NCBI GenBank assembly: GCA_947483975.1
Contig: CANKOL010000004.1
Span: 1-42,271, forward strand
From: Sandaracinaceae bacterium
GTDB taxonomy: Bacteria > Myxococcota_A > Polyangia > Polyangiales > JADJQN01
Length of the DNA: 42,271 nucleotides
Direction: 5' to 3'
Part shown: one piece after another, positions 1-42,271 of the stretch
Numbering within the stretch: the first letter of the stretch is position 1
How the letters are laid out: the number at the start of each line of letters is the position of its first letter
Program-made: the position numbers and the translations under genes
The notes under the pieces: generated by a model
Seen by the model: the letters and a program-made list of their open reading frames with translations, nothing else
Database searches by the model: none
Told to the model about the DNA's origin: nothing

Positions 1-146
1 CCGTCCGCTACCCGGAGGCTGCGTAATGCTGTGTCCCGAGAGACCATCGGTAAGCCGTGTGCGGGAAATCCGCACGCACGGTTTGAAAGGGGGTCCTGCC
101 CTTTCACTGATGAACTTCATCAAATGAAAGAGCAGGATCTACCAAT
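1..146 (+). mobile_element. Group II intron, 3' end only (end of intron-encoded RT ORF, domain V, domain VI, 3' splice site)
   Basis: Domain V hairpin 52-84: AAGCCGTGT-GCGG-GAAAT-CCGC-AC-GCACGGTTT, with AGC triad at 53-55 and AC bulge at 74-75. Domain VI 89-143: GG/CC, GGGTCCTGC/GCAGGATCT, CTTTCA/TGAAAG, TGATGA/TCATCA, with unpaired A141 as branch-point candidate. Ends ...CCAAT (AY) at 146. AT-richer than the flanking DNA. Confidence 0.9.
3..26 (+). CDS. C-terminal fragment of the intron-encoded reverse transcriptase/maturase (partial, ...VRYPEAA*)
   Basis: Stop codon 25 nt before domain V, where a domain IV ORF normally ends. Only 7 codons are visible, so the call rests on position. Confidence 0.55.
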   Translation, partial: VRYPEAA

Positions 147-2004
147 GAAACTCGACCGCAGGGTGTCTCTCGCGTTCGCCTCTGGGTTCTTGGCGAGCGC
201 GCTCGCGCTCAGCGCGTGTGGGGATGACGCGCCCGCGTCCGTCGACGCCGGAGCGCCGGATCTCGGGCCGGTGTGCACCTACGACGGGGGCGACGAGGCG
301 CCGCTCGCGGAGCCCGAGCGACACACCGCGCGGTGGGCGTTTCGCCCGTGGATCTCCAAGGACATCTCGGACCGCGCCGACACGCTCGCGTTCGTCAGCG
401 GGTTTCGAGAGCGCGACATTCCCGTCGGCACCGTGGTGCTCGATAGCCCCTGGGAGACTCACTACAACACCTTCGTCGTGAGCCCGTCGCGGTATGGCGA
501 CTTTCCTTCGCTGGTGTCGACGCTGCACGCCGAGGACGTGCACGTCGTGCTCTGGATCACGCCGCTCGTGAACCGCCGCAGTCAGGACTACGAGACGGGC
601 GGCGACACCTACGTCGGCGCGTCGCCGAACCTCGCCGAGGGGCTCGCGTGCGGGTTCTTCGTGGAGAATGGGCTGTCGTTCCCGTGGTGGAAGGGGAACG
701 GCTCGGCGGTGGACTTCTTCGACGCGCGCGCGCGCGGCTGGTGGCACGCGCAGCAGAACGCGCTGCTCGAGGCGGGGCTCGATGGCTGGAAGCTCGACTT
801 CGGCGACGAGTACGTGACGCGCGACCCGCTGACGACGGACGCGGGCGAGGTCACGCATCAGGCGTATTCAGAGGCGTATTACCGGGACTTTCTCGCGTAT
901 GGGCGGCAGCAGCGTGGGCGTGACTTCGTGACGATGGTGCGGCCCTACGACCGCTCGTATGGCTTCGAGGGGCGCTCTTATGCGCGCCCCGAGCACGCGC
1001 CGATCGGCTGGGTAGGGGACAACCGCCGCGACTGGATCGGGCTCGAGGACGCGCTCGATCACATCTTCCGCTCGGCGCTGGCGGGCTACGTCGTGCTCGG
1101 CTCGGACCTCGGCGGCTACCTCGATCGCGACGACCTCGAGCCGGCGATCACGGTGCCCTTCGACAGCGAGACCTTCGCGCGCTGGACGGGCGTGAGCGCG
1201 CTGATGCCGTTCATGGAGCTGCACGGCCGCGACAACCTCGCGCCGTGGACCGTGCCCGACCACGCGGACGAGACGGTCGTGCTCTATCGCTATTGGGCGA
1301 AGCTCCACGACGCGATGGTGCCGTTCAACTACTCGCTCGCGGAGGAGGCGTACGCGGGCGCGGCGGGCATCCTCCGCCCGGTGCAGGCGGACGCGGCGAG
1401 CTGGGCGGGCGACTGGCGCTACCTGCTCGGGGACGCCTTCCTCGTCGCGCCCGTGGTCGCGGCGGTCACCTCGCGTCAGGTCGCGCTGCCGAGCGGCGCG
1501 CGCTGGTACGACTGGTGGGCGCCGAGCGCCGCGCCCCTCGACGGCGGCACGACGGTGACCGCGGACGTCAGCGTGCGCGGACGCATCCCGCTCTACGTGC
1601 GCGAGGGCGCCATCGTGCCGCTCGACGTCGTGGACGACGCGAACGGCCTCGGCACGGCGGCGAGCGCCGGCGCGCTCACGCTGCTCGTCTGGCCCGCGAG
1701 CGCGGAGACGGGCTTCGTGCTGCACGAGGTCGACGACACGACGACGCAGCTTCACGCGCAGCAGACGCCGACGGGCCCGCGCGTCACGCTCTCGCGCACG
1801 GTGCGCCCGACGCTCTTGCGCGTGCGTAGCGACGTGGCGCCGCGGGCGGTGCGTGACGACGCGATGGCGCTGACGGTCTTCGGGGACCGGGTCGCGTTCG
1901 ACGCGGGGACGAGCGGCGTCTTCTACGAGGCGGCGACGTCGTCGCTGTGGATCAAGCTCGAGGCGCGCGCCGCGGCGCGCACGGTCACCGTCGAGGTGCC
2001 GTAG
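145..2004 (+). CDS. Glycoside hydrolase family 31 (alpha-glucosidase/xylosidase-like) lipoprotein
   Basis: GH31 motifs: GIPV-like DIPVGTVVLDSPW, nucleophile region GWKLDFGDE, acid/base WVGDN, GSDLGG, YLLGDAFLVAPV, IPLYVREGAIVP. Lipobox LSAC. Start moved from 31 to ATG 145 because 31-144 is intron RNA. Confidence 0.85.
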   Translation: MKLDRRVSLAFASGFLASALALSACGDDAPASVDAGAPDLGPVCTYDGGDEAPLAEPERHTARWAFRPWISKDISDRADTLAFVSGFRERDIPVGTVVLDSPWETHYNTFVVSPSRYGDFPSLVSTLHAEDVHVVLWITPLVNRRSQDYETGGDTYVGASPNLAEGLACGFFVENGLSFPWWKGNGSAVDFFDARARGWWHAQQNALLEAGLDGWKLDFGDEYVTRDPLTTDAGEVTHQAYSEAYYRDFLAYGRQQRGRDFVTMVRPYDRSYGFEGRSYARPEHAPIGWVGDNRRDWIGLEDALDHIFRSALAGYVVLGSDLGGYLDRDDLEPAITVPFDSETFARWTGVSALMPFMELHGRDNLAPWTVPDHADETVVLYRYWAKLHDAMVPFNYSLAEEAYAGAAGILRPVQADAASWAGDWRYLLGDAFLVAPVVAAVTSRQVALPSGARWYDWWAPSAAPLDGGTTVTADVSVRGRIPLYVREGAIVPLDVVDDANGLGTAASAGALTLLVWPASAETGFVLHEVDDTTTQLHAQQTPTGPRVTLSRTVRPTLLRVRSDVAPRAVRDDAMALTVFGDRVAFDAGTSGVFYEAATSSLWIKLEARAAARTVTVEVP

Positions 2005-2057
2005 GCTCGGCAGGCGAGGCGTGTCCGAGCGCGGCTCGAAGGAGCGAACGCCAACGC

Positions 2058-3551
2058 TCAGCGCGGGCCGCTCGCCTCGTCGGGCCCGGAGTCTTCGCTC
2101 GCGACCGAGTGCGGATAGCTGCGGCGCGGGTTGCAGACGACGCGCGCGGGCTTGTTGCTCGCGCTCGTCCAGGTCGCGTACGCCATCGGCGCGACGTGGC
2201 CGACTCGGTACTGAATCCCGGGGCGGAAGAGCACCGCGGGGTCGCAGTTTCTGCCGCCGTACATGAACTCGAAGTGCACATGCGGCCCGCGGCTGATGCC
2301 GGTCGAGCCAAGCTCTGCGAGCACGGCGCCTGCGGGGACGCGCTCGCCTGCGACGACGTAGAGCGCGCTGTTGTGCGCGTACATCGTGACCCAGCCGCCG
2401 GGGTGCACGAGCAGGACGATGTTGCCGTAGCCGGGGATCTCGTTGCCGCTGTACGCGACGATGCCGGGCGCCGCGGCGCGGACGTTCCAGCCGATGTCGC
2501 CCGCGATGTCGACGGCTTGGTGATAGCCGCCCTCGCCGGAGCCGAAGCCGCGCACGAAGCGACCGGCGGACACGGGCCAGCGGAGCGTCCCCGGCATCGT
2601 GCTCGTGTCGCGGCTGGTGCTCGAGGCGCGCACCCACTCGGGGAGGACGCGCCCCGCGAGGAGCTGCCCCGCGACCGTGCGCGTGCCGAGGTGCAGCCGG
2701 CGCGCGAGCGCCTGCGCGCGAAGCTCGGACGGCGTCGTGCGGCGCGCCATTCGCCCGCTGCGATCCGCCTGCACGCCGGGCACGAAGAGCCGCGTGCCCT
2801 CCCGCAGCGAGGAGACCTCCGCCACCGAGAGCGAGTTCGCCGCCATGATCGCCGCGACGCTCGAGCGAAATGAGGAGGCGATGTCCCAGATGGTCTGGCC
2901 GCGCTCGACCGTGTGCGTCACGCCCTCGCGCGGCGGGGGAGGGCGCTCGTCGACGTCGGCCTGGTGCACGCCCGGGACGATGATCACGCGCCCGGCGCGC
3001 AGGCTGCGCACGTCGTCGTCGCTGAGCGAGTTGCGGTCGAGGATCAGCTGCGGCTCGACGTCGAAGCGGCTCGCGAGGTCGTGGATGGTCTCGCGCTCGC
3101 CGAGCGTCACGTAGGCGCCGTCGGTCAGCGGTGGGAGCGCGGCGCGCTCGGCGTCACGGGAGGCGACGCGCTCCGCGGCGGTCGGGACGTGCACGCCGGC
3201 GGAGACTCCGGGGATGCGCAGGCGTCGCCCCTTCGAGAGGCGCCGGACGTCGCGCGCGCTGCGTCCGTTGGCCGCGATGATCGCGTCGACGTCGACGTCG
3301 TAGGCGCGGGCGATGTCCCAGAGCGTCTCGCCTTCGGCCACCTCGTGGACGAAGAACGGGCCACCCGCGTCGGGGTGCCCCGCGTCACGTCGCACTTGTC
3401 CTGCGTCGCGTCGGGCGGGCGCGGGCTGGGCCGAGCGGTTGCCGCAGCCGGGGGCACCCGCGGTCACGGCGAAGAGGAGGGCGGCGGCCACCGTGCCTCG
3501 ATGCGCAGCGCTCCTCCGGGAGCGAACGCGGGCGCTGCAGGCATACGGCAC
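2058..3551 (-). CDS. LysM (x3) + M23 peptidase cell-wall endopeptidase, probable lipoprotein
   Basis: Three LysM repeats (HEVAEGETLWDIA, TLGERETIHDLA, HTVERGQTIWDIA). M23 zinc motifs HQAVD, YAHN and GPHVHFE. APGC lipobox-like. Start codon uncertain. Confidence 0.88.
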   Translation of the reverse strand: MPYACSARVRSRRSAAHRGTVAAALLFAVTAGAPGCGNRSAQPAPARRDAGQVRRDAGHPDAGGPFFVHEVAEGETLWDIARAYDVDVDAIIAANGRSARDVRRLSKGRRLRIPGVSAGVHVPTAAERVASRDAERAALPPLTDGAYVTLGERETIHDLASRFDVEPQLILDRNSLSDDDVRSLRAGRVIIVPGVHQADVDERPPPPREGVTHTVERGQTIWDIASSFRSSVAAIMAANSLSVAEVSSLREGTRLFVPGVQADRSGRMARRTTPSELRAQALARRLHLGTRTVAGQLLAGRVLPEWVRASSTSRDTSTMPGTLRWPVSAGRFVRGFGSGEGGYHQAVDIAGDIGWNVRAAAPGIVAYSGNEIPGYGNIVLLVHPGGWVTMYAHNSALYVVAGERVPAGAVLAELGSTGISRGPHVHFEFMYGGRNCDPAVLFRPGIQYRVGHVAPMAYATWTSASNKPARVVCNPRRSYPHSVASEDSGPDEASGPR

Positions 3552-3688
3552 GGGGGGTCTGGCTACACGCTGGAGGGGGCGCGCGCAAGGTCGGCGCGCT
3601 CGGCGAGACGATGCCGCAGTGCGGCAGAGGGGGCGTCGCCCGGCGCGACGTCCTTGCGTCCGACCGACACCGTCGCACGCTCGAGGCC

Positions 3689-4495
3689 ATGATTTCCGTC
3701 GCGCTCACGGTCGCCGGCTCCGACCCCTCGGGGGGCGCAGGCCTACAGGCTGATCTCAAGACCTTTCAGCGGCACGGCGTGTACGGCTGCGCGGTCGTCT
3801 CGCTGATCACCGTGCAGAACACCCGCGGCGTCACGCGGGTCGTGCCGCTCGACGCGGAGCTCGTCGGCGCGCAGCTCGACGCCGTGCTCGAGGATGTTCC
3901 CCCGCGCGCTTGGAAGACCGGCGCGCTCGGCACGGTCGCGATCGTGGAGGCCGTCGCGGCGCGCGCGGCGCGGCTCGCGGACAGTGGCCCGGCGCTCGTC
4001 GTCGACCCGGTGATGATCAGCAAGCACGGGGCGTCGTTGATCGATGAGCCGGCGCGCCTCGCGCTCGTGCGCGCGCTCTTGCCGCACTGCGCGCTGGTGA
4101 CGCCCAACCTGCACGAGGCGGCGGCGCTCTCGGGGCGCCGCGTCGAGACGCTCGCAGAGGCACGGGATGCCGCGCGCGCCATCGCCGCGCTCGGACCGCG
4201 GGCGGTGCTCGTGAAGGGCGGGCACCTCGACGGGGAGCCAGTCGATGTGCTGTTCGCGGAGGGCGTCCTCCACGAGCTGCGCGGCGCGCGCGTCGACACT
4301 CGGCACACGCACGGCACGGGCTGCACGCTCTCTGCGGCGATCACGGCGCGCCTCGCCCTCGGGCGTCCGCTGCTCGAGGCCTGCGCGGGCGCCAAGGGCT
4401 GGCTCGCGGAGGCGCTGCGCACCGCGCCCGGCCTCGGCGCGGGCGTCGGTCCCGTGAATCATGACGTCGACCCCCGTCTGTCGGGCGGCGGCTAG
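3689..4495 (+). CDS. thiD: Hydroxymethylpyrimidine/phosphomethylpyrimidine kinase
   Basis: VAGSDPSGGAGLQADLKTF, VDPVM, TPNLHEA, VLVKGGH, HTHGTGCTLSAAI, GPVNH. Confidence 0.95.
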   Translation: MISVALTVAGSDPSGGAGLQADLKTFQRHGVYGCAVVSLITVQNTRGVTRVVPLDAELVGAQLDAVLEDVPPRAWKTGALGTVAIVEAVAARAARLADSGPALVVDPVMISKHGASLIDEPARLALVRALLPHCALVTPNLHEAAALSGRRVETLAEARDAARAIAALGPRAVLVKGGHLDGEPVDVLFAEGVLHELRGARVDTRHTHGTGCTLSAAITARLALGRPLLEACAGAKGWLAEALRTAPGLGAGVGPVNHDVDPRLSGGG

Positions 4496-4530
4496 GCTGA
4501 ATCGTCGTGCAACGGCGGGGCGATTCCCGC

Positions 4531-5907
4531 ATGATCCTCAGCGTGCGCCTGACGTCAGCAGCCTTCTCCCGCGCCGCGCTCGCCGCGCTCACCGTGGTGC
4601 TCGTCTCCAGCCTGCTCGGCTGCGCCGGTGAGACGGGGATTGTAGTCGAGGTCACATCGCCCGACCTCGCCGTGCCCGGGGACGTCGACACGCTGCGCTT
4701 CGAGGCCGAGGGCGCGCTCGGGCTGATGGCCTCGGGCGTCTACCCGATCAGCACTCGTTGGCCGCACTCGCTCGCGATCCGGCCTCGCGCTGGCGACGGC
4801 AGTGGCGGCGTCACCGTGCACATCTTCGGGCTGAAGGGCGGCGTCGAGGTGGCCTCGACGACCGTCATGGCAGCGTTTCGCGAGGGCGAGACGGTGACGG
4901 TGGACGCGGTGCTCACGCGCTGCGTCGGCCCAGGCTGCGTGGTGGGCGACGGCGGCATGGACCTCGGCGTCGATGGCGGCGAGGTGCTCGACGGCGGGAG
5001 CGACGACCTCGGCGAGAGCGACCTCGGAACCGACGACCTCGGCGTCGATGATCTCGGCGCCGTGGATCTCGGGGGCAGCGACCTCGGCCCCATGGATCTC
5101 GGGAGCAGCGACCTCGGCCCCGTGGATCTCGGGCCCACCGACCTCGGGCGCGACCTCGGCCCGGTGGATCTCGGGCCCACCGACCTCGGTCCGATGGACC
5201 TCGGCAGCGACCTCGGACCCGTCGATCTCGGCGCTGATCTCGGTCCGATGGACCTCGGCCCCACGGACCTCGGCATCGACGACCTCGGCACGGACCTCGG
5301 CCCGACCGATATGGGAGCTGTCGCGCCGCTCCTCGGCTCGCTCGTCCTCTCCGAGGTCGCCACGGGCAGCGCTGCGGTCGGCGGCACGGACGAGTTCGTC
5401 GAGATCTACAACCGCACCTCGGTGCCGATCGACATCGGCGGCGTCACCTTGTCCTACCGCTCGGCGTCGGGCACTTCGCTCCCGCTCTACGCCCTGCGCG
5501 CGACGGTGCCCGCCGGCGTCGTCCTTCCGCCGTACTCCTACTATCTGTTCAGCAGCGTCGGCTACGTGGCCGCCGCGGTCGTCACGGCCGACCAGCCTGG
5601 CGCCTGGACCTCGGGCTTCTCAGTCACGGGCGGGCACGTGCAACTCGCGCGGGGCACAGAGGTCATCGACACGCTCGGCTGGCGCACCGCCGTCGCGCCC
5701 GAGGGGACGGCACTCACGGCGCCGTCCACGGACGGTGCGTGGAGCTATGAGCGAAAGGCGTACGCCACCTCCGACATCGCCTCGATGACCACGGGCGCCG
5801 ATGCGTTGCACGGCAACGGCAGCGACACGAACGACAACGGGGTCGACTTCATCGTCCGCCCGACGCGCGATCCGCAGCACCTCGCGAGCACCCCGGAGAC
5901 TCCATGA
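4531..5907 (+). CDS. Lipoprotein with DLG-repeat linker and C-terminal lamin-tail (LTD)-like domain
   Basis: Lipobox LLGC; xxDLG repeats; LVLSEV...DEFVEIYNRT...DIGG LTD signature; SYER and DTNDNGVDF motifs. Confidence 0.75.
   Translation: MILSVRLTSAAFSRAALAALTVVLVSSLLGCAGETGIVVEVTSPDLAVPGDVDTLRFEAEGALGLMASGVYPISTRWPHSLAIRPRAGDGSGGVTVHIFGLKGGVEVASTTVMAAFREGETVTVDAVLTRCVGPGCVVGDGGMDLGVDGGEVLDGGSDDLGESDLGTDDLGVDDLGAVDLGGSDLGPMDLGSSDLGPVDLGPTDLGRDLGPVDLGPTDLGPMDLGSDLGPVDLGADLGPMDLGPTDLGIDDLGTDLGPTDMGAVAPLLGSLVLSEVATGSAAVGGTDEFVEIYNRTSVPIDIGGVTLSYRSASGTSLPLYALRATVPAGVVLPPYSYYLFSSVGYVAAAVVTADQPGAWTSGFSVTGGHVQLARGTEVIDTLGWRTAVAPEGTALTAPSTDGAWSYERKAYATSDIASMTTGADALHGNGSDTNDNGVDFIVRPTRDPQHLASTPETP
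4957..5316 (+). repeat. Coding tandem repeat, 15-bp (some 12-bp) units, encoding 22 DLG plus 1 DMG
   Basis: Repeated gacctcggc/gatctcggg units, read directly. Confidence 0.95.
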
Positions 5908-6524
5908 CCACCGTGACCGAAGCCACCAAGCGCCTCGTCGGCGGCGATGATGAGGCCGACCTTCGCTCTGGGAATCTCGAGAGGATATGCGCCGACCCGG
6001 TGCTCGCGCAGCGCCTCGCGCGGCGCCTCGCGGAGGCCGCGCGCGACATCGCGCCCGGGCGCGAGTGGTCCATGGAGGACCTCCGCGACGTGCTCGAGGT
6101 CGCCGTTCGCGGTCCGCGCGACAACAGCGTGCGGGTCCTCGAGGGGCGCCATTTTCGGAAGCGATTGCGGGAGCAGGCGGCGCTCGCGGAGCGCTACGGC
6201 GACCCGTTCTCCTGCGTCGTCTTCACGCTCGTGCGCGGCGCGGTCGAGGGTGGCGGGATGTACGCGACGGTGCTCGACGCCATCATCGAGCGGCTCCGGC
6301 GCTCGGATATGGTCTTCCTCTATCGTCGGCGCTTCGCGATGATCCTCCCGCGCATGCGGGCCGAGTCGCTCGACCAGCTCGTGGGGCGCATCACGGAGCT
6401 CGTCGGGGAGTCGCACACCGGCACCGTGCTCGAGTCCGTGCAGTGTCTCTCCTATCCGGACCCCGTCCTGCAGGACACACAGTCCGTGCTCGACTGGGCC
6501 GAAGACCGCCTGCGCGACCCCTGA
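5904..6524 (+). CDS. Degenerate GGDEF-like domain protein
   Basis: GGDEF-fold pattern (RHFRKRLREQ..AERYG.PFS.VVF; LRRSDMVFLY..RFAMILP; SYP..D..SVL..AE) with YRRRF in place of GGDEF. ATGA overlap with the upstream gene. Confidence 0.65.
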   Translation: MTTVTEATKRLVGGDDEADLRSGNLERICADPVLAQRLARRLAEAARDIAPGREWSMEDLRDVLEVAVRGPRDNSVRVLEGRHFRKRLREQAALAERYGDPFSCVVFTLVRGAVEGGGMYATVLDAIIERLRRSDMVFLYRRRFAMILPRMRAESLDQLVGRITELVGESHTGTVLESVQCLSYPDPVLQDTQSVLDWAEDRLRDP

Positions 6525-6587
6525 GCGCCAAGCCGCCAGCCGCAGACGCCCGGCGTATCCCCCGCTGATCGGTGTTAGGGTGCTCCC

Positions 6588-8066
6588 ATGAAGGGAAAGC
6601 GGGCCCCTGCGCTCACGCTCGGGGACGTCATCGGCGGCAAGTATCAGCTCATCGACCTCGTAGGCGAGGGGCCGAGCCACGTCGTCTATCGCGCTGAGCA
6701 CATCGGGATTCAGCGCGCCGTCGAGATCAAGCTCCTCGCGCCCCATTTGCCGACGGGCGGACCCGACGCCGCCGCGCTCTTGCGCGAGTCCCGCGCGGCG
6801 GGGAGCGTCGCCCATCGCAACGTGCAGAGCGTCGTCGACTCCGGCGTCGATGATGATGGTCGTCCCTTCGTCGTCTACGAGGCGCTGCAGGGGCAGACCT
6901 TCGCAGCGCTCGCGGCGGCAAACCCGGAAGGGCTCCCGCAGGAGCGGGTCGCGACGCTCGTGCTCGAGCTGCTCGAGGGGCTCCGCGCGATCCATCGCGG
7001 CGGGGTCGTCCACCGCAACCTGAGGCCGCTCAGCGTCTGGCTCGTGCCTGTGCGGGGCGGCGGCGAGATCGTGAAGATCGGCGGCCTCGAGCAAGCCGCG
7101 TTTCTCGCCGAGGGCACCTCGCCCCCGCTCCTGCTCGGCGGCGGCGCCTCGTCGTTCATCGCCCCAGAGCAGCGCTTCACGGCGCTCGAGTCGGACGCGC
7201 GCGTCGACGTCTACGCGGCCGGCGTGCTGCTCCGCTTGCTCCTGACGGGTCGAGCGGAGGCGGGCGGGCTGGTCGGCGACACCGCGCGTCGTGCGATCGA
7301 CCGCGCGACCGCCGCGGAGCCGGACGACCGCTTCGTGGACGCCGAGGCCTTTCAGAACGCGGTCTCGCTGCTCCTGCCGAACACCTCGCGCCCGGCGCGC
7401 GACGAGCTTCCTACGCCGTCCGATCCGCTCGTCGCCGACCTGCAGTACCTGAAGCTGCGCCGCTCGACGTGGGCCGGCGAGCAGACCGCCGCGAAGGGCG
7501 AGGCGCGCGTCGAGCTGCTCGTGATGCTGCTCGCGATCGAAGGGATCTGGCGCACGCTCGGGCAAGACGCGTGGCACCGGCTCGTCGCGCGCGTGCCCGA
7601 GGTCGAGGCGCTGCTGCCGGGCTCCGCGCACATGCAGCAGCACCTCGACACCGGGGTGCCCGTCGCGCTCGCGAGCCGCATCCTCGCGGCCGCTGACGAC
7701 CTCGCGGGGCACGGCGACCTCGGCTTCGTCGCGCAGCTCGGCGACATCGTCGCGCAGCGCGGGCTTCACAAGCTGATCGCGAGCGTGCCCGACCCGCTCA
7801 CGCCGCCCGCCGCGGCGGGCCTGCTCGACGAACTCTGGCCCGCGATTACCCGCCAAGGTCGCGTCGCGAACCTCGAGCGCGGCTCCCGGCGCGCCCGCCT
7901 CGTGGTGCGCGATCAGGTCCAGCCGAGCCTCGAACTCTGTGCGCTCGTCGCAGGCGTGCTGCGGGGCACGATGACGCGCAGCGGGGCGTCCCGCGTCATC
8001 GTGCAGACCTCCGCATGTCAGGCGCTCGGGGACGCGGTCTGCGCGTTCGCGATCGTGTGGGAGTAG
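6588..8066 (+). CDS. Ser/Thr protein kinase-like (probable pseudokinase) fused to a V4R/TIGR02265-like C-terminal domain
   Basis: Hanks subdomains recognisable but degenerate: GEGPSH, VEIK, HRNLRPLS, KIGGL, FIAPEQ, DVYAAG. C-terminus C...CQALGDAVCAFAIVW. Confidence 0.75.
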   Translation: MKGKRAPALTLGDVIGGKYQLIDLVGEGPSHVVYRAEHIGIQRAVEIKLLAPHLPTGGPDAAALLRESRAAGSVAHRNVQSVVDSGVDDDGRPFVVYEALQGQTFAALAAANPEGLPQERVATLVLELLEGLRAIHRGGVVHRNLRPLSVWLVPVRGGGEIVKIGGLEQAAFLAEGTSPPLLLGGGASSFIAPEQRFTALESDARVDVYAAGVLLRLLLTGRAEAGGLVGDTARRAIDRATAAEPDDRFVDAEAFQNAVSLLLPNTSRPARDELPTPSDPLVADLQYLKLRRSTWAGEQTAAKGEARVELLVMLLAIEGIWRTLGQDAWHRLVARVPEVEALLPGSAHMQQHLDTGVPVALASRILAAADDLAGHGDLGFVAQLGDIVAQRGLHKLIASVPDPLTPPAAAGLLDELWPAITRQGRVANLERGSRRARLVVRDQVQPSLELCALVAGVLRGTMTRSGASRVIVQTSACQALGDAVCAFAIVWE

Positions 8067-8083
8067 CCGCCCGCGCCGCCCGC

Positions 8084-9172
8084 TCAGCCGCGCAGTCGCC
8101 TGATCTCGCCGCTCCCGGGGCCGCTCGAGATCGGCTTGTGCAGCACGATGGTGCCGCCCGCCTCGCGCCCCGCTTCGTGCGCTCCGCTGAGGCGCAGGCT
8201 GCGTCTGCGCGAGACGATGCGCGGGTTGCGGGCGCGGTAGAAGTCGTCGAGCTGCGCGTCTCCGACCCAGACGAGGCCGGTGCCGCGTAGCTGCGTGCGC
8301 TCCGCGCGGAGCTTGTCGCGGAAGCCGCGCACGACGCCCGATTGATACGAGAGCCGGTCGCGTCCGCTCTGCACGCGCGCGTCCTGGCGGTTCTGCTGCC
8401 AGAGGCGGTCGGCCGTCGCGAGGAGAAACGCGTAGACGTGCGTCGCCATCTCGAGGTTCGCGTGCGTGCCCGCGAGCTCGAACACCGTACCGCGCTTGCC
8501 TTCGCGCGGGAGATACACCGGCACACGGATCACCTTCACGAAGAAGAGCTCCGAGAGCAGCCCGACGACCTCCGCCTCGACGAGCGTGCGCCGCTTGCGC
8601 GGGTCCCCGACGTGCCGCACCTCGTAGTCGCGCTCGGCTTCCGCGGCCGCGAGGTCGACGTTGTGGCGCAGCATCAGCTCGTGCGCTTTGCGCATCGCCG
8701 CCTCGGCCTCGTGCTGGTTCGCGCTGCCGGCGAGCGCGAGCAGCTTGCGGATTCGGTCGAGCGCGCGGTCGATCTCGGCGGCGCTCGACGCGTCGGTCTC
8801 TGGCGGGCCCGCTGCGCGCCCGTCGATGCCGCGCTCCGCGCAGACGCGCCGGAAGCTCTCCCCGTGCGCCGTCTCGTCGTGCACGCCGAGCGCCTCGTCG
8901 ACGAACTGATGCGCCATCTCGTGCGCGAGCACGCTGACCACCTCGGGCCAGGGGCGCCCGAGCACGAGCGCGCGCGAGAGTTCCAGCGTGCGCGTCGCGC
9001 GCACCCAACGCCCGAGGCGCGTCGCGGCGTCGGCGAGCACGAGCACCGGCGCGACGAGGCGCTCACCGAAGCGCGCGTAATTCTCCCAGTCGAAGCGGGC
9101 GCGAAGCTCGCGCAGGAGCGCCGCCTCGAGCTCCGTCGAGAGCGCCGTGTGGGCCGTGTGCGACTCGCGCAT
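8084..9172 (-). CDS. SprT-like metalloprotease domain + DUF2786 protein
   Basis: VLAHEMAHQ (HExxH) followed by HGESF; DUF2786 signature RIRKLLALAGSANQHEAEAAMRKAHELMLRHN. Confidence 0.8.
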   Translation of the reverse strand: MRESHTAHTALSTELEAALLRELRARFDWENYARFGERLVAPVLVLADAATRLGRWVRATRTLELSRALVLGRPWPEVVSVLAHEMAHQFVDEALGVHDETAHGESFRRVCAERGIDGRAAGPPETDASSAAEIDRALDRIRKLLALAGSANQHEAEAAMRKAHELMLRHNVDLAAAEAERDYEVRHVGDPRKRRTLVEAEVVGLLSELFFVKVIRVPVYLPREGKRGTVFELAGTHANLEMATHVYAFLLATADRLWQQNRQDARVQSGRDRLSYQSGVVRGFRDKLRAERTQLRGTGLVWVGDAQLDDFYRARNPRIVSRRRSLRLSGAHEAGREAGGTIVLHKPISSGPGSGEIRRLRG

Positions 9173-9269
9173 CGCGCCCCGTTATCGCGCCGAGGGCTGT
9201 GCGGCAACCTCCCACCCGCCGCGCCACCTCTGCTAGCATCCCCGCACCGACCGAGGAGAGCGGCACGCA

Positions 9270-11204
9270 GTGGGGGACCTGACCGGCGAGACGCTGCTCG
9301 AGAAGTACAAGATCACCGGGCTCCTCGGCCGTGGCGGGATGGGCGCCGTCTATCAAGGGACGCACCTGCGTACGGGCCGCAAGGTCGCGGTGAAGGTGCT
9401 CGACGACCGCTTCCTCGCGAATCGCTCCATCGTGCAGCGCTTCGGACGCGAGGCGCGCTCCGCCAGCTCGATCCAGCACCCCGGCATCGTGGAGGTCCTC
9501 GACCTCGATCAGCTCCCCGACGGCGCGCCGTTCCTCGTGATGGAGCTCCTCGACGGCGAGACGCTCGGCAGCTTCATCGAGCGCAAGCAGCGGCTCTCGC
9601 AGTCGCAGGCGGTGGAGATCTTCGATCAGCTCCTCGAGGCGCTCGAGGCGGCGCACGAGCGCGGCATCGTCCATCGCGATCTGAAGCCCGACAACATCTT
9701 CCTCCTGCCGCCTTCGCACTCCGGCAAGCGCGCGGTGAAGATCCTCGACTTCGGCATCTCGCAGAAGGCCGATGAGGTCCGCTCACACCTGACGCAGACG
9801 GGCGCCGTCCTCGGCACGCCGCACTATATGTCGCCCGAGCAAGCCCTCGGCGAGAGCGCCCTCGACGCCTGCGCGGACGTCTACGCGGCGGCGGTCGTGC
9901 TCTACGAGTGCGTCGTCGGCGAGGTCCCCTACGACGCCCCGAACTACAACGCGCTGCTCCAAGCGATCCTGCGGGCGTCACCCGCGCGACCCCGTGACCG
10001 CGGCGCGAAGATCGAGCCCGCGTTCGAGGCCGCGCTCCTCGCCGGCATGGCGAAGGAGAAGTCGAAGCGTCCGCAGACAGCCGCCGCTTGGCGCACGATG
10101 CTGCTCGACGCGGCGAGCGGCGCTCCGATCCGCGATCCGCGGCCGTCGCGCGAAGAAACGCCCGCGCCCTTTCCGCAGCCGAGCCTGCCCGTGGCCGCAT
10201 CGCCGCCGAGCGAGGCGAGCGCCACCTCGTCGCTCCTGAGCGAGCCTCCGCCGGTCTGGGGTGAATTCGCGACGCTCGGCAAGAAGGCCCCGTCTCCCGC
10301 CGCGGTCGCGCCCGCGGCCCCGCCGCTGCCTGACGCGACGGTCGGCAATCCGACGCCCGCAGAGCGAGTCTCGGTGCCGCCCCCTCCGGTGAATTCGACG
10401 GCTGGCAAGGAGCTCGAGGACTTCGGCTTCGATCCTGTCGGGCCGGCCCTCGAGCTCGATGACTCTGCGCTCCCCGTGCCTGGTCGCGGGCGCGTCGGGC
10501 AGGCCCCCGCCGTTCGCGGGCGCAGCTACGGAGGCACGCTCCAGGCCGTCAACCCTTCGAGCACCACGGGCACCCACGCCGCTCAGGCGCCCACCGGCTC
10601 CGGGCCGCGCACCTCGCCGAGCGGGACGATGGAGGCTGTCGCGCCGCGACGCTCCTCGAGCAGCGCGATCGCCGCGGTCGCGCAGCCAGCGCCGGCCGGG
10701 GTCGAGGATACCTCGCTGCCGGGCGGCGACCTCCCGCTGCCCGACGACGAGCCGTCGCCGCCGTCCGCTCCCGCCCCTGCCGCCCGACCCGCGCAGCGCG
10801 TCCACGACCTCATCGACCGCGTGATGTCGCTCCCGCGCGCGGTGCACCTCGCCGTGGCCGGGGCGTTCGCGCTCGGCTTGCTCATCCTCGGCATTCGTCT
10901 GGCCGTCGGCCGCGGCGACGAGACAGAAGTTCCGGCCGTCCCGCCGCCTCCTCCCAACCTCGCCGGGCCGGTCCCACCCTCTGCGCCGGAGGAGCCGCAG
11001 ACCGTGCTCGTCGACGTGTCGGGCCTGCCGCAGGACGCTCGCGTGAAGCTCGACGGGCTGCCCGTCGGCGCGCTGCCGTTGCGCGTCGGTCGCGGCGAGC
11101 ACCACGTCCTCGTGATCGAGGCGCCCGGCTACGACTCACGGCGCGTACCGATCGCCCCGCTTCAGGACCTGCGCATCTCCGCCGAGATGCGGCTGACCCG
11201 GTAG
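9270..11204 (+). CDS. Membrane Ser/Thr protein kinase with Pro-rich linker, TM helix and PEGA-like domain
   Basis: Intact [31 protein letters not shown]; hydrophobic segment near the C-terminus; SD GAGGAG upstream. Confidence 0.92.
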
Positions 11205-11262
11205 CGCGTCGGGCGGGGCGATGCCTGCGGGGCGCAGGTCCGCCCGCCTCTCCCCCGCCGCA

Positions 11263-11301
11263 TTGCTCCCTCCCTCCTTTTGGCATACGGTCCGTATGAC
11301 A
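11263..11301 (+). promoter_or_regulatory. Sigma70-like promoter of the TA operon overlapped by a palindromic operator
   Basis: TTGCTC (11263-11268), 17 nt, TACGGT (11286-11291). Perfect inverted repeat CATACGG-T-CCGTATG at 11284-11298. Confidence 0.6.
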
Positions 11302-11636
11302 TGGTCGCCCGCGACGCCCACGCCCGGCTGAACGCCCGCATCGATGGCCCGCTCGCCGAGAAGGTCGCGGTGCTTCGCCGCGCGACCCGGCAGACCACCA
11401 CCGAGGTCGTGCGCGTCGCCCTCGAGCGCTACTACGACGCGGTCGAGCGTGAGGCGCGTCCTTACGATCTCCTGGTCAACGGCGGCTTCATCGGCTGTGC
11501 AGAGGGGCCGTCAGATTTGTCGCTGACCTACAAGGCCGCGCTCGGCCGCTCGCTCGACGAGAAGCACAGCGCGGCTCGCTCGGCGTCGTCCGCCGCTGCT
11601 CCGAAGCCCCGTCGCCGCGCGCGCAACAAGCCGTGA
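11301..11636 (+). CDS. Antitoxin, ribbon-helix-helix (CopG-like)
   Basis: RLNARID..L..KV..L......TTTEVVR.ALE RHH pattern; GFIGC.EGP.DLS..YK tail; directly upstream of a PIN gene. Confidence 0.75.
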   Translation: MVARDAHARLNARIDGPLAEKVAVLRRATRQTTTEVVRVALERYYDAVEREARPYDLLVNGGFIGCAEGPSDLSLTYKAALGRSLDEKHSAARSASSAAAPKPRRRARNKP

Positions 11637-11660
11637 CCGCGGCGCTCTGAGCAACTCCCG

Positions 11661-12080
11661 ATGATCCTCGCAGACACTGGCTTCTGGCTCGCGCTCGCGA
11701 ACCGCAAAGACCGACATCACCACGCCGCGCGCACCGCGCTCGAGGCGCTGCGCCAGCCGCTCATCACGACGTGGCCCGTCGTCACCGAGACCTGCCACCT
11801 GCTGATGACGCGCCTCGGCGCAGAGGCCGAGCTCAAGTTCCTCGAGAGCGCCGCGCAGGGCGCGTTTCAGATCTTCGCGCTCGAAGCCTCGCACCTGCCG
11901 CGCATCGTCGCGCTGAGCGAGCAATACCGCGCGCTCCCGATGGACCTCGCCGACGCCTCCCTCGTCGTCCTCGCCGAGACGCTCGGCACCGGGAAGATCC
12001 TCTCCACCGATCGACGCGACTTCGGCGCCTACCGCTGGAAGCGCACCAAGCCTTTCGAGAACCTGCTTCCCGAGATCTGA
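11661..12080 (+). CDS. vapC: PIN-domain toxin (VapC family)
   Basis: MILADTG, VVTET, MDLADASLV, ILSTDRRDF acidic PIN residues. Confidence 0.9.
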   Translation: MILADTGFWLALANRKDRHHHAARTALEALRQPLITTWPVVTETCHLLMTRLGAEAELKFLESAAQGAFQIFALEASHLPRIVALSEQYRALPMDLADASLVVLAETLGTGKILSTDRRDFGAYRWKRTKPFENLLPEI

Positions 12081-12094
12081 GCACGAGACCCACC

Positions 12095-14716
12095 ATGCAC
12101 GAGCGATACGAGCCTTCCGAGATCGAGCCGAAGTGGCAGCAGCGTTGGACCGAGTCGAAGGCGTTCGCCGTCGGCGACGCGGGCGACGACCCGACGCGAG
12201 AGAAATTCTATCTGCTCGAGATGCTCCCGTACCCGTCGGGGCGCATCCACATGGGCCATGTGCGCAACTACGCCATCGGCGACGTGCTCGCGCGGCAGCT
12301 GCGCATGCGCGGCAAGACGGTGCTGCACCCGATGGGCTGGGACGCCTTCGGGATGCCCGCCGAGAACGCCGCCATCGAGCGCAAGCGGCACCCGATGGAG
12401 TGGACCTACTCGAACATCGAGCAGATGCGCGCGCAGCTACAGCAGCTCGGCTATTCGTACGACTGGTCGCGCGAGATCGCGACGTGCGACGCGAGCTACT
12501 ACCGGCACGAGCAGGCGATGTTCCTGCAGATGCTCGAGCGCGGGCTGGCGTATCGCAAGCGCGCCATCGCGAACTGGTGCGAGCACTGCCAGACGGTCCT
12601 CGCGAACGAGCAGGTCGAGGACGGTCAGTGCTGGCGCTGCGCCAACCCCGTCGTGATGAAGGAGCTGCTCCAGTGGTTCATCAAGACCACCGCGTACGCG
12701 CAGGAGCTGCTCGACGGGCACGCCAAGCTCGACTGGCCCTCCAGCGTCATCACCAAGCAAAAGAACTGGATCGGCCGCAGCGAGGGCGCCGAGATTCGCT
12801 TCGCCTTCGATCAGCCGGTCGCGGGCGAGGCGTCGTTCACCGTGTTCACGACGCGCCCGGACACGCTCTACGGCGTGACGTTCGTCTCCATCGCCGCCGA
12901 GCACCCGCTCGCGCTCGAGCTCGCGAAGGGTGGCGCCAACGAGGCGGAGGTGCGCGCGTTCATCGAGCGCATCCGGATCGAACACCGGACCAAGCGAGAT
13001 GACGGCGACGTCGACAAACAGGGCATCTTCACAGGGCGCTACGCGATTCATCCGCTGACGGGCCAGAGCGTGCCTATCTGGATCGCGAACTTCGTCCTCA
13101 TGGACTACGGCACTGGCGCCGTGATGGCGGTGCCCGCGCACGACGAGCGCGACTTCGAATTCGCCCGAAAATACGGGCTCGATCTCAAGGTCGTGATTCA
13201 GCCGGAGGGCGTCGCGGCGCTCGACGTCACGACGATGAAGACGGCGTTCACCGACAGCGGCGTGCTCGTCGGCAGCGGCGCGCACGATGGCTTGCCGAAC
13301 GAAGCGGCCAAGTCCGCGATCACCGCCGAGCTCGTCGGCAAGAGCGTCGGTAAAGCCACGATCAGCTATCGCCTGCGCGACTGGCTCGTGTCGCGACAGC
13401 GCTATTGGGGCAGCCCGATCCCGGTCATTCACTGCCCGACGCACGGCGTCGTGCCGGTGCCCGAGAAGGACCTGCCGGTGCTGCTCCCGCAGGACGTCGT
13501 CATCACGGGGGAGGGCGGCTCCCCGCTCGCGCGTCACGCGTCCTTCGTGAACACGACGTGCCCGACGTGCGGCGAGCCGGCGCGGCGCGAGACGGATACC
13601 TTCGACACCTTCGTCGAGTCGAGCTGGTACTTCGAGCGCTACACGACGCCGCGCGAAGAGAATCGCCCCGTCGACCCCGAGCGCGCGCGCGGCTGGCTGC
13701 CCGTCGATCTCTACATCGGCGGCGAAGAGCACGCCGTGATGCACCTGATTTATGCGCGTGTCTGGCACTACCTGATGATGGATCTCGGCTATCTGCCGAA
13801 GGACACGGCGCGCGAGCCCTTCAGCAAGCTCGTGTGTCAGGGCATGGTCTGCCAAGAGGCCTTCTACTCGACCGATCCGCAGAATCCCGCGCACAAGACG
13901 TGGTGTTATCCGGAGGATATGGAGCTGCGCGACGGCAAGCGCTTCACCAAGGACACCGGGCTCGAGCTGCACTCGGCGGGCGTCGTCAAGATGTCCAAGA
14001 CCAAGCGCAACGTCGTCGATCCCGACGAGGTCGTCGCCAAATTCGGGGCGGACGCGGTGCGCCTCTTCGTGCTCTTCGCCGCGCCGCCCGAAGGTCAGGT
14101 CGACTGGAGCGAGGCGGGCCTCGAGGGCGCGAGTCGCTTCTTGCAGCGCGTGTGGCGGCTGGTGCGCGATCGGCGCGACGTGCTCGTCGCGACGCAGCCC
14201 TTCGCGGGCGGCGCGCTCGAGGGCGCTGCGCGCGACCTGCGGCGCATGACTCACCGCACGATCGACCGCGTGACGCGCGACCTCGGCGACCGCATGCAGC
14301 CGAACACCGGCATCGCCGCGATGATGGAGCTCGTCAATGCGCTCTACTCCTTCAAGGCTGACGGCGAAGTGGACCGCGCGGTCGTGCGAGAGGCCATCGA
14401 CGTGCTCATCTCGCTGCTCTCGCCGTTCGCGCCGCACATCGCCGACGAGCTCTCGGAGGCGCTCGGCGGGCAGGGGAACCTGCTCGCGAAGGGCTGGCCT
14501 GCGCTCGACGCGGACGCGCTTCGTGAGGACACGATCGAGCTGCCCGTGCAGGTCAACGGCAAGATCCGCGGGCGCGTGATCGTGGCCCCCGCCGCGGATG
14601 AGGCGACCGTGCTCGCCGCGGCGCGCGCCGACGCGAACGTCGCCGTCTACCTCGAGGGCAAGGCGCTCAAGAAGGTCATCTACGTGGCAGGGCGCATCCT
14701 GACGCTGGTGGTCTGA
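12095..14716 (+). CDS. leuS: Leucine--tRNA ligase
   Basis: MLPYPSGRIHMGH, GWDAFG, TVLANEQV, FTTRPDT editing domain, GTGAVMAVPAHD, SRQRYWG, KMSKT, VQVNGK. Start at ATG 12095. Confidence 0.98.
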   Translation: MHERYEPSEIEPKWQQRWTESKAFAVGDAGDDPTREKFYLLEMLPYPSGRIHMGHVRNYAIGDVLARQLRMRGKTVLHPMGWDAFGMPAENAAIERKRHPMEWTYSNIEQMRAQLQQLGYSYDWSREIATCDASYYRHEQAMFLQMLERGLAYRKRAIANWCEHCQTVLANEQVEDGQCWRCANPVVMKELLQWFIKTTAYAQELLDGHAKLDWPSSVITKQKNWIGRSEGAEIRFAFDQPVAGEASFTVFTTRPDTLYGVTFVSIAAEHPLALELAKGGANEAEVRAFIERIRIEHRTKRDDGDVDKQGIFTGRYAIHPLTGQSVPIWIANFVLMDYGTGAVMAVPAHDERDFEFARKYGLDLKVVIQPEGVAALDVTTMKTAFTDSGVLVGSGAHDGLPNEAAKSAITAELVGKSVGKATISYRLRDWLVSRQRYWGSPIPVIHCPTHGVVPVPEKDLPVLLPQDVVITGEGGSPLARHASFVNTTCPTCGEPARRETDTFDTFVESSWYFERYTTPREENRPVDPERARGWLPVDLYIGGEEHAVMHLIYARVWHYLMMDLGYLPKDTAREPFSKLVCQGMVCQEAFYSTDPQNPAHKTWCYPEDMELRDGKRFTKDTGLELHSAGVVKMSKTKRNVVDPDEVVAKFGADAVRLFVLFAAPPEGQVDWSEAGLEGASRFLQRVWRLVRDRRDVLVATQPFAGGALEGAARDLRRMTHRTIDRVTRDLGDRMQPNTGIAAMMELVNALYSFKADGEVDRAVVREAIDVLISLLSPFAPHIADELSEALGGQGNLLAKGWPALDADALREDTIELPVQVNGKIRGRVIVAPAADEATVLAAARADANVAVYLEGKALKKVIYVAGRILTLVV

Positions 14717-14721
14717 CGCGG

Positions 14722-15639
14722 ATGGCGAAGCACGACGACGAAGACGACGTGATCTTCCTCGAAGCCGAGGAGGTCTTCGCGTCGTTCGTGCGCAACGCGA
14801 ACGCGCTCGGGCACGACCCGCGCACGGTCCGCGCCGCGCTCCAGCACATCGCCGAGGCGACGCTCCACGAGCCGTACGCGGACGATCCTCACGAGCCTCG
14901 CGCGACCGAGCCCGAGTACGACGTCGACGAGGCGCCGACGGGCACGCACCTCGCTGCGCGCGTGCCGCTGATCGTCCGCGGCAAGCGCGCGCTCGATCCC
15001 GCGTCGTCCGAGGAGACGCGCGTCGAGCAGGCGGTGCTCCTCACGAGGCGACGCACGCTGCGACCCGAGACGATGTCGCCGGTAGCGGTGTCCGAGGTGC
15101 TCGACACCGAGGTTCGCAGTGCGCTCGGGCACGACCTGCTGAGCACGGAGGTGCGCACCCCCGCGCTCGGCGAAGAGATGTTCGTCCCTGCGTCGCCGCG
15201 CGGTCTGACGACGCAGCGGCGCGAAGCTCGCGCGGTCGTGCCCGAGGTCGCGAGCGTCGCGCCCCAGGCGGCCCCGCGGCCTGAGCGCGGCGAGGACGGC
15301 GAGATCCCGCCGCGTGAGCTTGCGCGCCTGCTCGCCGACATGGCCACGCTGCTCCGTTGGGGGCACGACGCGCAGGTGCGCGAGGAGCTCGAGAAACTCC
15401 GCCATCGCTTCCCGAGCGACCTGCTGCTGATGCGGCGCATCGCCGAATTTCACCTCGAGGTCGGGCAAAACGAGGCGGCGATGGACGTGCTCTTCGCGCT
15501 CGCCGGGCGGCTCTTCGAGCGGCGCAACGTCGAGGGGATGCGCGCGGCGCTCGAGCAGGTGCTCGTGCTCGACCCCGGCAACGCGCGCGCGCGCAAGCTC
15601 CTCGCGCTGCTCGTCGAGCGGGACAGCGCTCCGCCGTAG
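14722..15639 (+). CDS. Hypothetical protein with C-terminal TPR-like helices
   Basis: 5 nt after leuS; C-terminal ALEQVLVLDPGNARARKLL is TPR-like. Confidence 0.6.
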   Translation: MAKHDDEDDVIFLEAEEVFASFVRNANALGHDPRTVRAALQHIAEATLHEPYADDPHEPRATEPEYDVDEAPTGTHLAARVPLIVRGKRALDPASSEETRVEQAVLLTRRRTLRPETMSPVAVSEVLDTEVRSALGHDLLSTEVRTPALGEEMFVPASPRGLTTQRREARAVVPEVASVAPQAAPRPERGEDGEIPPRELARLLADMATLLRWGHDAQVREELEKLRHRFPSDLLLMRRIAEFHLEVGQNEAAMDVLFALAGRLFERRNVEGMRAALEQVLVLDPGNARARKLLALLVERDSAPP

Positions 15640-15660
15640 CTGCGTGGTAACGTCGCCGCC

Positions 15661-17775
15661 ATGCTGCCGCGGCCGTCTGCTCCCTTCGCGCTCGTTTGCT
15701 GTGTCTCGCTGCTCTCGCTCGTCGGCTGTGGCGACGACGACGTGACGCCTCCTGTCCCGCTGCCGACGACGGCCATCGTCGACACCGACGTGGAGCTCGC
15801 GACGGCAGCGACCTTTTACGATTTCCCCTATCCGTCGGATCTCCGCCTCACCGCGCAGGGAACGCCTGATTTGCGAGGGATTCCGATCTCCGCGCGCAGC
15901 ACGCTCGCGTCGGGGATGGTCCCGGTCGCGGCTCAGCATCCGGGCTTTCCGGTGGTTCCGGCGGCCTACTTCCGCTTCGATGGCGACCTCGCCGCGTACT
16001 CGCCTGCCGACGTGATCCCGGCATCGCCGACCTCCTCCATTCTGCTCATCGACATCGACCCTGACTCGCCCGACCGAGGGGCGCTCTTCCCCGTGGTCGC
16101 GGCGACGCTCCCGCCTGACGACTACTCGCCGCCGGGCACGCTCGCCGTAGCCGCGCGGCCGGGCTTCGTCCTCGACGCGGGTCGCACGTACGCTTTCGTC
16201 GTGACGACGGACGTGCTCGATCTCGGCGGCGCGCACGTCGCGCCTGCGGCCTCCATCGCGGCTCTCGCCCGCGGCGAGACGCCCGCGGGCGCGCGCGGCC
16301 CGGCGATGGCCACGGCGTACGCGCCGCTGTTCGCGACGCTGGCGACGCTGGGAATCGATCCGACCCGCGTAGCGAGCGCGACGGTGCTCACGACGGGAGA
16401 TGTCGTCGCGGAGCTGGCCGCGCTCTCGGACTCGATCGTCGCCCGCTACGACGTGCCGATCACGGACCTCACCGTCGACCCGGACGACGGTGCCGACCAT
16501 CCACGCTTCTGCGAACTGCGAGGCTCTGTCACGTACCCGCAGTTTCAGGAGGGCACCCCGCCGTTCGACACCGGCGGACTCTTCGTGCGGGACGCCGACG
16601 GCGCGCTCGTCGAGCAGCGCATGGAGACCGTCCCGCTCACGATCAGCATCCCCAAAGGCCCGATGCCCGCGGCGGGCTTCCCGCTGACGATGTACTTCCA
16701 CGGCTCCGGTGGGCTCAGCACGGCGAGCGTCGACCGCGGGACTTGGTATCGCACGACGGATCCGACGAGCTGCCCAGACGGCGTATTCGGTGAGTCATGG
16801 CTCGACTACACCGGCTGCAACACGAAGGGCGAGGGCCCTGCGCACGTCCTCGCGCGGCACGGCTTCGCCGTCGCTGGCAGCGCGCTCCCCGTCAATCCCG
16901 AGCGCGTCCCCGGCGCGAGCGACATCGAGTATCTCAACTTCAACAACCTCGGCCCCGGTCGCGACCTCTTCCGCCAGGGGATCATCGAGCAGCGCTTGTT
17001 CCTCGAGGCGCTCCTCGCGCTGCGCATCTCACCGGCGACGGTCGCTGCGTGCAGCGGACTATCGCTGCCTGCGGGCGCGACCGACTACCGCTTCGACGGC
17101 GCTCACGTCTACGCGCAGGGGCAGTCGATGGGTGGGCAATACACCAACCTCTTTTCTGCCGTCGAGCCGCGTGTGCTCGCCTCTTTGCCGACGGGGGCGG
17201 GCGGCTATTGGAGTCAGTTCATCCTCGAGACGCCGCTCATCCCGAATCTTCCGAACATCATCGGCCCCGTCCTCATTCGCACGCGCGTGCCGCTGACGTT
17301 CTTGCACCCAGCGCTCCAGATCTACGAGACCGCATGGGAGGCCGTGGATCCAATGGTCTACATGCCGCGCCTCGCGCGGCGCCCGCTGCCAGGACACCCC
17401 GTGCGCTCGATCTACGAGCCCGTCGGGATCGGTGATTCGTTCTTCGCCACGCCGACGTACGACGCCATGGCGCTCGCGTACGGCCATCAAGAGGCGGGCG
17501 ACATCATCTGGCCGTCGATGCAACAAGCGCTCGCGCTCGCCGGGCACGAGGGGATAGCGGCCTATCCCGTACAGCAGAACGTGATGTCCGAGGATGGCAC
17601 TCCCTACACGGGAGTCGTCGTGCAATACGAGGGCGACGGAATCTACGATGCACACGCGCTGTACACGCAGATCCCCGCCGTGAAGCACCAATATGGCTGC
17701 TTCCTCGCGACGCACCTCGCGACCGGCACGGCGACGGTCGTCGCGCCCGGGCTCGAGACGGATCCTTGCGAGTGA
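15661..17775 (+). CDS. Lipoprotein, alpha/beta-hydrolase fold (lipase/esterase-like) with N-terminal Ig-like region
   Basis: Lipobox LVGC; FPYPSD; YFHGSGG; nucleophile GQSMGG; candidate Asp (GDSF) and His (DAH). Confidence 0.75.
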   Translation: MLPRPSAPFALVCCVSLLSLVGCGDDDVTPPVPLPTTAIVDTDVELATAATFYDFPYPSDLRLTAQGTPDLRGIPISARSTLASGMVPVAAQHPGFPVVPAAYFRFDGDLAAYSPADVIPASPTSSILLIDIDPDSPDRGALFPVVAATLPPDDYSPPGTLAVAARPGFVLDAGRTYAFVVTTDVLDLGGAHVAPAASIAALARGETPAGARGPAMATAYAPLFATLATLGIDPTRVASATVLTTGDVVAELAALSDSIVARYDVPITDLTVDPDDGADHPRFCELRGSVTYPQFQEGTPPFDTGGLFVRDADGALVEQRMETVPLTISIPKGPMPAAGFPLTMYFHGSGGLSTASVDRGTWYRTTDPTSCPDGVFGESWLDYTGCNTKGEGPAHVLARHGFAVAGSALPVNPERVPGASDIEYLNFNNLGPGRDLFRQGIIEQRLFLEALLALRISPATVAACSGLSLPAGATDYRFDGAHVYAQGQSMGGQYTNLFSAVEPRVLASLPTGAGGYWSQFILETPLIPNLPNIIGPVLIRTRVPLTFLHPALQIYETAWEAVDPMVYMPRLARRPLPGHPVRSIYEPVGIGDSFFATPTYDAMALAYGHQEAGDIIWPSMQQALALAGHEGIAAYPVQQNVMSEDGTPYTGVVVQYEGDGIYDAHALYTQIPAVKHQYGCFLATHLATGTATVVAPGLETDPCE

Positions 17776-17797
17776 GCTGAGGAGTATCGTCGCGGCC

Positions 17798-18559
17798 GTG
17801 CAACTCTTCTCCAGCGACCCGAACGTGCCGGGGGTGTTCGCCGTCGGGCAGACCGCGACGGGCGTCTTCGTGCTCGCGCAGTTCGGCACGGGCGTGTTCG
17901 TGGTCGCGCAATTCGGGCGCGGCGTGTTCGTGCTGGCGCAGTTCGCCGTCGGCTTCGTGGCTGTCGGTCAGTTCGCGGCGGGCATCCTGAGCACGGGCGG
18001 CATGGGCGCGATTGGCGGGCGCTCGTTCTTCGGGCTGCCGATGTTCGCGCTCCTCCCCCGGCTGCGTTGGCCGCTCGCGGCGCGGACTCCTCTGCCGACG
18101 GAGACGACGCTCGCGGCGCTCACGTCGGGCGAGGTCGAGGAGGGCTTCGTCCGCGTGCGCGTCGCGCGCGAAGGCGGGCGACTCGCCGTGCGTACGAGCG
18201 AGTCGGGCGGCAAGGAGTTGCTCGCCGCGGAGATGGACGCCGCGGTCGTGCGCGCGCTCGGCGACGAGGCGGACGCGGGGCGGGACGAGGCGCTCGTCGG
18301 GGTGCTCGCGGCGACGCGCCGCGCGGACGACGGAGCAGGCTTTCGTGACGCGCCCGCCGTGACGCGGCACCTCTCCGTGCAGACCGTGCAGGGCATCCTG
18401 CCGCCCGCTTGGCGGACGCCGTTTCTCGGCGCGAGCCGGGCCAACGCGGAGAAGGAGATGCCCGTCGCAGAAGCGTGCGGCCGCCTCACGCTCTGGCTCG
18501 GCCTCTGCGTCGGCTGGTGGCTCGGTGTCGGTCAGGCACTCGTCGCGATGTTCCGCTGA
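17798..18559 (+). CDS. Membrane protein with 10-aa Gly/aromatic repeats
   Basis: GTG start; GVFxxxQFxx repeats; C-terminal hydrophobic helix. Confidence 0.6.
   Translation: MQLFSSDPNVPGVFAVGQTATGVFVLAQFGTGVFVVAQFGRGVFVLAQFAVGFVAVGQFAAGILSTGGMGAIGGRSFFGLPMFALLPRLRWPLAARTPLPTETTLAALTSGEVEEGFVRVRVAREGGRLAVRTSESGGKELLAAEMDAAVVRALGDEADAGRDEALVGVLAATRRADDGAGFRDAPAVTRHLSVQTVQGILPPAWRTPFLGASRANAEKEMPVAEACGRLTLWLGLCVGWWLGVGQALVAMFR
17831..18010 (+). repeat. 30-bp coding tandem repeat (5-6 units, GVFVLAQFGx)
   Basis: Units start at 17831, 17861, 17891, 17921, 17951, and a degenerate one at 17981. Confidence 0.85.
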
Positions 18560-18642
18560 GTCGTCGGAAGCGCCCGCGCGGTAGTTGAGAGTCCGATGCC
18601 CTGCTCGCCTCGCGTCCGAGGTCCGTGAGGTCGGTGAGCGCG

Positions 18643-18678
18643 GGGACGGAGCCGCAGCGCTGCGATCGGCTCGGTCCC
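18643..18678. terminator. GC-rich hairpin between convergent genes
   Basis: GGGAC-G-GAGCCG ... CGGCTC-G-GTCCC; no U-tract. Confidence 0.4.
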
Positions 18679-18679
18679 G

Positions 18680-20791
18680 TTAGGCTCTGTCCGGCGCGGC
18701 CAACAGCAACTCAGCGACAATCGACCGGAGCGCGGCGCTCTCGAATGGCTTCTCGAGGCGGCGATTCCCCGCGCGGGCGAGGTACTCCGAGGCGCGCGGC
18801 GTGTAGGCGCCGCCGGTGACGAACACCATGCGCGAGGCGGCCGCTGCGTCGTGACCGAGCAGCCACTCGTGCAGGTCCATCCCGGTCATATCCGGCATCA
18901 TCAGGTCGCAGAGGATCACGTCGAAGGCGGCGTCTCGCTCGAGGAGGGCCTTCGCCTCCGCGCCCGACCCCGCGGTCGTGACCTGATGCGCGCGTTCGAG
19001 CAGTCGCCTCATGCTCGAGCGGATCGTCGGCTCGTCATCCACGATCAAGATTCGCCCCGGGACCTCGCGGGCGAGCGCAGCTTTGGCGGGGCGCTCGGCC
19101 GGCTGTGGCTCCACACCTCGCTTCGTCACCGGCAACCGGACGAGCGCGCGGGTACCGACACCGACCTCGCTCTCCATGCGGATGTCGCCGCCGAACTCGC
19201 TGATGATGTTGCGGCTGATCGCCAGGCCGAGGCCCGAGCCCGTGCCGATGCTCTTCGAGCTGACGAAGGGGTCGAAGACGCGCGCGAGGTTCTCCGGGGC
19301 GATCCCCGCTCCGGTGTCGGCGACCTCGACGTTCACGTGCTCGTCCGTGGCCCACACGCGGAGACTGATCTGGTTGCCCTCGACGTCGCCCTCGCCGATC
19401 GCGTGCGCGGCGTTGACGAGCAGGTTCAAGAAGACCTGCGCGAGCTTGCCCTCGGAGGCCCACACCGCGGGCACCTCGGCGAAGGCCTTGAGGACTCTGG
19501 CGCGGTACTTGATCTCGTGGCGCGCCATGCTGACGGCCGCGTCCAGGGCGGACCTGACGTCGACGTTGTTCAGATCGGCCGACTCGACGCGCGCGAAGGT
19601 CCCGAGCCCCCGCGCCACCTCGCCGATGCGGCGCACGCCGGCGAGCGCTTCGGCGGCGCGACTGACGGCGTCCTCGACGGCGGCGAGCTCGAGCGCTTCT
19701 GCGCCGTCGTCGAGACCGGCGGTGCGTGCCTCGCCCGTCATGAGACCAGCTGCGCCGGTCGGCGCGCGCTTCGCGGCGGACACGAGCTTCGGGAGGTCCT
19801 CCGTCAGGCTCTCGAGGTTGCAGATCACGTACGAGAGCGGGTTGTTGATCTCGTGGGCCACACCCGCCGCGAGCAGGCCCATGCTGGCGAGCCGGTCCGA
19901 TTGCACGAGCCTCGCTTGGAGGCGGTCTCGCTCGAGCTGTCCTTGCCGGAGCGCGGTCACGTCTTGCAGGGCCATGACCACCGAGCGCTGCCTGCCCGCC
20001 GACAGGGGCTCGGCGTTGGCGATCAGCCAGCGGCGGTCCGTGTGCCCCGCGACCTCGACGTCGAGCTCCAGGGCTCGGTTCTGAACCGCGCTCCCGGCGA
20101 GCCCCTCGAGGATGGCGGCGTTCAAATCGCAGGCGCCGCAGCTCGGCCCGAAGCCGCAGCCGCGCGGGTCGTCGCCCCGGTGCACGCAGCCGACGATGTC
20201 CCCGGAGCGTCCCTTGCCCTCGGGCTTCAGCGCGCCGAACAGCAGCTTGGCCGCCGGGTTCACGTTCCCGACGCGGTGGGTCTCGTCGACGACGAAGATC
20301 GCCGCGGGCGCGGCGAGGAGGACCGCCTGGAGGTGGTCGCGCTCGGCCTGCGCGGCTCGGCGGCTCTGCTCCGCGTCGTCCCGCGCGCGCGCCATCGCGA
20401 GGTGCGCGCCAGTCCGCGCGAGCAGCTCCTCTTTGCGAATGGGCTTGGTGATGTAGTCGGCCGCGCCAGCCTGGAAGGCTTTGCCCTTGTCGTGATCCTC
20501 GTGCAGCCCGCTGAGGAAGATCACCGGCACGTCGGCGGTGTTCACGTCGGCCTTCAGCAGGCGGCACACCTGGAAGCCGTCCATTCCGGGAAGCTGGATG
20601 TCGAGCAGCACGAGCGCAGGCGGCCTCGCCCGCGCGCTGCGGAGGGCGAGCGCTGCATCGCTGGCCGGTCGCACCCGGTAGCCCGCTTCCGTCAAGAGTT
20701 CCGTCATCAGCCGCATGGAGGAGGCGTCGTCCTCGACGACGAGCACCTCGGCCCCGCCGAGGGGCTCGGTGGTGCCAGCTTCCGGACTCAT
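18680..20791 (-). CDS. Hybrid histidine kinase REC-PAS-like-HisKA-HATPase-REC
   Basis: N-terminal REC (VLVVEDD, LLDIQLPGMDG, KP); H-box AHEINNPL; N/G boxes QVFLNLLVNA, DTGAGI, GSGLGL; C-terminal REC (ILIVDDE, CDLMMP, KP). Confidence 0.92.
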   Translation of the reverse strand: MSPEAGTTEPLGGAEVLVVEDDASSMRLMTELLTEAGYRVRPASDAALALRSARARPPALVLLDIQLPGMDGFQVCRLLKADVNTADVPVIFLSGLHEDHDKGKAFQAGAADYITKPIRKEELLARTGAHLAMARARDDAEQSRRAAQAERDHLQAVLLAAPAAIFVVDETHRVGNVNPAAKLLFGALKPEGKGRSGDIVGCVHRGDDPRGCGFGPSCGACDLNAAILEGLAGSAVQNRALELDVEVAGHTDRRWLIANAEPLSAGRQRSVVMALQDVTALRQGQLERDRLQARLVQSDRLASMGLLAAGVAHEINNPLSYVICNLESLTEDLPKLVSAAKRAPTGAAGLMTGEARTAGLDDGAEALELAAVEDAVSRAAEALAGVRRIGEVARGLGTFARVESADLNNVDVRSALDAAVSMARHEIKYRARVLKAFAEVPAVWASEGKLAQVFLNLLVNAAHAIGEGDVEGNQISLRVWATDEHVNVEVADTGAGIAPENLARVFDPFVSSKSIGTGSGLGLAISRNIISEFGGDIRMESEVGVGTRALVRLPVTKRGVEPQPAERPAKAALAREVPGRILIVDDEPTIRSSMRRLLERAHQVTTAGSGAEAKALLERDAAFDVILCDLMMPDMTGMDLHEWLLGHDAAAASRMVFVTGGAYTPRASEYLARAGNRRLEKPFESAALRSIVAELLLAAPDRA

Positions 20792-22551
20792 CGCGCTCCG
20801 CCTTTCATTCCGACTCGATCGAGGACTTCCAAGCGCTCCCGAAATTCCAGCTTCGAGAGCATCGAGCGCAGACGCCCCGCCAGCGCGGCGTCGACCTCTT
20901 CTATCCGGCGCAGCACCCGCAGGCAGGCGTCGGTGTCGAGCAACTCTGCTGCAGCTTGCAGCGCCGCGGTCAGGTCGCGCGGCAGCGCCTCGAGTTGGGC
21001 CGCCTCGAGCCCCGGCTCCGGGGCCGCGTCGGGCGCGTCGGGCGCACCGTACGTGAAGCGCGCGCCGAGCAAGCTCTCGAGCGCGGCGATGAGCTCCTCC
21101 TCTTCTACGGGCTTGCGGATGACGACGTCACAGCCTGCGGCGAGGATCTCCGCCCGCTCGACGGTGAGCGCGTGCGCCGTGACCGCGATGATCTTGGCGC
21201 TCCTGCCAGCCGCCGTCGCGCGGATCCGCTTCGTCGCCTCCCGCCCGTCCATCACCGGCATTCGGATGTCCATCAGGACGAGGTGCGGCGCCCACTGCTC
21301 GAATGCCGCGACCGCCTCCGCCCCGTCGCTCGCCTCGCGGACCGCGAACCCCAGCGGCTCGACCATGGTCCGCAGCAAGAGGCGGTTCTCCGCCATGTCC
21401 TCGGCGATCAGGACGCGATACTCCGGCTGCCCAGGCTCGAGCCCGACGACCCGCAGCCGCCGCCTCGCCTTCGCAGCCTCCTCGGTCGACGAGACGCCGA
21501 CAGGGACCTCGACCACGAAGAGCGAGCCCCCGGACGCCCCCGCAGTGACGGTGATCTGTCCCCCCATCAGCTCCACGAACTTCTTGCTGATGGTCAGCCC
21601 GAGCCCGGTGCCGCGGTCGATCGACCCGCGCGCTGACACCTGCACGAACGCTTCGAAAACCCGCTCGCGGTCGGCGACCTCGATCCCAGGCCCGGTGTCC
21701 TCGACCTCGAAGCGGAGCCACTGCCGCCTCGCGGCGCCGAGCCTCGACTCGCCGCGCGGGCCCGGCGCCGTGCAGCAGACGCGCATCGTGACGCTGCCCG
21801 CGCTCGTGAACTTGATCGCGTTGCCGACCAAGTTGATCAGCACCTGCCGGAGCTTGTTCGCGTCGACGATGACCGAGCGCGGCACGCCCACCGCGAAGTC
21901 GAGGCTCAGCTTGAGGCCCTTGGCCGAGGCCCTCGAGCCCATCAGCGCGTCCACGTCGCCGACGACCTCGCGCACCTCCGCGTGCCGCTCCTCGAGCTCG
22001 ATCCGGCCCGAGGCGACCTTGGCCACGTCGAGCACGTTGTTGATCACCTCGAGCAGGTGCTCCCCGCTCCGCGTGATGATCTCGAGGATCGGCACCTGCC
22101 GCGCGGTCACATCGGGCGCGTCGCGCAACTGCCGCGAGAAGCCGAGCACCGCGTTCAGGGGCGTGCGCAGCTCGTGGCTCACGTTCGCGAGGAACACGTC
22201 CTTCGAGCGGTTGGCCTCCTCCGCTCGCTCGGCTCTCTCTCTCGCGCGCCGCGCCGACTCCATCGCGCCCGCGATGAACGCGCCGCTCAGCAGGAAGACC
22301 GCCATGGCCAGCCCCTCCGCCGAGGACAGCTCGCGCTGTTGGACCCAGAGGAAGCAGACCAGCGCCGACAGCGCCGTCGCGAGCAGCCCGGCGGGCAGAC
22401 CGCCGAGGACCGCCGCGGCCATGACGGCTGGGTAGAACGTCGCGTAGGGGGTGCCCCTCCCGAGACCGGCGAAGAGCAGCGCGCGCAGGCCCGCCGCGGC
22501 GGCCACGGCGAGCGTGGCTCCGCCCAGGTCGAGCCAAACGCGGCGATTCAT
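20788..22551 (-). CDS. Membrane hybrid histidine kinase, DUF4118-like-HisKA-HATPase-REC
   Basis: Four-TM N-terminus (PYATFYPAV..AA.LGG); SHELRTPLN; QVLINLVGNAIKFT; DTGPGI; GTGLGL; REC LMDIRMPVMDG. ATGA overlap with the next gene. Confidence 0.92.
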   Translation of the reverse strand: MNRRVWLDLGGATLAVAAAAGLRALLFAGLGRGTPYATFYPAVMAAAVLGGLPAGLLATALSALVCFLWVQQRELSSAEGLAMAVFLLSGAFIAGAMESARRARERAERAEEANRSKDVFLANVSHELRTPLNAVLGFSRQLRDAPDVTARQVPILEIITRSGEHLLEVINNVLDVAKVASGRIELEERHAEVREVVGDVDALMGSRASAKGLKLSLDFAVGVPRSVIVDANKLRQVLINLVGNAIKFTSAGSVTMRVCCTAPGPRGESRLGAARRQWLRFEVEDTGPGIEVADRERVFEAFVQVSARGSIDRGTGLGLTISKKFVELMGGQITVTAGASGGSLFVVEVPVGVSSTEEAAKARRRLRVVGLEPGQPEYRVLIAEDMAENRLLLRTMVEPLGFAVREASDGAEAVAAFEQWAPHLVLMDIRMPVMDGREATKRIRATAAGRSAKIIAVTAHALTVERAEILAAGCDVVIRKPVEEEELIAALESLLGARFTYGAPDAPDAAPEPGLEAAQLEALPRDLTAALQAAAELLDTDACLRVLRRIEEVDAALAGRLRSMLSKLEFRERLEVLDRVGMKGGAR

Positions 22552-22658
22552 CGGGCTTGAGCCCCGCTCGGATACATCTGCGCCATCACGCTACCATGGC
22601 GGGCGGCGTGTGAAGTGCGGTCTCCCGAAGCGCGCCGGATTTACCCCGCCGTCCGCGC

Positions 22659-22687
22659 TTGCACGCGTCGCACGCGCGCTGCAACAT
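22659..22687 (+). promoter_or_regulatory. Candidate sigma70 promoter for the topoisomerase operon
   Basis: TTGCAC, 17 nt, CAACAT upstream of ATG 22732. Confidence 0.35.
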
Positions 22688-22731
22688 CGCCCTCCGCTTG
22701 CACCTGAACGGCGGTGCAGCGTCGGGACTCC

Positions 22732-25107
22732 ATGGCCAAGAAGAAAGACGACCAGATGAACCTCTTCGGCTCGGCGCCCGCGGCGTCGGTCGAGGACAAG
22801 CCGCTCGCCGAAGAGGCGCAGCGCCGCTACCTGCACTACGCGCTCAGCGTCATCACCTCGCGCGCGCTCCCCGACGTGCGCGACGGGCTGAAGCCGGTGC
22901 AGCGCCGCATCCTCTACGCGATGCGCGAGCTCGGGCTGCGCCCCGATCAGAAGTTCCGCAAGTGCGCGCTCGTCGTCGGCGACGTGCTCGGCAAGTTCCA
23001 CCCGCACGGGGACGCGTCGGTCTACGAGGCGATGGTCCGCCTCGCGCAGGACTTCACGCTGCGCGCCCCGCTCGTCGACGGACGCGGCAACTTCGGCTCG
23101 GCCGACGGGGACTCCGCCGCCGCCTACCGCTACACCGAGGCGAAGCTGCGCCCGATGGCGATGGAGCTCCTCGCCGAGCTCGACCAAGACACGGTCTTCT
23201 GGCGCCCGAACTTCGACAACACGCGGCAAGAGCCGGGCGTGCTGCCGGCGCGCTTCCCGCACCTGCTCGTCAACGGCTCGGTCGGCATCGCCGTCGGCAT
23301 GGCGACGAGCATCCCGCCCCACAATCTGGGCGAGGTCGTCGACGCCTGCGTCGCGATGATCGACGAGCCCGACCTGCCGACGGTCAAGCTGCTCAAGTTC
23401 ATCAAGGGCCCAGATTTCCCCACCGGCGGGCAGATCCTGTCATCGCGCGCGGAGCTTCAGAACGTCTACGAGACGGGCCAAGGCTCCGTGAAGCTGCGCG
23501 GCGAGTGGAAGACCGAGGAGCTCAAGAAGGGCGGGCTGCAGCTCGTCATCACGTCGATCCCATACAGCGTCGAGCGCAAGACCATCGTCGAGAAGATCGC
23601 CGAGGTGATCATCTCGAAGAAGCTGCCCGTGCTGCTCGACGTCCGCGACGAGAGCACCGCCGAGACGCGCGTCGTGCTCGAGATCAAGAAGGACACCGAG
23701 CCGAGCCTCGTGATGGCCTATCTCTTCAAGCACACGCCGCTGCTCGTCAACGTGCAGGTCAACCTGACCTGCCTCGTGCCGACCGAGAACATCGAGGTCC
23801 CCGCGCCGCAGCGCCTCGACCTGCGCGCGATGATCCGGCACTTCCTCGACTTCCGCTTCGACGTCGTGACCAAGCGCTTGCGCTTCGAGCTCACCGCCGT
23901 CGAGCGCCGCATCCACGTCCTCGAGGCGCTCGCGATCGTGTTCGACGCGCTCGACGAGACGATCCGCATCATCCGGAAGTCCGAGGGCAAGCGCGACGCG
24001 GCCGAGAAACTGATGAAGCGTTTCGGCCTCGACGCCGAGCAGGTCGACGCGATCCTCGAGCTCCGCCTCTATCGCCTCGCGCAGCTCGAGATCAACCTGA
24101 TCCGCGAGGAGCTCGGCGAGCGTCAGAAGGAGCAGAAGCGCATCGGCGCGCTCCTCAAGAGCCCAGACGCGCGCTGGAAGCTGATCCGCGCGGAGCTGCT
24201 CGAGCTGAAGACGAACTTCGCCGACCGTCGCCGCTCGCGCATCGGCGGCTCCGTCGAGGAGCCGACGTACGACGCCGAGGCGTTCATCATCGACGAGGAC
24301 GCGACCGTCGTGCTGACGCAGCAGGGCTGGATCAAGCGGCAGCGCGAGGTGAAGGACGTCAACTCCACGCGTACGCGCGACGGAGATGCGGTGCTCGAGG
24401 TCGTCGCCGGCTCGACGAAGGCGTCGGTCGCGTTCTTCTCGAACAAGGGCACCTGCTACGTCGCGCGCATCGTCGATCTGCCCGCGACGACGGGCTACGG
24501 CGAGCCGATGTCCAAGCTCTTCAAGCTCGACGATGGCGAGCGGATCATCTCGATGATGACGTTCGATCCGCGCTTCCGCGAAGTGCCCGAGGAGACCGAA
24601 GGCGCCACGGAGCCCGAGGCGCCGTATGCCGTCGTCGTGACGAAGGGCGGCATGACCTCGCGCTTCTCGCTGCGCGCGCACCGGGAGCCCTCGACCCGCG
24701 CGGGGCGCAAGTTCACGCGCCTCGGCGACTACCCGAAGGGCGGCGACGAGGTGCTGCTCGTCGCGCCGATCGACGAGGATCAGTACGTCACCGTCGCGAC
24801 GGTGAAGGGGCACGCGCTCGCGGTCGATCAGAGCGAGATCCCGCTGCTCGGCGGACCGGGCAAGGGCGTGATGCTCGTGAAGCTGCACGACGGCGACAGC
24901 GTGCTCGGCGCGCAGGTGCTGATGGGCAGCCACGAGTCGCTCGTCGTCGAGAAAGAGGGCGGCACGCGCTTCGAGCTGACCATCCGCAAGTTCGCGGGCA
25001 CGCGCGCCGGCTACGGCGCGGAGCTCTTCAAACGCGGGGTCCTCGAGCGCGTCGTGCTGCCCGAGATCACGCTCCCCGGCACCATCCTCGCTCCCGAATC
25101 GACTTGA
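22732..25107 (+). CDS. parC: Type IIA topoisomerase subunit A, probably topoisomerase IV ParC
   Basis: [24 protein letters not shown], catalytic [15 protein letters not shown]; no QRRGGKG GyrA-box visible in the CTD. Confidence 0.8.
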
Positions 25108-25122
25108 GCAGACTGCAACTGA

Positions 25123-27051
<1,929 letters not shown>

Positions 27052-27106
27052 CTCGAGGCGCAGGAGTCAGGCGCTCAGCGCCGTGTGCACCCCTGTCGAG
27101 CGGCGC

Positions 27107-27658
27107 TCAGCGCGGCTTGCGGGGACCGCGGCGTAGTCCGCGACCGCCTCGCAGCGCGAGGCCGCACAGCGCGGCGATGACGAGCGAGAGCCCGCCGAGC
27201 GTCGCGCCGCCGCCGGGCAAGCTGCAGCCGCAGCCGTACTTCGCGTGTCGAGCGGTGCCGCCATCGGCCGCCACGCCGGCGTCGTGCGTCGGGTCCGGGG
27301 CGCAAACGCGGCGCGTCGTACAGGCGCCGAGCCCGCAGCCGCCCGGCGCGCACTCGCCGCTCGACCGCTCGCTGGTGAACATCCCGTAGCCGCTCGTGCA
27401 GTCGAACGGACCGACGCAGAGGGAGACGTCGCGGCACGCGAAGCCGACCCCGCACTCGTCGGTGGTCGCGCAGGTCGCGGGCGTGCAGTAGGGCCCGCCG
27501 TGGCAGGTCGAGCCGCGCGTGAAGGCGGGGCAGGTCTCGGGCGGTGGGCTGACGACGTCCGCGCGCGCCGCGCCGCCGGAGGCGAGGGTGGTGGCGAGCA
27601 CGGCGAGCAAGCCGAGCCCGCGACGGGCCATCGAGGAGCGGAGGGAAGTGAAGTGCAT
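27107..27658 (-). CDS. Small Cys-rich exported protein with a MYXO-CTERM-like sorting tail
   Basis: Signal peptide ending ARA-D; Cys-rich core; GCGC + Gly linker + hydrophobic helix + basic tail. Start at 27658 or 27631. Confidence 0.65.
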   Translation of the reverse strand: MHFTSLRSSMARRGLGLLAVLATTLASGGAARADVVSPPPETCPAFTRGSTCHGGPYCTPATCATTDECGVGFACRDVSLCVGPFDCTSGYGMFTSERSSGECAPGGCGLGACTTRRVCAPDPTHDAGVAADGGTARHAKYGCGCSLPGGGATLGGLSLVIAALCGLALRGGRGLRRGPRKPR

Positions 27659-27757
27659 GGGACGAGGGTACGCACGGCGCCCGGGCGCGGCCAGCCTGCG
27701 GCTTTCTTGCCCACTGAGGAAGTTCTTCTGTAAGCACGTCTCGAAGCCGGCCGCGAA

Positions 27758-27773
27758 GCACTTGTGGAAGTGC
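27758..27773. promoter_or_regulatory. Inverted repeat upstream of the parA-like operon (candidate operator)
   Basis: GCACTT-GTGG-AAGTGC; related AAGCAC at 27732-27737. Confidence 0.4.
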
Positions 27774-27802
27774 AGCGTGTCGCGCTCGCGAGGGAGCCTG
27801 AG

Positions 27803-28927
27803 ATGGAGACGCCGGCGTCGACGTGCAGCGTGTGCAGCCGCGAATTCGTGGCGAAGTTCCGCTATCAGGTGCGCGAGGAGAACGGGCGTTTCATGCACTT
27901 CTGCTCACAGATGTGCCAGGAGCGCGGGCTTCGCGCCGACGCCGCTTGCGCGTGCTCGGTGTGCAAGCGCAGCTTCGTCTTCGAATTCGCGTACCAGTGC
28001 GCGACGCACGATGGCGCGCCGGTCTACTTCTGCACGCCGACCTGCCGCGAGCGGGGCGTCAGCGCTGTCCGCCCGAGCGCCGCGCAGCCCACGAATCAGG
28101 GCCCGCGGCGCATCGCGGTGTTCAACCACAAGGGCGGCACCGGCAAGACGACGACGGCGGTCAACATCGCCGCCGCGCTCGCGGAGAAGGGCAAGCGCGT
28201 CCTGCTCGTCGACGCGGACGGGCAGGGGAACGTCGGCATTTCGCTCGGCATCCGCGGCGAGAAGACGCTCTATCACGTGCTCGTGCACGGGATGTCGGTC
28301 GAGGAGTGCGCCATCCCCGTGCGCAACGGACTCGATGTGTTGACCTCCAACGAGGCGCTCGCCGCGGCCGAGCTTTACCTCGCAGGGCGACCGAACCGCG
28401 ACCGGGTGATGCGCGAGCGCCTCGGGTCGCGCGCGGATGCGTACGACGTCGTCGTGCTGGACTGCGCGCCCGCGCTGTCGCTGATGAACCAGAACGCGCT
28501 CGTCTACGCGGACAGCGTGATCATCCCGGTGTCTTGCGACTATCTCTCGCTGGTCGGCGTCAAGCAGGTGCTCCGCACGATCAAGAACGTGCGCGAGATG
28601 CTCAAGCACGACGTCGCGATCCTCGGGGTCGTGCCGACGTTCTACGACGTGCGAAACAAGATCTCGCGCGAGGCCGTCGACGCGCTGAAGGCGCACTTCG
28701 GGGACCGCTGCCTGCCCCCGATCCGCGTCAACACGAAGCTGCGCGAGGCGCCGAGCGCCAAGCAGACGATTTTCGAGTACGCGCCCGACAGCCACGGCGC
28801 GGCCGACTATCTGACGCTCGTCGAGCGCGTGCTCGCGGGCACGGGCAGCACGTCGAGCGCGGAGCTACCGAGCGCCGAGCCAGCGCCATCGAGCCGCATG
28901 AACATGGAGCTGAGCGCCGCTGTCTGA
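27803..28927 (+). CDS. ParA/Soj-family ATPase with two N-terminal TRASH/zf-FCS-like metal-binding domains
   Basis: CSVC..FCSQMC and CSVC..FCTPTC; deviant Walker A KGGTGKTT; LLVDADGQGN; LDCAP; FYDVR; KLREAPS. Confidence 0.88.
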   Translation: METPASTCSVCSREFVAKFRYQVREENGRFMHFCSQMCQERGLRADAACACSVCKRSFVFEFAYQCATHDGAPVYFCTPTCRERGVSAVRPSAAQPTNQGPRRIAVFNHKGGTGKTTTAVNIAAALAEKGKRVLLVDADGQGNVGISLGIRGEKTLYHVLVHGMSVEECAIPVRNGLDVLTSNEALAAAELYLAGRPNRDRVMRERLGSRADAYDVVVLDCAPALSLMNQNALVYADSVIIPVSCDYLSLVGVKQVLRTIKNVREMLKHDVAILGVVPTFYDVRNKISREAVDALKAHFGDRCLPPIRVNTKLREAPSAKQTIFEYAPDSHGAADYLTLVERVLAGTGSTSSAELPSAEPAPSSRMNMELSAAV

Positions 28928-28949
28928 GCGAGCGCCGAGGAGACACGCG

Positions 28950-29291
28950 ATGACGACCAGCGATAGGAGCGGCGCGGGAGCCGCGCACGCCTTGTTCGAC
29001 GGCGATGAGGTCCGCGAGGTCCTCCGCGACACGTTCTTCCGCAGCGAGCCCGTCGCGCCGGTCGTCGCTGCGCCCCGCGCCCGCCGCGCGAAAGGCCCCG
29101 CGAAGGCCGTGCCGAAGGAGCAGCTGCCCTACGAGGTCATCTGCATCTCGATGTACCGCGAGGACCTCGCGGCGCTCGACGAGAAGGTCCGCGACCTCAA
29201 GACGCGCGGGCACCGCAAGATGAGCAGGAGCGCGCTGATCCGCTACGCGCTCGCCCACGTCGACACCGCGGCGCTGCCGCGAGCTTGGTGA
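28950..29291 (+). CDS. Small protein with C-terminal ribbon-helix-helix-like domain (ParA partner candidate)
   Basis: ICISMYREDLAALDEKVRDLK...MSRSALIRYAL; SD GAGGAG; 22 nt after the ParA gene. Confidence 0.65.
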   Translation: MTTSDRSGAGAAHALFDGDEVREVLRDTFFRSEPVAPVVAAPRARRAKGPAKAVPKEQLPYEVICISMYREDLAALDEKVRDLKTRGHRKMSRSALIRYALAHVDTAALPRAW

Positions 29292-29310
29292 GCGCGGGCG
29301 GGCGGTAGGC

Positions 29311-29676
29311 TCAGGGCTTGGAGGCAGGCCAGGTCGAACGCAGCAGCGGCGCCGTCTCGTCGGGATCGCCGAGCTCACCGCGGAACATCGCCATGATGTC
29401 CGGCGCCTTCACGCAGACCCACGCGGCGGCCTCGGCGAAGTCCATCACGATGGCGTCGCTGATCGTCGAACCCGAAGAGAGCATCTGCTTGCACGCCTCG
29501 TGCAACCGCAGGTAGTCCGTGAGGCGCGTGCCGAACTCCGCCTCCGCGAGCTTGGTCACCATGCACTTCTCGACCTTCACGAACGCGCCCACGGGCTTGT
29601 CCCCGAAGCGGTCGGCGAAGCGCTCCAGATAGAGGTCGTACGCGGCGGTGACGTCGTAGTCTCTCGCGGGGGTCAT
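29311..29676 (-). CDS. Hypothetical protein, 121 aa, downstream of hutI
   Basis: Protein-like composition; co-oriented 13 nt after the hutI stop. Confidence 0.6.
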   Translation of the reverse strand: MTPARDYDVTAAYDLYLERFADRFGDKPVGAFVKVEKCMVTKLAEAEFGTRLTDYLRLHEACKQMLSSGSTISDAIVMDFAEAAAWVCVKAPDIMAMFRGELGDPDETAPLLRSTWPASKP

Positions 29677-29689
29677 GGGTGCGCCGAAC

Positions 29690-30949
29690 TTACCAGACGA
29701 TGGCGGCGCCGGGGACCGTCTCGACGACGATCGCGCCTGCGAGCACGACGAGCGTCGCGAAGAGTCCGCCGAGTGTGTAGGCCAGCACCCGCGGGTCGTC
29801 GCCGGCGAAGAGCGCGAGGTCCGCGACTGCGCCGCTGGCGATGCGCCCTGCGTCCTTCAGCCCCGCGGCGCGCGCTGCCTCGCAGGTGACGGCGAGCACC
29901 GCCTCTTCGAGCGTGAGCCCCGCGTCGCGGGCGGCGAGCGCCGCGGCGAGCCCGAGGTCGGTCATCGGGCTCGTGCCCGGGTTGCAGTCGGTGCCGACGG
30001 CGATGCGGACACCGTGCGCGCGGAGGCGCGCGGCGTCGGGGGGCTGCTGTCGCAAGGTGCGCCAAGCGCCGGGCAGCAGCACCGCGACGGTGCCCGCGCG
30101 CGCGAGCGCGGCGAGTCCTTCGTCGCTGACGTCCTCGAGGTGGTCGGCCGAGAGCGCGCCGAACTCCGCGCAGAGCTGCGCGCCGCCGAGGTCGCGGAAC
30201 TGCCCGATGTGCGCGCGCACGGCGAGCCCGGCCGCGCGCGCCGCCTCGAACACGCGGCGGGTCTCGGCGAGCGTGAACGCGCCTTCGTCGCAATACACAT
30301 CGACCGCGTCGGCGAGCTGCTCTGCCGCTGCCCGCGGGATCATCGCCTCGCAGACCTCGCGCACATAGCCGTCGCGGTCATCGCGCCGCTCGGGCGGGAC
30401 GACGTGCGCGCCGAGCAGCGTCGTCGTCGTGCGCAGCACACGGTCTCGCGCGAGGCGGCGTCCGACGGCGAGCGAGCGCAGCTCGTCCACGGTCGTCAGC
30501 CCGTAGCCGCTCTTGACCTCGGCGCTCGTCGTGCCGCCTGCGCGCATCGCGCGAGCACGCGCAGAGGCGAGGGCGAAGAGGGTGTCGTCGCTGGCCGCGC
30601 GGGTCGCGCGCACCGTCGAGGCGATACCGCCGCCCGCGGCTGCGATCGACTGATAGCTCTCGCCCGCGAGCTTGCGCGAGAGGTCATCGACGCGACTCCC
30701 GGCGAACACGAGGTGCGTGTGCGGATCGACGAGCCCGGGTAACAGCACCTGGCCGCGCGCGTCGATCGTGCGCGTCGCGGTCTGCGCGAGCGCGCCAGCG
30801 TCGGCGTCGTCTCCGACCCACGCGATGCGCCCACCGTGCACCGCGACGGCGCCCCGATCGATGATCGCGAGCCGCTCGCTCGGCGTGCCGTTCGAGGGAC
30901 CCGCGCAGGTCACGACGCGCGCGCCGCGGAGGAGCAGGTCGACGTTCAT
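29690..30949 (-). CDS. hutI: Imidazolonepropionase
   Basis: PGLVDPHTHLVFAG, GGGIASTVRATR, EVKSGYG, LGAH, SADHLE, TDCNPGTSP. Start at ATG 30949. Confidence 0.95.
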   Translation of the reverse strand: MNVDLLLRGARVVTCAGPSNGTPSERLAIIDRGAVAVHGGRIAWVGDDADAGALAQTATRTIDARGQVLLPGLVDPHTHLVFAGSRVDDLSRKLAGESYQSIAAAGGGIASTVRATRAASDDTLFALASARARAMRAGGTTSAEVKSGYGLTTVDELRSLAVGRRLARDRVLRTTTTLLGAHVVPPERRDDRDGYVREVCEAMIPRAAAEQLADAVDVYCDEGAFTLAETRRVFEAARAAGLAVRAHIGQFRDLGGAQLCAEFGALSADHLEDVSDEGLAALARAGTVAVLLPGAWRTLRQQPPDAARLRAHGVRIAVGTDCNPGTSPMTDLGLAAALAARDAGLTLEEAVLAVTCEAARAAGLKDAGRIASGAVADLALFAGDDPRVLAYTLGGLFATLVVLAGAIVVETVPGAAIVW

Positions 30950-30954
30950 CGCCG

Positions 30955-32649
30955 TCAGCGCGCCTGATGCGGGACGTGCACGCCCTTGGCCGCCGCCGTC
31001 TCGCTGGCGAGCTCGTAGCCCGCGTCCGCGTGCCGGATGACGCCCATCCCTGGGTCGCCCGTGAGCACGCGCTCGAGGCGCTTGGCGGCAGCCTCGGTCC
31101 CATCCGCGACGATCACGACGCCCGCGTGGATCGAGTAGCCGATGCCGACGCCGCCGCCGTGATGGACGCTGACCCACGTCGCGCCGTTCGCGACGTTGAG
31201 CATCGCGTTCAAGATCGGCCAGTCGGCGATGGCGTCGGAGCCGTCCTTCATGCCCTCCGTCTCGCGGTTCGGGCTCGCGACGGAGCCGCAGTCGAGGTGA
31301 TCGCGCCCGATGACGATCGGCGCCTTCACCTTGCCGTCGCGTACGAGCTCGTTGAAGCGCAGGCCGGCCTTCGCGCGGTCGCCATAGCCGAGCCAGCAGA
31401 TGCGCGCGGGGAGGCCCTGATACGCGACTCGCTCCTGCGCCATGTCGATCCAGCGATGGAGCGCGTCGTCCTCGGGGAAGAGCTCCTTGATCGCCGCGTC
31501 GGTCACGCGGATATCCTCGGGATCGCCCGAGAGCGCGACCCAGCGGAACGGGCCTTTCCCTAGACAAAACAAGGGGCGCACGTACGCCGGCACGAAGCCG
31601 GGGATCTCGAACGCGCGCGTCTCGCCGGCGCGCTTCGCCTCCTCGCGGAGGTTGTTCCCGTAGTCGCACGCGAACGCCCCGCGCCGCACCATCTCGAGCA
31701 TCGCGGTCACCTCGAGCGCCATGCCCGCCCGTGAGCGGTGCACGTAGTCCTCCGGATCGCGCTCGCGCAGCTCACGCGCCGCGACGAGTGAGAGGCCCGG
31801 CGGCACATAGCCGTTCAGCGGGTCGTGCGCGCTCGTCTGCTCGGTGACGAAGTCGGGCGTGATGCCGCGCCGCACGAGCTCCGGGTACACCTGCGCCGCG
31901 TTGCCGACGAGCGCGACCGAGAGGGCGGTGCCCGCGCTGCATGCGTCGCGCACCCAGCCGAGCGCCTCGTCGAGCGAGTCGGTCAGCCGGTCGACGTAGC
32001 GCGTCTCGAGCCGGCGCTGCGCGCGCTGCGGATCGACCTCGACGCCGAGGAACGCCGCGCCAGCCATCGTCGCTGCGAGCGGCTGCGCGCCGCCCATGCC
32101 GCCGAGCCCAGCGGAGAGGATCCAGCGCCCCGCCCAGTTCTTCGGCCCCGCGACGCCATCGCTCGCAAAGTGCTGTCGCCCCGCCTCGACGAACGTCTCG
32201 TAGGTGCCCTGCAAGATCCCCTGCGTGCCGATGTAGATCCAAGAGCCCGCGGTCATCTGCCCGTACATCGTCAGGCCCGCCGCCTCGAGGCGCCGGAACT
32301 CGTCCCACGTCGCCCAGTGCGGGACGATCAGCGAATTCGCGAGCAGCACGCGCGGCGCGTCCGCGTGCGTGCGGAATTTGCCGACCGCCTTGCCCGACTG
32401 GATCAGCAGCGTCTCGTCGTCGCGCAGCTGCTCGAGCTCGCGCACGATCACGTCGAACGCCGCCCACGAGCGCGCCGCCTTGCCGGTGCCACCGTAGACG
32501 ACGAGGTCGTCGGGGCGCTCGGCGACCTCGGGGTCGAGGTTGTTCATCAGCATCCGGAGCGCAGCCTCTTGCTGCCAGCCGAGGCAGCGAAGCTCTGTGC
32601 CGCGGGCGGCGCGGACGGGACGGGCACCTACGGTCGTCGGTTCGGTCAT
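30955..32649 (-). CDS. hutU: Urocanate hydratase
   Basis: [65 protein letters not shown]. Confidence 0.97.
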
Positions 32650-32746
32650 GGCGCGCTGGAATAGCATCCGGGGGCGCAGAGGCGACGACGCATCGCGTCG
32701 AGCCTGAATCAAGGGCCGCCCCGGCTCGTCCGAGCCCACACCGGGG

Positions 32747-32775
32747 TTGACGTGCGCTGCACGGCTCGCCACGCT
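32747..32775 (+). promoter_or_regulatory. Candidate sigma70 promoter for the IPT/TIG gene
   Basis: TTGACG, 17 nt, CACGCT. Confidence 0.4.
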
Positions 32776-32797
32776 CGGCCCGCGCCTCCACTAACGC

Positions 32798-34966
32798 ATG
32801 GGATTCCCAATGACGAAGACTCTGCTCAGGACGTCCCTCGCCGCACTCGCGGCCATGTTCTCCCTCGCCGCGCTGCTCTCGCCCGCGCTCGCCTCCGCCC
32901 AGTCGCTGCCCGTGATCGAGCGCATCGAACCGACCGCGGGCCCGGTCGGCACCTCGGTGACGCTCGTCGGTCGCGCGATGACCGACGTCGTGGGCGGGCA
33001 ACCGACCCAGATCTTCCTCGGCGCGCTGCCGTGCGTCATCACCGAGCGGACGCCGAACCGTTGGTCGTTCACGATCCCGGCGAACGCCGTCACGGGCTCC
33101 ATTTCCGTGCGAACCGCGATCGGCACCTCGACCTCGAACCCGCTCTTCCGCGTGACCGCTGCGCCCGCCGCGCCGATCATCGAGCGCCTCGAGCCCGCCG
33201 CCGGCGCGCCGGGGCTCGAGGTCGTGTTGCGCGGTCAAAACTTCTCGCCGCGGGTCACGGACAACGTCGTGACGCTCGCCGACCGGCCGGTCGTGGTCCG
33301 CACCGCGACGCCCTTCGACCTGCGCGTCACCATCCCCGACGGCGCCGTCACGGGCGTGTTCAAGGTGCGCGTCGGCGCCGCGGGCGAGGCGACCAGCCCC
33401 GTGCCCTTCACGGTGATGGTCGGCACCGGCGTCGCGGACTTCCAGCCGCGCCTCGGGCCGCCGACGACGCGCGTCGTCATCACGGGAACGGGCTTTTCTC
33501 CCACGAATTCGCAGAATCGCGTCTTCCTCAACAACCTCCCGGTGCGGGTCGAGCACTCGACCCCGACGCAGCTGAACGTGGTCATCCCGGCGAACGCGGC
33601 GACGGGGCCTTTGCTCGTCGACGTTCGCAACGGCGGTCGCACGCAGACGCCCGCTCCCTTCGTCATTCAGTACCCGCCGACCATCACCTCGATCGCGCCG
33701 CTCGCGGCGCCACCCGGCCGGCAGATCACGCTGAACGGCACGAACTTCGGCACGGATGTGCGCGCGGTCGACGTGCGCTTCGTCTCGCCGGCGGTGGGCG
33801 CGACCCCCGCCATCGCGCAGCCCGCGCTCGTCCGTGCGGTGACGCCGACGGCGCTCACCATCGAAGTTCCCGCGGGCCCCTGGCTGCGCGGCCGCTTCAC
33901 CGTCAACGTCGCGGGCCTCGGCCCGGCGCAGTCGACTGACGAGTTCACGCGCCTCGCGCAGGTCACCGTCGCCGACTTCCAGCCCCGCTCGGGTCCCGTC
34001 GGGACGCTCGTCCGCCTCACGGGCGCGGGCTTCTCGATGACCCCCGCCGACAACCTCGTCACGCTCCAGGGCACGCGCTGTGAGGTGACCGCCGTCAGCG
34101 CGACGGAGCTCACGGCGCGCGTACCCATGGCCGCGCAGAGCGGGCTCTTCGAGGTGAACGTGGCCAACAACGGCAGCGCCCGCGCGGTCGCCGCCTTCAT
34201 CGTCACGCGGCCTCCGACGATCGTCGGCTTCTCGCCCGCCCGCCTCACCGTCACGCAGGACGTGACGGTGAACGGCACCGGCTTCGGCACGACGCCCTCG
34301 CTCGTCGAGGTGAGCGTCAACGGTCGCCCGCTGCAGCTGCTCACGCTGAGCGACACGCAGCTCACCGCCAAGGTGCCCGTCGGCGTCGCGAGCGGTCGCA
34401 TCACGGTGCTCGTGCGGATGCAGGGCACCGCGCTCGCCGCGACGGACCTCACCATCGACCCGCTGCTCAACATCGCGTCGTTCACCCCGCAGACGGGCTT
34501 CCCCGGCACGCCGGTCCTGATCCGCGGCGATGGCTTCCTGCCGGGGAGCGTCATCCTCTTCAACGGCACCGCGGCGACGCCCACGGCGTTCTCGCCGACG
34601 TCGATCACCGTCGCCGTCCCGGCGGGGGCGACGACCGGCGCCATCAGCCTCCGCACGGCCGACGGCCGAATCATCCCGGCGGTCGGCACGTTCACGGTGA
34701 CCGCGCCTCCGAGCGGCGTCGGCGTCACGGGCATCGAGCCTGTGTGCACGCGCCCCGGCTGCACGGTCATCCTCCGCGGCTACGGCTTCTCGGCCCGCAA
34801 CAACCAGAACCGCGTGTTCTTCGGCACTTTCCCGGCGCGCGTGATGGCCTCCACCCCGACCGCGCTCACCGTCGCGCTGCCCGCGCAGCCCGGCACCAAC
34901 CCGTTCAAGGTCGATGTTCGCAACGTCGGCATCGGCAACAGCGCGCCGTTCACCGTCACGCCGTAG
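32798..34966 (+). CDS. Secreted protein of eight tandem IPT/TIG domains
   Basis: Signal peptide ending ASA-Q; eight P-x-I-xx-(F/I)-x-P-xx-G-xx-G-xx-V-x-(I/L)-x-G-x-(G/N)-F-type repeats. Alternative start at 32810. Confidence 0.85.
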   Translation: MGFPMTKTLLRTSLAALAAMFSLAALLSPALASAQSLPVIERIEPTAGPVGTSVTLVGRAMTDVVGGQPTQIFLGALPCVITERTPNRWSFTIPANAVTGSISVRTAIGTSTSNPLFRVTAAPAAPIIERLEPAAGAPGLEVVLRGQNFSPRVTDNVVTLADRPVVVRTATPFDLRVTIPDGAVTGVFKVRVGAAGEATSPVPFTVMVGTGVADFQPRLGPPTTRVVITGTGFSPTNSQNRVFLNNLPVRVEHSTPTQLNVVIPANAATGPLLVDVRNGGRTQTPAPFVIQYPPTITSIAPLAAPPGRQITLNGTNFGTDVRAVDVRFVSPAVGATPAIAQPALVRAVTPTALTIEVPAGPWLRGRFTVNVAGLGPAQSTDEFTRLAQVTVADFQPRSGPVGTLVRLTGAGFSMTPADNLVTLQGTRCEVTAVSATELTARVPMAAQSGLFEVNVANNGSARAVAAFIVTRPPTIVGFSPARLTVTQDVTVNGTGFGTTPSLVEVSVNGRPLQLLTLSDTQLTAKVPVGVASGRITVLVRMQGTALAATDLTIDPLLNIASFTPQTGFPGTPVLIRGDGFLPGSVILFNGTAATPTAFSPTSITVAVPAGATTGAISLRTADGRIIPAVGTFTVTAPPSGVGVTGIEPVCTRPGCTVILRGYGFSARNNQNRVFFGTFPARVMASTPTALTVALPAQPGTNPFKVDVRNVGIGNSAPFTVTP

Positions 34967-34973
34967 TCGGACC

Positions 34974-35003
34974 GAGCCCTCCTGCTCTTCAGCGGGAGGG
35001 CTC
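34974..35003. terminator. Hairpin between convergent genes (possible bidirectional terminator)
   Basis: GAGCCCTCCTGCT-CTTC-AGCGGGAGGGCTC, 13-bp stem with one G-U pair. Confidence 0.6.
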
Positions 35004-35011
35004 TGCGCCGC

Positions 35012-35545
35012 TCACTTGAAGGGCGGGCTCTGCATCGCGAGCACCTTGTCGCCCACGACCGCGTACTTGGCCCACTCTCCGTCCTTGGCCTTGAGGCCGA
35101 TGATGATCGGGTAGACCGCCGCGAGCAGCACGAGGATCGCGTTGAACGGATAGAGCAGCCAGCCGACGAGGCAGATGTTGCCGATCGCGCCCGCGACGTA
35201 GAGCACGATGTTGATCAGGTAGAGACCGCCCTGGAAGAGCACCGACTGGTTGATGTGGAACATCAGGAACGGGTGCTTGGTCTTCGTCATCCCGAGCGGG
35301 ATCAGCGCCCCGGCGAACGGGAAGATGAACCCGCAGCAAAAGAGATTGAGCAGCGCGCAGAACAGATGCGCGAAGAACGCGTGCTGCTTGTCCTCCTCGC
35401 TCGGCGGGGGCCACCGCGCGGCGGCCTGCGCGAAGTAGCCCGGCGGTGCGCTGCCGGGCGCGCCCGGTTGCCCGCCCTGCTGGTCGGCCCACTGTTGCTG
35501 CTGCGGTGCCCCTTGCGGCGGCTGTCCCCATCCCTGTTGGTCCAT
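35012..35545 (-). CDS. DUF4870-like membrane protein with Q/P-rich N-terminus
   Basis: EDKQHAFFAHL, PFLMFHINQSV.FQ, IIGLKAKDGEWAKY; three TM segments. Confidence 0.75.
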   Translation of the reverse strand: MDQQGWGQPPQGAPQQQQWADQQGGQPGAPGSAPPGYFAQAAARWPPPSEEDKQHAFFAHLFCALLNLFCCGFIFPFAGALIPLGMTKTKHPFLMFHINQSVLFQGGLYLINIVLYVAGAIGNICLVGWLLYPFNAILVLLAAVYPIIIGLKAKDGEWAKYAVVGDKVLAMQSPPFK

Positions 35546-35559
35546 GGCGCAGACGCTAG

Positions 35560-37125
<1,566 letters not shown>

Positions 37126-38673
37126 ATGTCTGCACGGCAGCTCGTCCTCATCCTCGACTACGGCTCTCAGTACACGCAGCTGATCGCGCGGCGCATCCGC
37201 GAGGAGCACGTCTACTGCGAGATTCACCCCTGCACGCTGCCGCTCGCTCAGATTCGCGCGCTCGCGCCGCGCGCCATCGTGCTCTCGGGCGGTCCCTCGA
37301 GCGTCTACGGTGACGGGGCGCCGACGAGCGATCCCGAGCTGTTCTCGCTCGGGATTCCCGTGCTCGGCATCTGCTACGGGATGCAGCTGATGTGTCATCT
37401 GCTCGGCGGCAAAGTGTCGCGCGCAGACCACCGCGAGTACGGCGCCGCCAAGGTCCGCGTCGAGCGCGCGCAAGGCGTGCTCGCGTCGTTCACGGCGGGG
37501 GAAGACGTCGACGTTTGGATGAGCCACGGCGACAGCGTCGAGGCGATTCCTCCCGGTTTCGAGGTGCTCGCGACGACCGAGAGCACGCCGTTCGCGGCCA
37601 TCGGGAACGACGAGCGCAGGCTCTTCGGCGTGCAGTTTCACCCCGAGGTGGTGCACACGCCGCGCGGCACGGAGCTGCTGTCGGCGTTCCTCTTCGCGGT
37701 CGCAAAGTGTGAGCCTTCGTGGACGCCCGGCTCCTTCGTCGACGAGTCGATCGCCAAGATTCGTGGGCAGATCGGCGACGCCTCGGCGGTCTGTGGGCTC
37801 TCGGGCGGGGTCGACTCGTCCGTCGCGGCGATGCTCGTCTCGAAGGCGATCGGCGACCGCCTGACCTGCATCTTCGTCGACAACGGCGTGCTCCGGAAGA
37901 ACGAGTCCGCCGAGGTCGTGCGGATGTTCCGCGATCACTTCCACCTCAACCTGATCCACGTCGACGCGGCCAAGCGCTTCCTCGACGCGCTCGCCGGCAT
38001 CACGGACCCCGAGCAGAAGCGCAAGATCATCGGGCGCGTCTTCATCGAGGTCTTCGACGACGAGGCCAAGAAGCTCACCGATGTGCAGCACCTCGTGCAG
38101 GGCACGCTGTATCCCGACGTGATCGAGAGCGTCTCGTTCAAGGGACCGAGCGCCGTCATCAAGAGCCACCACAACGTGGGCGGCTTGCCCGACCACATGA
38201 AGCTCAAGCTCGTCGAGCCGCTGCGCGAGCTCTTCAAGGACGAGGTGCGTGAGGTCGGTGAGGCGCTCGGGATGCCGCACCATGTGCTGTGGCGGCAGCC
38301 GTTCCCGGGGCCGGGGCTCGCGATTCGTTGCATCGGCGAGGTCACGGAGGAGCGCCTGCAGATCCTCCGCGAGGCCGACGCGATCCTCGACACGGAGATC
38401 CGCGCGGCGGGCCTCTACGAGAGCGTCTGGCAGAGCTTCTGCGTCATCTTGCCGGTGCGCACCGTCGGCGTGATGGGCGACGAGCGCACCTACGACTCCG
38501 TGGTCGCGATCCGCGCGGTGCAGTCGCGCGACGGCATGACGGCGGACTGGGCCAAGCTGCCGTACGAGCTGCTCGGCAAGGTGAGCGCGCGGATCATCAA
38601 CGAGGTCCGCGGCTGCAACCGCGTCGTGTACGACATCTCGTCGAAGCCACCGGCGACCATCGAGTGGGAGTGA
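37126..38673 (+). CDS. guaA: GMP synthase (glutamine-hydrolysing)
   Basis: [58 protein letters not shown]. Confidence 0.98.
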
Positions 38674-38978
38674 TGCGCGGCGTCGCTCGGGCCGCGGCGC
38701 TCGGGGCGCTGATGCTGCTGAGCGCCTGCGGCGGCGCAGCGGTCCGCGTCGAGCCTGCGCGGCTGCGCGTCATCGCGGTGCCCGACACCGCGGCGGTTTA
38801 CGTGGACGAGCGCTTCGCCGGGAGCGCGCGGCTCCTCGCGGTGCGGCCGGTGGCGTTCCCGCCGAGCACGCGCCACGTGACCGTGCAGGCGGACGGCTAC
38901 TTCCCGCACGACCTCGAGGTCGTGCTGCGCCCGGGCCTCACGACCGTCCGTGTCGCGCTGCGCGCAGTGCCCCCCTGA
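38673..38978 (+). CDS. Small PEGA-like lipoprotein
   Basis: Lipobox LSAC; P..A.VYVD...G..., H.V.V..DGY PEGA pattern; TGATG overlap with guaA. Confidence 0.7.
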   Translation: MRGVARAAALGALMLLSACGGAAVRVEPARLRVIAVPDTAAVYVDERFAGSARLLAVRPVAFPPSTRHVTVQADGYFPHDLEVVLRPGLTTVRVALRAVPP

Positions 38979-38993
38979 CGCGGCGCCAGCGAC

Positions 38994-39725
38994 TCACTCG
39001 CCGTTGACGAGCTTCTCGGGCGCGATGCCGGCGACGAACTGCGCGACGGCGGCGTCGAGCTCCGCGACGTCCTTCGCGTCGAAGGTGAGCTTCGTGCGGC
39101 AGCGCGGGTTCTTCCACTGCGGGTAGCTGCCGACCGCGACGGTCGGGTGCGCCGCGACGACGGTCTCGAGCAGCGTCGCGATGTCGGCCTCGTCGTGCAG
39201 CGTGAACACCGCGCGCGTCGTGAAGCCCGCGCCATCGCGCAGGCGGTCGTGCAAAAGCGGGAATTTCATCCGAACGAGCTCCGGCACGCCCGGAAACACG
39301 AAGACATTCTCCAGATTGACCGTGGGCCACGGGAAGTCCGGCGTGCTGAGCAGCGTCGCGTCCTCGGGCACGTCCGCCATACGCAGATGGTCGTCGCTCA
39401 CGCGCTCCGCGTAGTGCGCGCGCAGCATCGCCGCCATCGTCTCGTCGCGCACGACCCGTCGACCAAACGCGAGCGCCACGGCGGCGATCGTGACGTCGTC
39501 GTGCGTCGGTCCGACGCCGCCCGTCGTGAACACGAAATCATGCGCCGCGCGGAGCGCGTTGAGGTCGCGCGCGATGAGCTCGACCTCGTCCGGGCAGACG
39601 ATCACCCGCCGCAGCGAGACCCCGAGCGCGAAGAGCTCCCGCGCGATGAAGGCGACGTTCAGATCTTGGATCTTGCCCGTCAGGATCTCGTTCCCGATGA
39701 CGAGCACGGCCGCCGTCTTTGGCAT
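38994..39725 (-). CDS. CinA-like / molybdopterin-binding (MoCF biosynthesis family) protein
   Basis: IGNEILTGKIQDLN, TTGGVGPTHDDVT, FPGVP, GSYP. Confidence 0.85.
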   Translation of the reverse strand: MPKTAAVLVIGNEILTGKIQDLNVAFIARELFALGVSLRRVIVCPDEVELIARDLNALRAAHDFVFTTGGVGPTHDDVTIAAVALAFGRRVVRDETMAAMLRAHYAERVSDDHLRMADVPEDATLLSTPDFPWPTVNLENVFVFPGVPELVRMKFPLLHDRLRDGAGFTTRAVFTLHDEADIATLLETVVAAHPTVAVGSYPQWKNPRCRTKLTFDAKDVAELDAAVAQFVAGIAPEKLVNGE

Positions 39726-39769
39726 GGGCGCAGCTTAACATGGCGCAGGGCGCGCTATGCTTGCGCCCC

Positions 39770-40657
39770 ATGTTCCTACCCTCGCTCCGCCTTCGTTCGT
39801 CCGCGCTCGTCTCGCTCGCGCTCCTCGCCGCGCTGGGCGCCGCGTGTACCCATCGCCCCTCCGCGACGACGGGCCGCGGCGGGGCAGCCGCCCGTAAAAA
39901 CACGCCGGGCGCACCGAGCGAGCGGACCGCCACCGCGGTCTCGAGCAGCGCCGTCGCGCCGCCTCCCGTCGTCGCGTCGAGCCCGGCGGTCACCGTGACC
40001 TTCCCGACGGACGACAGCGTGACGATCTCGGCATCGCTGCGAGTCGGGCGTCCGGGCAACACACCGGTCGTCCTCGTGCACCAGCTTGGCAGCACGCGGG
40101 CCGAGTGGGAGCCGCTCGTCGCGAAGCTCGCGGCTGCGGGCTCGACGACTCTCGCGATCGACCTGCGCGGGCATGGCGAGAGCACCGCCGGCGCCGGGAC
40201 GAACACGCGCACCTACGCGTACGACTCCTTCAGCGACGCGGATTGGCGCGCCACGCAGAAGGACGTGCAGGCAGCGATCGCGTTCCTCGCGAGCCGCGAG
40301 GACCTCTGGCCGGGGCACGTCGTCCTGGTCGGCTCGAGCATCGGCGGGACGGCGTGCATCGCGGCCGCTGCCGAGGACCCGCGTGTCGTGCGCTTGGTCG
40401 TCCTCTCGCCGGGCCGCGCCTATCACGGCTTCGACGCGATTCTCCCGGCGTCGCGCCTCGGAGGGCGCGACGTGCTCGTGCTCCATGCGGCCGACGAGGC
40501 GCCCTCGACCGAGACCGCCAGCGTCCTCGACCGCATCGTGACGAACTCCACGGTGCGCGCGGTCCCGGGGAGCGCGCACGGCGTCGCCATGTTCCAGGAC
40601 GACCCGTCGCAGCTCGACGCCGTCGCCGAGTTCATCGACGGGGCGCAGCCGCAGTAG
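39770..40657 (+). CDS. Alpha/beta hydrolase, probable lipoprotein
   Basis: GAAC lipobox-like; VLVHQLG; DLRGHGES; GSSIGG; SAHG. Confidence 0.8.
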   Translation: MFLPSLRLRSSALVSLALLAALGAACTHRPSATTGRGGAAARKNTPGAPSERTATAVSSSAVAPPPVVASSPAVTVTFPTDDSVTISASLRVGRPGNTPVVLVHQLGSTRAEWEPLVAKLAAAGSTTLAIDLRGHGESTAGAGTNTRTYAYDSFSDADWRATQKDVQAAIAFLASREDLWPGHVVLVGSSIGGTACIAAAAEDPRVVRLVVLSPGRAYHGFDAILPASRLGGRDVLVLHAADEAPSTETASVLDRIVTNSTVRAVPGSAHGVAMFQDDPSQLDAVAEFIDGAQPQ

Positions 40658-40662
40658 TCGCC

Positions 40663-41397
40663 TCAGGCGCGCGCGCGGGAACGGCTCGCGTGATGGATGG
40701 CGATGCCGGCCGCGACGCTCGCGTTGAGCGACGCGATGGGCCCCGTCATGGTGATGCTCGCGATCGCGGTGCAGCGCTCGCGCGTGAGGCGGCGCAGCCC
40801 GCGTCCCTCGCTGCCGACGACGAGCACCATTCCGCCCGGCCCGACCTCGAGATCCTCGATGCGTAGGTCGCCGCCCATGTCGAGGCCGACGATGTCCATG
40901 CCGCGCTCGGCGAGCACATCGAGCGTCTGCGCGAGATTCGTCACCCGCGCGACCTGGGCGTGCTCGGTGGCCCCCGCCGAAGCGCGCACGACCACTGGAG
41001 TGACCGGCGCCGCGCGGTGCTTGAGCGTGAGGATGCCGTCCGCGCCGAAGGCCACCGCGCTGCGCACGATGGCCCCGAAATTGTGCGGATCCGTGACCTC
41101 GTCGAGGGCGACCAAGAGCGGACGATCCGCGGGGATCTTGCGCAGCAGCGTATCGAGATCGAGGTACGAGAACTCGCCCGTGATGGCGACCGCGCCCTGA
41201 TGTCGGAGCCCGGTCGCGAGCGCATCGAGCTCCGCCCCGTCGCGCTCCTCGACGCGCACATCGCGCCTGCGCGCCTCGTCGTCGATCTCGCGCATCGCGG
41301 CCTTGTCGGCGGAGTCGAGATAGATGACCGCGATGTTCTGCGGGCTCGCGCGGAGGGCCTCGAGCACGGGACGACGACCGACGAGGAGACGCTTCAC
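40663..41397 (-). CDS. rlmB: 23S rRNA (Gm2251) methyltransferase, SpoU/TrmH family
   Basis: HQG, LDEVTDPHNFGAIVRSA, SAGA, GSEGRGL, SLNASVAAGI. Confidence 0.9.
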   Translation of the reverse strand: MKRLLVGRRPVLEALRASPQNIAVIYLDSADKAAMREIDDEARRRDVRVEERDGAELDALATGLRHQGAVAITGEFSYLDLDTLLRKIPADRPLLVALDEVTDPHNFGAIVRSAVAFGADGILTLKHRAAPVTPVVVRASAGATEHAQVARVTNLAQTLDVLAERGMDIVGLDMGGDLRIEDLEVGPGGMVLVVGSEGRGLRRLTRERCTAIASITMTGPIASLNASVAAGIAIHHASRSRARA

Positions 41398-42149
41398 GGT
41401 TCACCCAAAGCTGCTGCGATCTCAGCCACAATCGCTCGAGCCGCAGCGCGCGGGTCGGCTGCATCACGAATCGGGCGCCCGACGACGAGGTAGTCTGCGC
41501 CCCCGCGAATCGCCTCGCCGGGTGTCGCCACGCGCTTCTGATCGTTCAGCGCCGCGCCCGCCGGACGCACGCCGGGGACGACGAGCAGCGGTCCGTGGCC
41601 CGGCGCCGAGGTGCCGAGCGCGGCGCGCAGCCGCCCACACTCCTGCGGCGAGCAGACGAGCCCCGGGACCCCTGCACTCACCGCCAGCCTCGCGAGGCGC
41701 ACGACCGCCAACTCCGTCGGCCCAGCGAGCCCGAGCTCCGCGATATCCGCGTCCTCCAGGCTCGTCAGCACCGTGACGGCGAGCAGCGTCGTCTCCGTGC
41801 CCGCGGCCGCCGCGGCAGCGCGGGCGAGGGCCCGTGAGCCGTTCGCCGCGTGCACCGTCAGCAGCCGGACGCCCATCGCAGCGGCCGTCGCGACGCTCCG
41901 CGCGACGGTCTCACCGATGTCGTGCAGCTTCAGGTCGAGGAAGCACTTGGCCCCCGCGTCGTGCACCAGCCGAACGGCATCGGGCCCGACGCTCGTGAAG
42001 AGCTCGAGCCCGACTTTGAACACGCCGACCTCGTCGCGGAGGAGCGCGACGTGCCTGCGCGCCTCCGTGAGTGAGTCGACGTCGAGCGGAAAGATCAGTC
42101 GGTCACGCGCCGAGAGCGCGACCGACGACGGGACCGTGACGACCGTCAA
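41394..42149 (-). CDS. pyrF: Orotidine-5'-phosphate decarboxylase
   Basis: FKVGLEL, FLDLKLHDIGET, TVHA, AVTVLTS, VVPGVR, DQKR, VVGRPI. Confidence 0.96.
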   Translation of the reverse strand: MTVVTVPSSVALSARDRLIFPLDVDSLTEARRHVALLRDEVGVFKVGLELFTSVGPDAVRLVHDAGAKCFLDLKLHDIGETVARSVATAAAMGVRLLTVHAANGSRALARAAAAAAGTETTLLAVTVLTSLEDADIAELGLAGPTELAVVRLARLAVSAGVPGLVCSPQECGRLRAALGTSAPGHGPLLVVPGVRPAGAALNDQKRVATPGEAIRGGADYLVVGRPIRDAADPRAAARAIVAEIAAALGEP

Positions 42150-42271
42150 AGATCGTCGAGGCCGCCAAGCGGATCGTCGCTGTTGCCACCGCCCCCGCCA
42201 CCGGCCGGGCGATGACCGCCACCACCGCCGCCAGCCGGGCGATGCCCATTTCCGCCGGGACGCGCGACGCC
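42146..42271 (-). CDS. 3' end of an upstream gene (partial): GVARPGGNGHRPAGGGGGGHRPAGGGGGGNSDDPLGGLDDL*
   Basis: Frame open to the window edge; its TGA overlaps the pyrF TTG (TTGA). Confidence 0.6.
   Translation of the reverse strand, partial: GVARPGGNGHRPAGGGGGGHRPAGGGGGGNSDDPLGGLDDL

Follow-up and report, generated by a model that had tools for sequence, protein, structure and literature searches.

The window analysed here is a whole contig of 42,271 nt from a Sandaracinaceae bacterium. It begins inside a group II intron, and the gene that follows the intron encodes a glycoside hydrolase of family GH31. The sequence ...GCAGGATCTACCAAT stops at position 146, and G147 finishes the ATG at 145–147. 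The tail reads ...CCAATG, and ATG145 is the first codon of the GH31 lipoprotein gene. The features of the region are as follows.

1..26, + strand: last codons and stop (TAA, 24–26) of the intron-encoded reverse transcriptase (RT)/maturase ORF, ending in ..VRYPEAA; these C-terminal codons and this stop also stand before domain V in full-length relatives, and the remaining intron lies off the contig
27..50, + strand: 3′ side of domain IV and linker to domain V, placed by position relative to domain V and conserved among copies
51..85, + strand: domain V, the catalytic hairpin, with the AGC triad at 53–55 and a 2-nt bulge at 74–75 (RF00029 match; fold)
86..88, + strand: linker J5/6 (GAA), placed by the fold and conserved in most copies
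89..143, + strand: domain VI, a long hairpin whose inner part (100–131) varies and whose basal stem is conserved (fold; compensatory changes at no fewer than four pairs)
134..137, + strand: AGGA, Shine-Dalgarno-like, 7 nt before the ATG and paired with U94–U97 of domain VI; present in 53 of 78 copies, the others covarying with the partner strand
141, + strand: bulged adenosine, candidate branch point; no other base on the 3′ side of the basal stem is unpaired
144..147, + strand: intron 3′ tail A-AUG with the intron-borne start codon 145–147; within an intron variant the 5′ codon varies but the 3′ codon does not; 3′ splice site after G147 (favoured) or after U146
145..2004, + strand: GH31 glycoside hydrolase gene with lipoprotein signal peptide, the host gene and 3′ exon (Pfam PF01055, 7e-46, and PF21365; N-terminus; orthologue start)

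A first-pass annotation of this DNA had recognised a group II intron 3′ end with domains V and VI and a branch-point candidate at A141, and the Rfam match, the fold and covariation in 78 copies all bear this out. Rfam model Intron_gpII (RF00029), run as that annotation had suggested, matched window positions 50–107 with 42.5 bits, above the gathering score of 40 (E-value 2.5e-6). In this alignment the domain VI part of the model is placed on the inner hairpin; the identical copy with which contig C229 begins is matched over 50–149 with 44.5 bits. Folding of positions 50–150 (MFE −48.8 kcal/mol, z = −7.76, none of 200 shuffles folding equally well) gives domain V at 51–85 and domain VI at 89–143 with the single bulged base A141. 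The basal stem of domain VI is preserved by compensatory changes in 78 copies with 42 distinct stem versions, at pairs 92–139 (GC/AT), 94–137 (TA/CG), 95–136 (CG/TA) and 96–135 (CG/TA/TG), and the bulged base is A in 77 of the 78. The short domain VI ending at 107 was dropped in favour of 89–143 on the strength of the C229 match, the covariation and the fold. The same fold and covariation agree with the earlier placement of AGGA inside the domain VI stem. Its role as a conserved Shine-Dalgarno sequence is doubtful, as its conservation is that of a stem partner and 25 of the 78 copies have TGAA, AGGG, AGAA or other sequences in its place.

The ORF that opens at ATG145 has 619 codons with Pfam GH31 domains and the N-terminus MKLDRRVSLAFASGFLASALALSAC. 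The protein of its orthologue in G007 begins with MKLRR. The Pfam domains, the N-terminus and this orthologue agree with the start codon and lipoprotein signal peptide assigned earlier. The in-frame upstream extension of the ORF, KPCAGNPHARFERG, is domain V read as codons, as had been supposed. The sole GH31 orthologue found is 63% identical, too distant for a comparison of the flanks at an intron-free site.

Just the final 8 codons of the RT ORF are present in the window. Four contigs of the assembly open with the same 148 nt. Overlaps of 148–149 nt are typical of its contig ends (8 of 11 like-starting groups and 14 of 24 end-to-end overlaps), and hence the cut at base 1 is an assembly artefact. 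The contig starts inside the intron merely because the assembly broke at a repeat.

Junctions and the insertion site

All six copies of the intron 3′ end in this genome end on a start codon followed by an ORF (...CCAATG or CCCCATG) and diverge directly after it. Two of them, on C39 and C15, are old remnants with identities of 94% and 80%. Six contig ends carry a start codon and then a 5′ portion of the same lineage, GUGCGUCGUGAC..., which begins with GUGCG, is about 144 nt long and is identical in all six. One of these six 5′ junctions (C178) has GTG, and the four 3′ junctions of the same young family all have ATG. The intron body with the RT was not found in the genome bin. Upstream of the C39 and C15 copies no D1–D4 match was found that would indicate a full intron; the lineage profile matches just the last ~100–170 nt of these copies, and the ORFs upstream of the C39 copy encode Lcl_C proteins, not an RT. 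An attempt to pair the 5′ and 3′ junction contigs of this genome through the flank in G001 returned no match.

The same ending was found at 13 loci from the first relatives and in an order-wide survey of 80 loci, where 71 of 71 3′ junctions end on a start codon (67 ATG and 4 GTG). Loci in this survey were found via the intron 3′ end and at most two places were scored per genome, so it is not a complete census, and since the copies are related, the counts overstate independence. Outside the order, within the phylum, six of six 3′ junctions also lie on a start codon. The expectation of the first-pass annotation that other copies would sit at start codons, and that 5′ portions of the intron would exist, was thus borne out both in this genome and in relatives, where full-length copies occur; these portions start with GUGCG.

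The 5′ junctions follow an equally narrow rule. At 55 of 58 candidate junctions the flank consists of TAnnnT, a spacer of 6–8 nt (6 nt in 32, 7 nt in 14 and 8 nt in 9) and ATG or GTG, followed by GUGCG. The TAnnnT layout was found at 177 of 13,487 control ATG/GTG sites (1.3%) taken from these sequences. Seven of seven 5′ junctions outside the order fit the rule with spacers of 5–7 nt. The GUGCG start of the intron is invariant apart from one decayed copy. The host genes are dozens of unrelated genes with only this layout in common, and in the present genome TAnnnT peaks about 4-fold at spacers 6–9 before the starts of long ORFs. Judged from sequence, TAnnnT followed by 6–8 nt and a start codon is the predicted layout of a leaderless gene, with TAnnnT as its −10 box.

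The box belongs to the host. Intron-free moaC orthologues of one G045 target read TAGGCT-7-GTG, TAGGCT-6-GTG, TACCTT-6-GTG and TATCAT-7-ATG, and the intron-free orthologue of the C94 gene in the same genus reads TACGCT-7-GTG. G045 carries eight copies of about 99% identity, all at TAnnnT-N6-8-ATG. A −10 box carried by the mobile element was rejected because flanks differ among these near-identical copies and the intron-free orthologues have the box. These comparisons also disagree with the earlier proposal that splicing restores a native leader with a ribosome-binding site: the 5′ exon consists of TAnnnT, 6–8 nt and the start codon, and the orthologues show the same leaderless layout and no native leader.

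Exon-binding site, ribozyme body and reading frame

A domain I loop, GCCGAGCCGC-UCAUGUCAC-GGCGAAGGC, is complementary to the last four exon bases in 30 of 32 copies, and in six of six further copies outside the order. CAUG occurs with C-AUG, CAUU or CAUC with G-AUG, and CACG with C-GUG; the three CAC introns all sit at GUG, and A:C mismatches are absent. This covariation of the loop CAUN with the exon N-AUG/GUG marks an exon-binding site (EBS1) of only 4 nt. A candidate EBS3 of a single base, U or G in the loop CAGA-N-..., agrees with the first base of the exon in many copies but not in about 8.

Full-length relatives match the Rfam models D1-D4-4 (65–76 bits) and D1-D4-6. The intron is about 2058 nt long, with about 560 nt before the RT domain and, close to the 5′ end, a variable hairpin of about 40 nt. 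The RT of the G045 copies has the Pfam domains RVT_1 (3.9e-33) and GIIM (5.6e-18); no HNH/En domain was found in it with Pfam, and the ORF ends about 45 residues past GIIM. Its best matches among solved structures are group IIC RTs (7uim, 4e-57; 6ar1, 1e-52).

The frame set by the host start codon is conserved through the ribozyme. In 21 of 27 full-length copies there is no stop in the first 220 codons from this codon, the other two frames having 3–14 stops, and 18 of the 27 are open as far as the RT stop (628–672 codons). Indels among diverged copies are of 9 and 24 nt. An unrelated intron of similar G+C content has 2, 8 and 7 stops in its three frames. The remaining six full-length copies have stops in frame, and three of them (G067 twice, G033) look otherwise intact with a single stop at codon 172, which suggests that the RT can probably start internally too; a conserved GAGGGAAUG lies about 190 codons into the frame. 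A search for RNA evidence detected the intron only as small shares of metagenome and metatranscriptome runs. Metatranscriptome contigs of relatives from four RNA runs are 85–99% like the intron but gave no usable starts or joints, and such contigs cannot show starts or splicing.

A different account of the site rule is a serious alternative, even if we lean against it. The intron would insert at any N-ATG with a specificity of 4–5 nt, and the start-codon and promoter pattern would be survivorship, only transcribed, translated and harmless copies multiplying. The recognised sequence is indeed very short, no protein or RNA element able to read the −10 box was identified, and an in-frame RT ORF with a donated start codon would be useful only at a leaderless start codon. 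However, the eight copies of G045 are young and not one of them lies elsewhere than at the TAnnnT layout. Neutral intergenic or antisense insertions would moreover be expected to remain unpurged, and none was seen among loci found via the intron 3′ end, with no more than two scored per genome in the large survey.

The intron-borne start codon and the splice register

The codons at the two ends of one copy can differ: the 5′ and 3′ codons are GTG and ATG in five copies, ATG and GTG in two, and GTG and GTG in one. The downstream codon therefore belongs to the intron. Target-site duplication of ATG was ruled out by the seven copies with unlike codons. The registers ^ATG and A^TG were ruled out by the same seven copies and by the GTG 5′ junction of C178 as against the uniform ATG of the 3′ junctions.

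The first-pass annotation had placed the insertion at AT^G, within the initiation codon of an ordinary gene with a leader and a ribosome-binding site, the last two intron bases providing AT and either splicing or melting of domain VI acting as a switch. Its claim that the start codon takes its A and T from the intron stands. The register is probably ATG^ rather than AT^G; no product is altered either way. ATG^ fits better given the canonical GUGCG 5′ end, the four base pairs of EBS1 with the exon including the G, and a branch A 7 bases from the 3′ end, as in an unrelated intron on C37.

One terminus is unorthodox in either register. The tail CCA-AUG ends in AU if cut after U146 and in UG if cut after G147 (four copies have GUG); an ...AUG end breaks the AY rule, and an ...AU end means a GGUGCG start. 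For the γ–γ′ pair, J2/3 reads GGAACACGAGAG, where C45 (partner G147) and A47 (partner U146) are both possible. An insertion history with a canonical site at each end (following the 5′ AUG and following AAU) was discarded, as it needs an extra G that is absent from the moaC orthologues. AT^G has points in its favour: with an ...AAU end the intron would obey the AY rule and retain pairing between its first G and penultimate A, the C before the AUG complement in the domain I loop may act as a δ base of the IIA type opposite exon +1 = G, and AGGA is paired in domain VI. Comparison of DNA does not separate it from ATG^, natural start codons ending in G. We nevertheless consider the AT^G account unlikely. 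The 5′ flank has neither leader nor ribosome-binding site, with the −10 box 6–8 nt before the codon; the intron would begin with GGUGCG in spite of the near-invariant GUGCG; the branch A would be merely 6 bases from the 3′ end instead of 7; the G067 intron would end in GU; and AGGA is missing from about a third of copies (25 of 78).

Remnants lacking most of domain I make up 22 of the 71 surveyed 3′ junction loci, and in 17 of the 21 that could be evaluated the start codon of the remnant still opens an ORF that has no stop within the retrieved DNA; the C39 and C15 copies are such remnants. That the window copy is itself such a dead, 5′-truncated remnant, now serving the GH31 gene as 5′ UTR and start-codon donor, would agree with the frequency of remnants, with the 147 nt that are all that is visible and with the absence of an RT-bearing body from the bin, but is improbable, because four contigs with identical 148 nt and six ending in the identical 5′ portion point to recent longer copies collapsed by the assembler, and the old remnants, unlike these contig ends, have diverged.

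Proposed mechanism and known introns

Positions 1–147 of the window are probably the 3′ end of a young, multi-copy group II intron that is sited behind leaderless start codons and carries a start codon of its own. The window copy would be full-length or ORF-less and would belong to a lineage with an endonuclease-less RT that is widespread in the phylum. The lineage would occupy a single type of site, immediately downstream of a leaderless start codon, and base pairing between the CAUN loop and N-AUG would make the host start codon itself the intron-binding site. Transcription from the host promoter would begin at or beside that codon, leaving a 5′ exon of about 3 nt, and the intron frame, unbroken from its first base through domains I–III into the RT, would be translated from the leaderless AUG of the host. 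The intron ends in its own start codon (...CUACCA-AUG, rarely GUG). Splicing would regain the original leaderless mRNA, and in an unspliced or unspliceable copy an in-frame start codon would still be available to the gene.

How the site is chosen can be proposed only tentatively, and the following scheme is rather doubtful as a whole. The RNP may home to leaderless first codons via DNA opened by transcription initiation, where the sense strand is exposed beside the bound −10 box and the 4-nt EBS1 could find N-AUG at +1 to +3. The scheme further holds that the 5′ exon is 3 nt long, that the RT is read from the host AUG, that the intron ends in AUG instead of AY and that the spare start codon outlives the intron as a fixed 5′ UTR. 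Bacterial group II introns would then have a fourth way of choosing targets, in addition to specific homing sites, terminators and attC sites.

A clade of IIB1 introns, described by Michel in 2007, is reportedly inserted within or beside start or stop codons. The present intron resembles these in its insertion at an initiation or termination codon and in an intron terminus that rebuilds a working codon, here by supplying AUG. In the Avi.groEL and EcKTE56.groEL introns, UA and the G of the intron rebuild a UAG stop (Gomes et al. 2025, PMC12584367). The introns of this clade have a CL1 RT with a C-terminal endonuclease domain, a 5′-subterminal insertion (subdomain Ia) of 300–700 nt and long EBS–IBS pairings with homing to one gene; in contrast, the present RT, judged by its Pfam domains, has RVT_1 and GIIM only, domains I–III take up about 560 nt in total with the ~40-nt 5′ hairpin, and a 4-nt IBS1 serves dozens of unrelated host genes.

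The endonuclease-less RT and the very short IBS1 (3–4 nt) recall group IIC (bacterial class C), as does the targeting of a generic gene-expression signal rather than a gene, which gives many sites per genome. The insertion sites of group IIC introns lie downstream of terminator hairpins or attC sites (Zimmerly and Semper 2015, PMC4424553). A conserved hairpin was not seen in the 5′ flanks at the 58 candidate 5′ junctions. Unlike group IIC, the present intron has a promoter-proximal start codon as its site, a larger ribozyme that is matched by D1–D4 models 4 and 6 of Rfam, and an RT frame fused to the exon. In the yeast mitochondrial introns aI1 and aI2, which belong to the organellar IIA type and interrupt a long coding exon, the intron protein is likewise in frame with the upstream exon, through the 5′ domains of the ribozyme. 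The intron ORF is continuous with the upstream exon frame in both cases, but the ‘exon’ here amounts to no more than the start codon of a leaderless mRNA in a bacterium. In the literature searched, no account was found of a generic intron lineage that targets start codons or leaderless genes.

The usual view is that bacterial group II introns persist either by keeping out of genes or through homing to a single long and specific site. The present lineage does neither: it occupies the three bases at which many unrelated genes are most sensitive, and appears to compensate for this by giving back a start codon. Start-codon seating with a replacement codon would be a new way of choosing and exploiting landing sites. 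If the inferences hold, the promoter and start codon of leaderless mRNAs would constitute a new target rule, a natural ribozyme would work with a 5′ exon of about 3 nt and a 4-bp exon-binding site, and a bacterial intron protein would be read in frame from the host initiation codon. The remnants, close to a third of the sampled copies, would then mark a route from introns to permanent host 5′ UTRs and start codons. Since EBS1 is short and readable, mutations could put the start-codon preference to a direct test, and the intron may serve as a marker of leaderless genes in a phylum with few mapped transcription starts.

The intron 3′ end and its copies in the genome

The contig opens within the 3′ end of a group II intron. 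The earlier reading of its first 147 nt, made from the sequence alone, was borne out on re-inspection, and so was its call of a GH31 gene whose product has a lipoprotein signal peptide.

Features of the intron 3′ end and the adjoining gene
1–26, last codons of the reverse transcriptase (RT) ORF and its TAA stop, as in full-length relatives
51–85, domain V, from the RNA fold of 50–150
89–143, long domain VI with A141 as its sole bulge, from the same fold
from ATG145, GH31 gene of 619 codons with a lipoprotein signal peptide

The Rfam group II model, run as the first-pass annotation had proposed, matches positions 50–107 with 42.5 bits (curated cut-off 40) and extends to 149 on the identical copy opening contig C229. 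The fold of 50–150 has a z-score of −7.76, with none of 200 shuffles equally good. The GH31 orthologue in the related genome G007 has the N-terminus MKLRR. Within the GH31 coding region, Rfam also gives a match to Transposase-2 RNA below threshold (1656–1723, minus strand; 32.3 bits, gathering score 42.7), which probably arose by chance in G+C-rich DNA.

The window is one entire contig (C4), and its first 148 nt are identical in four contigs (C4, C94, C229 and C103); contig ends meeting a repeat typically share 148–149 nt in this assembly. About 144 nt of the same intron’s 5′ end closes six other contigs, and a lineage profile search found no internal part of the intron in the bin. Therefore, near-identical copies number at least four to six in the genome, and their bodies were collapsed and lost in assembly. 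Two further copies, on C39 (94% identity) and C15 (80%), have the appearance of old 5′-truncated remnants: the lineage profile covers only their last ~100–170 nt, D1–D4 were not found upstream of either, and the ORFs scanned upstream of the C39 copy contained no RT.

At all six 3′ ends in the genome, ATG and an ORF follow directly, as the first-pass annotation had suggested checking, and the sequences diverge immediately past the ATG. The ORFs encode four or five lipoproteins and one Phd/YefM-like protein. At C103:145–429 (locus L004), one of the four young copies occupies the start codon of this antitoxin-like gene of the Phd/YefM type, whose Pfam match (29.5 bits) falls narrowly short of the 29.8 cut-off. 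Contig C37 (16732–18800, minus strand; locus L014) holds another full-length group II intron, unrelated to the first. Its termini are GUGCGCC... and ...GGCUACUCGAU, and its RT frame of 575 codons gives a GIIM match; it interrupts an ORF within a repeated element and does not follow the start-codon rule. The genome also contains a repeat family with a common end of ~430 nt (...GGATGGACTACGCGCC; C203:6157–6600 and 9400–9473, C453:111–537, C250 and C37:15991–16402), probably the terminus of an insertion element; a 47-nt piece of this family adjoins the truncated intron copy on C39.

Distribution, insertion sites and exon recognition

Surveys were seeded from the intron 3′ end. Within the order, 401 genomes were sampled (E ≤ 1e-8, no more than two scored places in each) and 64 contain the lineage; in a phylum-wide sample of 301 genomes (E ≤ 1e-10), 15 contain it (this genome, three more of its order and 11 outside it). 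The copies are related, so counts of them overstate independence. Eight copies, each 2058 nt long and ~99% identical, are present in G045, a complete genome. The 3′ end was contained in 71 of 80 fetched loci, each time with a start codon (67 ATG, 4 GTG); the ORFs behind stay open as far as the fetched DNA extends in 58 cases, are short in 8 and lie at contig ends in 5. The 5′ splice site GUGYG, predicted earlier, was found as GUGCG directly behind the start codon: 55 of 58 candidate junctions read TAnnnT, 6–8 nt, ATG/GTG and GUGCG, and of the three that do not fit, one is probably a spurious motif match. Among control ATG/GTG sites, 177 of 13,487 have the same layout. Ten loci from other orders and classes have the same ends. 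A decayed copy, L151 (genome G357), begins with AUGCG; all other 5′ junctions seen have GUGCG.

Comparison with intron-free orthologous loci gave the same layout. For one G045 target, the moaC orthologues show TAGGCT-7-GTG, TAGGCT-6-GTG, TACCTT-6-GTG and TATCAT-7-ATG and then encode the same residues at the N-terminus; one other has a GGAGG leader instead; the same-genus orthologue of the C94 gene reads TACGCT-7-GTG. TAnnnT in this genome is enriched ~4-fold at spacers 6–9 ahead of ATG/GTG opening 200 or more codons, which suggests several hundred leaderless genes. In standard sigma-70 geometry, the −10 hexamer lies six or seven bases ahead of the first transcribed base, and TAnnnT adjoining the start codon marks leaderless genes in other high-G+C bacteria. 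By analogy, we infer that transcription would start at or next to the 5′ start codon.

In 30 of 32 copies and in 6/6 more, the final four bases of the exon are complementary to a domain I hairpin loop, GCCGAGCCGC-UCAUGUCAC-GGCGAAGGC. CAUG pairs with C-AUG, CAUU or CAUC with G-AUG, and CACG with C-GUG; all three CAC introns are at GUG, and one CAU intron is at GUG with a wobble pair. This complementarity argues that IBS1, the exon segment matching exon-binding site EBS1, consists of the host start codon and one further base, a 4-bp site as short as that of group IIC introns.

The downstream start codon and the splice register

Retrohoming produces no target duplication; both intron junctions bear a start codon. 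The 5′/3′ pairs are GTG/ATG in five copies, ATG/GTG in two (both in genome G067) and GTG/GTG in one; in the present genome, GTG occurs at one of six 5′ junctions and ATG at all four young 3′ junctions. The 5′ codon varies by site and the 3′ codon by intron variant, so the downstream start codon, used by the GH31 gene, is intron sequence. The codon differences within copies thus confirm the core of the first-pass annotation, that the intron supplies the GH31 start-codon bases.

Every natural start codon, to our knowledge, has G as its last base. Comparing DNA sequences therefore cannot separate splicing after G147 from splicing after U146, and the ligated product is the same. Splicing after G147 seems somewhat the likelier: GUGCG, invariant apart from L151, is then the true intron 5′ end, the start codon’s G pairs with the C of EBS1, and the branch A takes the seventh position counted back from the 3′ end, which it also has in the unrelated C37 intron. 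Splicing after U146, as first proposed, fits less well; it would keep the AY rule, the intron ending in AU, and the C of EBS1 could instead be an IIA-style delta base. The EBS3 and gamma candidates do not discriminate between the two.

The AGGA at 134–137, previously noted as Shine–Dalgarno-like and paired in domain VI, is the 3′ strand of the basal domain VI stem, where compensatory changes keep the pairing (42 distinct versions). It occurs in 53 of 78 copies; the others have TGAA, AGGG, AGAA or further variants, with matching changes on the opposite strand. The pairing therefore stands, and structure accounts for the conservation better than ribosome binding.

Reading frame, related systems and remnants

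In 21 of 27 full-length copies, no stop interrupts the frame for 220 codons from the host start codon, with 3–14 stops in each of the other two frames, and in 18 of 27 this frame continues to the RT stop. Indels between ~80% identical copies are 9 and 24 nt long. For an unrelated intron with similar G+C, the three frames contain 2, 8 and 7 stops. Codon 172 is the only in-frame stop in an intact-looking sub-lineage (L111 and L112 in G067, L130 in G033); an internal RT start is thus probably also possible, and the sub-lineage may represent a switch to internal initiation. In L111 and L112, the intron’s last triplet is GUG instead of AUG.

In the RT, Pfam finds RVT_1 and GIIM but no endonuclease domain, and the best structure matches place IIC RTs as its nearest solved relatives. 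According to Gomes et al. 2025 (PMC12584367), introns of the IIB1 clade (Michel et al. 2007) occupy start and stop codons of housekeeping genes and combine a subdomain Ia of 300–700 nt with an endonuclease-bearing CL1 RT; this lineage has neither. Three group II target specificities (homing sites, terminators and attC) are named by Zimmerly and Semper 2015 (PMC4424553). Literature searches and term look-ups in PMC8919778, PMC3552965 and PMC4028801 yielded no description of leaderless or generic start-codon targeting.

The 71 loci comprise 30 full-length copies, 14 cut by contig ends, 5 ORF-less with domain I and 22 without most of domain I. Internally deleted derivatives were observed at L082 (G223), L125 (G352), L127 (G340), L096 (G354), L100 (G109) and L142 (G182). 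Some keep domains I–III and V–VI as ORF-less introns of ~1 kb; in others, 70–265 nt of the 5′ end is joined to domains V–VI, forming mini-elements of ~230–400 nt between promoter and gene. Among the 22 copies without most of domain I, 21 were evaluable and 17 have an open ORF behind them. Since such remnant-headed genes can start only at the intron-derived codon, we infer that this codon would function without splicing.
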